Of a stretch of DNA of 64,000 bases, positions 1 to 64,000 are shown piece after piece. Position 1 is the stretch's first letter; each line of letters starts with the position of its first letter. The DNA lies in assembly GCA_024790105.1 (NCBI GenBank), contig GCA_024790105.1_3053.1, one strand, 5' to 3'. The stretch comes from a phage. The notes under the pieces are model-generated. The model was not told where the DNA came from and did no database searches. It saw only the letters and a list, made by a program, of their open reading frames with translations. The position numbers were made by a program, and so were the translations under genes.

Positions 1-134
1 TAAAATTTTGGGATAGGCTCTTGCTAATTGACCCGCTACACCTGAACCCATAGTATGAAAACAATTGCACCCGTGCGCAATAATATTACCTTGAAGAAAT
101 AGGGCGACAATATCGCCCTTGATATATTTTACAA

Positions 135-482
135 TCATCTAGTACTCAATCCTCGATTATAAGAATCTACCAAACGGTCAACCATTGAATGACAAGCGGC
201 TTTATCTTTCTCCTCCGCAACTGAACATTCTAAGGTATTCCACTTTTTAGCATATCGTTTTAATAATGTATCGTTTTTGTATCTGCTTGATTTATCTCTT
301 TCTCCAACTTTATATGCATATATTAATTTCTGCGCAAATTCAGCTTGGCATGCTTTATTTTTCCCACAATAATCTGCCGCAGTGCGGTTTACATATTCTC
401 TAATTTCAGTATATGATGTATCTGCTGACGCAGAAGCAGAAAATGAAATTAATCCTATACATAAAACCAAAATTTTAGTCAT
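135..482 (-). CDS. hypothetical secreted protein (signal peptide, Cys-containing)
   Basis: 115-aa ORF; hydrophobic N-terminus MTKILVLCIGLISFSASASA resembles a signal peptide; part of a tightly packed minus-strand operon. Confidence 0.45.
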   Translation of the reverse strand: MTKILVLCIGLISFSASASADTSYTEIREYVNRTAADYCGKNKACQAEFAQKLIYAYKVGERDKSSRYKNDTLLKRYAKKWNTLECSVAEEKDKAACHSMVDRLVDSYNRGLSTR

Positions 483-1020
483 TTACTATTTCCAAAAGTT
501 TATTATTTTTAAGGTAATTAGCCTTTTCTAGGACTTCAAAAGCATATTTAGAACCAGCTTTAACATTCCATCCCGAATTATAAGAGGATATTGCTTTTCT
601 TATATCGCCCTTATGTATATTTAACCAATAAGAAAGTTCAATGTACGCCCAGGAAGCTGAATTGGATCGTTTATTCAACATTCTTTTTATTTCAGCATCG
701 GTCATATTATAACCAAGTTCCTTAACTCTTGCTCGCATAGTAGGCAAATAATTTTGGAACATTCCGTAGGCGTGATGCTTTGGTTTAGATTTTAAATTAA
801 CTCCGCCAGAGCTTTCTTGCCATAAAATAGCAGCCATTATATGACCTAATCCGCTCTTGTGGATATTTTTGTGTGTTTTATATTTTCCATCCTTAGAAAA
901 CTGTTCCCCGAATTGATACGCGTAACGCATGTTATCGAGTTGGACATTACTGAAAGTATGCTCGGAGCTATGTGCCATCATAGAAATAGCCAATAGACCA
1001 GCGAGTAGTGCTTTTCTCAT
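475..1020 (-). CDS. secreted lytic transglycosylase-like protein (SLT domain)
   Basis: 181 aa; N-terminal signal-peptide-like segment; ILWQESSGG and AYGMFQ motifs typical of SLT/lysozyme-like transglycosylases. Confidence 0.55.
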   Translation of the reverse strand: MRKALLAGLLAISMMAHSSEHTFSNVQLDNMRYAYQFGEQFSKDGKYKTHKNIHKSGLGHIMAAILWQESSGGVNLKSKPKHHAYGMFQNYLPTMRARVKELGYNMTDAEIKRMLNKRSNSASWAYIELSYWLNIHKGDIRKAISSYNSGWNVKAGSKYAFEVLEKANYLKNNKLLEIVND

Positions 1021-1027
1021 GCTTACC

Positions 1028-1489
1028 TCATTGAGTTTTAATTACTGCTTTAGAAGCCTTTCCTGGTAAACGACGACTGTTAATAATTGCCATCCTGCAT
1101 TGAAGTAACGGGTTTTTGAACTTCTCATTAGGCTTACAAACCGTAAATCCAAGCCAAAGATTTCCATCTGTGATTTCTAAACGTCCAGGACGATATTCAA
1201 CCCCATCAATAAAATCCTCGTCAATGTCAGGACGCGGAGGCATACTCAGGAATTCATTAACTTCTAAAACATGGTCTTTTATTTTATGGAATAATTCAAA
1301 AACATATGTCTCATCAATCTCCCGTTGAATTGCACGATCAAGAAGATGTTGAGAATATTTTAGATGAAACGATGAGACCCCTGCTGCTTTTGATGCCTCA
1401 CGAATCTCATTGTTAATTTGACGAAACTCCGACTCAAAATGACGACGAAGCTTATTTCGACGGATAAAAACTTCTGTATTGATAGTCAT
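1028..1489 (-). CDS. regB: RegB endoribonuclease
   Basis: 153 aa, near-identical to remembered T4 RegB (MTINTEVFIRRNKLRRHFESEF...). Confidence 0.85.
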   Translation of the reverse strand: MTINTEVFIRRNKLRRHFESEFRQINNEIREASKAAGVSSFHLKYSQHLLDRAIQREIDETYVFELFHKIKDHVLEVNEFLSMPPRPDIDEDFIDGVEYRPGRLEITDGNLWLGFTVCKPNEKFKNPLLQCRMAIINSRRLPGKASKAVIKTQ

Positions 1490-1548
1490 GTTATTCTCCT
1501 CTTAACTGATAGAAAAATTATACCACAGTCAAGAGGAAAAGTAAACAG

Positions 1549-1827
1549 TTATTCTTTAAATCTGATCAATTTATTCATAGACTTTGAGACTTCTGCACGA
1601 ACCTCATGTAGATTTTTGAGCTGTTCAAGACGCTGCGCATAGTAAGCAATTTCATCTTCTTCTAGACAGTCCTGTGAATCTTCTTTAAGATAACGCGCAT
1701 AGTCCTGGAAAGCATTACGAATTACTTCTTGGAAGTCATCAAGACTTTGAATTTTCTTAGGAGCAACAGATACACGACGAGGGGCAGTATAATACTCATA
1801 ACCAAACCCTGCGCTTAATTGAGCCAT
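1549..1827 (-). CDS. hypothetical protein
   Basis: ORF downstream of regB on minus strand; start chosen at internal ATG (MAQLSAG...) that overlaps the upstream stop in a TAATG arrangement. Confidence 0.4.
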
Positions 1828-2093
1828 TAGTATTTTTCCTCTGGTTGGAACACAGCACGGCAAGCCCACATACTGGCTTCTTTGAGTTTCGTTTTAGCAA
1901 TAGTTAACTGATCTAGGCTTTCAGCATAATTCTTTGCGAATTCGTAGTCTTCACAATTATCTAGTGCTTCCCAGAATTCATCATATAAAGCGTCAAAGAT
2001 AAGTCCTAAACGAACTTCAGCGTCTTTGATAGCATTCACTTTACCGATTTTCTCTTCAGTATGTGGTTTATAACCCTTAATATCTTCAATCAT
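1827..2093 (-). CDS. hypothetical protein
   Basis: ORF in operon; start chosen at ATG overlapping the upstream stop (ATGATTGA). Confidence 0.4.
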
Positions 2094-2307
2094 ATTTGAC
2101 TTCCTCGCCCGTTCCCAAATCATATTCAACTAAACGAATAGGTTCATGAATGCCATATCCCTGAACAGAAATTTCTGTCGTAGGATAAATTCCATTAATA
2201 TCACCCATGTTCCATGCTTCGTTAAATTGATGTTCGCCTGAATTACTAAACCATTTGGCGAAAGCATTTAGCACATCTTCAGAACCTTCAATAATTATCT
2301 TTGCCAT
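2086..2307 (-). CDS. hypothetical protein
   Basis: 73-aa ORF whose ATG overlaps the stop of the GrcA-like gene. Confidence 0.4.
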   Translation of the reverse strand: MAKIIIEGSEDVLNAFAKWFSNSGEHQFNEAWNMGDINGIYPTTEISVQGYGIHEPIRLVEYDLGTGEEVKYD

Positions 2308-2669
2308 TACAAACTCTCGGTAAAGGTACGAGCGATAACGTCGCGCTGCTGTTCCGGAGTCAGAGAGTTAAAGCGAACTGCATAACCGGATACACGGATA
2401 GTCAGCTGCGGATATTTTTCCGGATGCTTAACTGCATCTTCCAGAGTTTCACGACGCAGAACGTTAACGTTCAGGTGTTGACCACCTTCAATTTTAACTG
2501 TAGGCTGTTGCTCAATTTCAATTTCACGGGCATGCAAACCGTAGAAAATTTCTGGGTCTACAAAAGAGTCCTCTTTAAAGGTTTTAGAGACAATAATTCG
2601 TGCTTGAATACCATCTTCAAAATAAATAGTACCTTTATGTGTGCCTTCAAGAATTTGATATGCTTTCAT
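2307..2669 (-). CDS. grcA: autonomous glycyl-radical cofactor (GrcA/YfiD-like, PFL spare part)
   Basis: 120 aa; C-terminal ~60 residues ...[61 protein letters not shown] carry the glycyl radical motif RVSGYAV and match remembered E. coli GrcA/PFL C-terminus. Confidence 0.85.
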
Positions 2670-2676
2670 ATAAACC

Positions 2677-3591
2677 TCAATTAGAAAATAAATTTATCCA
2701 AGATTGTTCTTTAATTAAAAATGGCTCAGAATCATATGCCATTAAACTCTGTGTGATTAGTCCTTTAAAAGGCCCATCAATAAATTCCATGGTAAAATAT
2801 GGAATTTTATTCATTAGCCGTGCATTAGGAGCAGTACACAAAACTCTGCATCCTTTGAATACGCCTTTTTGTAATTTGTATTGCTTGGGATAAAATTCGC
2901 TTAAAATGTTGTTATTTGCCAAAATTTCAAAATGATTCACCAATTTATTTTTAATAGTTTTTGGCGAAAAATAAAGATATTCGAAAAGCTGAGTGTCTGT
3001 CATCATTGCATTCCGATTACGAAAAAACTGTGGACGAGTAATACCACCAATACAACATTTAATATTACAGCAGCAGTGTACAGTGTCAATATGGACACTA
3101 TAAATCTTATCCATATCAGGAGATTTGACAGGCTCATCAATTATATACAAAATTCGCGAAAGCGATAAACCTCTGAACTTGCTTCCTTTATTACCAATAA
3201 AACTGCGCACAGAATCAGTAAATAAACGAAAACGTATATCATCATTAGAATAACGCGAAAATTCCTTTTTAATGTTATTTGCAGAAATTTTAGCGTAAGC
3301 TGAAGTATTAGAAAGAACAATAACTGTTCCACCGTCATACAACCAATTAGCGGCAAAATTAGTTACTGCAATTGATTTACCGGATTGACGTCCACCATCT
3401 ATACGAAGTGTGCAGTACTGTTTAAGTAATTCTTCAAATGGTGGGATATAATCGTTTTTACAAATTTCTTCTACTCTAGCGTCAGAATGGTGTGTAAAAG
3501 CATTCATCAGGGATAGATAAGGACCAGTTAAAAATGTTCTCATTTTATTCTCTCTAAATTTGGGCCATTCCATGGCGCATGAATTGTCCAT
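2677..3591 (-). CDS. P-loop NTPase, terminase-ATPase-like Walker A/B, function unknown
   Basis: Walker A GGRQSGKS and Walker B LYIIDEP; ORF opens with GTG at 3606, first ATG at 3591; Cys cluster HCCCNIKCC. Confidence 0.5.
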
Positions 3592-3623
3592 TTCTGTATT
3601 TACCACTCCAAGTAATTATGAAT

Positions 3624-3653
3624 ATACTATCACAATTCTAGGAGAAAGTAAAC
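3624..3653 (-). promoter_or_regulatory. early-type promoter module upstream of the P-loop ATPase gene
   Basis: minus strand GTTTAC - 18 nt - TAGTAT; 26-nt core tatcacaattctaggagaaagtaaac repeated at 4023..4048. Confidence 0.45.
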
Positions 3654-3655
3654 TG

Positions 3656-3958
3656 TTATTTATCTTTAATTACTTTAGCTGCTTCGATAGCCGCTTGCTG
3701 AAGGTCATCCATAGACATACCGAATTTAGAAGCAAAGTTATCAATTTTCTTTTCGACAGCATTCAAAGGCTTGGCCTGTTTACCTTCATTAGCGCCAGGA
3801 AGAGCGAGAATACGCTCTTTGTCAATATAAAGGCTTACAAGTTTCTTACGGTCTTTATCGGACAAATCATGAAATGAATGGGCCTTTTTATTTATAGCGG
3901 CTTCTAATTTACCTGCACTCACTCGCGCTTCAGTAATAAATTCTTGATATGTTTTCAT
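3656..3958 (-). CDS. internal head protein with capsid targeting sequence (IPII/IPIII-like)
   Basis: 100 aa; N-terminus MKTYQEFITEA matches the T4 internal-protein capsid targeting sequence with a following L-x-E protease site; located next to e. Confidence 0.65.
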   Translation of the reverse strand: MKTYQEFITEARVSAGKLEAAINKKAHSFHDLSDKDRKKLVSLYIDKERILALPGANEGKQAKPLNAVEKKIDNFASKFGMSMDDLQQAAIEAAKVIKDK

Positions 3959-4020
3959 ATGTTTCCTTTAAATGTAAATATTTTAATTGGTAATTGACTG
4001 TTCAAATAACTGTGAATATA

Positions 4021-4049
4021 TATTATCACAATTCTAGGAGAAAGTAAAC
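4021..4049 (-). promoter_or_regulatory. early-type promoter module upstream of the internal-protein gene
   Basis: minus strand GTTTAC - 17 nt - TG-ATAATA; repeat of the module at 3624..3653. Confidence 0.45.
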
Positions 4050-4053
4050 AACT

Positions 4054-5022
<969 letters not shown>

Positions 5023-5041
<19 letters not shown>

Positions 5042-5511
5042 TCAGTGATAAAGTTATTTAAATTTTGAGTATATTTCTTTTCATCAAAAATCTTTTGCTG
5101 TCTGCGTAACCGCCATGGCATTTCAATGAACATACGCCATATTCCTGATAATACTGCTGCTGTAAAAATATTAACAAGTATAGTTAAAAGAACCCAATCT
5201 CCTATTCTGTCCATTGGATTTTTTATAAAAAAGTAAAATACGAACGATGATATAGGAAGACTAATGATATACCACAGAAGAACCTTCTTATCTGTGAACC
5301 AATCAGCATTCGTTAACTTAGCGCGACCGTTTTGAATACATACGAACTTATCATCTGTTACAGTAAATGGCTTAGCTGCTTGATATCCCATTCTAAACTC
5401 CCTAATCAACAAATTTTTCATATCTTCGGAACAACCATTCCAGTCAACTCTATCAACTGAAATGCCATCATCCCCATCATCTAAATCATACCAGCGAGTT
5501 TTTAAAATCAT
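5023..5511 (-). CDS. hypothetical membrane protein (e.2 position)
   Basis: 162 aa with two hydrophobic helices; start/stop overlaps with neighbours. Confidence 0.5.
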
Positions 5512-5870
5512 TTAATTTTCCTACAATCACTCACAAACTCTTCCATTGATTCTTTTTCAATATAAGACATGTAGCTATTATATTCTTTTAATTGTATTTT
5601 GTAATCTTTTTTTCTTTGCCAATTTATTTTAAAATTATCATAATGAAAATATAACATGGTACCAAAGAATGAAAATAATGAAATAATTTTAGTATAGTGA
5701 AGTTCACTCCAAACTTCTATTATATTTACTGTGCCGTCAATGTTTAAAATAAGACAGTCAATTAACAATCCAAAAAGACTACCCGCAAGAGCTGCAGCCA
5801 ACGCCACAGCAAAAATTAAAAATGACTCAGGAAGCGAATATTTGACTTTATTTAGTTTTGGCTTTTGCAT
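5508..5870 (-). CDS. hypothetical membrane protein (e.3 position)
   Basis: 120 aa, two predicted transmembrane segments. Confidence 0.5.
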   Translation of the reverse strand: MQKPKLNKVKYSLPESFLIFAVALAAALAGSLFGLLIDCLILNIDGTVNIIEVWSELHYTKIISLFSFFGTMLYFHYDNFKINWQRKKDYKIQLKEYNSYMSYIEKESMEEFVSDCRKIK

Positions 5871-6244
5871 CGTGATTCCTTAACAAATTTCATAATTTCA
5901 TCAAATTCATACGCAGCAAGTTTAAGCTGATGTTCCTTTTTAATCTTTTTACACTGAGCTTTCCATTCGCGTACGCGTTTACGATAATGTCTTCCTTGAT
6001 ACCAGTATCCTACCCAATTTACAGGTACTAATAAAAATGGAACTATTAATGGAAGAATTAGCATTAATACAAGTATTTCGCCAGAATCAATATCAGTCAT
6101 AACATCTAAAACACCTCCAATAATCAATAGAATTACAAATGATATGAGTATAACAGGACCTATTAACACATCAGTAGAAATTATCTGACGCTTTAATTCA
6201 TATTTCAGCGGTTTACTTGGAAGGTATAGTGATGGTTTTGACAT
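5852..6244 (-). CDS. hypothetical membrane protein (e.4 position)
   Basis: start chosen at second ATG preceded by AAGGAG; hydrophobic helices. Confidence 0.45.
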   Translation of the reverse strand: MSKPSLYLPSKPLKYELKRQIISTDVLIGPVILISFVILLIIGGVLDVMTDIDSGEILVLMLILPLIVPFLLVPVNWVGYWYQGRHYRKRVREWKAQCKKIKKEHQLKLAAYEFDEIMKFVKESRCKSQN

Positions 6245-6821
6245 ATTCTCTACACTCCTTAACAAATTTTTCTAGTAATAAATCACTTTCAAAATTAGGA
6301 TTTTCCACTAATTTATCAAAAAGATCATCAACAATAGTTAAGATATTCTTTTTACTAAGAATACGTTTATTTTCATGCTTCGTTTCAGAATCAACTATAA
6401 GAGTAAAGAAATATTTCTTGCCCTGAAATTTTACAGTAGTATCAATATAAAATAAATTTGACTTTTGTAAATTACGTCTAAACCCCGCGTCACTTAAACT
6501 ATAAATGCCAAGATAGTCATAATCGTCGTTTAAATAACAAACTGTCCATTCAGGAGAAATGAAATCAGTAAATTCAACATCAAAATCACATGTCAATGAA
6601 TTAATTGATTCAATACTGTTAATAAGTATTCCAGGACGTATTAAAGACTTTTTACCTCTATAAAATCTTCCAGAAAGACTTTCGTCAGTTTCATATGAAG
6701 ACCCCCAATAGTAATTACGTCCTTCTGCCATACGTTTAAGAACATTTAGTAATTGGTCTGGAACATCAACATGTCTTTGGAACTCTTCAAACATTGAATT
6801 GAAATCATTTTGCATTCTCAT
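6213..6821 (-). CDS. hypothetical protein (e.5 position)
   Basis: 202-aa ORF, no recognisable motif. Confidence 0.45.
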   Translation of the reverse strand: MRMQNDFNSMFEEFQRHVDVPDQLLNVLKRMAEGRNYYWGSSYETDESLSGRFYRGKKSLIRPGILINSIESINSLTCDFDVEFTDFISPEWTVCYLNDDYDYLGIYSLSDAGFRRNLQKSNLFYIDTTVKFQGKKYFFTLIVDSETKHENKRILSKKNILTIVDDLFDKLVENPNFESDLLLEKFVKECREYVKTITIPSK

Positions 6822-6839
6822 TCCTATTTACTCCAGTAA

Positions 6840-6855
6840 TAGGGGCCGAAGCCCC
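6840..6855 (-). promoter_or_regulatory. GC-rich UUCG-tetraloop hairpin between e.6- and e.5-position genes
   Basis: ggggcttcggcccc on minus strand immediately after the stop of ORF 6862..7455, no T-run. Confidence 0.4.
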
Positions 6856-6861
6856 TTATCA

Positions 6862-7455
6862 TTATTTCAGAGAATTAATGTATTCCTGAACATCGGCAGA
6901 AGTGGTTTCAACCCCAGAAATATTACCGTTAAAGGTTTCAACTCGAGCAAGAGTATCTTCAATATCAACCTTAGTTAGCGCTGCGATTTCAACTACATCA
7001 TCGGCAGTACTAATTCCAAGGGCATTTGCCGCACGAGTTTCACGGATATATTCCAATTTAACTGCAAGTTCTTGGCGAGCATCATCTAACTCAACTACTT
7101 TCTTGGCGATTTCAATTCGCATTTCAGCATAACCATCAGCCTTAGTAGTCAACTGTTCAGCTGTTCGACGATATAGCAAACCGAGTTTAGCATGCATTGT
7201 TACATCTTGACCCTCGGAAAGAAGCTTGCGAATTTCACGCTCTTTTGATTCGGCTTGTCGATTCTTTTCGATAACAAGTTCACGAATACGTTTTTCTTCA
7301 TTAATAGATTTAACAGAAGCAGTTTTTAGATCTTTAATTTTATCAAGCAGTTTTGCTGCTGCAGCAGTATACTGTTCTTCAACAGATAGATTTTTAGCCA
7401 TAGCAGAACCAAGTTTAGTGCGAATAAACTCAACAATTTTCTTCAGTGTGTTCAT
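6862..7455 (-). CDS. coiled-coil protein, possibly PspA/IM30-like (e.6 position)
   Basis: 197 aa, charged heptad-rich sequence; weak resemblance to PspA only. Confidence 0.45.
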
Positions 7456-7524
7456 AGTATTTCCTTAGGTTAATTGAGATTTAAAATCCGTAGGAGTATA
7501 ATACTCTATCGTCAAATTATAGGC

Positions 7525-7554
7525 TCATAATATCTCAATCATGAGCCTGTGTAA
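7525..7554 (-). promoter_or_regulatory. early-type promoter (GTTTAC -35) upstream of ORF 6862..7455
   Basis: minus-strand GTTTAC followed ~17-18 nt later by an A/T hexamer; overlaps a 7-bp dyad ggctcat/atgagcc. Confidence 0.35.
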
Positions 7555-7556
7555 AC

Positions 7557-7832
7557 TTATTTCATATTATTGAAATATTCTTCTGCAATTTCGTCGTTAT
7601 CATGATAAACTTTAGAAGACAGTTTAACATAACCTTCAGCAGTGAACATGTTAATCACAACCTTTACAGTATACCACTGACCGTCTTCATTACCCATTAC
7701 TGCGTAAGTTTCAAACATCGGATGGTCAGGACCGATAACTTTAATATCATTCACTGTACGACCAAAATCTTCTGAAACACATTTCATAAAGAAGTTGAAC
7801 AGTTCGCCGTAATTATCCATTTCATTCTCCAA
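7557..7832 (-). CDS. hypothetical protein (e.7 position)
   Basis: 91-aa ORF. Confidence 0.45.
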   Translation of the reverse strand: MENEMDNYGELFNFFMKCVSEDFGRTVNDIKVIGPDHPMFETYAVMGNEDGQWYTVKVVINMFTAEGYVKLSSKVYHDNDEIAEEYFNNMK

Positions 7833-7863
7833 GTTGTTTTCTGTATCAGTAGTTGATAGTTGT

Positions 7864-7893
7864 ATAGTACCATGGAAGAACAGGGATGTAAAC
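7864..7893 (-). promoter_or_regulatory. early-type promoter upstream of ORF 7557..7832
   Basis: minus strand GTTTAC - 18 nt - TACTAT with a conserved upstream A/T-rich TTTCACAAAACTG element. Confidence 0.45.
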
Positions 7894-8022
7894 AGTTTTG
7901 TGAAAAATTTTTTAAAAAGTTTTGGGGAATTCTAGGGCAAGGAGGGGAAATCAAAGGATAGGATAATATATTATAAAGGGTAGAAACTAAATGATGCCTA
8001 GAGAGGCCTGGAAAGGCCTAGA

Positions 8023-8057
8023 TACCAAAAAGCCCCAACCTTTTGGTCGGGGCTAAG
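8023..8057 (-). terminator. rho-independent terminator (copy 1 of an identical 35-bp repeat)
   Basis: minus strand gccccgacc-aaaa-ggttggggc hairpin followed by TTTTTGGTAT, directly after the stop of ORF 8062..8535. Confidence 0.7.
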
Positions 8058-8061
8058 AATG

Positions 8062-8535
8062 TTATTTGATTTGTTTAGCAGACCAAATGCGGTCTTTAAT
8101 AATTTTTTGGATGTCTTCAACATACTCTAGGTCATGAGCATGTGGGTTATCTTTAAAGCTATGAGCACGAGCTAGCTTTTGGCCTTCAGTTTTGATTACT
8201 AAAAGCTCTTTAAGGATAGCTTCATATTTGGAGATAATTCCTTTAACGATATTTTTTTCTTGTGTGACTTTAGGATCTGCTTTAGGAGCAGGTTTACCCG
8301 AAGCCTTTGCAAAAGCAGCGCCAGTAGCAACTAAACTTTTCCAGGCCATACTAACTGCATTTCCCGTAAATCCTTCCGCTTTCATGTCGCGTGCGAACTG
8401 AAATCGCGATTCATTAGAAGCATCTTTGTAAGAATATTTACCCGCTGCAATGGCTGCTTTTGCAACAGCTTGAATTTCGGTGCTAGATGCTTCATTTAAC
8501 ACCGCTTCATTTAAAAATTGAGTATATGATTTCAT
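8062..8535 (-). CDS. capsid-targeting-sequence protein (internal-protein-like, e.8 position)
   Basis: 157 aa; N-terminus MKSYTQFLNEA resembles the internal-protein capsid targeting sequence. Confidence 0.55.
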   Translation of the reverse strand: MKSYTQFLNEAVLNEASSTEIQAVAKAAIAAGKYSYKDASNESRFQFARDMKAEGFTGNAVSMAWKSLVATGAAFAKASGKPAPKADPKVTQEKNIVKGIISKYEAILKELLVIKTEGQKLARAHSFKDNPHAHDLEYVEDIQKIIKDRIWSAKQIK

Positions 8536-8575
8536 CTTATTTCCTGTTTTAATTCGTGGTTTTAATATACTACTA

Positions 8576-8583
8576 TATTTATA
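8576..8583 (-). promoter_or_regulatory. late promoter TATAAATA (minus strand) upstream of ORF 8062..8535
   Basis: plus tatttata = TATAAATA on minus strand about 40 nt upstream of the start codon. Confidence 0.5.
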
Positions 8584-8615
8584 CCAAAAAGCCCCAACCT
8601 TTTGGTCGGGGCTAA
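8581..8615 (-). terminator. rho-independent terminator (copy 2 of identical 35-bp repeat), ends the tRNA/stable-RNA transcription unit
   Basis: exact repeat of 8023..8057. Confidence 0.7.
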
Positions 8616-8664
8616 GCCTTGCGGCAACCTTGTCGGGGTTCCACCTGCTAAGGCAAGTGTTTGT

Positions 8665-8756
8665 ACGAAACGCCGGGATTCGAACCCGGTTATTAAGTAG
8701 TTGACGCTACTCAATATTTTTAAAAGGCCATATCTCGACCATATCCGAACGTTCCG
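8665..8756 (-). ncRNA. tRNA-like stable RNA candidate (possibly equivalent to T4 rnaC/rnaD)
   Basis: canonical T-arm CCGGGTTCGAATCCCGG and a 7-bp acceptor-like pairing CGGAACG/CGTTTCG, but no standard anticodon arm and no CCA. Confidence 0.35.
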
Positions 8757-8929
8757 TCAAAAACGCTACTCGGCTTACGGCAAAGATATTTCCTCGAATC
8801 GATAATTCGGTGCGCCGTTTCTGCTGTGATATAAGGGGACATTAACAAAACATAAAGATTTGTTAATGCCAGTCCTTAAACAGGGAACATCAGTCCGACG
8901 ACTTACCGGTAGCGACCCGGCTTCTTGTT

Positions 8930-9006
<77 letters not shown>

Positions 9007-9009
9007 TAG

Positions 9010-9675
9010 TTAAAATTTCATTTTTCGACCTTTAAACCATCCTTCTGGAATTGGGTCAGTTTTCTTAATACGTTTAGAAACTTTTTCATCTAATGAATGA
9101 ATCCACATCATGCCAAATTGGGAATTCTTTTCACCTTGTTGGTGTTTATTTCTGGCGTGAGATTCTTTCATTTTATTAATAGTTTCAGGAGTATGGGTCT
9201 TACCCAAGAAAGATTTAGTATTTAAAAATTTCTCTCTATACTTAGGATTATCCCAAAGCTGTTTAAACCTTTCTGAACCCATTTTACGATATTTTTCTTT
9301 AAGGTCTGGGTCGTTCTCAAATCTGGTTTTAAAAGCAGCAGCCCCTTTTAAGGAAGCTTCTTTCTTTTTATCCAAATATTCTTTAGTGTTTAAATGGTCC
9401 CAACCACCTTCACCACCTAATTTCAAATTATAAACATCAGGGCGCTTTAAAAACTCTTCAGTCACAATATTCTTTTCTGACTCAAACATAGAGGTTTTAT
9501 CGTCAAAGAACTCTAATATTTCTTTAGAGAAATTTTCTATACCATACTTGTCTTGGGCTCTTTTTAATAATTTACCAGAACCCATATATCCATCATCTAA
9601 ATTTTCGGTAGAATGAGCGCCTATATAGATTTTATTATTAATTTTATTTGTTATTTTATAAGTGTAATGGAACAT
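9010..9675 (-). CDS. segB: GIY-YIG homing endonuclease SegB
   Basis: 221 aa; GIY-YIG module HYTYKITNKINNKIYIGAHST; sits inside the tRNA cluster as segB does in T4. Confidence 0.85.
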   Translation of the reverse strand: MFHYTYKITNKINNKIYIGAHSTENLDDGYMGSGKLLKRAQDKYGIENFSKEILEFFDDKTSMFESEKNIVTEEFLKRPDVYNLKLGGEGGWDHLNTKEYLDKKKEASLKGAAAFKTRFENDPDLKEKYRKMGSERFKQLWDNPKYREKFLNTKSFLGKTHTPETINKMKESHARNKHQQGEKNSQFGMMWIHSLDEKVSKRIKKTDPIPEGWFKGRKMKF

Positions 9676-9716
9676 AAATATCTCCTATTTCTAAGAGTAT
9701 TTATGTTCCCAAAATA

Positions 9717-9788
9717 TGGCCCTGGGTGGAATTGAACCACCATCTGGCGATTATGAGTCGCTTGCTTGAACCTTCCAGCTACAGGGCC
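9717..9788 (-). tRNA. tRNA-Ile/Met (anticodon CAU)
   Basis: acceptor GGCCCTG/CAGGGCC pairs, anticodon loop CTCATAA, T-loop TTCAATT. Confidence 0.8.
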
Positions 9789-9794
9789 TTGATA

Positions 9795-9850
9795 TGCTGA
9801 TTGACGGAATCGAACCGCCGACATCCTCATTACAAGTGAGGTGCTCTACC
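9795..9850 (-). pseudogene. tRNA-Thr (UGU) remnant, 5' acceptor strand and D-stem missing
   Basis: anticodon arm CCTCA-CTTGTAA-TGAGG, T-arm and 3' acceptor AATCAGC present, but no complementary GCTGATT upstream; that position is occupied by the 3' end of the HNH ORF. Confidence 0.5.
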
Positions 9851-10307
9851 ACGCTTCCGTTATTTTGTTTTTATATGCTCTATTCCTTGATTTATACGTA
9901 TCAAGTTGAGAGTCACAATTGGAACAAACAAATCTCAGATTTTCTAATCTATGGTCATTGTTTATTCCATTAATATGATCGAGAATTAAAGGCATTGGTT
10001 TGCCATTCCATACTGCTTCTATTCCACAGATAGAGCACTCATATGGTAATATTTTGTCTTCTATAAGTCTTTTTCTAAGATGGCTTCTGCCGTAAGAAGA
10101 ATTTTCAACCATTACATCACTAAGATTATATCTGTTGGTTTTTGGACCAGTCTTAAGTCCTTTATTCCAGATTTTGCAACCTTTTTGAGCTCCGGCTCCC
10201 TTCCCTCTCACATATTCAGCTTTATTTGGATTAAGTTTGCAATATTTTTCATGCACACTTTTTCCGCCAGCTTGTTTAAATTCTTTATTACAAAATTGAC
10301 AATTCAT
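9846..10307 (-). CDS. HNH homing endonuclease
   Basis: motif LDHINGINNDHRLENLRFVCSNCDSQ plus Cys pairs; start set at internal Met so it clears the tRNA-Pro region (ORF is open up to 10367). Confidence 0.75.
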   Translation of the reverse strand: MNCQFCNKEFKQAGGKSVHEKYCKLNPNKAEYVRGKGAGAQKGCKIWNKGLKTGPKTNRYNLSDVMVENSSYGRSHLRKRLIEDKILPYECSICGIEAVWNGKPMPLILDHINGINNDHRLENLRFVCSNCDSQLDTYKSRNRAYKNKITEAW

Positions 10308-10323
10308 TATCTTCTCATTTAAT

Positions 10324-10400
10324 TGGGGTGACCGATGGGATTTGAACCTACGACATTCTGCTCCCAAAGCAGACGCTCTACCAAACTGAGCTACACGGAG
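10324..10400 (-). pseudogene. tRNA-Pro (UGG)-like gene whose 3' acceptor strand cannot pair
   Basis: canonical D-arm TAGCTCAGTTTGGTAGAGC and anticodon arm TCTGC-TTTGGGA-GCAGA, but 5' CTCCGTG has no complement; 3' end reads CATCGGTCACCCCA. Confidence 0.5.
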
Positions 10401-10412
10401 TAAATTAAATTT

Positions 10413-10484
<72 letters not shown>

Positions 10485-10490
10485 AAACTT

Positions 10491-10577
10491 TGGTACGAGA
10501 AGTGGGACTCGAACCCACAAGGAAATCATTCCGCAGCATTTTAAGTGCTGTGCCTTTACCAATTTGACCATTCTCGC
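10491..10577 (-). tRNA. tRNA-Leu (anticodon UAA), long variable arm, CCA encoded
   Basis: acceptor GCGAGAA/TTCTCGT, anticodon loop CTTAAAA, long extra arm, T-arm GGGTTCGAGTCCC. Confidence 0.85.
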
Positions 10578-10583
10578 GTTATA

Positions 10584-11216
10584 TTATTTATTACGTGAAA
10601 AAGACTGTTCTATCAATTCTGGACACTTTCGTTCTATCCATTTTCTAGCTTTTTGTGGGCTTATACCTATTATTTTAGCAGCTTTACTAACCCATCCAAA
10701 TTTAGAATAATCGATTTTAACTAATTCTTCGTAAATTTCATCAGTTAAAATCTTTTCATTAATATTTACCAGTAAATGATATAATTTGTTATCATTAGCA
10801 ATTTTAATGAATCTTTTATAGTTTCCGCCTTTACTTAAACCTAATGAAGTAATTGCAGATGATATAGTAGCCGAATTTAATAATGCGTTTAAAATTTCTT
10901 CATCACTAACATTATAACGCTTTTTATTATTTTTAATATTTTTACCAGCAAAAGTATCAGTTTGCGAGTGACAGTTTGGACATAATAATCTTAAATTTGA
11001 TTTAAGATGATTTTTGTTATTTCCATCAATATGGTCTAATTGCAGAACAATATGCTTATTTTGCCATTTTGAAATTTTACAAATTGCACACTCATATGGA
11101 AAAATATTTTCTTTTATTATTTTGTCTTTCAGCTTTCCTGTGCTAAAATTTGGGTGTTTTCCTTCAAAAATTTCAGCTAATTTAGTATCCATAATATGAT
11201 TCCCAATTATTAACAA
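10584..11216 (-). CDS. HNH homing endonuclease (paralog of 9846..10307)
   Basis: motif LDHIDGNNKNHLKSNLRLLCPNCHSQ; stop codon lies 6 nt upstream of the tRNA-Leu 5' end. Confidence 0.75.
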   Translation of the reverse strand: MLIIGNHIMDTKLAEIFEGKHPNFSTGKLKDKIIKENIFPYECAICKISKWQNKHIVLQLDHIDGNNKNHLKSNLRLLCPNCHSQTDTFAGKNIKNNKKRYNVSDEEILNALLNSATISSAITSLGLSKGGNYKRFIKIANDNKLYHLLVNINEKILTDEIYEELVKIDYSKFGWVSKAAKIIGISPQKARKWIERKCPELIEQSFSRNK

Positions 11217-11302
11217 AGGCTCTCAAGCAAGAACCCTTGATGATAGAGGGTATTAATCAGTGCGATATGAGTTAATAATAACAAATAATTCTTAAAGCAT
11301 AT

Positions 11303-11590
11303 TTACCATTTATGATAATACATATTTACGATGCATTCAAGACCCAAAGGATTCTTGAAAATATCATATTCAAGAGGACCTTTTTCTGTTTCAATAAAGA
11401 AATCAAAATTTACTGTATTAAATTTACGGTCTTCCTTCACTAATTTAACTTGAGAAGATGAACGGTCAATGTAAACCTTTTCAACTTCAAAACATGTTAA
11501 AACGCCATAATCATCAATCAAGGCTTTAGCCGCGTCTTGATCATATTTATATCCATTTTCAATGGATGATACTTTCGCATAAAGAATCAT
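11303..11590 (-). CDS. hypothetical protein
   Basis: 95-aa ORF in minus-strand operon. Confidence 0.4.
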   Translation of the reverse strand: MILYAKVSSIENGYKYDQDAAKALIDDYGVLTCFEVEKVYIDRSSSQVKLVKEDRKFNTVNFDFFIETEKGPLEYDIFKNPLGLECIVNMYYHKW

Positions 11591-11592
11591 TA

Positions 11593-11997
11593 TTAACCTT
11601 TATCAACAATAGTATGTGTATGGGCATTTACGATTTGCCACCAGTCAAAACTATCGCCAAATCGTTTTGATTTATTGTCTTCAATAATTTGGCGTAATTC
11701 ATCTTCTGTTTCAGCATACGCAATCAAATCATCATATCCACCGCAAGGATAGTAATTATCGCCTGCGAACAAAAGAAAATTTACTTTAGATGGGTCTATA
11801 TAATAATGCTCTTTAGGATATTTAGTTCCTTTCCAATCAGTTACTTCAACATAATGGTAAGAAAATCCATTTTTACTTTCAACCCAACTCCACGCTTCAA
11901 AAGGAGTATTAAAAACTCTATCAGGTATTAAATTACCTTCAAAATGAGAAGGATTTGCATAATCCCCAGCATAAACATAATATTCGTTAATATTCAT
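11593..11997 (-). CDS. hypothetical protein
   Basis: 134-aa ORF, stop adjacent to the next start. Confidence 0.4.
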   Translation of the reverse strand: MNINEYYVYAGDYANPSHFEGNLIPDRVFNTPFEAWSWVESKNGFSYHYVEVTDWKGTKYPKEHYYIDPSKVNFLLFAGDNYYPCGGYDDLIAYAETEDELRQIIEDNKSKRFGDSFDWWQIVNAHTHTIVDKG

Positions 11998-12183
11998 TTA
12001 TTCACCTTTAGAAATTTTATCCATAACGATAGCAATTAAACCAATTAAAAATGCTACTACAAGTGAAAACACATTTTCTGCTGTAGTTAATAATCCACAT
12101 ATAAATCCAACAAACATTGAAAAACTAAAAGCGGAAGCAGAAATTGCAATAGCAACATTTCGAATTAATTCACAACGTTTCAT
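11998..12183 (-). CDS. small hydrophobic (membrane) protein
   Basis: 61 aa dominated by two hydrophobic helices. Confidence 0.4.
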   Translation of the reverse strand: MKRCELIRNVAIAISASAFSFSMFVGFICGLLTTAENVFSLVVAFLIGLIAIVMDKISKGE

Positions 12184-12211
12184 TTTATTCTCCTCGGTAG
12201 TTGATAGGGTA

Positions 12212-12241
12212 ATAGTATCACAACTAAAACCCTATGTAAAC
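12212..12241 (-). promoter_or_regulatory. early-type promoter module
   Basis: minus strand GTTTAC - 18 nt - TACTAT with conserved upstream TTTCACAAAGTTG element. Confidence 0.45.
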
Positions 12242-12253
12242 AACTTTGTGAAA

Positions 12254-12511
12254 TTATTTTAAATCTTCTAATCGTTTCTTCATCTTAGAACCATTTTTAG
12301 CAATTTCTCCTGCATCGGAGCATAATGCTAAAAGTGCTTTAACTTTAGTTTGGTCTCCTTTAAAAGATGAAGGATCGACTGCAGCAGCAAGTTCTTTAAT
12401 ACGAGAGAAAAGACGCTCAGCTTCAGCTAAAGCCATTCCAAGCTTTACTTCCATGCCATGAGAAGATTCAGTAATAGTAGTTTTTGTAGCAAACTCTTTG
12501 AAAGTTTTCAT
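12254..12511 (-). CDS. internal head protein with capsid targeting sequence (ipI position)
   Basis: 85 aa; N-terminus MKTFKEFATK resembles the capsid targeting sequence; adjacent to 57B as ipI is in T4. Confidence 0.6.
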   Translation of the reverse strand: MKTFKEFATKTTITESSHGMEVKLGMALAEAERLFSRIKELAAAVDPSSFKGDQTKVKALLALCSDAGEIAKNGSKMKKRLEDLK

Positions 12512-12541
12512 TTTATTTTCCTAATTAATTTTGATGAGGTA

Positions 12542-12571
12542 ATAGTATCACTACCTCATCAGTATGTAAAC
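12542..12571 (-). promoter_or_regulatory. early-type promoter module upstream of the ipI-position gene
   Basis: 31 nt identical to the module at 12212..12241. Confidence 0.45.
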
Positions 12572-12583
12572 AACTTTGTGAAA

Positions 12584-13280
<697 letters not shown>

Positions 13281-13281
<1 letters not shown>

Positions 13282-13994
13282 TATAGTACCTTTAGTGTAT
13301 TTTTAATTTTAGAAAAAAGTTCTTCAAGAGAACCATCGTTTGTAATTACTAAATCGCCATCACGAATTGGCAATCCAGCTTCTGTAATATGTGTATCATT
13401 GGATTTTTGACCAGGACGAACTACATGAATTACTGTAGCACCCATCGCCCTAGCCGCATCCATTTCATGATCTTGACGAGTATCAGGAACGATATAATAA
13501 TCATAACCTGAGTTAAATTTATCAAGATAATCTAAAGCAAATAATTTTACCCAATACATGCGGTCGAAGTTATTAACAATCAAATCCGTACCTAGGGCTT
13601 GCATCAGACGACGGACTGACCATTGATCTTCAATATTATTTATAACGTCAGCAATCTTGTTAAATGCTACGAAATTAACTGCGTCATCAAAAACAAACAC
13701 ACCTTTAATTGGGCTTTTACTATTAAGATAGCAAAATGCTTGTTCCATAATCGTAATTACTTCTAATTTAGTCAGATTTAAATTAGTTTCACGATCATAG
13801 TCAATTCCTTCAAACTCTTTACGAGTTAAACAAGGATAGTCAGTGTTTTCTGCAAATACACCCCATGCATAAGCCAATGCATCTTTAATAGGACCAGCAA
13901 GTTGATATTTAACTGCAGAATAATTATTCATGATAAAATCTGCAGTAGTATCTTTTCCACTGCGCTTTACACCACTTAAAAAGATTAGTTTCAT
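13281..13994 (-). CDS. 1: gp1 deoxynucleoside monophosphate kinase
   Basis: P-loop GVKRSGKDT; start set at MKLIFLSG. Confidence 0.85.
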
Positions 13995-14043
13995 GTGTTT
14001 CTCCTCAAATTTAATTAAGATTATAACACACAAAACTGAAGCA

Positions 14044-14574
14044 TTAAACTTCTGCTATAATTTTTCCATCTTTTTCTACTTGAAAATAGGTGTAAGGAAT
14101 CGTTGCAGTACATACTAAAGCCGGGTCTGAATCTTCCGTGTAGCTAAATTCTACTTCAGACAGATCAGAAACCCAAGGCTTATAAAAATTTATTGACATC
14201 ACGATTTCAGTTTTACTATTATCTAAAATGTAAAGCGTAATGTATTCAGGACCTGTTTTTTGGGCAGTATTTTCGCCTGTAAGATAGTTGCTAGTTCCTA
14301 GCATCCATTCATACATTCCTATCCATGACTTAAGTTCTTCATCAACTATAAATCTCACGATGAGTGGGTCGTACTCAAATGTAACACCTGGACGTTGTGC
14401 TCGGCCTAGTCCAAACGGCCCAGTCACGGTATCAGTAACAGGTATCCTAATTCCCGGAATAGGAACTGACTGAGCATTTAAAGTAAAAGCAGATGTAGTA
14501 TTACTATGTGGTATTGATACTACAAAGTTAGTTGTATTTGCTTGGTTAAAAATTTGTTGCAGAGCTTGCGACAT
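14044..14574 (-). CDS. 3: gp3 tail sheath stabiliser / tail completion
   Basis: start set at MSQALQQ giving 176 aa as in T4 gp3. Confidence 0.8.
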   Translation of the reverse strand: MSQALQQIFNQANTTNFVVSIPHSNTTSAFTLNAQSVPIPGIRIPVTDTVTGPFGLGRAQRPGVTFEYDPLIVRFIVDEELKSWIGMYEWMLGTSNYLTGENTAQKTGPEYITLYILDNSKTEIVMSINFYKPWVSDLSEVEFSYTEDSDPALVCTATIPYTYFQVEKDGKIIAEV

Positions 14575-14680
14575 ATATTCCTCATAATGCTTTATAACTG
14601 TTAGTGGTATAATGGGTCTAAGTCCCTTCCATTCAATTCCATTTAGAACAAACAACAGAAAAGAATGGAAGATAATAGAA

Positions 14681-15505
14681 TTAGATATTTGACCAGACTT
14701 TGTTTGCAGAGAAACGTTTTCCTTTGGAGTAGAAGCTTTGGAGTGGCATCAACACAACGTTCGCCCAGTCTTTCGGGGCGATTTCAACAAGGCTACCCAT
14801 AATATTACCGGGTATATATGCCTTAATCATTTGGTCTGCACCCCTAAATCCTTTCACTTGACTCCAATCAATTTTTAATTTCGTTTTATTAGTAATAGTA
14901 GGTGTATTTGAATATTGCTTTAAAAGCTCTTCTAGAAATTGCTGACGAGCTTTAGGTGGAATATAGTGCAAGTTTAATCCGTACATTAAATTATGCTTAC
15001 CTAAACCAAGGTAAATTATCAAAGGAAATTTATCCCAGTAAGGAAGAGTTTCCTTGTGTTTAGCATCATAAGCAAAAGCATATATTCGTCCCGGCTGCGG
15101 GCGAACAACTTTATGTCCTTTTACTTGCTTAATAGTTTCAGCAAACCATTTTCTGGTTTTATTATTAATTGCTGCGCCTTCATTACGAATTTTATCACGC
15201 AATGTTTGTCTGAATGAATTTATCATAAGCAGTTGTCTTTCTTGCTTATTGAGCTTATTCATTGGTTTTGATTCAAGCTTTTGAATCTTTTCAGCTGTTT
15301 TAATTCCTGAAGCATATTTTGACATTGCTGAAGTAAACGTAGAGTATTTGATTCCTCTTTCTTCAGCAAATTGCTTTCCTGTCATTCCTTTTGCTTTGGC
15401 CTTTTTGTATTCAAGACCTATCTGAATCCATTTCTTTTCGTTTAATGATTGCTTAACCTTTGGAACTTGGGGAGTGCTTTCATTAATTATTTGAAAAATA
15501 GCCAT
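14681..15505 (-). CDS. 2: gp2 DNA end protector
   Basis: 274 aa, order and length as T4 gp2. Confidence 0.85.
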
Positions 15506-15957
15506 TATGCCCCCTTAAAGCCAAGAGCTCGTAATCCATCTTCTGTTAAAATTCTAAATTTTATTCCGCGCTTTTCAGCTAAAGCTTGAGCTGCTTTCCA
15601 TTTATCAGTATTAACGGAATATGTATAAATTTCATTCATAAATCTTTTCTTCGCTGCAGTTGTTAGATGTGCTGGTTTAACTGGTGGTTGTGTTTCTTTT
15701 TTAGGTTTTATTTCAATAAAAAATTCTTGTCCAGAAGAATCTTTCATCCAAATATCCATGAAGTATCTACGTTTTTTCCCTTCTGCATTACAAAAATAAG
15801 GAATTACTGCTGTTTCACTACCCCATGCAATAATTTCTGGATTTTTATCTAACCATTCAAAAAAGAATTTTTCCCAATTTGATCTATACGTAATTTTTTT
15901 AGGGTCACCTCTATATTTTGATATATTTTTAGGAACCCATTTTCCAGAATATGCCAT
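15505..15957 (-). CDS. 4: gp4 head completion protein
   Basis: 150 aa, order and length as T4 gp4. Confidence 0.85.
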
Positions 15958-15968
15958 TGGATTCTCCT

Positions 15969-15991
15969 TATAAATAGATAATATATTTATA
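15969..15991. promoter_or_regulatory. divergent late promoters (TATAAATA on both strands) between gene 4 and gene 53
   Basis: plus TATAAATA at 15969-15976; plus tatttata at 15984-15991 = TATAAATA on minus strand. Confidence 0.6.
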
Positions 15992-16004
15992 AACAGGAGG
16001 GCCC

Positions 16005-16595
16005 ATGCTCTTTACATTTTTTGATCCGATTGAATATGCGGCCAAAACGGTGAATAAAAACGCGCCGACTATTCCTATGACAGATATTTTTAGAAACTAT
16101 AAAGACTATTTCAAACGCGCTCTTGCTGGATACCGCTTACGTACTTATTATATTAAAGGTTCACCACGCCCGGAAGAATTAGCAAATACTATATATGGAA
16201 ATCCACAGTTGTATTGGGTTTTATTGATGTGTAATGATAATTATGACCCGTATTATGGATGGATTACTTCGCAAGAAGCTGCTTATCAGGCATCTATACA
16301 AAAATACAAAAACGTAGGTGGAGACCAAATAGTATATCATGTAAATGAGAACGGTGAAAAATTTTATAATTTAGTATCATACGATGATAATCCATATGTT
16401 TGGTATGACAAAGGTGATAAAGCTAGAAAATATCCTCAATATGAAGGAGCACTTGCTGCTGTTAATACGTATGAAGCTGCTGTTCTTGAAAATGAAAAAC
16501 TTCGTCAAATAAAAATAATAGCAAAATCAGACATTAATTCATTTATGAACGACCTTATACGTATAATGGAGAAATCTTATGGAAATGATAAGTAA
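16005..16595 (+). CDS. 53: gp53 baseplate wedge protein
   Basis: 196 aa, as T4 gp53. Confidence 0.9.
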   Translation: MLFTFFDPIEYAAKTVNKNAPTIPMTDIFRNYKDYFKRALAGYRLRTYYIKGSPRPEELANTIYGNPQLYWVLLMCNDNYDPYYGWITSQEAAYQASIQKYKNVGGDQIVYHVNENGEKFYNLVSYDDNPYVWYDKGDKARKYPQYEGALAAVNTYEAAVLENEKLRQIKIIAKSDINSFMNDLIRIMEKSYGNDK

Positions 16596-18309
16596 TAACC
16601 TTAATTGGTTTGTTGGTGTTGTTGAAGATAGAATGGACCCATTAAAATTAGGTCGTGTTCGTGTTCGTGTGGTTGGTCTGCATCCACCACAAAGAGCACA
16701 AGGTGATGTAATGGGTATTCCAACTGAAAAATTGCCATGGATGTCAGTTATTCAGCCTATAACTTCGGCAGCTATGTCTGGAATTGGAGGTTCCGTTACT
16801 GGACCGGTAGAAGGAACTAGAGTTTATGGTCATTTTTTGGACAAATGGAAAACTAACGGAATTGTCCTTGGCACGTATGGTGGAATAGTTCGCGAAAAAC
16901 CGAATAGACTTGAAGGATTTTCTGACCCAACTGGGCAGTATCCTAGACGTTTAGGAAATGATACTAACGTACTAAACCAAGGCGGAGAAGTAGGATATGA
17001 TTCATCTTCTAACATTATCCAAGATAGTAACTTAGACACTGCAATAAATCCTGATGATAGACCACTATCAGAGATTCCAACTGATGATAATCCAAATATG
17101 TCAATGGCTGAAATGCTTCGCCGTGATGAAGGATTAAGACTAAAAGTTTATTGGGATACCGAAGGATATCCGACAATTGGTATTGGTCATCTTATCATGA
17201 AGCAGCCAGTTCGTGATATGGCTCAAATTAATAAAGTTTTATCGAAACAAGTTGGTCGTGAAATTACTGGAAACCCAGGTTCTATTACAATGGAAGAAGC
17301 GGTAACTTTATTTGAACGCGATTTGGCTGATATGCAACGTGACATTAAATCACATTCTAAAGTAGGACCAGTCTGGCAAGCTGTCAACCGTTCTCGTCAA
17401 ATGGCATTAGAAAATATGGCATTTCAGATGGGTGTTGGCGGTGTAGCTAAATTTAACACAATGTTAACTGCTATGTTAGCAGGAGATTGGGAAAAAGCAT
17501 ATAAAGCTGGTCGTGATTCATTGTGGTATCAACAAACAAAAGGCCGTGCATCCCGTGTTACCATGATTATTCTTACGGGGAATTTGGAATCATATGGTGT
17601 TGAAGTGAAAACTCCAGCTAGGTCTTTGTCGGCAATGGCTGCTACTGTGGCGAAGTCTTCTGATCCAGCTGACCCTCCTATTCCAAATGACTCAAGAATT
17701 TTATTCAAAGAACCAGTTTCTTCATATAAAGGCGAATATCCTTATGTGCATACAATGGAAACTGAAAGTGGACATATTCAGGAATTTGATGATACCCCTG
17801 GGCAAGAACGATATAGATTAGTTCATCCAACTGGAACTTATGAAGAAGTATCACCGTCAGGGAGAAGAACAAGAAAAACTGTTGATAATTTGTATGATAT
17901 AACCAACGCTGATGGTAATTTTTTGGTAGCCGGTGATAAAAAGACTAACGTCGGTGGTTCAGAAATTTATTATAACATGGATAATCGTCTTCACCAAATA
18001 GATGGAAGCAATACAATATTTGTACGTGGCGATGAAACTAAGACGGTTGAAGGTAATGGAACTATCCTAGTTAAAGGTAATGTTACTATTGTAGTTGAAG
18101 GTAATGCTGACATTACAGTTAAAGGAGATGCTACTACTTTAGTTGAAGGAAATCAGACTAATACAGTAAATGGAAATCTTTCTTGGAAAGTTGCTGGGAC
18201 AGTTGATTGGGACGTTGGTGGTGATTGGACAGAAAAAATGGCATCTATGAGTTCTATTTCATCTGGTCAATACACAATTGATGGTAGCCGTATAGACGTA
18301 GGTTTATAA
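16579..18309 (+). CDS. 5: gp5 baseplate hub / cell-puncturing protein with lysozyme domain
   Basis: 576 aa; internal lysozyme domain MAEMLRRDEGLRLKVYWDTEGYPTIGIGHL and C-terminal VEGN beta-helix repeats. Confidence 0.95.
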   Translation: MEMISNNLNWFVGVVEDRMDPLKLGRVRVRVVGLHPPQRAQGDVMGIPTEKLPWMSVIQPITSAAMSGIGGSVTGPVEGTRVYGHFLDKWKTNGIVLGTYGGIVREKPNRLEGFSDPTGQYPRRLGNDTNVLNQGGEVGYDSSSNIIQDSNLDTAINPDDRPLSEIPTDDNPNMSMAEMLRRDEGLRLKVYWDTEGYPTIGIGHLIMKQPVRDMAQINKVLSKQVGREITGNPGSITMEEAVTLFERDLADMQRDIKSHSKVGPVWQAVNRSRQMALENMAFQMGVGGVAKFNTMLTAMLAGDWEKAYKAGRDSLWYQQTKGRASRVTMIILTGNLESYGVEVKTPARSLSAMAATVAKSSDPADPPIPNDSRILFKEPVSSYKGEYPYVHTMETESGHIQEFDDTPGQERYRLVHPTGTYEEVSPSGRRTRKTVDNLYDITNADGNFLVAGDKKTNVGGSEIYYNMDNRLHQIDGSNTIFVRGDETKTVEGNGTILVKGNVTIVVEGNADITVKGDATTLVEGNQTNTVNGNLSWKVAGTVDWDVGGDWTEKMASMSSISSGQYTIDGSRIDVGL

Positions 18310-18328
18310 ATAATTCCAGAGGTGAATT

Positions 18329-19195
18329 ATGAAAAAATCTAACACAGTTCAATTTAGATACATATATAAAACAACCGTTACTAATCCGAAAGGATTAGTA
18401 CGTGTTTATATTGGTAAACATGAATCTAGATATTTTGATTTAGAAAATGATAAGTATAGAGGTTCCGGTGATTATATTAAAAAGATACGTAATAAACCTG
18501 GTTATAAAATAGATTTTGAAATAATTGAATTTGTTTCTACTTATGAAATTCTCAATTCAAGAGAAAGATATTGGATTTCGAAATATAAATCATCTGATAT
18601 TCTATGTACCAATATAAAATCCGGCGGTGATGGTTTTTCATCCGAAGATTTGAAGAGAATGTGGTCTAATCCTGAATATAGGAAAGCTCAATTGAAGGCA
18701 TTAGCTAAATCAACGTCAACTAAAGAATTTTCAGAGAAAATATCTAAAATAAACAAAGAAAGATGCGCATCGCCAGAATATCGAAAGAAAATGAGTAATG
18801 CGATGAAAACTGCTTTTGAAAATGATCCAACATTAAAAATTCGTATTTCTAATACCGTTAAATCTTTATGGAAATCCGATGAATATAGAAACAAATTAAT
18901 TAATCATCCAGGAAAAATAGAAGGAACGAAACAATCATGGAATGATCCTTTGATAAGAAAATCGAGATTAGATGCTAGAAATAAAAAACTAAGATCAGTT
19001 GAACCTTGGATTAGTATAGAAAAAGTCAAAAAACTTTGGGAGGATTTGGGAAAACCACATCCACAGAAATACAAATGGTTTAGAGAAAAAGCAATTGAAC
19101 ACGACCTCCCGGATGTAAGTTATAACGCAATTTTAAAAGCGTTGAAAAAATGTGATTATAAATTTACATCATTAGAGAATTCAACAATTGGCTAA
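18329..19195 (+). CDS. GIY-YIG homing endonuclease (Seg-like, possibly SegC equivalent)
   Basis: 288 aa; N-terminal GIY-YIG module FRYIYKTTV...RVYIGKHES; repeated W-x-NPEYRK motifs similar to SegB/SegE. Confidence 0.8.
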   Translation: MKKSNTVQFRYIYKTTVTNPKGLVRVYIGKHESRYFDLENDKYRGSGDYIKKIRNKPGYKIDFEIIEFVSTYEILNSRERYWISKYKSSDILCTNIKSGGDGFSSEDLKRMWSNPEYRKAQLKALAKSTSTKEFSEKISKINKERCASPEYRKKMSNAMKTAFENDPTLKIRISNTVKSLWKSDEYRNKLINHPGKIEGTKQSWNDPLIRKSRLDARNKKLRSVEPWISIEKVKKLWEDLGKPHPQKYKWFREKAIEHDLPDVSYNAILKALKKCDYKFTSLENSTIG

Positions 19196-19205
19196 CATAC
19201 TTCCA

Positions 19206-19724
19206 ATGAGCGCTGATTTAGGAGAATCCATGGAAGGTTCTTCTATCGACGTCACCTTTACCGCTCAATTAGAAACAGGTGAAACGTTAGTATCTATAAA
19301 TATAACTAGTTACGAAGAAACTCCTGGGGTTTTAGTAGAAGAAAATCGTTTATATGGAACGTATGAATCTGTATTTGGATTTGGAAATGACGCGTTGAAA
19401 TATCGTTTAGGCGATGAATTTAAAACTGCTGCTTCATGGGAAGAACTTCCTACTGATTCTGACACTCAGTTGTATTTGTGGAAAGCTCCTCAAAATCTCC
19501 AGAAGACATTCACTTACGAAGTAACATTAATATATGACTACCAAGAACAAAGTGAATCTGGAGGTTCTGGCAGTAATTCTAGGTCATCTTCTGATACTAC
19601 TGAACCGACAGATCCTCCTACTCCAGTAAGAAAAACTCTCGTTAAAAATTATACTAAAACTATAGTTGGAAATTGGAGTCGTTGGGCTAATAAATTAAGA
19701 AGCTATGTGTATGAGAGGTCATAG
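19206..19724 (+). CDS. hypothetical protein between gene 5 and gene 5.4
   Basis: ORF opens with TTG at 19188; first ATG at 19206; Ser/Thr/Pro-rich C-terminus. Confidence 0.45.
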   Translation: MSADLGESMEGSSIDVTFTAQLETGETLVSINITSYEETPGVLVEENRLYGTYESVFGFGNDALKYRLGDEFKTAASWEELPTDSDTQLYLWKAPQNLQKTFTYEVTLIYDYQEQSESGGSGSNSRSSSDTTEPTDPPTPVRKTLVKNYTKTIVGNWSRWANKLRSYVYERS

Positions 19725-20018
19725 ATGTCAGGATTAAGTTATGATAAGTGTGTTACTGCTGGCCATGAAGCGTGGCCTCCAACAGTTGTGAATGCTACAC
19801 AAAGTAAAGTATTCACTGGAGGAATTGCTGTTCTAATAGCAGGCGATCCAATTACAGAACATACAGAAATCAAAAAGCCATATGAAACACATGGCGGAGT
19901 GACACAACCCAGAACTTCTAAGGTATATGTCACTGGAAAGAAAGCTGTTCAAATGGCTGATCCAATATCATGCGGTGATACTGTGGCTCAGGCATCATCT
20001 AAAGTATTCATTAAATAG
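19725..20018 (+). CDS. 5.4: gp5.4 PAAR-repeat spike tip protein
   Basis: 97 aa, position after gene 5, matches remembered T4 gp5.4. Confidence 0.85.
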
Positions 20019-20026
20019 GATTTAAA

Positions 20027-22009
20027 ATGGCAAATACCCCTGTAAATTATCAATTAACAAGAACAGCAAATGCTATTCCCGAGATATTCGTCGGGGGTAC
20101 GTTTGCTGAAATAAAACAAAACCTCATTGAATGGCTTAATGGCCAAAATGAATTTTTGGATTATGATTTTGAAGGCTCAAGATTAAACGTTCTGTGCGAC
20201 CTTTTAGCTTATAATACATTGTACATTCAGCAGTTTGGTAATGCTGCTGTATATGAAAGCTTCATGCGTACTGCTAACTTACGAAGTTCAGTTGTTCAGG
20301 CTGCACAAGATAACGGATATTTACCTACTTCAAAATCCGCTGCGCAGACCGAAATTATGTTAACATGCACCGACGCATTGAATAGGAATTACATTACTAT
20401 TCCTCGCGGAACTCGCTTTTTAGCATATGCAAAAGATACTTCTGTTAATCCATATAACTTCGTTTCTACCGAAGACGTTATTGCTATTCGTGATAAAAAT
20501 AACCAATATTTTCCACGATTAAAATTAGCTCAAGGACGTATAGTAAGAACTGAAATCATTTATGATAAATTAACACCTATTATCATTTATGACAAAAACA
20601 TAGATAGAAACCAAGTTAAACTATACGTTGATGGAGCAGAATGGATTAACTGGACAAGAAAGTCAATGGTTCATGCTGGTTCTACATCAACAATTTACTA
20701 CATGCGTGAAACTATTGATGGAAACACTGAATTCTATTTTGGCGAAGGTGAAATTTCTGTTAATGCGGCAGAAGGAGCTCTAACTGCTAACTATATTGGA
20801 GGTCTTAAACCTACCCAGAACTCTACGATTGTTATTGAGTACATCAGTACTAACGGTGCAGATGCGAATGGTGCAGTCGGATTTTCATACGCAGATACAT
20901 TAACAAATATAACTGTCATCAATATTAACGAAAATCCAAATGATGACCCAGATTTTGTTGGGGCAGATGGCGGTGGCGATCCAGAAGATATTGAGCGTAT
21001 TCGCGAATTGGGTACTATTAAACGCGAAACCCAGCAACGCTGCGTAACTGCGACCGACTATGATACATTCGTTTCAGAGAGATTTGGTTCTATTATTCAA
21101 GCTGTGCAGACTTTCACCGATTCTACTAAACCTGGGTATGCATTTATTGCTGCTAAACCTAAATCAGGACTATATTTAACTACTGTGCAACGTGAAGATA
21201 TTAAAAATTATCTCAAAGACTATAATTTAGCGCCTATTACACCGTCAATTATTTCTCCTAATTATCTTTTTATTAAGACTAATTTAAAAGTCACATATGC
21301 TTTAAATAAACTACAAGAATCCGAACAGTGGCTTGAAGGTCAAATAATTGATAAAATTGATCGCTATTATACCGAAGATGTAGAAATTTTTAACTCATCT
21401 TTTGCCAAGTCTAAGATGTTAACTTACGTAGATGATGCAGATCATTCTATCATTGGTTCATCAGCGACTATTCAAATTGTTCGTGAAGTACAAAACTTCT
21501 ATAAAACGCCTGAAGCAGGTATTAAATACAATAATCAAATAAAAGATCGTTCTATGGAATCTAATACGTTTTCATTTAATTCTGGACGAAAGGTTGTAAA
21601 TCCTGATACTGGTTTAGAAGAAGATGTATTATATGACGTTCGTATAGTATCAACAGACCGAGATTCTAAAGGAATTGGTAAAGTTATTATTGGTCCATTT
21701 GCTTCTGGCGATGTTACAGAAAATGAAAACATTCAGCCGTATACAGGCAACGATTTTAACAAATTAGCAAATTCTGATGGACGCGACAAATACTATGTTA
21801 TCGGTGAAATAAATTATCCAGCTGACATGATTTATTGGAATATCGCTAAAATTAATTTAACATCTGAAAAATTTGAAGTTCAGACTATTGAATTATATTC
21901 TGACCCAACCGATGATGTTATCTTTACTCGCGATGGTTCACTGATTGTATTTGAAAATGACTTACGTCCACAATACTTAACTATCGATTTGGAGCCTATA
22001 TCACAATGA
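20027..22009 (+). CDS. 6: gp6 baseplate wedge
   Basis: 660 aa, as T4 gp6. Confidence 0.95.
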   Translation: MANTPVNYQLTRTANAIPEIFVGGTFAEIKQNLIEWLNGQNEFLDYDFEGSRLNVLCDLLAYNTLYIQQFGNAAVYESFMRTANLRSSVVQAAQDNGYLPTSKSAAQTEIMLTCTDALNRNYITIPRGTRFLAYAKDTSVNPYNFVSTEDVIAIRDKNNQYFPRLKLAQGRIVRTEIIYDKLTPIIIYDKNIDRNQVKLYVDGAEWINWTRKSMVHAGSTSTIYYMRETIDGNTEFYFGEGEISVNAAEGALTANYIGGLKPTQNSTIVIEYISTNGADANGAVGFSYADTLTNITVININENPNDDPDFVGADGGGDPEDIERIRELGTIKRETQQRCVTATDYDTFVSERFGSIIQAVQTFTDSTKPGYAFIAAKPKSGLYLTTVQREDIKNYLKDYNLAPITPSIISPNYLFIKTNLKVTYALNKLQESEQWLEGQIIDKIDRYYTEDVEIFNSSFAKSKMLTYVDDADHSIIGSSATIQIVREVQNFYKTPEAGIKYNNQIKDRSMESNTFSFNSGRKVVNPDTGLEEDVLYDVRIVSTDRDSKGIGKVIIGPFASGDVTENENIQPYTGNDFNKLANSDGRDKYYVIGEINYPADMIYWNIAKINLTSEKFEVQTIELYSDPTDDVIFTRDGSLIVFENDLRPQYLTIDLEPISQ

Positions 22010-25000
22010 CAGTAAAAGCACCTTCAGTCACTAGTCTCAGAATTTCCAAGTTATCCGCTAATCAGGTGCAAGTACGCTGGGATGACGTTGGTGCTAATTT
22101 CTACTATTTTGTAGAAATCGCTGAGACAAAATCAAACTCGGGAAAAAATCTCCCGAGTAATCAATATCGTTGGATTAATTTAGGATATACAGCAAATAAT
22201 AGTTTCTTTTTTGATGATGCTGATCCATTGACATCATATGTTATTAGAGTAGCTACAGCTGCACAAGATTTTGAGCAGTCTGATTGGATTTATACCGAAG
22301 AGTTTGAAACTTTTGCTACAAATGCTTATACATTTCAAAACATGATTGAAATGCAATTAGCCAATAAATTCATTCAGGAAAAATTTACTCTTAATAATTC
22401 TGATTATGTTAATTTCAATAATGACACAATAATGGCTGCGTTGATGAATGAATCATTTCAGTTCAGCCCATCGTATGCTGATGTCTCATCAATCAGTAAT
22501 TTTATTATTGGTGAAAATGAGTATCATGAAATACAAGGTTCTATTCAGCAAGTATGTAAGGATATTAACCGAGTTTATTTGATGGAATCAGAAGGGATTC
22601 TATATCTTTTTGAGCGTTATCAACCCGTAGTTAAAGTATCAAATGATAAAGGACAAACTTGGAAAGCTGTAAAGCTCTTCAATGACCGTGTAGGATATCC
22701 TTTATCTAAGACTGTATATTACCAATCTGCAAACACAACATACGTTCTAGGATACGACAAGATTTTCTATGGCCGTAAATCGACTGACGTTAGATGGTCA
22801 GCAGATGATGTCAGATTCAGTTCACAGGATATAACATTTGCTAAATTAGGAGACCAACTTCATTTAGGATTCGATGTTGAAATCTTCGCTACTTATGCTA
22901 CTTTACCAGCGAATGTATACCGTATAGCTGAGGCTATTACTTGCACAGATGATTATATTTACGTTGTCGCCAGAGACAAAGTTAGATACATAAAAACGAG
23001 TAATGCACCTATAGATTCTGATCCATTATCTCCAACATATTCGGAAAGACTTTTTGAACCTGATACCATGACTATAACCGGAAATCCTAAAGCAGTATGC
23101 TATAAAATGGATTCTATCGGTGATAAAGTTTTTGCTCTTATTATTGGTGAAGTTGAAACATTAAATGCTAATCCTAGAACATCAAAAATAATTGATTCCG
23201 CTGATAAAGGAATATATGTTTTAAATCATGACAAAAAAACATGGAAAAGAGTTTTTGGCAACACTGAAGAAGAAAGAAGACGTATTCAACCAGGGTACGC
23301 TAATATGTCAACTGATGGTAAATTAGTTTATCTGTCTTCGAGTAATTTTAAATTTTTAAGTGATAATGTTGTTAATGACCCTGAAACTGCAGCAAAATAT
23401 CAGTTAATTGGTGCTGTTAAATATGAATTTCCTCGCGAATGGTTAGCTGATAAACATTATCATATGATGGCGTTTATAGCGGATGAAAAATCTGACTGGG
23501 AGACTTTTACTCCTCAACCGATGAAATACTACGCAGAACCGTTCTTTAACTGGTCTAAAAAATCTAACACACGTTGTTGGATAAACAACTCCGATAGGGT
23601 TGTAGTAGTTTATGCTGATTTAAAATATACTAAAGTTATTGAAAATTTTCCGGAAACATCACCAGATAGATTAGTTCATGAATACTGGGATGACGGCGAT
23701 TGCACTATAGTAATGCCAAATGTTAAATTCACTGGATTTAAAAAATACGCATCTGGGATGCTTTTCTATAAAGCCTCCGGTGAAATAATTTCTTACTATG
23801 ATTTTAGCTATCGTGTGAGAGATACAGTAGAAATTATTTGGAAGCCAACTGAAGTATTTTTAAAAGCATTTTTACAAAACCAAGAGCATGAAACTCCTTG
23901 GTCGCCTGAAGAAGAGCGTGGATTGGCTGACCCTGATTTAAGACCATTGATTGGCACAATGATGCCTGATTCTTATTTGTTACAGGATTCGAATTTTGAG
24001 GCATTTTGCGAAGCATATATTCAATATCTTTCTGATGGATATGGAACTCAGTATAACAATTTACGAAATTTAATTCGTAACAAATATCCACGAGAAGAGC
24101 ATGCGTGGGAATATTTGTGGTCAGAGATATATAAAAGAAACATTTATTTAAATGCTGACAAACGTGATGCTGTTGCGAGATTCTTTGAATCACGTAGCTA
24201 TGATTTTTATTCTACTAAAGGAATTGAAGCATCATACAAGTTTCTTTTTAAAGTTCTTTATAATGAAGAAGTTGAAATTGAAATTGAATCTGGGGCTGGT
24301 ACTGAATATGACATAATCGTTCAATCTGATTCTTTGACTGAAGATTTAGTAGGACAAACGATTTATACAGCCACAGGAAGATGTAATGTTACTTATATAG
24401 AAAGAAGCTATTCTAATGGTAAATTGCAATGGACCGTAACTATTCATAATCTTTTGGGAAGATTAATTGCTGGTCAAGAAGTTAAAGCAGAAAGACTCCC
24501 TAGTTTTGAAGGCGAAATTATTCGTGGAGTTAAAGGAAAGGATTTGCTTCAAAACAATATAGACTATATTAATAGAAGTAGATCATACTATGTAATGAAA
24601 ATTAAATCCAATTTACCTTCTTCCCGCTGGAAATCTGACGTTATTCGTTTTGTTCATCCAGTAGGATTTGGATTTATAGCAATTACCCTTTTAACGATGT
24701 TTATTAATGTTGGTTTAACTCTTAAACATACAGAGACTATAATTAATAAATACAAAAATTATAAATGGGATTCTGGATTGCCTACTGAATATGCCGATAG
24801 AGTAGCTAAATTGACTCCAACTGGTGAAATTGAGCATGATTCAGTAACAGGCGAAGCAATTTATGAGCCTGGCCCAATGGCTGGTGTAAAATATCCTCTT
24901 CCTGATGACTATAATGCTGAAAATAATAATTCAATGTTTCAAGGTCAATTGCCGTCTGAACGACGTAAATTAATGAGTCCTCTATTTGACGCATCTGGAA

Positions 25001-25104
25001 CAACATTTGCGCAATTTAGAGATTTAGTTAATAAACGTCTAAAAGATAATATAGGAAATCCAAGAGACCCTGAAAATCCAACACAGGTTAAAATAGATGA
25101 ATGA
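22006..25104 (+). CDS. 7: gp7 baseplate wedge
   Basis: 1032 aa, as T4 gp7. Confidence 0.95.
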   Translation: MTVKAPSVTSLRISKLSANQVQVRWDDVGANFYYFVEIAETKSNSGKNLPSNQYRWINLGYTANNSFFFDDADPLTSYVIRVATAAQDFEQSDWIYTEEFETFATNAYTFQNMIEMQLANKFIQEKFTLNNSDYVNFNNDTIMAALMNESFQFSPSYADVSSISNFIIGENEYHEIQGSIQQVCKDINRVYLMESEGILYLFERYQPVVKVSNDKGQTWKAVKLFNDRVGYPLSKTVYYQSANTTYVLGYDKIFYGRKSTDVRWSADDVRFSSQDITFAKLGDQLHLGFDVEIFATYATLPANVYRIAEAITCTDDYIYVVARDKVRYIKTSNAPIDSDPLSPTYSERLFEPDTMTITGNPKAVCYKMDSIGDKVFALIIGEVETLNANPRTSKIIDSADKGIYVLNHDKKTWKRVFGNTEEERRRIQPGYANMSTDGKLVYLSSSNFKFLSDNVVNDPETAAKYQLIGAVKYEFPREWLADKHYHMMAFIADEKSDWETFTPQPMKYYAEPFFNWSKKSNTRCWINNSDRVVVVYADLKYTKVIENFPETSPDRLVHEYWDDGDCTIVMPNVKFTGFKKYASGMLFYKASGEIISYYDFSYRVRDTVEIIWKPTEVFLKAFLQNQEHETPWSPEEERGLADPDLRPLIGTMMPDSYLLQDSNFEAFCEAYIQYLSDGYGTQYNNLRNLIRNKYPREEHAWEYLWSEIYKRNIYLNADKRDAVARFFESRSYDFYSTKGIEASYKFLFKVLYNEEVEIEIESGAGTEYDIIVQSDSLTEDLVGQTIYTATGRCNVTYIERSYSNGKLQWTVTIHNLLGRLIAGQEVKAERLPSFEGEIIRGVKGKDLLQNNIDYINRSRSYYVMKIKSNLPSSRWKSDVIRFVHPVGFGFIAITLLTMFINVGLTLKHTETIINKYKNYKWDSGLPTEYADRVAKLTPTGEIEHDSVTGEAIYEPGPMAGVKYPLPDDYNAENNNSMFQGQLPSERRKLMSPLFDASGTTFAQFRDLVNKRLKDNIGNPRDPENPTQVKIDE

Positions 25105-26101
25105 TTCAAGTGTTATCTATCGTGCGATAGTTACTTCAAAATTTAGAACAGAAAAAATGTTGAATTTTTATAATTCAATTGGAAGTGGTCCGGATAAAAA
25201 CACTATCTTTATCACATTTGGAAGATCAGAACCGTGGTCATCAAATGAAAATGAGGTGGGCTTTGCCCCACCTTATCCTACCGATTCTGTATTAGGTGTA
25301 ACTGACATGTGGACTCATATGATGGGAACAGTAAAAGTTCTTCCATCAATGCTTGATGCTGTTATTCCTCGCAGAGATTGGGGAGATACTAGATATCCGG
25401 ATCCATACACATTTAGAATTAACGATATTGTAGTGTGTAACTCAGCTCCTTACAACGCTACTGAATCAGGCGCAGGCTGGTTAGTATATCGTTGTTTAGA
25501 TGTTCCTGATACCGGAATGTGTTCAATCGCATCTTTAACTGATAAGGATGAATGCCTCAAATTAGGTGGAAAATGGACTCCTTCTGCTAAGTCAATGACT
25601 CCGCCTGAAGGCCGAGGAGATGCTGAAGGAACAATTGAACCTGGAGACGGATATGTTTGGGAATATCTATTTGAGATTCCGCCTGATGTATCTATAAATA
25701 GATGCACAAATGAATATATCGTGGTTCCTTGGCCTGAGGAATTAAAAGAAGACCCGACTAGATGGGGGTATGAAGATAATCTCACTTGGCAACAAGATGA
25801 TTTTGGATTAATTTACCGTGTTAAGGCAAATACTATCCGTTTTAAAGCATATTTAGATTCAGTTTACTTTCCTGATGCTGCATTACCAGGAAATAAAGGA
25901 TTTAGACAAATATCAATAATCACCAATCCTCTTGAAGCTAAAGTTCATCCAAATGACCCAAACGTTAAAGCTGAAAAGGATTATTATGATCCGGAAGATT
26001 TAATGAGGCATTCGGGCGAAATGATTTATATGGAAAATAGGCCACCTATTATCATGGCAATGGATCAAACAGAAGAAATCAATATTCTGTTTACATTTTA
26101 A
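25097..26101 (+). CDS. 8: gp8 baseplate wedge
   Basis: 334 aa, as T4 gp8. Confidence 0.95.
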   Translation: MNDSSVIYRAIVTSKFRTEKMLNFYNSIGSGPDKNTIFITFGRSEPWSSNENEVGFAPPYPTDSVLGVTDMWTHMMGTVKVLPSMLDAVIPRRDWGDTRYPDPYTFRINDIVVCNSAPYNATESGAGWLVYRCLDVPDTGMCSIASLTDKDECLKLGGKWTPSAKSMTPPEGRGDAEGTIEPGDGYVWEYLFEIPPDVSINRCTNEYIVVPWPEELKEDPTRWGYEDNLTWQQDDFGLIYRVKANTIRFKAYLDSVYFPDAALPGNKGFRQISIITNPLEAKVHPNDPNVKAEKDYYDPEDLMRHSGEMIYMENRPPIIMAMDQTEEINILFTF

Positions 26102-26106
26102 CTTAA

Positions 26107-26133
26107 GGGAGCCCATGGGCTCCCTTTTTCTTT
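26107..26133 (+). terminator. rho-independent terminator after gene 8
   Basis: gggagcc-catg-ggctccc hairpin followed by TTTTTCTTT. Confidence 0.7.
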
Positions 26134-26140
26134 ATAAATA
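26133..26140 (+). promoter_or_regulatory. late promoter TATAAATA upstream of gene 9
   Basis: exact TATAAATA 25 nt upstream of the gp9 start. Confidence 0.65.
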
Positions 26141-26164
26141 CTATAAACTCATAAGGAAACCGCT

Positions 26165-27031
26165 ATGTTCATTCAAGAACCAAAGAAATTGATTGATACC
26201 GGCGAAATTGGTAACGCTTCTACTGGTGATATCTTATTCGACGGTGGTAATAAAATTAATAGTGATTTTAACGCAATTTATAATGCGTTTGGCGATCAAC
26301 GTAAAATGGCAGTAGCAAATGGCACTGGAGCAGATGGCCAAATTATTCATGCTACTGGATATTATCAAAAACACTCTATTGCGGAGTACGCAACTCCAGT
26401 AAAAGTTGGCACTAGGCATGATATTGATACCTCTACTGTAGGTGTTAAAGTTATCATTGAAAGAGGCGAACTTGGTGACTGCGTTGAATTTATTAACTCA
26501 AATGGATCTATATCAGTTACTAATCCTTTAACGATTCAAGCAATTGATTCAATTAAAGGTGTTTCAGGCAATTTAGTAGTAACTAGCCCATATAGTAAAG
26601 TAACTTTACGCTGTATTTCATCTGATAATTCTACATCTGTTTGGAATTATTCTATTGAAAGTATGTTTGGACAAAAGGAATCACCAGCTGAAGGTACATG
26701 GAATATTTCTACATCCGGATCAGTTGATATTCCATTATTTCATCGTACTGAATACAATATGGCTAAATTGCTAGTTACATGCCAGTCAGTAGATGGAAGA
26801 AAAATTAAAACAGCAGAAATAAATATTCTTGTGGATACTGTTAATTCAGAGGTAATTTCTTCTGAATATGCTGTCATGCGGGTTGGAAATGAAACCGAAG
26901 AAGACGAAATCGCTAATATTGCATTTAGTATTAAAGAAAATTATGTAACGGCGACTATAAGTTCTTCTACTATTGGCATGAGAGCAGCAGTTAAAGTTAT
27001 CGCTACGCAGAAAATCGGGGTGGCTCAATAA
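26165..27031 (+). CDS. 9: gp9 baseplate wedge / long tail fibre socket
   Basis: 288 aa, as T4 gp9. Confidence 0.95.
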   Translation: MFIQEPKKLIDTGEIGNASTGDILFDGGNKINSDFNAIYNAFGDQRKMAVANGTGADGQIIHATGYYQKHSIAEYATPVKVGTRHDIDTSTVGVKVIIERGELGDCVEFINSNGSISVTNPLTIQAIDSIKGVSGNLVVTSPYSKVTLRCISSDNSTSVWNYSIESMFGQKESPAEGTWNISTSGSVDIPLFHRTEYNMAKLLVTCQSVDGRKIKTAEINILVDTVNSEVISSEYAVMRVGNETEEDEIANIAFSIKENYVTATISSSTIGMRAAVKVIATQKIGVAQ

Positions 27032-28836
27032 TGAAACAAAATATTAATATCGGTAATGTTGTAGATGATGGTACCGGTGACTACCTGCGTAAAGGTGGTA
27101 TAAAAATAAATGAAAACTTTGATGAACTTTATTATGAGCTTGGTGATGGGAATGTTCCATATTCAGCCGGTGCCTGGAAAACTTATAATGCTTCATCAGG
27201 ACAAACACTAACAGCAGAATGGGGAAAATCATATGCCATTAACACTTCATCTGGAAGAGTAACTCTACAACTTCCTAAAGGAACCGTTAATGATTATAAT
27301 AAAGTAATTAAAGCTAGGGATGTATTTGCAACATGGAATGTTAATCCAGTTACTCTAGTAGCCGCTTCTGGTGATACTATTAAAGGATCATCGTCATCAG
27401 TTGAAATTAATGTTCAATTTAGTGATTTAGAATTAGTTTATTGTGCTCCAGGACGTTGGGAATATGTCAAAAACAAACAAATTGACAAAATTATTAGTTC
27501 AGATATTAGTAATGTAGCACGTAAAGAATTTTTAGTCGAAGTTCAAGGACAAACAGACTTTTTAGATGTTTTCCGTGGAACTAGCTATAATGTTAATAAC
27601 ATCCGAGTAAAACACCGCGGTAATGAATTATATTATGGCGATGTATTTAGTGAAAACAGTGACTTTGGCTCTCCTGGGGAAAATGAAGGAGAATTGATTC
27701 CTCTTGATGGATTTAATATTAGATTAAGACAGCCTTGTAATGTTGGTGACACTGTTCAAATTGAAACATTTATGGATGGTGTATCGCAGTGGAGAAGTTC
27801 ATATACAAGACGCCAAATAAAAGTATTAGATTCAAAATTAACATCAAAGACTTCTTTAGAAGGAAGCATTTATGTTACTGATTTATCAGCGATGAAATCA
27901 ATTCCATTCTCCGCATTTGGATTAATTCCTGGCGAACCCATTAATCCTAATTCTCTTGAGGTTCGTTTTAATGGAATTTTACAGCAGCAGGCTGGAACAG
28001 CTGGATATCCTCTGTTTTTGTGCGAAGGCGCTAATTCAGATACGCAAGAAGGATGTATATCTCTTGGCGGCGAATGGAAAGAATCAAACACCGATTATTC
28101 TATAGAATATGAAGACGGAAAACCTATCAGTCTTTTATTTGATAGAAAATTTGAATCCGGTGACATTATCGTTATAACATGGTTCAATAATGATTTAGGA
28201 ACTCTTTTAGAAAAAGATGACATCATTGAATTGACTGATGACCGTTATGTTAGTAAAGGATCATCTACTGAAGTTACTGGTGATGTGGCCTTAACAGATT
28301 TTGATAAAATCGGTTGGCCAAATGTTGAAAAAGTTGATTCTTATACTAGAACGTATAATTCAATATCATCTATTTTCGACAGCATTTATCCTGTTGGTTC
28401 AATTTATGAAAACGCTATAAACCCAAATAATCCGGTGACTTATATGGGATTTGGTTCATGGAAATTATTTGGTAAAGGACAAGTTTTAGTAGGATGGAAT
28501 GATGATGTTACGGATCCAAACTTTGCTTTAAACAATAATGATTTAGATTCTAGCGGAAATCCTTCACATACGGCAGGTGGAACGGTTGGAACAACATCAG
28601 TAACGCTTGAAAACGCAAATCTTCCTGCAACTAAAACCGACGAAAGAGTTTTAATTGAAGACGAAAATGGATCGGTTATTATTGGAGGTTGCCAATATGA
28701 CCCAGATGAAACTGGTCCTATATATACAAAATATCGTGAAGATTACGCAACAACAAACTCTTCACATACTCCTCCTGCTAATATTAGTAATATTCAACCG
28801 TCTATTACTGTATACCGTTGGATAAGGATTGCATAA
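27031..28836 (+). CDS. 10: gp10 baseplate wedge
   Basis: 601 aa, as T4 gp10. Confidence 0.95.
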
Positions 28837-29495
28837 TGAGTTTACTTAATAATAAAGCGGGAGTTATTTCCCGCTTAGCAGATTTTCTTGGTTTTAGAAC
28901 TAAGAAAAATGATATTTCGGTTATGAATAATCAACCGGTCGGCGCCGTAACAATATCACAAATAGCAAAAGGTTTTTATGACCCAAATGTCGAATCAGCT
29001 ATTAATGATGTTAGAAATATGGCAGAGCAACAGGTTGGAGCTGTATTAGTTAATATAAGCGGCTTATCTCCTACTGGCGTGCAACAAACAGACTATTGGT
29101 CATTTGAAGGAACTGTTACTGACACTTCAGCCAAACCAGGTGACCCAGTTATTGTTAACATGTTTGGTATTCCAGTTAAAGCTACTAATGGAATGACTTC
29201 AATCGAATTCACGAGTGCCGTTAGAACAGCTCTACAGGAAATGGTTGCAAAATTTATTGCAATTGATTCATTTGAAGACCATCCTACTATAGGAAATAAA
29301 ATACAAGTTAAGTATTTAGATAACCAAGAACATATCTTAGAACAATACTCTGATAAAGGAATTACTTTCAAACAAGAAATAATTTCTCCTTCTAAACCTG
29401 GGTATGGAACTTGGCAATTATTAGGTGCGCAAACTGTTACGCTAGATAGTCACACACAACCTACAGTATTTTATTATTTTGAGAGAATAGCATGA
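28836..29495 (+). CDS. 11: gp11 baseplate wedge / short tail fibre attachment
   Basis: start set at [10 protein letters not shown] (TAATG overlap with gp10 stop), 219 aa. Confidence 0.9.
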
Positions 29496-31042
29496 GTAAC
29501 AATACATATCAGCACGTATCAAATGAATCAAAATATGTTAAATTCGATCCAGTAGGATCGAATTTTCCTGACACTGTCACGACAGTGCAGTCTGCATTAT
29601 CAAAAATAAGTAATATTGGCGTAAATGGTATTCCTGATGCAACTATGGAAGTTAAAGGAATAGCAATGATTGCATCAGAGCAAGAGGTTTTAGATGGAAC
29701 TAATAATTCTAAAATCGTTACACCGGCTACATTAGCAACAAGATTATTGTATCCAAATGCTACTGAAACTAAATATGGTTTAACGCGCTATTCAACAAAT
29801 GAAGAAACTTTAGAAGGCTCAGATAATAATTCGTCGATAACTCCACAAAAATTGAAATACCATACTGACGATGTATTCCAAAACAGGTATTCATCTGAAT
29901 CATCAAATGGAGTTATTAAAATATCATCTACACCTGCGGCTTTGGCTGGTGTAGATGATACTACGGCAATGACTCCATTAAAAACCCAAAAACTTGCAAT
30001 AAAATTAATTTCACAAATAGCTCCTTCAGAAGACACAGCATCAGAATCTGTTAGAGGTGTAGTTCAGTTATCAACTGTCGCTCAAACTCGCCAAGGAACT
30101 CTTCGCGAAGGATATGCAATTTCTCCGTATACCTTTATGAATTCTGTTGCAACACAAGAATATAAGGGTGTTATACGTTTAGGAACACAATCGGAAATTA
30201 ACAGTAATTTAGGAGATGTTGCAGTAACAGGTGAAACACTAAATGGTCGAGGAGCTACTGGTTCTATGCGCGGTGTAGTAAAATTAACGACGCAAGCCGG
30301 TATTGCCCCCGAAGGTGATGGCTCTGGAGCATTAGCATGGAACGCAGATGTAATTAATACTCGCGGTGGACAAACTATTAACGGTTCTTTAAATTTAGAC
30401 CATCTTACAGCAAATGGAATTTGGTCACGTGGCGGTATGTGGAAAAATGGCGATCAACCTGTTGCCACTGAAAGATATGCGTCTGAAAGGGTTCCAGTTG
30501 GAACTATTATGATGTTTGCGGGTGATTCTGCACCTCCAGGTTGGATTATGTGCCATGGTGGAACCGTGTCAGGAGATCAATATCCTGATTATAGAAACAC
30601 AGTTGGAACGAGATTTGGTGGTGATTGGAATAACCCTGGCATTCCTGATATGCGAGGTCTTTTCGTCAGAGGAGCTGGCACAGGAGGTCATATTTTAAAT
30701 CAACGAGGACAAGATGGTTATGGAAAGGATAGACTTGGCGTAGGATGTGACGGAATGCATGTTGGCGGTGTTCAAGCACAACAAATGTCATACCATAAAC
30801 ATGCTGGTGGCTGGGGAGAATACCAAAGACATGAAGCTCCATTTGGCGCGTCCGTTTATCAAGGATATCTTGGAACTAGAAAATATGCCGACTGGGATAA
30901 TGCTTCATACTTCACTAATGATGGATTTGAATTAGGTGGACCGAGAGATGCCCTTGGTACACTTAATCGTGAAGGATTAATTGGTTATGAAACTAGACCA
31001 TGGAATATATCATTAAACTATATTATTAAAATTCATTACTAA
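29492..31042 (+). CDS. 12: gp12 short tail fibre
   Basis: 516 aa, position after gp11. Confidence 0.9.
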
Positions 31043-31051
31043 GGATTACAA

Positions 31052-32509
31052 ATGATTGAATTAAAAGAGTTACCTTTTGTTGATAGCGTTCCTGGCGAAG
31101 GTCAGGAACGTATTTCATGGATTAAAAATGGTGAAGAAATATTAGGAGCTAGTACTAAGTATGGAAACGATGGGTCAATGAATAGACCAACTGTTTCCGT
31201 GTTTAAAAACGTCGAGGTTCTCGACGAAAATGTAGGAATTCTTAAAACTGCCATTGAAACATCTCAGGAAGATATTAAAACTATTCAAGGCATTTTAGAT
31301 GTATCAGGAGATATAGAAGCGCTATCACAGATCAGCGTTAATAAAAATGACATATCAAATTTAAAAACGCTTACGAGCGAACATACTGATATATTAAATG
31401 GTACAAATACTACTGTTGATAATATTCTTTCTGATATTGGTCCATTTAATTCGCAAGCAAATTCAGTTTATAGAACGATTAGAAATGATTTGTTATGGAT
31501 TAAAAGGGAATTAGGACAATATGCTGGACAAGATATTAATGGTCTTCCTGTTGTAGGAAATACCAGCACGGGAATGAAGCATCGTATTATTAATAATACA
31601 GATGCTATAACTTCCCAAGGAATACGTCTAAGTGATTTAGAAGAAAAATTTATTGAATCTGATGTAGGTTCGCTTACAATCGAAGTAGGAAATCTTAGAC
31701 AGGAATTAGGACAAAGACCACCTTCATTTAGTGAAAGTATATATTCACGTGTGCATAATTTAGATCAATCTCAAATTAATCTTAGTTCCGAAATTAAATC
31801 TATCAAAACTTCTATTGGATATCCAGGAAATACTTCAATAATCACAGATGTTAACACTAATACACGAGAAATTTCAGCTTTAACTGATGAGCTAAATAAA
31901 AGCGGAGGTGTTAAACAGCGATTAACTGTCATTGAAACATCGATTGGCTCAGATGATATTCCTTCTAGTATTAAAGGTCAAATTAAAGATAATACTACCT
32001 CTATTGAGTCTTTAAACGGAATTGTAGGTGAAAACACCTCGTCTGGTTTAAGAGCTAATGTTTCGTGGTTAAACCAAATTGTTGGAACTGATTCTAGCGG
32101 TGGACAACCTTCTCCTCCTGGGTCTCTTTTAAATAGAGTTTCAACAGTTGAAACTTCCGTTAATAGACTGAATAATGATGTTCAAAACTTGCAAGTTGAA
32201 ATTGGTAATAACAATTCCGGAATTAAAGGACAGGTTGTAACATTAAATAAATTGGTAAATGGAACAAATCCAAATGGTTCAACTGTCGAAGAACGTGGAT
32301 TAACTAATTCAATAAAAGCTAATGAAACCAACATTTCTTCTATTAATCAAGAAATGCGTAGTATTAAAAGTGATGTATCTTCATTACAGGGGGATGTTCA
32401 GACTTTACAGGAAGCAGGTTATATTCCTGAAGCTCCAAAAGATGGCCAAGCTTACGTTCGTAAAGACGGCGAATGGGTACTACTTTCTACCTTTTTATCA
32501 CCAGCATAA
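31052..32509 (+). CDS. wac: fibritin (whisker, wac) with C-terminal foldon
   Basis: 485 aa; C-terminus [30 protein letters not shown] is the foldon trimerisation domain. Confidence 0.95.
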
Positions 32510-32512
32510 CAT

Positions 32513-32540
32513 GGGGCCGCAAGGCCCCAAAGGATTTTTA
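32513..32540 (+). terminator. GNRA-tetraloop hairpin after wac (weak terminator or RNA stability element)
   Basis: ggggcc-gcaa-ggcccc followed by an A/T-rich tract. Confidence 0.4.
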
Positions 32541-32541
32541 A

Positions 32542-35052
<2,511 letters not shown>

Positions 35053-35093
35053 TAAATATTATAAACTAATTAAAGCCCAGATTAGGAGAAATC

Positions 35094-39251
<4,158 letters not shown>

Positions 39252-39282
39252 ATATATTAAAGCATATTAAAGAGGATTAAAA

Positions 39283-41262
39283 ATGACTTTATTATCTCCG
39301 GGCATTGAGCTCAAAGAAACTACGGTTCAAAGCACCGTGGTTAATAACTCTACTGGTACAGCAGCTTTGGCCGGTAAATTCCAGTGGGGTCCTGCTTTTC
39401 AAATTAAACAGGTTACAAATGAAGTAGATTTAGTTAATACTTTTGGTCAACCTACAGCTGAAACTGCTGACTATTTTATGTCTGCAATGAATTTCTTACA
39501 ATACGGAAATGATTTGCGAGTTGTGCGTGCTGTCGATAGAGATACCGCTAAAAACTCATCTCCGATTGCCGGTAATATTGAATACACTATTTCTACCCCA
39601 GGTAGTAACTACGCGGTTGGAGATAAAATCACGGTTAAGTATGTTTCAGAAGATGTTGAAACAGAATGTAAAGTTACCGAAGTAGATGCTGATGGAAAAA
39701 TTAAGAAAATTAATATTCCTACCGCAAAAATTATCGCTAAAGCTAAAGAAGTCGGTGAATATCCAGAATTAGGTTCTAACTGGACTGTGGAAATTTCTTC
39801 ATCTTCCTCTGGTTTAGCTGCAGTAATAACTCTTGGAAAAATTATTACTGATTCTGGTATTTTATTAGCTGAAATTGAAAATGCTGAAGCTGCCATGACA
39901 GCGGTTGACTTTCAAGCAAATCTCGAAAAATATGGAATTCCAGGAGTAGTAGCTCTTTATCCAGGCGAATTAGGCGATAAAATTGAAATTGAAATCGTAT
40001 CTAAAGCTGACTATGCAAAAGGAGCTTCTGCATTACTCCCAATTTATCCAGGTGGTGGTACTCGTGCATCTACTGCTAAAGCAGTGTTTGGATATGGACC
40101 ACAAACTGATTCACAGTACGCTATTATAGTTCGTCGTAATGATGCTATTGTTCAAAGCGTTGTTCTTTCAACTAAGCGTGGTGAAAAAGATATTTACGAT
40201 AGTAACATCTATATCGATGACTTTTTCGCAAAAGGTGGTTCAGAATATATTTTTGCAACTGCACAAAACTGGCCAGAAGGCTTCTCTGGAATTTTAACTC
40301 TGTCTGGTGGATTATCATCAAATGCTGAAGTAACAGCAGGAGATTTGATGGAAGCTTGGGACTTCTTTGCTGACCGTGAATCTGTTGACGTTCAACTGTT
40401 TATTGCGGGTTCTTGTGCCGGTGAATCTTTAGAAACAGCATCTACTGTCCAAAAACATGTTGTTTCAATCGGGGATGCTCGTCAAGATTGCTTAGTATTG
40501 TGCTCTCCTCCGCGTGAAACTGTAGTTGGAATTCCTGTAACTCGTGCTGTTGATAACTTAGTCAATTGGAGAACTGCAGCAGGTTCATACACTGATAATA
40601 ACTTTAATATCAGTTCAACCTACGCAGCAATCGACGGCAACTACAAATATCAGTATGACAAATACAATGATGTCAATCGCTGGGTTCCATTAGCAGCTGA
40701 TATTGCCGGTTTATGTGCAAGAACCGATAACGTTTCTCAGACTTGGATGTCTCCAGCTGGTTATAATCGCGGCCAGATTCTTAACGTTATTAAACTTGCT
40801 ATTGAAACTCGCCAAGCTCAGCGCGACCGTTTATACCAAGAAGCTATCAACCCAGTGACTGGTACAGGTGGTGATGGTTACGTATTATATGGTGATAAAA
40901 CAGCTACTTCTGTTCCTTCTCCATTTGATCGTATTAACGTTCGTCGTCTGTTTAATATGTTGAAAACGAATATCGGACGTAGTTCAAAATATCGTTTGTT
41001 CGAATTAAACAACGCGTTTACTCGTTCATCATTCCGCACAGAAACTGCCCAATACTTACAGGGAATTAAAGCTCTCGGCGGAATTTATGAATATCGTGTA
41101 GTTTGCGATACAACAAATAACACTCCGTCAGTAATTGATAGAAATGAGTTTGTTGCAACATTCTACATCCAACCGGCGCGCAGTATAAATTATATTACTT
41201 TGAATTTCGTCGCAACTGCTACTGGCGCAGATTTCGATGAGTTAACTGGTCTTGCAGGTTAA
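39283..41262 (+). CDS. 18: gp18 tail sheath protein
   Basis: 659 aa, as T4 gp18. Confidence 0.95.
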   Translation: MTLLSPGIELKETTVQSTVVNNSTGTAALAGKFQWGPAFQIKQVTNEVDLVNTFGQPTAETADYFMSAMNFLQYGNDLRVVRAVDRDTAKNSSPIAGNIEYTISTPGSNYAVGDKITVKYVSEDVETECKVTEVDADGKIKKINIPTAKIIAKAKEVGEYPELGSNWTVEISSSSSGLAAVITLGKIITDSGILLAEIENAEAAMTAVDFQANLEKYGIPGVVALYPGELGDKIEIEIVSKADYAKGASALLPIYPGGGTRASTAKAVFGYGPQTDSQYAIIVRRNDAIVQSVVLSTKRGEKDIYDSNIYIDDFFAKGGSEYIFATAQNWPEGFSGILTLSGGLSSNAEVTAGDLMEAWDFFADRESVDVQLFIAGSCAGESLETASTVQKHVVSIGDARQDCLVLCSPPRETVVGIPVTRAVDNLVNWRTAAGSYTDNNFNISSTYAAIDGNYKYQYDKYNDVNRWVPLAADIAGLCARTDNVSQTWMSPAGYNRGQILNVIKLAIETRQAQRDRLYQEAINPVTGTGGDGYVLYGDKTATSVPSPFDRINVRRLFNMLKTNIGRSSKYRLFELNNAFTRSSFRTETAQYLQGIKALGGIYEYRVVCDTTNNTPSVIDRNEFVATFYIQPARSINYITLNFVATATGADFDELTGLAG

Positions 41263-41269
41263 TTGATAT

Positions 41270-41285
41270 GGGGGCTTCGGCCCCT
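41270..41285 (+). promoter_or_regulatory. UUCG-tetraloop hairpin between gene 18 and the HNH gene
   Basis: gggggcttcggccccta hairpin 8 nt after the gp18 stop and just upstream of the HNH SD. Confidence 0.45.
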
Positions 41286-41301
41286 ATTCTCGAGGAATCA
41301 A

Positions 41302-41919
41302 GTGATTATTTCTAAATTTATTAAAGTGAAAATTGTACCATCAAATTTTAAACATTATCAATCAAAGGGTTATAAATTAACACCTCTTGGAGCGGTTAAA
41401 CATGGATTTAGGTATTATGAAATTGATGTTAAAGTTGAAGACATTAAAGGTAGTACCGCGTATGTAAAATGCCGTTGCGATAAATGTGGAATTGAATATA
41501 ACCAACGCATTGGAAGAAACACTGATATTTGTCGTGATTGCCGTCATAAAGATAAAATGCGCAATAATTCATATGGTTCCGCGAATAAAGGAAAAACAGT
41601 AGAATGTATGCATGGCGTAAATCATCCAAGATGGAACCCAAATAAATCTGAAATGTGTGAATATATTTCATTGGTATATAAAGAAACTCGTAAGCATAAG
41701 AAAATTTGGTCAAAATGGCCAAATGCTGATAAAATAGGAGTGTGTGGTACAAAAGGCGCTTACCAACTTGATCATAAGGTATCTATCAAATACGGTTTTG
41801 ATAATTTAATTCCTGCTAAAATAATTGGCGGTATTAATAATTTAGAAATAATCACTTGGGAATCTAACCGAGAAAAATCAAAAAGAAATAGTGTAGATCT
41901 TTGGGATTTACTAGAATGA
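41302..41919 (+). CDS. HNH homing endonuclease inserted between genes 18 and 19
   Basis: motif QLDHKVSIKYGFDNLIPAKIIGGINNLEIITWESNREKS plus Cys4 zinc motifs; no in-frame ATG near the 5' end, start assigned to GTG at 41302 preceded by GAGGA (alternative TTG at 41263). Confidence 0.7.
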   Translation: MIISKFIKVKIVPSNFKHYQSKGYKLTPLGAVKHGFRYYEIDVKVEDIKGSTAYVKCRCDKCGIEYNQRIGRNTDICRDCRHKDKMRNNSYGSANKGKTVECMHGVNHPRWNPNKSEMCEYISLVYKETRKHKKIWSKWPNADKIGVCGTKGAYQLDHKVSIKYGFDNLIPAKIIGGINNLEIITWESNREKSKRNSVDLWDLLE

Positions 41920-41925
41920 TTCTAA

Positions 41926-41943
41926 GGCCTGTTTCGGCAGGCC
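41926..41943 (+). terminator. hairpin after the HNH gene
   Basis: ggcctg-tttcgg-caggcc dyad immediately before a late promoter. Confidence 0.35.
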
Positions 41944-41944
41944 A

Positions 41945-42011
41945 TATAAATACACTATATCCTTAATTCTTTAATTCTATATGCCCTAGGTTAAACATAG
42001 GGATATAAATA
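41945..42011 (+). promoter_or_regulatory. two late promoters (TATAAATA) upstream of gene 19
   Basis: TATAAATA at 41945-41952 and 42004-42011. Confidence 0.6.
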
Positions 42012-42025
42012 CTACAGAGGCTAAT

Positions 42026-42517
42026 ATGTTTGTAGATGATGTAACACGAGCGTTTGAATCTGGTGATTTTGCTCGACCTAACTTATTCCAAGTAGAAATT
42101 TCTTATCTTGGACAAAATTTTACGTTTCAATGTAAAGCCACTGCTTTACCAGCTGGTATTGTAGAAAAAATTCCAGTCGGATTTATGAACCGTAAAATTA
42201 ATGTAGCAGGCGATCGTACATTCGATGACTGGACTGTTACAGTAATGAACGATGAGGCACATGATGCTCGCCAGAAGTTCGTTGATTGGCAAAGCATTGC
42301 TGCGGGACAAGGAAACGAAATTACTGGTGGAAAACCAGCAGAGTATAAAAAGAGCGCTATCGTTCGTCAATATGCTCGTGACGCTAAAACAGTAACAAAA
42401 GAAATTGAAATTAAAGGTCTGTGGCCTACTAACGTGGGTGAACTTCAATTAGATTGGGATTCAAACAATGAAATCCAAACATTTGAAGTAACTCTTGCTC
42501 TCGATTATTGGGAATAA
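42026..42517 (+). CDS. 19: gp19 tail tube protein
   Basis: 163 aa, as T4 gp19. Confidence 0.95.
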   Translation: MFVDDVTRAFESGDFARPNLFQVEISYLGQNFTFQCKATALPAGIVEKIPVGFMNRKINVAGDRTFDDWTVTVMNDEAHDARQKFVDWQSIAAGQGNEITGGKPAEYKKSAIVRQYARDAKTVTKEIEIKGLWPTNVGELQLDWDSNNEIQTFEVTLALDYWE

Positions 42518-42520
42518 AAT

Positions 42521-42545
42521 GAATGGGGAGAAATCCCCATCCTGC
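42521..42545 (+). terminator. GNRA-tetraloop hairpin after gene 19
   Basis: atgggga-gaaa-tccccat. Confidence 0.4.
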
Positions 42546-42549
42546 TTAA

Positions 42550-44174
<1,625 letters not shown>

Positions 44175-44175
<1 letters not shown>

Positions 44176-44414
44176 TGGAAGGTTTAATTGAAGCTATTAA
44201 ATCAAACGACCTCGTAGCCGCTCGTAAATTATTTGCTGAAGCCATGGCTGCAAGAACGATTGATTTAATTAAAGAAGAAAAAATCGCTATCGCTCGTAAT
44301 TTCTTAATCGAAGGTGAAGAACCTGATGACGAGGATGATGACGAAGACGAAGATGGTGATGATAAAAAAGACAAAGGCTCTGATGAAGATGACGAAGACG
44401 AGGATGATGAATAA
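44175..44414 (+). CDS. 67: gp67 prohead core protein (acidic C-terminus)
   Basis: 79 aa, position between 20 and 68, poly-D/E tail. Confidence 0.85.
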
Positions 44415-44839
44415 TGCTTCTGATCCCTGAAACTCATGAATTAGTTCTCGAGAATGTCGAAGCACTTATTCCTGAAGCACAGGGTCGCTTTGACGAATTG
44501 TCTTCTGCTTTAAATAAAGACGATATAAATACAATTGTCGAGAATATGCTTGATGATGAAACTGATTTAGCGGTTGCATTAGCTTCTATTAATGAAAATA
44601 TGCCGTTAAATGAATTCATCGTTAAACATGTTTCTGCCCGTGGTGAAATTACTCGCACTAAAGACCGCAAAACGCGTGAACGTAATGCATTTCAAACCAC
44701 TGGGTTGTCTAAAGCAAAACGTAGACAAATTGCTCGTAAAGCTACCAAAACGAAGATTGCCAATCCAGCAGGTCAATCTCGTGCTCAGCGTAAGCGTAAA
44801 AAAGCTCTTAAACGCCGTAAAGCATTAGGATTAAGCTAA
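44414..44839 (+). CDS. 68: gp68 prohead core protein
   Basis: 141 aa, as T4 gp68. Confidence 0.85.
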
Positions 44840-45477
44840 TGAATGAACCCCAATTACTAATTGAAACTTGGGGTCAACCTGGCGAAATTATTGATGGCGT
44901 ACCAATGCTTGAATCTCATGATGGAAAAGACTTAGGTTTAAAACCGGGTTTATACATCGAAGGAATATTCATGCAAGCGGAAGTCGTCAATAGAAATAAA
45001 CGTCTTTATCCAAAACGTATATTAGAAAAAGCGGTAAAAGACTATATTAATGAGCAAGTTTTAACTAAACAAGCTCTCGGAGAATTAAATCATCCTCCAC
45101 GCGCTAATGTTGACCCGATGCAAGCCGCTATCATTATAGAAGATATGTGGTGGAAAGGAAATGACGTATACGGACGAGCTCGTGTTATTGAAGGTGACCA
45201 TGGTCCTGGAGATAAATTAGCAGCTAATATTCGTGCCGGATGGATTCCAGGAGTTTCTTCTCGTGGATTAGGTTCATTGACTGACACAAATAAAGGTTAT
45301 CGTATCGTAAACGAAGGATTCAAATTAACTGTAGGTGTTGATGCAGTATGGGGTCCAAGTGCTCCAGATGCATGGGTAACTCCTAAGGAAATTACCGAAT
45401 CACAGACGGCGGAAGCCGATACAAGTGCCGATGACGCCTATATGGCTCTCGCAGAGGCCATGAAAAAAGCGTTATAA
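44839..45477 (+). CDS. 21: gp21 prohead core scaffold / protease
   Basis: 212 aa, as T4 gp21. Confidence 0.9.
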   Translation: MNEPQLLIETWGQPGEIIDGVPMLESHDGKDLGLKPGLYIEGIFMQAEVVNRNKRLYPKRILEKAVKDYINEQVLTKQALGELNHPPRANVDPMQAAIIIEDMWWKGNDVYGRARVIEGDHGPGDKLAANIRAGWIPGVSSRGLGSLTDTNKGYRIVNEGFKLTVGVDAVWGPSAPDAWVTPKEITESQTAEADTSADDAYMALAEAMKKAL

Positions 45478-45480
45478 ATA
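45473..45480 (+). promoter_or_regulatory. late promoter TATAAATA upstream of gene 22
   Basis: TATAAATA overlapping the gp21 stop. Confidence 0.55.
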
Positions 45481-45507
45481 TTATTATCTAAACAACAGGA
45501 CTACAAA

Positions 45508-46317
45508 ATGCTTAAAGAACAACTGATTGCCGAAGCGCAGAAAATTGATGCTTCCGTTGCTCTTGATAGTATTTTCGAATCAGTTAATATTTCTCCGGAA
45601 GCAAAAGAAACTTTCGGCACTGTATTCGAAGCTACCGTCAAGCAGCACGCCGTTAAATTAGCTGAATCTCATATCGCTAAAATTGCTGAAAAAGCAGAAG
45701 AAGAAGTAGAAAAAAATAAAGAAGAAGCCGAAGAAAAAGCTGAGAAGAAAATCGCTGAGCAAGCTTCTAAATTCATTGACCATCTTGCAAAAGAATGGCT
45801 CGCTGAAAATAAATTAGCAGTTGATAAAGGCATCAAAGCCGAACTGTTTGAATCCATGCTTGGTGGATTAAAAGAGCTCTTTGTTGAACACAACGTTGTT
45901 GTTCCAGAAGAATCAGTTGATGTTGTAGCTGAAATGGAAGAAGAACTGCAAGAACATAAAGAAGAATCAGCTCGTCTGTTCGAAGAACTCAATAAGCGTG
46001 ACGCATATATCAATTATGTGCAGCGTGAAGTGGCATTGAGCGAAAGTACTAAAGATCTGACTGAGTCTCAAAAAGAAAAAGTCTCTGCTCTGGTCGAAGG
46101 TATGGATTATTCAGATGCATTCTCAAGTAAATTGAGTGCAATCGTAGAAATGGTGAAGAAATCTAATAAAGATGAAAGCACTATTACTGAGAGTATAAAT
46201 ACTCCTGATACTGAAGCAGCCGGACTGAATTTCGTCACTGAAGCTGTAGAAGATAAATCTGCACAAAGTGCAGAAGATATTGTAAGTGTATATGCGAAAG
46301 TCGCATCTCGTTTCTAA
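45508..46317 (+). CDS. 22: gp22 prohead core scaffold protein
   Basis: 269 aa, coiled-coil, as T4 gp22. Confidence 0.9.
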   Translation: MLKEQLIAEAQKIDASVALDSIFESVNISPEAKETFGTVFEATVKQHAVKLAESHIAKIAEKAEEEVEKNKEEAEEKAEKKIAEQASKFIDHLAKEWLAENKLAVDKGIKAELFESMLGGLKELFVEHNVVVPEESVDVVAEMEEELQEHKEESARLFEELNKRDAYINYVQREVALSESTKDLTESQKEKVSALVEGMDYSDAFSSKLSAIVEMVKKSNKDESTITESINTPDTEAAGLNFVTEAVEDKSAQSAEDIVSVYAKVASRF

Positions 46318-46335
46318 TTTTAAAGGTTAACACAA

Positions 46336-47901
46336 ATGACTATCAAAACTAAAGCTGAACTTTTGAACAAATGGAAGCCATTACTGGAAGGTGAAGGTTT
46401 ACCGGAAATTGCTAATAGCAAACAAGCGATTATCGCTAAAATCTTTGAAAACCAGGAAAAAGATTTCCAGACAGCTCCGGAATATAAAGACGAAAAAATT
46501 GCTCAGGCATTCGGTTCTTTCTTAACAGAAGCTGAAATCGGTGGTGACCACGGTTACAATGCTACTAACATCGCTGCAGGTCAGACTTCTGGCGCAGTAA
46601 CTCAGATTGGCCCAGCTGTTATGGGTATGGTACGTCGTGCTATTCCTAACCTGATTGCTTTCGATATTTGTGGTGTTCAGCCGATGAACAGCCCGACCGG
46701 TCAGGTATTCGCACTGCGTGCAGTATACGGTAAAGACCCAATCGCTGCCGGTGCTAAAGAAGCATTCCACCCAATGTATGGTCCAGATGCAATGTTCTCT
46801 GGTCAGGGTGCTGCTAAGAAATTCACAGCTCTGGCTGCTAGCACACAAACCACAGTAGGTGATATCTATACTCACTTCTTCCAGGACACTGGTACTGTGT
46901 ATCTGCAGGCTTCTGCTCAAGTAACAATTAGTTCTACTGCAGATGATGCAGCTAAATTAGATGCTGAAATTAAGAAACAAATGGAAGCTGGTGCACTGGT
47001 AGAAATCGCTGAAGGTATGGCTACTTCTATCGCTGAACTTCAGGAAAGTTTCAACGGTTCCACCGATAACCCATGGAATGAAATGGGCTTCCGTATCGAT
47101 AAGCAAGTTATTGAAGCTAAATCTCGCCAGCTGAAAGCTGCTTACTCTATCGAATTAGCACAGGACCTCCGCGCTGTTCACGGTATGGATGCTGATGCTG
47201 AACTGTCTGGTATTCTGGCTACCGAAATCATGCTGGAAATCAACCGTGAAGTTGTTGATTGGATTAACTACTCAGCTCAGGTTGGTAAATCTGGTATGAC
47301 CCTGACTCCGGGTTCTAAAGCTGGTGTATTTGACTTCCAGGATCCGATTGATATTCGTGGTGCTCGCTGGGCGGGTGAATCCTTTAAAGCTCTGTTGTTC
47401 CAGATTGACAAAGAAGCAGTTGAAATTGCTCGTCAGACCGGTCGTGGTGAAGGTAACTTCATTATCGCTTCCCGTAACGTAGTTAACGTTCTGGCTTCAG
47501 TTGATACCGGCATTTCTTATGCTGCACAAGGTCTGGCTACCGGCTTTAACACTGATACTACCAAGTCAGTATTTGCTGGTGTTCTGGGTGGTAAATACCG
47601 TGTATATATCGACCAGTATGCTAAACAGGATTATTTCACTGTAGGTTATAAAGGTCCGAACGAAATGGATGCTGGTATTTACTACGCTCCATATGTAGCT
47701 CTGACTCCGCTGCGTGGTTCCGATCCGAAGAACTTCCAACCAGTAATGGGATTCAAAACTCGTTACGGTATCGGTATCAACCCATTTGCAGAATCTGCTG
47801 CTCAGGCTCCGGCTTCTCGCATCCAGAGCGGTATGCCTTCTATTCTGAATAGCCTTGGTAAAAACGCTTACTTCCGCCGTGTATATGTTAAAGGTATCTA
47901 A
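46336..47901 (+). CDS. 23: gp23 major capsid protein
   Basis: 521 aa, as T4 gp23. Confidence 0.97.
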   Translation: MTIKTKAELLNKWKPLLEGEGLPEIANSKQAIIAKIFENQEKDFQTAPEYKDEKIAQAFGSFLTEAEIGGDHGYNATNIAAGQTSGAVTQIGPAVMGMVRRAIPNLIAFDICGVQPMNSPTGQVFALRAVYGKDPIAAGAKEAFHPMYGPDAMFSGQGAAKKFTALAASTQTTVGDIYTHFFQDTGTVYLQASAQVTISSTADDAAKLDAEIKKQMEAGALVEIAEGMATSIAELQESFNGSTDNPWNEMGFRIDKQVIEAKSRQLKAAYSIELAQDLRAVHGMDADAELSGILATEIMLEINREVVDWINYSAQVGKSGMTLTPGSKAGVFDFQDPIDIRGARWAGESFKALLFQIDKEAVEIARQTGRGEGNFIIASRNVVNVLASVDTGISYAAQGLATGFNTDTTKSVFAGVLGGKYRVYIDQYAKQDYFTVGYKGPNEMDAGIYYAPYVALTPLRGSDPKNFQPVMGFKTRYGIGINPFAESAAQAPASRIQSGMPSILNSLGKNAYFRRVYVKGI

Positions 47902-47916
47902 TCTTTGACGATTTAA

Positions 47917-47945
47917 GGGACCTTCGGGTCCCTTTAGTTGTTTTT
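47917..47945 (+). terminator. rho-independent terminator after gene 23
   Basis: gggacc-ttcg-ggtccc hairpin followed by TTTAGTTGTTTTT. Confidence 0.7.
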
Positions 47946-47949
47946 ATGG

Positions 47950-47957
47950 TATAAATA
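47950..47957 (+). promoter_or_regulatory. late promoter TATAAATA upstream of gene 24
   Basis: exact TATAAATA 28 nt upstream of the gp24 start. Confidence 0.6.
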
Positions 47958-47984
47958 AATCATATAAACCAAAAGGAAAGCGCA

Positions 47985-49265
47985 ATGGCTAAAATCAACG
48001 AACTTCTGCGCGAATCAACCACAACGAACAGCAACTCAATCGGTCGCCCAAATCTCGTTGCTTTGACTCGCGCTACCACTAAATTAATATATTCTGACAT
48101 TGTAGCAACGCAAAGAACTAATCAACCTGTTGCTGCTTTTTATGGTATCAAATACCTTAACCCAGACAATGAATTTACATTTAAAACTGGTGCTACTTAT
48201 GCTGGCGAAGCTGGATATGTAGACCGAGAACAAATCACAGAATTAACAGAAGAGTCTAAATTAACTCTCAATAAAGGCGATTTATTCAAATATAATAATA
48301 TCGTTTATAAAGTATTAGAAGATACACCATTTGCTACCATTGAAGAAAGCGATTTAGAATTAGCTCTTCAGATTGCAATTGTTCTTTTAAAGGTTCGTCT
48401 ATTTTCTGACGCAGCGTCAACGAGCAAATTTGAAAGCTCTGATAGCGAAATTGCGGATGCTAGATTCCAGATTAATAAATGGCAAACCGCAGTTAAATCT
48501 CGTAAACTTAAAACTGGCATCACAGTTGAATTGGCTCAAGATTTAGAAGCAAACGGATTCGACGCTCCTAATTTCCTGGAAGATTTGCTTGCAACCGAAA
48601 TGGCGGATGAAATCAATAAAGATATTTTACAATCTTTGATTACCGTATCAAAACGCTACAAAGTTACAGGAATCACTGATACTGGATTTATTGATTTGAG
48701 TTATGCATCTGCTCCTGAAGCAGGTCGTTCATTATACCGAATGGTATGTGAAATGGTTTCACATATCCAAAAAGAATCAACTTATACAGCAACATTTTGT
48801 GTAGCTTCAGCTCGCGCTGCTGCGATTCTTGCTGCATCAGGTTGGTTAAAACATAAACCGGAAGACGATAAATATCTTTCACAAAATGCTTACGGGTTCT
48901 TAGCTAATGGTTTACCGCTTTATTGCGATACTAACAGTCCATTAGATTATGTGATCGTTGGCGTAGTAGAAAATATCGGTGAAAAAGAAATTGTTGGATC
49001 AATTTTCTATGCTCCGTATACAGAAGGTCTCGACTTAGATGACCCGGAACATGTTGGTGCATTTAAAGTTGTAGTTGATCCAGAAAGCTTGCAACCGTCT
49101 ATTGGTTTATTGGTTAGATATGCTTTATCTGCGAATCCTTACACAGTAGCAAAAGACGAAAAAGAAGCTAGAATAATTGATGGCGGGGACATGGATAAAA
49201 TGGCAGGACGTTCAGACTTGTCTGTTTTACTTGGTGTTAAATTGCCTAAAATTATTATAGATTAA
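47985..49265 (+). CDS. 24: gp24 capsid vertex protein
   Basis: 426 aa, capsid-fold paralog; no segD between 23 and 24 here. Confidence 0.9.
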   Translation: MAKINELLRESTTTNSNSIGRPNLVALTRATTKLIYSDIVATQRTNQPVAAFYGIKYLNPDNEFTFKTGATYAGEAGYVDREQITELTEESKLTLNKGDLFKYNNIVYKVLEDTPFATIEESDLELALQIAIVLLKVRLFSDAASTSKFESSDSEIADARFQINKWQTAVKSRKLKTGITVELAQDLEANGFDAPNFLEDLLATEMADEINKDILQSLITVSKRYKVTGITDTGFIDLSYASAPEAGRSLYRMVCEMVSHIQKESTYTATFCVASARAAAILAASGWLKHKPEDDKYLSQNAYGFLANGLPLYCDTNSPLDYVIVGVVENIGEKEIVGSIFYAPYTEGLDLDDPEHVGAFKVVVDPESLQPSIGLLVRYALSANPYTVAKDEKEARIIDGGDMDKMAGRSDLSVLLGVKLPKIIID

Positions 49266-49266
49266 T

Positions 49267-49293
49267 AAAAGGGACCGTAAGGTCCCTTTTTTT
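49267..49293. terminator. bidirectional rho-independent terminator between gene 24 (+) and rnlB (-)
   Basis: AAAA-gggacc-gtaa-ggtccc-TTTTTTT, A-run and T-run flank the stem. Confidence 0.7.
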
Positions 49294-49295
49294 CG

Positions 49296-50300
49296 TTATG
49301 ATACTAATTCAATCCATGCAGGACGAAGTACATCTTGTACCATTTTAACTAATTCCTTTTTAACCAAAGAAGGATTATCCGCTTGAGTTAGAGTAATACC
49401 TTCACGAGAAGTTTCTTCCAAAATATCTTGAACAGTTAGTCCCATCACCTTTCCAAAATCTTTTGGACCAATTTCACCAATTTTAGAAATAACGTTATTT
49501 ACTCGGTTCAGTGTAACGTAACAAGCTAAAATTCCCACCAATTTGTTATCAGCTTCTGACAGTTCAACTTTAGCTTTAATAGGCTTATCAGACTTTTTCT
49601 TTTCACTAAATTTAGAGTTCTTGCATTTAATTGCTACACGATTGCCATTAGGCATCCAAGAAGGATAACAAGGTTTCAATACATATCCTTCAGCGGTAAA
49701 TACTTCGCCTTTTGCTTCGGCATTCCAAACGCATTTATTTGCATCAACTAATCCAGCATGGTCTACTGTAAAATTATAATCTTGGACGACAGAATCTAAA
49801 TCATTTGGCAATTTAATAAGCTCTTCAAATTTACCGCGACCTAAAAGTGGAGCAATTTTAAATTTAAATGTATTGCAGAATGATTCCATCATATAATCAT
49901 CGACATAAGTCACGTCACCACTTTCCGTAGTAACAATAATGTCAAATACATAGAAATCTTTATCACCATAATCAACATTCTTCTGAATGCCAGGCCCAGC
50001 GAATTCACCAAAGACTTGATAAGATACAACTGCTGAAGTTTCCATAATATCTTGTACTGCTTTAATGGAATCAGCGTAATTCTTTAGAATAATTTCATAC
50101 CCAAAGAAATCTTCAGCAGGAAGAATAGGACCAGTACGTTTAGCGCAAGTTACTTTATCACGCTCAATAATTAATGAGAAATTTGTGCCGTGAATCTTTT
50201 CACGAGCTACCCACTCCCCACCAGTCAATCCCAAGCTATAAAGTTTTTCAATGAATTTAGAATTGTAATGATTTTCAAGACTGCTATACTTTTTAAACAT
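49296..50300 (-). CDS. rnlB: RNA ligase 2
   Basis: 334 aa; ligase motif KIHGTN; position after gene 24. Confidence 0.9.
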
Positions 50301-50309
50301 AATTAATCC

Positions 50310-50588
50310 TCAAAATGTAATTTCTAACCAATCACCATCACGCTGATCACTATTGACTTTAAAGCTAAATCCTTCTTTTCTCAGCCAATCACCAATTTCT
50401 TCAGTAATCAATTTATCGCGAGCAGTACAATAATAACTAAAATATGTTTTACCTTGTTCAGCTGCTTTATTAGCAAGTTCTGAAAAATCTTTAATAAAAC
50501 ACTCTAGCTTAAACTGTTTACTTTTTAATGCTTTTTCACGTAATTGATTAGCAAAAGATTCATTTTCATAAAGATCATACTGTTCCAT
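50310..50588 (-). CDS. hypothetical protein (24.2 position)
   Basis: 92-aa ORF. Confidence 0.5.
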   Translation of the reverse strand: MEQYDLYENESFANQLREKALKSKQFKLECFIKDFSELANKAAEQGKTYFSYYCTARDKLITEEIGDWLRKEGFSFKVNSDQRDGDWLEITF

Positions 50589-50790
50589 TTTTCACCTTTT
50601 TATTGATATGTCTTTTTCTATAGACAACTTTTTCTCGAGTTTCAAATTTATTCTTAGCAGTCATAGCTCGAGCCCATAATACAGCCACTTCTTTCGCCTG
50701 TAAGTTTAATTCACGAGCAATTTCAATGAATGACTTTCCAGACTCATGAAGAGTAAACACCACAACCTCAGTTCTCATAATCAATCTCAT
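50575..50790 (-). CDS. hypothetical protein (24.3 position)
   Basis: 71-aa ORF. Confidence 0.5.
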   Translation of the reverse strand: MRLIMRTEVVVFTLHESGKSFIEIARELNLQAKEVAVLWARAMTAKNKFETREKVVYRKRHINKKVKNGTV

Positions 50791-50845
50791 GTTATCGAGT
50801 TGGTGCCATTATATACAACATTTTCTGATTGTGTTTTGTGTGCTT

Positions 50846-50874
50846 TCAAAATGAAGAAAGGGGCCGAAGCCCCT
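50846..50874 (-). terminator. rho-independent terminator after hoc
   Basis: minus strand aggggc-ttcg-gcccct followed by a T-rich tract. Confidence 0.6.
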
Positions 50875-50878
50875 ACGA

Positions 50879-52009
50879 TTATGGATAGGTATAGATGATA
50901 CCAGTTTCTAAAGCAGTTTTGTGAATGATGTATCCATTACGCGATTCTTGGACATCAACTTCTGGATAATCTTTCATCATCTTCTGAAGAGTGTAACGAT
51001 GTAAGTAGTACTTACTATCTGGATCTTCAGTTTTCCAATCTTTACCTTCTTCAGTCATTTTTTGAATTTCATCCATAACCCACCAACCGCACCAGATGTA
51101 AGCTGAAGTACGATGTGGAAGAGGATGAACATAAGGCAATTCACCTTCTGGTTCCGGAGCAACTTTATCAGTCACCTGAACTTGGCCTGTTGCTTTAACT
51201 GTTTTACTATCATAGTCAGTTGCTGTAACGACAGCAGTAACTTCAATAGTTTGACTTCCAATAGATGAGGTATCAACAGTATATACGTTAGTTGACCCTT
51301 CCACAGGAGAAGAATCTTTCTTCCATGAATACGTAATTTGTGCTTCTTCCGGAGCATCCGTAACGTTAGCAGTAAATGTAGCTGAAGCATCTTGCTGAAC
51401 ATTAATAGAAGGAGGAGTCAATGTAACCTGTGGATTCATTGTCTTCTTATTAACTGTCAATGATACTTCATTGGAAGTAACTTCCTTTGCATCATAATCT
51501 GTCGCGGTTACTTGAGCTACACACTTAATTGTTTTAACTCCGCTTGTGGAAGGAGTGTAATTGAATGTAGCAGAAGTTGCTTCGCCCACAGGAGAACCGT
51601 CAACGTACCATTGATACGTAGCAGATGCGCCCGATGGCTGTGAAGCTAAGGCAGCAGTAAATTCAACGGCTGTTCCGATTACTCCTTCTGGAGGACTATT
51701 AGGAGTTACAGCTAAGGTAGTTGTCTGTGTCTTATTTTGAACTGTGATAGTTGTAGTAGCTTCTGCTGTTTCAGCATCAGTATCTGGAATTGTATTTGTT
51801 GCAACCACCTTAATAGTCTTTTGACCGGCAGGTCCTTTTAGTACATAACTAAAAGTTGCTTCAGCCCCATCTTGTGGAACATTATCTACAGTCCAAGCAT
51901 ATGTAATAGGTCCATCTCCAGTTTGACCACTGGGTGTAGCAGTAAACTGCTGAGTCTGATCTATAACTCCAGTAGGTGTTTTAGGAGTTATATCAACTGT
52001 AAAAGCCAT
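50879..52009 (-). CDS. hoc: Hoc highly immunogenic outer capsid protein (Ig-like domains)
   Basis: 376 aa, repeated Ig-like segments, as T4 Hoc. Confidence 0.9.
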   Translation of the reverse strand: MAFTVDITPKTPTGVIDQTQQFTATPSGQTGDGPITYAWTVDNVPQDGAEATFSYVLKGPAGQKTIKVVATNTIPDTDAETAEATTTITVQNKTQTTTLAVTPNSPPEGVIGTAVEFTAALASQPSGASATYQWYVDGSPVGEATSATFNYTPSTSGVKTIKCVAQVTATDYDAKEVTSNEVSLTVNKKTMNPQVTLTPPSINVQQDASATFTANVTDAPEEAQITYSWKKDSSPVEGSTNVYTVDTSSIGSQTIEVTAVVTATDYDSKTVKATGQVQVTDKVAPEPEGELPYVHPLPHRTSAYIWCGWWVMDEIQKMTEEGKDWKTEDPDSKYYLHRYTLQKMMKDYPEVDVQESRNGYIIHKTALETGIIYTYP

Positions 52010-52018
52010 AAGTTATCC

Positions 52019-52699
52019 TTATTTTAATGTTACGAAAGAAGAATTACGTGTTTCACGAATTAGAACTGATCCGTCGCGATTAATGTAATAAATTAAGCTA
52101 AATAAAGTTTGGTGCGCCGACGCGTGTTCAAAACTAGTTGGGTGAGATTTCCAATCCGGAGTTTCAGCAATCCACTGGTAAATCCACCAAGGAACGGTGC
52201 AGAATCCTGGATTTTTTCCAATCAGCTGAAGATTCGGACTAAAGTTTTCCGGAAGAGTAAATACAGACGGCTTTTCAGATTCAATAATCTCAGCTACAGC
52301 CTGCTCGAATTTTTCTTCAACAAAAGGAGTATCTTCAATCAAAACATCGGTATTTTCAGGAATTTTATCCGTTTCTACTACTTCAATTTTAATATCAGAT
52401 TTAACTGGAGAATCAATCAGAAGTGCTGCTTCTGGATTAACTTCTTCATCGTCATATTTTAATCCCTCTGCAGCATCAGCAGCATCAATTAAGTCTTTAA
52501 TAGATAACCCATCAGTCTCTGGCATAGGTTCACTAGCGAGCTTCTGGAGGGCTTCTTCAATATCAGCAACGATATTATCAAAAGATTTATTCTTTTTGAC
52601 CTTTATACCAAACTGTTCAGCATATTCAGCTAATTTAGCTTTAGCTTCTTTATTATCATCAAGAGCCTTCAGCTCTGCAATATAATCTTTATCTATCAT
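52019..52699 (-). CDS. inh: Inh, inhibitor of prohead protease
   Basis: 226 aa, position between hoc and segE. Confidence 0.8.
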   Translation of the reverse strand: MIDKDYIAELKALDDNKEAKAKLAEYAEQFGIKVKKNKSFDNIVADIEEALQKLASEPMPETDGLSIKDLIDAADAAEGLKYDDEEVNPEAALLIDSPVKSDIKIEVVETDKIPENTDVLIEDTPFVEEKFEQAVAEIIESEKPSVFTLPENFSPNLQLIGKNPGFCTVPWWIYQWIAETPDWKSHPTSFEHASAHQTLFSLIYYINRDGSVLIRETRNSSFVTLK

Positions 52700-52712
52700 A
52701 ATATTTCCTCAG

Positions 52713-52720
52713 TATAAATA
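52713..52720 (+). promoter_or_regulatory. late promoter TATAAATA upstream of segE
   Basis: exact TATAAATA 28 nt upstream of segE. Confidence 0.5.
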
Positions 52721-52748
52721 TAGATATATTTATTACTCGGAAAATAGT

Positions 52749-53366
52749 ATGTACCACTTTGTATATGAAACAACAAATCTAATAAATGGTAAAAAGTATA
52801 TAGGAAAACACTCTACTGATGACTTGAATGATGGTTACCTTGGTTCCGGTAAGGCAATTCAGCAGGCTATAAAGAAATATGGTGAAAACAATTTCTCTAG
52901 AACAATACTAAAAGAGTTTAAAACTTCCGAAGAAGCGTACATGTATGAAGAAGAAATTATAACTCCTGAAATAATAAAAAGCAAAAATTATTATAATATG
53001 AAACCCGGTGGAATTGGTGGAATTGTTATGACTACAGAGGTTATAGCAAAGATGAAAGAATCTTCCGCTAAGAGATTTGAAAACTCACCGGGCACGGTAT
53101 TAGGTACAACTTGTTACACTAATGGAACTAAAAATATTTTTATTAAACCTGGAGAACTTGTTCCAGAAGGATTTGTAAAAGGGATGGTTCATCCTAATAG
53201 AAAGTCCAGAAAAGGATGTAAAGTCAAACCGACTACCACAGGAACTTTTTGGGTCAATAATGGTGCAATAAATAAATTAATACAGCCAGACGGTATTATT
53301 CCCGACGGATTTATTAAAGGTCGTCTCATGAAAAGAGATTCTAAAGGCAAATTTAGTAAGGCATAA
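52749..53366 (+). CDS. segE: GIY-YIG homing endonuclease SegE
   Basis: 205 aa; YHFVYETTNLINGKKYIGKHST GIY-YIG module; position between inh and uvsW. Confidence 0.85.
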   Translation: MYHFVYETTNLINGKKYIGKHSTDDLNDGYLGSGKAIQQAIKKYGENNFSRTILKEFKTSEEAYMYEEEIITPEIIKSKNYYNMKPGGIGGIVMTTEVIAKMKESSAKRFENSPGTVLGTTCYTNGTKNIFIKPGELVPEGFVKGMVHPNRKSRKGCKVKPTTTGTFWVNNGAINKLIQPDGIIPDGFIKGRLMKRDSKGKFSKA

Positions 53367-53368
53367 TT

Positions 53369-54877
53369 ATGGATATTAAAGTACATTTTCACGACTTCAG
53401 TCATGTACGCATCGATTGTGAAGAGAGCACGTTCCACGAATTAAGAGATTTCTTTTCGTTTGAGGCCGATGGATATAGATTTAACCCTCGCTTCAGATAT
53501 GGCAACTGGGATGGACGAATCCGTCTTTTAGATTATAATCGTCTTCTTCCATTCGGCTTAGTCGGGCAAATTAAAAAGTTCTGTGATAACTTTGGCTATA
53601 AAGCCTGGATTGACCCACAAATTAACGAAAAAGAAGAATTATCAAGAAAAGATTTTGATGAATGGCTTTCTAAATTAGAAATCTATTCAGGAAATAAAAG
53701 AATTGAACCACATTGGTATCAAAAAGATGCAGTGTTCGAAGGATTAGTTAATCGTCGTAGAATTCTTAATCTTCCAACATCCGCTGGTAAATCGTTAATT
53801 CAAGCTTTGCTTGCGCGATATTATTTGGAAAATTACGAAGGTAAAATTCTTATCATTGTTCCAACAACTGCTCTAACAACTCAGATGGCTGATGACTTTG
53901 TTGACTATCGTTTATTCAGTCATGCAATGATAAAGAAAATTGGTGGCGGAGCATCAAAAGATGATAAATGTAAAAATGATGCACCAGTCATTGTTGGTAC
54001 ATGGCAAACTGTAGTTAAACAGCCCAAAGAGTGGTTTTCTCAGTTTGGAATGATGATGAATGATGAATGCCATCTTGCTACAGGAAAAAGTATTTCATCT
54101 ATCATATCAGGTTTAAATAACTGCATGTTCAAATTCGGTTTGTCTGGTTCATTACGTGATGGCAAAGCCAATATCATGCAGTATGTTGGAATGTTTGGTG
54201 AAATATTTAAGCCAGTAACGACTTCTAAGTTAATGGAAGATGGACAAGTAACTGAGCTAAAAATTAATAGTATTTTTCTTCGCTATCCCGATGAGTTCAC
54301 TACTAAATTAAAGGGAAAAACTTACCAAGAAGAAATAAAAATTATTACTGGGCTCAGTAAAAGAAATAAATGGATCGCTAAATTAGCTATTAAGCTTGCG
54401 CAAAAAGATGAAAACGCTTTTGTCATGTTTAAACATGTATCACATGGTAAAGCTATTTTCGATTTAATTAAAAATGAATACGATAAAGTTTATTACGTAT
54501 CAGGGGAAGTTGATACCGAAACCCGCAACGTAATGAAAACTTTAGCTGAAAACGGTAAAGGAATAATTATAGTAGCTAGTTATGGCGTATTTTCTACTGG
54601 TATTTCAGTTAAAAATCTGCATCATGTTGTTTTAGCGCACGGCGTTAAATCAAAAATTATTGTATTACAAACAATCGGTCGTGTATTACGTAAGCATGGT
54701 TCTAAGACAATAGCAACAGTCTGGGACCTCATAGATGACGCGGGTGTAGTTTCTAAATCAAAAACATCTTCTAAAAAATACTCGCATTTAAACTATCTTT
54801 TAAAACATGGACTTGATCGTATTCAGCGTTATGCTGATGAAAAGTTTAATTATGTGATGAAAGAGGTTAAACTTTGA
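53369..54877 (+). CDS. uvsW: UvsW helicase (SF2)
   Basis: 502 aa; Walker A TSAGKS, DEAD-like MNDECH. Confidence 0.9.
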   Translation: MDIKVHFHDFSHVRIDCEESTFHELRDFFSFEADGYRFNPRFRYGNWDGRIRLLDYNRLLPFGLVGQIKKFCDNFGYKAWIDPQINEKEELSRKDFDEWLSKLEIYSGNKRIEPHWYQKDAVFEGLVNRRRILNLPTSAGKSLIQALLARYYLENYEGKILIIVPTTALTTQMADDFVDYRLFSHAMIKKIGGGASKDDKCKNDAPVIVGTWQTVVKQPKEWFSQFGMMMNDECHLATGKSISSIISGLNNCMFKFGLSGSLRDGKANIMQYVGMFGEIFKPVTTSKLMEDGQVTELKINSIFLRYPDEFTTKLKGKTYQEEIKIITGLSKRNKWIAKLAIKLAQKDENAFVMFKHVSHGKAIFDLIKNEYDKVYYVSGEVDTETRNVMKTLAENGKGIIIVASYGVFSTGISVKNLHHVVLAHGVKSKIIVLQTIGRVLRKHGSKTIATVWDLIDDAGVVSKSKTSSKKYSHLNYLLKHGLDRIQRYADEKFNYVMKEVKL

Positions 54878-55566
54878 ATTATAAATTAATATATGATAAT
54901 TTAATTAATAGAGCCCAGAATCGGGCTCGCATTAGTGGATACACTGAAACTCATCATATAATTCCTAGATGTATGGGTGGTACAGATGATAAGTGTAATT
55001 TAGTAGAACTAACGGCTGAAGAACATTTTATAGCCCATAAACTTTTAGCTAAAATTCATCCAAACCATTACGGTATAATTAAAGCTGTTATATGTATGGG
55101 GATGAATTCAAATACTCATGAAAGACACGTTAATAAATCTTACGCATGGGAACGTCGTAAAATGGCAGAACTTCAATCCGGCGAAGGTAATCCATTTTAC
55201 GGAAAACACCATACGGAAGAACATAAACAATATATGTCAAAACTCATGAAAAGTCGTCCAATTACATGGGGAAATAAAATTAGTAAAACTAAAAGAATGA
55301 ACCCAACGAAATGGACTGAAGAAGCTAAAAGATTACATTCAATCAATCAATCGGGTAAAAATAACGGCATGTATGGAAGGAAACATTCCGCTAAATCTAT
55401 TCAGAAAATTAAAGATAACATGCCGGATAATTCAGGAGCTAATAACCCAGCTGCTAAACCTATAGAAGTAAATGGTGTTAAATATAAATGTATGAAAGAT
55501 GCTTCTAAAGCTACTGGATTATCAATGTACAAACTAAGAATACTTAGAAAAACAGTTAATTTATAA
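54874..55566 (+). CDS. HNH homing endonuclease (Mob-like, NUMOD repeats) inserted between uvsW and uvsW.1
   Basis: 230 aa; ETHHIIPRCMGG...EEHFIAHKLL HNH core, repeated G-x-N-P/G-x-Y/F-G-K-H modules; TTG start overlapping the uvsW TGA. Confidence 0.8.
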   Translation: MNYKLIYDNLINRAQNRARISGYTETHHIIPRCMGGTDDKCNLVELTAEEHFIAHKLLAKIHPNHYGIIKAVICMGMNSNTHERHVNKSYAWERRKMAELQSGEGNPFYGKHHTEEHKQYMSKLMKSRPITWGNKISKTKRMNPTKWTEEAKRLHSINQSGKNNGMYGRKHSAKSIQKIKDNMPDNSGANNPAAKPIEVNGVKYKCMKDASKATGLSMYKLRILRKTVNL

Positions 55567-55579
55567 GGGCTTCGGCCCT
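55566..55579 (+). promoter_or_regulatory. UUCG-tetraloop hairpin between the HNH gene and uvsW.1
   Basis: agggc-ttcg-gccct directly after the HNH stop and before the uvsW.1 SD. Confidence 0.4.
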
Positions 55580-55591
55580 TTGGAGAAAAAG

Positions 55592-55822
55592 ATGTTACTA
55601 GGATTTAAACAATTTCTTTATGAAGCTTCTATTGATGAATTTATGGGTAAAATTGCCTCTTGCCAAACATTAGAAGGTTTAGAAGAACTTGAAGCTTATT
55701 ATAAGAAAAGAGTTAAAGAAACTGAATTAAAAGATACTGATGACATCTCTGTAAGAGATGCTTTGGCAGGAAAAAGAGCTGAATTAGAAGATTCAGACGA
55801 TGAAGTAGAAGAAAGCTTTTAA
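55592..55822 (+). CDS. uvsW.1: UvsW.1 (C-terminal helicase-associated small protein)
   Basis: start set at MLLGFKQFLYEA preceded by GGAG; 76 aa. Confidence 0.7.
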   Translation: MLLGFKQFLYEASIDEFMGKIASCQTLEGLEELEAYYKKRVKETELKDTDDISVRDALAGKRAELEDSDDEVEESF

Positions 55823-55878
55823 ATTAAAAAAAGGCCCAACCAAAAAGGAAGGGCCAAAACTATAGACTAAAGGTCACA

Positions 55879-56109
55879 CTATAGCAAAAGTTGTGTTTCA
55901 TTTAATTGTTCTTCCGAACTTTCTGAAACTGGTAGTTCTTTAATGTAATTATAGCAAGGCCCAGGATGTACAGGACCTTTGTCTGTTTCAACAACCAATG
56001 CAGAATCGATTGGAGTTTTACAGACAACACAAATCTTATCTGACATGATTGTCTCCTTTTGAATATAGTAATATTTATAAACCCATTTTAATCCGCATTT
56101 CTTGTACAC
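55879..56109 (-). CDS. hypothetical protein (uvsY.-2 position)
   Basis: 76-aa ORF with CxxC...C motif. Confidence 0.55.
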   Translation of the reverse strand: MYKKCGLKWVYKYYYIQKETIMSDKICVVCKTPIDSALVVETDKGPVHPGPCYNYIKELPVSESSEEQLNETQLLL

Positions 56110-56169
56110 GGATTAAGCAGGCTTCCATCTCTGCTAATAGTCGAAATACTTCTTTATAATCTGTCATAT

Positions 56170-56397
56170 TTACCCCATATCTCTCATATGCATATCAATG
56201 CCCATATCTTTAGAATAAAAATATTCATCAAGATATCCGGCAAATTTTCCTTTAATATAAAGGACATCTTCACCACACGGGTGGTCGGCCAGGATACGAA
56301 TATCCTGACGCTTAAGATTATGCTTTTTCATTAAGAATTGAATTTCCGTTTCAAATTCTTCTTCATAATTAAAAGCATCATCAATGTTATATCTCAT
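56170..56397 (-). CDS. hypothetical protein (uvsY.-1 position)
   Basis: 75-aa ORF. Confidence 0.55.
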   Translation of the reverse strand: MRYNIDDAFNYEEEFETEIQFLMKKHNLKRQDIRILADHPCGEDVLYIKGKFAGYLDEYFYSKDMGIDMHMRDMG

Positions 56398-56810
56398 TAT
56401 TTTCCAGCCTCAAATGCCCGCATGTCTTGAATATGCTTAATAGCAAATCCACGTGATTTGATAGCATCAAGAGCTCCACTGCAGAAATCTAATAAAATCC
56501 CCCAATACTGTAACGAGGTATCAACCTTTAAAACATCCTTATCAGCTGATAGAACTGTCTTCATTTCTGATTTCTCGTAACGATCCATACTAAATTCATC
56601 ACCATCTCCTCGTCCCGAGTAGTAGTCTAATCTAGCTTTAAGAGCAACTTTTTTCTGTGCGTCAATTCTAAGCATTTCCTTTTTAATACTTGAATGCTTA
56701 TTAAGCCATTTACTATATAACATTACATTGTTAGCTGCTTCATACTGTAATTTAGTCGAATCTATAAACACATCTTTCTTCAATTCTTCTTGAAGATCTT
56801 CTAATCTCAT
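56397..56810 (-). CDS. uvsY: UvsY recombination mediator
   Basis: 137 aa, as T4 UvsY. Confidence 0.9.
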   Translation of the reverse strand: MRLEDLQEELKKDVFIDSTKLQYEAANNVMLYSKWLNKHSSIKKEMLRIDAQKKVALKARLDYYSGRGDGDEFSMDRYEKSEMKTVLSADKDVLKVDTSLQYWGILLDFCSGALDAIKSRGFAIKHIQDMRAFEAGK

Positions 56811-56876
56811 ATTGTTCTCTATTCAATTGTTATTGGATGGACTTAGATTCATTATACCACGTTTATACGTGAAGCA

Positions 56877-57275
56877 TTATACTCTATTACTGGAAGCCAG
56901 TTGCAGTTTTATCTGCTCAATATCATCGGGGTTATCGATGACCGAAAAGCGTATTTCTACTATTAGAGTATAATCATCATAAACGGGTATCACATTAACT
57001 GATAATTTATCAATACGTGGTTCATAGTTTCTTACTGCGCTTTCAATATTGCGCTCAACTGTGTCAGCAGTAAGAGGAGTCATATTTTCAAAAAGCTGGT
57101 CTGATAAATCACATCCAAATTCAGGGTCAAACGGTCTTGAACCTTTTCTTGTTGTAATAATTCCCAAAAGACTGTTTTTAATTGACCTTAATCCAAGTGA
57201 TCTGGAAACATCTTTGTTCCAATCCATTTTCATTTCCGGGTCAATATCAGAATAAAGCTTATTAATATTTGCCAT
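56877..57275 (-). CDS. 25: gp25 baseplate wedge (lysozyme-like)
   Basis: 132 aa, as T4 gp25. Confidence 0.9.
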   Translation of the reverse strand: MANINKLYSDIDPEMKMDWNKDVSRSLGLRSIKNSLLGIITTRKGSRPFDPEFGCDLSDQLFENMTPLTADTVERNIESAVRNYEPRIDKLSVNVIPVYDDYTLIVEIRFSVIDNPDDIEQIKLQLASSNRV

Positions 57276-57901
57276 TATAATAGCTCAAAGAATTCTTTGA
57301 GTCCTCTTATTACATGAGCGTGAGTTTTTCCACACTCTGGACATTTAATTGGAACAGCCAAATAAACGGTAGGCTTTAAAAGCATATCTTTTATAGCTAC
57401 AATATCTGACTCTGTGATGATAGAATATAAATCTTCCAGTTCTTTTTCATTTAAGTCTTCAACTGGAATGCTTTCCCCGTTAGCGTGAATCGTTTCTATG
57501 CATGATACTATCATGTGGGCTATATTTTTATCATCAAAAATTTTAGGGTATCGGAATTTAATTTTAATGTCACCTAGTGTATACCAGAGGTCTTCTGGTG
57601 CATCTATTTGTGCATGTAATAGATTTATATGGGTTGGTATTTCAGTTCCACAGGTGCACTTCCAGGAGTTTTCGTGATTAACTTCGCCGAGAGAATGTGC
57701 CCATAAATGAATCAACAATAGTTCTGATTCTTGGCGGTTTAAATCTTTTGCATTTGTGCAGTCTTTGATTAGCTTTTTAACAATTACTTCTACAGAACCA
57801 TTATTTTTGGCAGTAATAAGTTCTAGATATTCTTTAAGCGTGAATGCGCGACAATTGATTATTTTAGAACCAACTCTCACATCAAATTTGTATTCATACA
57901 T
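57275..57901 (-). CDS. 26: gp26 baseplate hub
   Basis: 208 aa, position as in T4. Confidence 0.85.
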
Positions 57902-57922
57902 ATTTAGCTCCTTTATTTATCA

Positions 57923-57934
57923 TATTTATAAATA
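57923..57934. promoter_or_regulatory. divergent overlapping late promoters between gene 26 (-) and gene 51 (+)
   Basis: tatttataaata: TATAAATA readable on both strands. Confidence 0.6.
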
Positions 57935-57951
57935 GAATAAAAGGAGCATCT

Positions 57952-58701
57952 ATGGCAAACATTATTCGTTGTAAATTACCAGATGGTGTTCATCGTTTTA
58001 AACCATTTACGGTAGAAGATTATCGAGATTTTTTGTTAGTTCGAAACGATATAGAACATCGGTCACCACAAGAACAAAAAGAAATAATTACTGATTTAAT
58101 TGATGATTATTTTGGAGACTATCCGAAGACTTGGCAACCATTTATATTTTTGCAGGTATTTGTAGGGTCAATAGGTAAAACAAAAGTACCAGTCACATTT
58201 GTATGTCCAAAATGTAAAAAAGAAAAGACAGTTCCATTTGAAATATACCAAAAAGAATTAAAGGAGCCTGTTTTTGATGTAGCTAATGTTAAAATTAAAT
58301 TAAAGTTTCCTTCTGAGTTTTATGAAAATAAAGCAAAGATGATTACTGAAAATATTCATTCTGTTCAAGTAGATGAAACTTGGTATGATTGGAAGGAAAT
58401 TAGCGAGTCCAGTCAAATAGAACTCGTTGACGCCATCGAGATAGAAACATTAGAAAAAATTCTCGATGCAATGAATCCTATTAATTTAACTCTACATATG
58501 TCATGCTGTAATAAGTACATTAAAAAATACACTGATATAGTAGACGTGTTTAAGCTATTAGTTAACCCAGATGAGATATTTACTTTTTATCAAATTAATC
58601 ACACACTCGTAAAAAGTAATTATAGCTTAAATTCAATAATGAAAATGATTCCTGCTGAGCGCGGATTCGTATTAAAACTGATTGAGAAGGATAAACAATA
58701 A
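57952..58701 (+). CDS. 51: gp51 baseplate hub assembly catalyst
   Basis: 249 aa, as T4 gp51. Confidence 0.85.
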
Positions 58702-59876
58702 TGAGTATGTTGCAACGCCCCGGATATCCAAATCTCAGCGTTAAATTATTTGATAGCTACGACGCTTGGAGTAATAATAGATTTGTTGAATTAGCTGCTA
58801 CTATTACTACATTAACTATGCGGGATTCTCTTTATGGCCGAAATGAAGGAATGCTGCAGTTTTATGATTCTAAAAACATCCATACAAAAATGGATGGAAA
58901 TGAAATAATTCAGATTTCTGTAGCTAATGCAAATGATATTAATAATGTTAAAACACGAATTTATGGATGTAAGCATTTTTCCGTGTCAGTAGATTCAAAA
59001 GGTGATAACATCATTGCTATTGAATTGGGAACTATTCATTCTATAGAAAATCTTAAATTTGGTAGACCATTTTTCCCTGATGCAGGTGAATCTATAAAAG
59101 AAATGCTTGGCGTCATTTATCAAGACCGTACATTATTAACTCCAGCGATAAATGCTATAAATGCTTATGTTCCTGATATTCCATGGACTAGCACATTTGA
59201 AAACTATTTGTCATATGTAAGAGAAGTTGCTCTAGCTGTAGGAAGCGACAAATTTGTATTTGTATGGCAAGACATCATGGGAGTTAACATGATGGACTAT
59301 GATATGATGATAAATCAAGAACCATATCCAATGATTGTCGGTGAGCCATCTTTAATAGGTCAATTCATCCAAGAATTAAAATATCCATTAGCATATGATT
59401 TTGTTTGGTTGACTAAATCGAATCCTCACAAACGTGACCCAATGAAAAATGCTACTATCTATGCTCATTCATTTTTAGATTCTTCATTGCCAATGATTAC
59501 TACAGGAAAGGGCGAAAACTCTATTGTAGTGTCAAGGTCAGGTGCTTATTCTGAAATGACTTATAGGAATGGATATGAAGAAGCTATTCGTCTTCAAACT
59601 ATGGCGCAATATGACGGCTATGCTAAATGTTCTACTGTCGGTAATTTTAACTTGACTCCTGGTGTTAAAATTATTTTTAATGATAGTAAAAACCAATTTA
59701 AAACAGAATTTTACGTTGATGAAGTTATCCATGAATTATCCAATAATAATTCAGTAACTCATCTATATATGTTCACTAATGCAACGAAACTGGAAACAAT
59801 AGACCCAGTTAAGGTTAAAAATGAATTTAAATCTGATACTACCACTGAAGAAAGTAGTTCTTCCAATAAGCAATAA
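58701..59876 (+). CDS. 27: gp27 baseplate hub
   Basis: 391 aa, as T4 gp27. Confidence 0.9.
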
Positions 59877-60354
59877 AGAAGTTTCTATTCCTAAAATGGG
59901 TCTTAAACATTATAACATTTTAAAGGATGTTAAAGGTCCTGATGAAAATTTAAAACTTCTTATTGATTCTATTTGTCCGAATTTATCACCGGCAGAAGTT
60001 GATTTCGTTTCTATTCATTTATTGGAATTTAATGGAAAGATTAAATCTCGTAAAGAAATAGATGGCTATACTTATGACATTAATGATGTCTATGTATGCC
60101 AAAGATTAGAATTTCAATACCAAGGAAATACATTTTATTTTAGACCTCCTGGAAAATTTGAACAATTTTTAACGGTGAGCGATATGTTATCTAAATGCTT
60201 GCTTAAGGTCAATGATGAAGTTAAAGAAATTAATTTTCTTGAGATGCCAGCATTCGTTTTAAAATGGGCAAATGATATTTTTACAACTTTAGCAATTCCT
60301 GGCCCTAATGGTCCAATAACTGGAATTGGCAATATTATTGGATTATTTGAATGA
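59821..60354 (+). CDS. 28: gp28 baseplate hub distal subunit
   Basis: 177 aa, overlaps gp27 3' end as in T4. Confidence 0.85.
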
Positions 60355-62123
60355 AAAAGCCACAAGAAATGCAAACGATGCGTAGAAAAGTTATTTCAGA
60401 TAATAAACCAACACAGGAAGCGGCTAAATCCGCTTCTAACATTTTATCTGGACTTAACGATATATCTACGAAATTGGATGATGCTCAAGCTGCCTCTGAA
60501 TTAATAGCTCAAACTGTCGAAGAAAAATCGAATGAAATAATTGGAGCAATTGATAGCGTAGAAAGCGCAGTGAGTGATACTACTGCCGGTTCTGAGTTAA
60601 TTGCTGAAACTGTCGAAATTGGCAACAATATTAATAAAGAAATCGGTGAATCACTCGGAAGCAAATTAGATAAATTAACGAGTTTATTAGAACAAAAAAT
60701 TCAGACAGCTGGAATTCAACAGACAGGAACAAGTTTAGCCACAGTTGAAAGCGCTATTCCTGTTAAAGTCGTTGAGGATGATACTGCTGAATCTGTGGGT
60801 CCTTTATTACCAGCTCCCGAAGCAGTTAATAATGATCCTGACGCTGATTTTTTTCCTACCCCTCAACCAGTTGAACCCAAACAAGAATCACCAGAAGAAA
60901 AACAGAAAAAAGAAGCATTTAACTTAAAATTATCTCAAGCTTTAGATAAATTAACAAAGACAGTTGATTTTGGATTTAAGAAATCTATTTCAATTACTGA
61001 TAAAATATCAAGCATGCTATTTAAGTACACCGTCAGTGCTGCTATTGAAGCTGCTAAAATGACTGCAATGATATTGGCTGTTGTTGTTGGAATAGACTTG
61101 TTGATGGTTCACTTTAAATACTGGTCAGATAAATTTTCGCAAGCCTGGGACTTGTTTAGTACTGACTTTACTAAATTCTCTAGCGAAACCGGAACATGGG
61201 GACCTTTATTACAGAGCATCTTTAGCTCTATTGACGAAATTAAAAAATTCTGGGAAGCTGGAGATTGGGGCGGTTTGACGGTAGCTATTGTAGAAGGGCT
61301 TGGAAAGGTTCTTTTTAATTTAGGAGAGCTTATTCAATTAGGTATGGCTAAATTATCTGCGGCAATTCTTCGAGTCATTCCTGGCATGAAGGATACTGCT
61401 GATGAAGTAGAAGGAAGAGCACTAGAAAATTTCCAAAATTCTACTGGAGCATCTCTCAATAAAGAAGACCAAGAAAAAGTAGCGAATTATCAAGATAAAC
61501 GAATGAATGGAGACCTTGGTCCGATAGCAGAAGGACTAGACAAAATTGCGAACTGGAAAACTCGTGCATCTAACTGGATTCGTGGTGTTGATAATAAAGA
61601 AGCACTAACTACCGACGAAGAACGTGCAGCAGAAGAAGAAAAATTAAAGCAACTTTCACCAGAAGAAAGAAAAAATGCTTTAATGAAAGCTAATGAAGCT
61701 CGTGCTGCGATGATTCGTTTTGAAAAATATGCTGATTCGGCTGATATGAGTAAAGACTCAACGGTTAAATCAGTTGAAGCTGCTTATGAAGACCTTAAAA
61801 AACGGATGGATGACCCGGATTTAAATAATTCACCGGCAGTTAAAAAAGAACTTGCTTCTAGATTTGCTAAAATTGATGCTACTTATCAAGAGCTCAAGAA
61901 AAATCAGCCTAATGCCAAACCTGAAACTTCTGCTAAATCACCAGAAGCGAAACAGGTCCAGGTTATTGAAAAGAACAAAGCACAACAAGCTCCTGTTCAA
62001 CAAGCATCTCCTTCAATCAATAATACTAATAATGTTATTAAGAAAAATACTGTCGTTCATAATATGACACCTGTTACGAGCACAACTGCTCCTGGTGTAT
62101 TTGGCGCGACTGGAGTTAATTAA
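60351..62123 (+). CDS. 29: gp29 tail length tape-measure / baseplate hub
   Basis: 590 aa, as T4 gp29. Confidence 0.9.
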   Translation: MKKPQEMQTMRRKVISDNKPTQEAAKSASNILSGLNDISTKLDDAQAASELIAQTVEEKSNEIIGAIDSVESAVSDTTAGSELIAETVEIGNNINKEIGESLGSKLDKLTSLLEQKIQTAGIQQTGTSLATVESAIPVKVVEDDTAESVGPLLPAPEAVNNDPDADFFPTPQPVEPKQESPEEKQKKEAFNLKLSQALDKLTKTVDFGFKKSISITDKISSMLFKYTVSAAIEAAKMTAMILAVVVGIDLLMVHFKYWSDKFSQAWDLFSTDFTKFSSETGTWGPLLQSIFSSIDEIKKFWEAGDWGGLTVAIVEGLGKVLFNLGELIQLGMAKLSAAILRVIPGMKDTADEVEGRALENFQNSTGASLNKEDQEKVANYQDKRMNGDLGPIAEGLDKIANWKTRASNWIRGVDNKEALTTDEERAAEEEKLKQLSPEERKNALMKANEARAAMIRFEKYADSADMSKDSTVKSVEAAYEDLKKRMDDPDLNNSPAVKKELASRFAKIDATYQELKKNQPNAKPETSAKSPEAKQVQVIEKNKAQQAPVQQASPSINNTNNVIKKNTVVHNMTPVTSTTAPGVFGATGVN

Positions 62124-62131
62124 GGAATAAT

Positions 62132-63232
62132 ATGGCAATTGTTAAAGAAATAACTGCTGATTTAATTAAAAAGTCCGGTGAGACAATTTCAGCTGGACAA
62201 AGTACTAAATTAGAAGTAGGAATTAAAACATACACAGCCCAGTTTCCAACTGGGCGTGCTAGTGGTAATGACACTACAGGGGACTTCCAGGTAACAGATC
62301 TATATAAGAATGGATTATTATTTACTGCATACAATATGTCATCTAGGGATTCTGGAAGTCTTAGATCGATGAGATCTAACTACGCTTCTTCATCCTCATC
62401 CTCTAATATTTTGAGCACAGCTAGAAACACTATTAGTAGTACAGTATCAAAACTATCAAATGGATTAATATCAAATAATAATTCAGGAACAATAAGTAAA
62501 GCTCCTGTCGCAAACATTCTTTTACCGAGATCTAAATCTGATGTTGACACATCATCACATAGATTTAATGATGTTCAAGAAAGCCTTATCAGTAGAGGCG
62601 GAGGTACTGCTACTGGTGTGCTAAGTAATATTGCTTCAACCGCAGTATTTGGGGCACTGGAAAGTATAACACAAGGTATAATGGCTGATAATAATGAACA
62701 GATTTATACGACAGCCAGAAGTATGTATGGTGGTGCTGAAAATAGAACTAAAGTGTTTACATGGGATTTAACTCCACGTTCAACAGAAGATTTAATGGCT
62801 ATTATTAATATCTATCAATATTTTAACTATTTTTCTTACGGTGAAACGGGTAAATCTCAATATGCTGCTGAAATAAAGGGGTATTTAGATGATTGGTATC
62901 GTTCTACGTTAATTGAACCTTTATCTCCGGAAGACGCAGCTAAAAATAAAACACTATTTGAGAAAATGACATCGAGTTTAACGAACGTTCTAGTAGTTTC
63001 AAACCCGACAGTTTGGATGGTGAAAAACTTTGGCGCAACATCTAAGTTTGATGGAAAAACGGAAATATTTGGTCCATGCCAAATACAGAGCATTAGATTT
63101 GATAAAACACCTAATGGTAACTTTAACGGATTAGCTATTGCTCCAAACCTCCCTAGTACATTTACTCTCGAGATTACTATGAGAGAAATTATCACGTTAA
63201 ACCGTGCTTCTTTATATGCGGGGACTTTTTAA
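62132..63232 (+). CDS. 48: gp48 baseplate tail-tube junction protein
   Basis: 366 aa, position after gp29. Confidence 0.9.
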   Translation: MAIVKEITADLIKKSGETISAGQSTKLEVGIKTYTAQFPTGRASGNDTTGDFQVTDLYKNGLLFTAYNMSSRDSGSLRSMRSNYASSSSSSNILSTARNTISSTVSKLSNGLISNNNSGTISKAPVANILLPRSKSDVDTSSHRFNDVQESLISRGGGTATGVLSNIASTAVFGALESITQGIMADNNEQIYTTARSMYGGAENRTKVFTWDLTPRSTEDLMAIINIYQYFNYFSYGETGKSQYAAEIKGYLDDWYRSTLIEPLSPEDAAKNKTLFEKMTSSLTNVLVVSNPTVWMVKNFGATSKFDGKTEIFGPCQIQSIRFDKTPNGNFNGLAIAPNLPSTFTLEITMREIITLNRASLYAGTF

Positions 63233-64000
63233 TGTATTCTTTAGAGGAATTTAATAATCAAGCAATAAACGCAGATTTCCAACGTAATAATATGTTTAGC
63301 TGCGTTTTTGCAACAACTCCATCAACTAAAAGCTCTTCGTTGATAAGTTCAATTAGCAACTTTTCTTATAATAACTTGGGCCTAAATTCAAATTGGTTAG
63401 GATTAACTCAAGGTGATATTAATCAGGGAATTACCACGCTAATTACAGCTGGCACACAAAAACTGATAAGAAAATCAAGGGTTAGTAAATATCTTATTGG
63501 TGCCATGAGTCAACGTACAGTTCAAAGTTTATTAGGCTCATTTACAGTTGGTACATATTTAATTGACTTCTTTAACATGGCATATAACTCATCTGGATTG
63601 ATGATATATTCCGTAAAAATGCCAGAGAATAGATTATCCTATGAAACTGACTGGAATTATAATTCTCCTAATATTCGTATAACTGGGAGAGAATTAGACC
63701 CTTTGGTTATTTCATTTAGGATGGATTCAGAAGCTTGTAACTATCGTGCAATGCAAGACTGGGTTAACGCTGTTCAAGACCCAGTAACTGGACTGCGTGC
63801 TTTGCCACAAGATGTCGAGGCAGATATTCAGGTTAATCTTCATGCTCGTAATGGATTACCTCATACTGCGGTGATGTTCACCGGATGCATTCCAATATCA
63901 GTGAGCGCTCCTGAGTTATCATATGATGGAGATAACCAAATAACTACATTTGACGTTACTTTTGCGTACAGAGTGATGCAGGCTGGAGCAGTTGATAGGC
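63232..64000 (+). CDS. 54: gp54 baseplate tail-tube initiator (partial, runs off the window end)
   Basis: ATG overlapping gp48 stop (TAATG); ORF open to the end of the window. Confidence 0.85.
   Translation, partial: MYSLEEFNNQAINADFQRNNMFSCVFATTPSTKSSSLISSISNFSYNNLGLNSNWLGLTQGDINQGITTLITAGTQKLIRKSRVSKYLIGAMSQRTVQSLLGSFTVGTYLIDFFNMAYNSSGLMIYSVKMPENRLSYETDWNYNSPNIRITGRELDPLVISFRMDSEACNYRAMQDWVNAVQDPVTGLRALPQDVEADIQVNLHARNGLPHTAVMFTGCIPISVSAPELSYDGDNQITTFDVTFAYRVMQAGAVDR

What the first reader, a model, noticed from the sequence alone, without database searches (positions are those of the whole stretch)
41263..41919. HNH endonuclease between tail sheath and tail tube genes has no conventional ATG start and is preceded by a stable hairpin
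The ORF after gp18 is open from TTG at 41263, with a likely GTG start at 41302 preceded by GAGGA, and no in-frame ATG near the 5' end. A gggggcttcggcccc hairpin at 41270-41285 lies directly upstream. The ORF is followed by a hairpin and two TATAAATA late promoters for gene 19. The endonuclease therefore appears weakly translated from read-through gene 18 transcripts while gene 19 keeps its own promoters.
Basis: partly seen in the sequence, partly recalled or inferred. Interest (0 to 1): 0.4.

Follow-up and report, generated by a model that had tools for sequence, protein, structure and literature searches.

The report
Mobile nuclease gene between tail genes
A 657-base selfish-looking nuclease gene sits between the tail sheath and tail tube genes of this T4-like phage, carrying its own RNA hairpin and a weak GTG start codon, which is an ordinary kind of element but from an uncharacterised family that always occupies this one site.

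Summary
The sequence features are real. The window is a Tequatrovirus, 99.3% identical to RB3 here. T4 lacks the ORF: 9 nt of T4 are replaced by a 657-nt cassette (41263-41919) placed between the gene 18 stop and gene 18's native 3' hairpin. The downstream hairpin and both TATAAATA boxes are therefore native gene 19 signals. The GGGGC-UUCG-GCCCC hairpin, the GAGGA and the GTG came in with the insert.

GTG 41302 is the best-supported start. Every homologue begins MII(S/T)K at this position. Eight to nine enterobacterial T4-like lineage groups keep SD+GTG although synonymous sites are saturated.

"No in-frame ATG" depends on one extra G that no database phage shares. RB3, T6 and ADUt have an in-frame ATG 33 nt upstream.

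The gene is present in 120 of 502 Tequatrovirus records, as two alleles. It lies between sheath and tube genes even in distant T4-like phages.

Verdict: an uncharacterised free-standing homing-endonuclease-type gene. Expression by read-through with throttled initiation is plausible but untested.

The parts
39247..39254 (+). TATAAATA late promoter upstream of gene 18. It is the nearest upstream consensus late promoter that could supply transcripts reaching the ORF.
   Evidence: pattern scan; gene 18 starts at 39283
39283..41262 (+). Gene 18 (tail sheath), 659 aa, 98% identical to T4 gp18
41263..41919 (+). Inserted cassette relative to T4. It replaces the 9 nt 'tacggtgca' of the T4 18-19 spacer.
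   Evidence: T4 empty site against the window and T6; 382 of 502 records have the intact empty site
41268..41287 (+). Hairpin hp1: core GGGGC-UUCG-GCCCC (41271-41284) with three outer pairs. It is part of the insert.
   Evidence: -14.5 kcal/mol, z -3.0; same hairpin in Thanatos-2 and PSTRCR_121, and one compensatory pair in CkP1; absent from T4
41268..41315 (+). Out-of-frame ATG-initiated 15-codon uORF (MGASAPILEESSDYF*) overlapping the GTG start. In RB3, T6 and ADUt the same ATG is in frame with the ORF.
41292..41296 (+). Shine-Dalgarno GAGGA, 5 nt before the GTG and 4 nt after the hp1 stem
41302..41919 (+). gp19.1-family ORF, 205 aa, GTG start, TGA stop
   Evidence: phrog_5104, E 1.4e-90; RB3 annotation; dN/dS 0.13-0.18
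41476..41541 (+). Cys4 zinc-ribbon / treble-clef-like motif (C59, C62, C77, C80) within the N-terminal putative DNA-binding domain
   Evidence: invariant Cys; DUF4379 hits in relatives; mS66 zinc domain
41614..41916 (+). C-terminal nuclease-like domain. D157-H158 lie at 41770-41775, N180 at 41839-41841 and N189 at 41866-41868.
41926..41943 (+). Hairpin hp2 (GGCCUGU-UUCG-GCAGGCC). This is the native gene 18 3' hairpin, with the same sequence in T4.
41945..41952 (+). Distal TATAAATA late promoter of gene 19 (native, present in T4)
42004..42011 (+). Proximal TATAAATA late promoter of gene 19 (native, present in T4)
42026..42517 (+). Gene 19 (tail tube), 100% identical in protein to T4 gp19

Best explanation
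The ORF is a free-standing homing-endonuclease-type gene of the uncharacterised 'gp19.1' family (the T6 name; PHROG 5104). The protein has an N-terminal beta/zinc-ribbon module, probably DNA-binding, joined to a C-terminal divergent HNH (His-Me finger) nuclease domain with D157-H158...N180...N189.

It entered as a 657-bp cassette exactly between the gene 18 stop codon and gene 18's native 3' hairpin. The cassette carries its own C(UUCG)G hairpin, a GAGGA Shine-Dalgarno and a GTG start.

It has no recognisable promoter. Its mRNA therefore comes from late transcripts of gene 18 that pass hp1, which has no U tract. Translation starts at GTG 41302 from an accessible ribosome binding site. Output is held down by the GUG codon and by the stem ending only 4 nt before the SD.

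hp1 gives gene 18 mRNA a stable 3' hairpin again, so decay or processing inside the insert does not reach the sheath message. Gene 19 is unaffected because its hairpin and two late promoters lie downstream of the insertion point.

Shown: the insertion boundaries, the hairpin and its conservation, the position of the start, the conservation of GTG, purifying selection, and the sporadic, locus-specific distribution. Inferred: read-through transcription, low translation, nuclease activity, and homing.
For: Insertion:
- T4 has 'TAA tacggtgca ttctaaaGGCCTG...'. The window has TAA, then 657 nt, then 'ttctaaGGCCTG...'.
- The downstream 100 nt are identical to T4 except for one A.

Distribution:
- 382 of 502 Tequatrovirus records have the empty site and 120 are split.
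- About 48 carry the RB3-type allele and about 70 the T6-type allele, whose middle is unalignable at DNA level. The two proteins are 52% identical.
- The family has one copy per genome in 245 of 50,697 phage records.
- In every locus where flanks could be read it lies between sheath and tube genes, down to 37-48% gp18 identity. In L011 it is on the opposite strand.

Start codon:
- All 31 aligned homologues begin MII(S/T)K at the GTG position.
- Distant relatives have ATG there.
- GTG preceded by an SD is kept in Tequatrovirus (both alleles), Karamvirus KMB17, Jiaodavirus and other Klebsiella phages, Gaprivervirus VR7 and DCP80, Dhakavirus PSD9, QL01 and L011. In CkP1 (Karamvirus) and UTK0003 (Gelderlandvirus) GTG is kept but only a weak GGA precedes it.
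- dS against the window is about 1.5-2.4, i.e. saturated.
- The leader varies from 35 to 72 nt and in frame: 38 nt in RB3, 39 nt here.

Hairpin:
- It folds stably.
- The same 14 nt occur in the Shewanella phage Thanatos-2 and the Providencia phage PSTRCR_121. CkP1 has one G-C to C-G compensatory change.
- Other genera have different stable hairpins at the same place.

Protein:
- dN/dS is 0.13-0.18.
- D157, H158 and N180 are invariant, and N189, K192 and W186 are at least 90% conserved, in 148 relatives.
- The AF2 model has pLDDT 84 and a beta-beta-alpha unit.
- BFVD hits include annotated HNH and homing endonucleases.
- The same domain is fused to NUMOD3, HTH and zinc-ribbon modules in other phage ORFs.

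Precedents: mobE read-through with a terminator and a downstream promoter, and the seg43(25) hairpin upstream of an unsequestered RBS (PMC2988022).
Against: - No Pfam or NCBIfam HNH model matches the window protein. Only 6 of 148 relatives weakly hit HNH_4 or HNH.
- No expression data exist here. hp1 is not terminator-like and does not lower SD/start accessibility, so the claimed throttling rests mainly on the GUG codon.
- The closest relatives have an in-frame ATG 33 nt upstream, 5-6 nt after the gene 18 stop. Re-initiation by ribosomes terminating on gene 18 could be the real route in them.
- A near-consensus TATAAATT at 41184-41191 inside gene 18 could be an unrecognised late promoter.
- No target site could be identified. 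The synonymous cluster in the gene 18 3' end is linked to the insert but not diagnostic of it.
Confidence: 0.6

Rival explanations
1. Translation is coupled to gene 18. Ribosomes terminating at the sheath stop codon re-initiate at the ATG 5-6 nt downstream, melt the hairpin, and in RB3/T6-type genomes make an 11-residue-longer protein. In this window the extra G turns that ATG into a 15-codon uORF ending 9 nt past the GTG, so expression here is altered, reduced, or dependent on re-initiation at the GTG.
For: - The ATG is in frame in RB3, T6 and ADUt, and an in-frame upstream ATG lies 2 nt after the sheath stop in Thanatos-2.
- Several distant relatives overlap the sheath stop (TAATG, TGATG) or start within 10-15 nt of it.
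- Gene callers and the ADUt annotation use the ATG (P0001, 216 aa).
- The window's five-G run is unique.
Against: - The extension is not conserved in sequence, frame or presence. CkP1, UTK0003, PSTRCR_121 and all long-leader genera lack it.
- The ATG has no good SD and abuts a -14.5 kcal/mol stem.
- The GTG with its SD is the only start shared by all enterobacterial versions.
- The window ORF stays intact from the GTG despite the frameshift.
Confidence: 0.2
2. The hairpin has nothing to do with the endonuclease. It is ordinary late-gene punctuation, a 3' end or stability hairpin for sheath mRNA. The GTG is neutral, so there is no special expression control.
For: - Gene, hairpin, late promoter, gene is the local pattern. 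T4 has a hairpin after gene 18 without the insert, and gene 19 is followed by a hairpin at 42521-42542 and then TATAAATA at 42565.
- hp1 does not touch the RBS.
- C(UUCG)G hairpins were first found in T4 mRNA (PMC4371310). The bare motif CTTCGG occurs 25 times in the window against 13.3 expected.
Against: - hp1 is absent from the T4 empty site and travels with the cassette.
- It is retained with the ORF in phages whose synonymous sites are saturated.
- The G of the GTG is kept in eight to nine lineage groups where a neutral G/A site should have varied. Relatives with ATG mostly lack an SD.
- All six neighbouring late genes examined use ATG.
Confidence: 0.15
3. The gene is not a selfish homing element. 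It is a retained accessory nuclease of T4-like phages with a late function of its own, for example attacking co-infecting relatives or processing DNA. T4 has simply lost it.
For: - The position between sheath and tube is conserved down to 37-48% gp18 identity.
- The protein is under purifying selection.
- There is one copy per genome.
- The catalytic residues are intact.
Against: - Only 24% of Tequatrovirus records carry it, with precise empty sites in the rest.
- Two alleles only 52% identical sit in flanks that are 98-99% identical.
- The gene's relatedness disagrees with that of gp18. CHI14 has gp18 72% but the ORF 38%. QL01 has 72% and 59%. L008 has 46% and 47%.
- The nuclease domain is shuffled onto NUMOD3, HTH and zinc modules, as is typical of homing endonucleases.
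Confidence: 0.1

Closest known systems
T4 mobE (free-standing HNH homing endonuclease between nrdA and nrdB)
   Same: - It is a free-standing nuclease gene in an intergenic spacer between two conserved genes, in the same orientation as its neighbours.
- It has no promoter of its own, and expression depends on promoters of the upstream gene.
- A stem-loop limits read-through.
- The downstream essential gene has its own promoter located after the insert (PMC2988022).
   Different: - The mobE terminator lies inside its 5' coding region and has a U tract, giving about 30% termination. Here the hairpin lies upstream of the SD and has no U tract.
- mobE matches Pfam-type HNH models and starts with AUG. 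This protein matches none and starts with GUG.
- The domain order differs: here the nuclease is C-terminal.
- No sequence similarity was detected between the two.
seg43(25) of Aeromonas phage 25
   Same: [quoted passage not shown] This is the same geometry as hp1 and GAGGA here.
   Different: seg43(25) is a GIY-YIG (segD-like) enzyme at a different locus. The regulatory effect of its hairpin is untested, as it is here.
Hairpin-regulated endonuclease genes I-TevI, I-TevII, I-TevIII, T4 segB and Aeh1 mobE
   Same: These are endonuclease genes of T-even phages whose output is restricted post-transcriptionally by RNA structure near the initiation region (PMC3014915; PMC2988022).
   Different: - In those genes the stem pairs with the SD and/or the AUG, and a late promoter inside the structure yields open transcripts.
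- Here the stem does not include the SD or the start, and no promoter lies within it.
- Some relatives do resemble that design. Klebsiella phage leaders pair UCCU with the SD. VR7 and the Acinetobacter phages carry TATAAATA inside the hairpin.
HNH / His-Me finger nucleases (Gme HNH 4H9D, phage GVE2 HNH 5H0O, Pfam PF01844)
   Same: - The pattern D-H-x3-S-x3-G...N-L...N-x2-K is present.
- A beta-beta-alpha unit is predicted.
   Different: - The loop between the His strand and the Asn strand is longer, with two short helices.
- There is no CxxC pair in the nuclease domain.
- Scores are below the threshold for every curated HNH model.

Membership tests
HNH (His-Me finger) nuclease superfamily | Beta-beta-alpha-metal core with the catalytic His at the end of the first strand | tested here: met
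   The AF2 model (pLDDT 84; 82-96 in this domain) has a strand at 154-158 ending in D157-H158, a strand at 181-185 and a helix at 186-190. This is a prediction, not a solved structure.
HNH (His-Me finger) nuclease superfamily | Conserved His plus Asn/Asn (or His) metal-site residues | tested here: met
   D157, H158 and N180 are invariant, and N189 and K192 are at least 90% conserved, across 148 relatives. They are also invariant in the 31-member family alignment.
HNH (His-Me finger) nuclease superfamily | Significant match to a curated HNH sequence model | tested here: not met
   The window protein has no HNH hit at E <= 1 in Pfam and none in NCBIfam. Among 148 relatives, 4 hit HNH_4 (best E 3.5e-4) and 2 hit PF01844 (best E 2.4e-3).
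HNH (His-Me finger) nuclease superfamily | Structural similarity to solved HNH nucleases | tested here: inconclusive
HNH (His-Me finger) nuclease superfamily | Metal-dependent DNA nicking or cleavage | not testable with these tools
   This needs purified protein.
Free-standing homing endonuclease genes of T-even phages | Sporadic presence at one precise site among close relatives | tested here: met
   382 records have the empty site and 120 the occupied site, out of 502. The boundaries against T4 are precise.
Free-standing homing endonuclease genes of T-even phages | Modular nuclease plus DNA-binding architecture, with domain shuffling | tested here: met
   The N-terminal region is a zinc-ribbon module. 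The same C-terminal domain is joined to NUMOD3, HTH_7/23/38, DUF4379 and DUF7487 in other phage ORFs.
Free-standing homing endonuclease genes of T-even phages | Cleaves the endonuclease-lacking allele near the insertion site | not testable with these tools
   No target could be inferred. The synonymous cluster at 41178-41211 is linked to the insert but is also found in genomes without it.
Free-standing homing endonuclease genes of T-even phages | Preferential inheritance in mixed infection | not testable with these tools
   This needs phage crosses.
RBS-sequestering hairpin control (I-TevI / Aeh1 mobE type) | The stem pairs with the SD and/or the start codon | tested here: not met
   hp1 ends at 41287 and the SD starts at 41292. 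The mean unpaired probability over -14..+5 is 0.48-0.50, within the range of neighbouring late genes. The only SD-containing stem is -2.5 kcal/mol.
RBS-sequestering hairpin control (I-TevI / Aeh1 mobE type) | A promoter inside the structure gives open transcripts | tested here: not met
   No TATAAATA lies in 41263-41301. The only sigma-70-like match (TTGATA-16-TATTCT, 9 of 12) would start transcription inside the SD.

The most novel reading that the evidence does not exclude
The gp19.1 genes form an old, locus-specific lineage of mobile nucleases that has tracked the sheath-tube junction across the whole T4 superfamily. Each copy travels with a leader that limits its own expression and insulates the host message. 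A stable hairpin re-caps the very abundant sheath mRNA. The initiation signal is deliberately handicapped, either as an SD with GUG or as an AUG with no SD or a near-leaderless late start. Selection would then act on the element to keep its cost low at one of the most highly expressed late loci.
Probability: 0.3. Interest if true: 0.55.

Novelty: new member of a known kind. Interest (0 to 1): 0.35.

Why it matters
Free-standing endonuclease genes shape recombination and marker exclusion among T-even phages. The review literature says that for most of them translational control is not obvious and has not been addressed experimentally, and it lists only mobA as predicted to start with GUG (PMC2988022).

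This family is common: a quarter of Tequatrovirus genomes, including T6 and RB3, and 888 sequence clusters for its nuclease domain. It is almost always annotated 'hypothetical'. It sits next to the two most abundant tail proteins.

It offers a simple, testable case of how a selfish gene can be carried at a highly expressed late locus without harming it. It also identifies a divergent HNH-like domain that curated models miss.

As a single locus it is not surprising to a specialist.

Tried and rejected
1. RBS sequestration by the strong hairpin. Rejected: the stem ends 4 nt before the SD, accessibility equals that of neighbouring genes, and the alternative SD stem is only -2.5 kcal/mol and altered in T6.
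2. hp1 as a classical intrinsic terminator. Not supported: there is no U tract and the scan does not flag it.
3. A target-site or immunity signature. The last 90 nt of gene 18 hold 13 of the 91 differences from T4, all synonymous, at 41178-41211. That haplotype is in 108 records against about 48 RB3-type inserts. It occurs in UFV-AREG1 and T2, which are not among the RB3-type insert hits (UFV-AREG1 has the intact empty site), and is missing from the insert-bearing Ec_YwIITB1. It is linked to the insert but not diagnostic.
4. The same haplotype creates TATAAATT at 41184-41191. This is a possible late promoter, but I could not establish whether that variant is active.
5. The IPA-HNH family of Barth et al. 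is unrelated, despite the 'IPA' tripeptide here. That family has an N-terminal HNH plus AP2 domains.
6. Hef of phage U5. The paper is not held. The tblastn search finds one place per record (246 places in 245 records), so no second, paralogous copy turns up elsewhere in these genomes.
7. Rfam: no match in 41100-42100.
8. Foldseek against the PDB and sequence profiles against the PDB gave nothing for the nuclease domain. afdb50 was unavailable.
9. TTG 41263 as the start. Rejected because the RB3 leader is 38 nt, which puts that TTG out of frame.
10. A literature search for 'gp19.1' in T4-like phages found no description of the gene.
Full report
**What is in the sequence**

The window is a Tequatrovirus. 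The region 41000-42300 is 99.3% identical to phage RB3 and its siblings.

- Gene 18 (tail sheath) runs 39283-41262 and gene 19 (tail tube) runs 42026-42517.
- Between them an ORF is open from TTG 41263 to TGA 41919.
- GTG 41302 is in frame, with GAGGA at 41292-41296 five bases upstream.
- The first in-frame ATG is at 41557, which would remove the N-terminal 85 residues.
- GGGGC-UUCG-GCCCC (41271-41284) can extend to an 8-bp stem (41268-41287). It folds at -14.5 kcal/mol with z = -3.0.
- After the stop there is a second UUCG hairpin (41926-41943; -12.8 kcal/mol, z = -3.4).
- TATAAATA boxes lie at 41945 and 42004.

**What is insert and what is native**

T4 has no gene here. T4 reads 'GGTTAA tacggtgca ttctaaaGGCCTGTTTCGGCAGGCCaTATAAATA...'. 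The window reads 'GGTTAA', then 657 nt, then 'ttctaaGGCCTG...'.

Everything from the second hairpin to gene 19, including both late promoters, is the same sequence as in T4 apart from one missing A. The downstream hairpin and the promoters are thus the ordinary gene 18 3' hairpin and gene 19 promoters. The upstream hairpin, the SD and the GTG belong to the inserted cassette. T6 carries the same arrangement with a different allele.

**Distribution**

A probe across the T4 empty site finds 502 records. Of these, 382 have the site intact and 120 have it split. About 48 carry the RB3-type allele. About 70 carry the T6-type allele, whose ends are about 88% identical to the window but whose middle does not align. 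The two proteins are 52% identical.

Across all phage genomes the nuclease domain is found in 245 of 50,697 records, once per genome. In 57 IMG/VR loci and 18 database phages, the gene lies between the sheath and tube genes wherever flanks could be read. This holds even where gp18 is only 37-48% identical to the window's. In one locus (L011) it is on the opposite strand.

Its similarity does not track that of gp18. CHI14 has gp18 72% and the ORF 38%. QL01 has 72% and 59%. L008 has 46% and 47%. Both N-terminal subtypes occur within single genera (Karamvirus: CkP1 against KMB17; Tequatrovirus: RB3 against T6). Annotators of VR7 and UTK0003 call it 'gp19.1', after T6. Nearly all others call it hypothetical.

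**The protein**

PHROGs places it in phrog_5104, function unknown. Pfam and NCBIfam give no HNH hit.

The gene is real. dN/dS is 0.13-0.18 against same-subtype orthologues, with dS near 2.

Evidence on the domains:

- The family alignment has an invariant Cys4 motif (C59, C62, C77, C80). It also has invariant D157, H158, N180 and N189.
- The AlphaFold model (pLDDT 84) has two domains. The C-terminal one contains a strand at 154-158 ending in D-H, a strand at 181-185 starting N-L, and a helix at 186-190 carrying N189.
- BFVD returns family members, DUF7487 proteins, and several proteins annotated as HNH or homing endonuclease.
- The C-terminal 101 residues alone find 888 cluster representatives, always at the C-terminus. 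In 148 of them D157, H158 and N180 are invariant.
- Their N-terminal partners are NUMOD3, HTH_7/23/38, treble-clef zinc fingers and DUF7487. Six of the 148 weakly match Pfam HNH_4 or HNH.
- Foldseek against the PDB and a sequence profile against the PDB give nothing for this domain.

I conclude that this is a divergent HNH-like nuclease joined to a zinc-ribbon DNA-binding module. That is the beads-on-a-string design typical of phage homing endonucleases (PMC2988022). Membership of HNH is probable rather than proven.

**The start codon**

All homologues begin MII(S/T)K at the position of GTG 41302. In distant relatives the codon there is ATG.

GTG is kept in both Tequatrovirus alleles, CkP1, KMB17, UTK0003, Roth21, Merci, RCIP0032, VR7, DCP80, PSD9, QL01 and L011. 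It is preceded by GAGGA, AAGGA, GGAGA or AGGAG, 5-8 nt upstream. In CkP1 and UTK0003 only a weak GGA precedes it.

Synonymous sites between these lineages are saturated. Retention of the G is therefore not what drift would give, although these lineages share ancestry and are not independent trials.

Relatives with ATG mostly have no SD (Thanatos-2, PSTRCR_121, L021, L025, L031, phiM7). Others have TATAAATA 5-6 nt before the ATG (CHI14, 005, HMGUkp2).

The leader between the sheath stop and the start varies from 35 to 72 nt. In RB3 it is 38 nt against 39 nt here, which puts the TTG at 41263 out of frame in RB3. RB3's own annotation uses the GTG.

**The caveat on 'no ATG'**

RB3, T6 and ADUt have ATG 5-6 nt after the sheath stop, at the foot of the hairpin and in frame, 33 nt before the GTG. 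Gene callers and the ADUt record start there.

The window has one more G in the hairpin's 5' arm. This throws that ATG out of frame and makes a 15-codon uORF ending at 41315. No phage record shares this five-G version. It may be a real variant or a homopolymer error.

Either way, the frameshift tolerance argues that the extension is dispensable.

**What the hairpin does and does not do**

It does not hide the ribosome binding site. The stem ends 4 nt before GAGGA. The mean unpaired probability of -14..+5 is 0.48-0.50, inside the range (0.42-0.70) of the gp15-gp20 initiation regions. The only stem involving the SD is worth -2.5 kcal/mol. It has no U tract and is not called terminator-like. Rfam has nothing here.

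It is nonetheless conserved. The same 14 nt occur in Shewanella phage Thanatos-2 and Providencia phage PSTRCR_121. CkP1 has one G-C to C-G compensatory change. The long-leader genera have other stable hairpins at the same place.

Late genes here are generally punctuated as gene, hairpin, TATAAATA, gene. The most economical reading is that the cassette supplies a replacement 3' hairpin for sheath mRNA directly after the stop codon. Processing or decay within the insert then cannot reach gene 18, and the endonuclease ORF is left in a promoter-less interval between two hairpins. This is inference.

**Transcription**

No TATAAATA lies between 39247 (the gene 18 promoter) and 41945. Sigma-70-like matches are no more frequent than in shuffles (15 against 13.4).

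A near-consensus TATAAATT at 41184-41191 is created by synonymous changes relative to T4. I could not judge its activity.

It is the design documented for T4 mobE between nrdA and nrdB (PMC2988022).

In Klebsiella phages, VR7/DCP80, PSD9/QL01 and KMB17, by contrast, a T4-early-like promoter (GTTTAC-17-TATAAT) abuts the hairpin. In the Klebsiella leaders an upstream UCCU pairs with the SD. The family thus uses several expression designs.

**Comparison with what is known**

The element works like a free-standing T-even homing endonuclease gene. Its expression layout resembles T4 mobE. Its hairpin geometry resembles seg43(25) of Aeromonas phage 25, whose function is equally untested. It differs from the RBS-sequestering hairpins of I-TevI, segB and Aeh1 mobE (PMC2988022, PMC3014915).

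In T4 only mobA is predicted to use GUG. I found no paper describing gp19.1.

**Verdict**

The element is an uncharacterised member of a known kind. The comparative result is the part worth a modest follow-up: a hairpin plus a handicapped initiation signal, retained with a locus-specific nuclease gene across many T4-like genera.

Noticed in passing
window 36399-39251: Gene 17 (large terminase) is split in three. ORF 36399-37292 is the gp17 N-terminal part (Terminase_6N) and ends ...IYIDEC|[13 protein letters not shown] 37279-37878 is a 199-aa zinc-ribbon plus TnsA-like / endonuclease I-like nuclease in another frame. ORF 37866-39251 begins with about 107 residues absent from T4 and RB3 gp17, ending ...VESHN|CAFIPNF, and then continues as gp17. 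It looks like a split intein with an endonuclease gene between the halves. It is present in 17 of 499 Tequatrovirus records, for example HY03, SG1 and pSe_SNUABM_01.
   Followed up: partly
window 41178-41211: A cluster of synonymous differences from T4 lies in the last 90 nt of gene 18 (13 of the gene's 91 differences). It creates TATAAATT at 41184-41191. The haplotype is linked to the insert, but it also occurs in UFV-AREG1 and T2, which are not among the RB3-type insert hits, and is absent from the insert-bearing Ec_YwIITB1.
   Followed up: partly
window 41260-41265: In this genome gene 18 and the ORF are in the same reading frame, separated only by the TAA stop (TAA TTG). In RB3 the leader is 1 nt shorter and the frames differ, so this is probably coincidental.
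   Followed up: partly
L063 (Roth21) 331-402; L064 (Merci) 337-406: In Klebsiella phage leaders a T4-early-like promoter abuts a long hairpin whose base pairs an upstream UCCU with the AAGGA Shine-Dalgarno. Transcripts from that promoter would lack the anti-SD arm, whereas read-through transcripts would contain it. This is the I-TevI logic with the promoter classes reversed.
   Followed up: no
L006/L007 about 2440-2500; L067 (VR7) 480-505; L017, L020, L073: In the Acinetobacter phages and VR7, TATAAATA lies inside the hairpin that precedes the gene. In CHI14, vB_EcoM_005 and HMGUkp2, TATAAATA sits 5-6 nt before the ATG, which would give a nearly leaderless late mRNA.
   Followed up: no
L011 2501-3079: In one environmental contig the gene lies between the sheath and tube genes but on the opposite strand, with AGGAG and a GTG start.
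   Followed up: no
window 42521-42542 and 42565-42572: Gene 19 is followed by a hairpin (GGGGA-GAAA-UCCCC core) and then a TATAAATA box for gene 20. This is the same gene, hairpin, late promoter punctuation as at the 18-19 junction.
   Followed up: no
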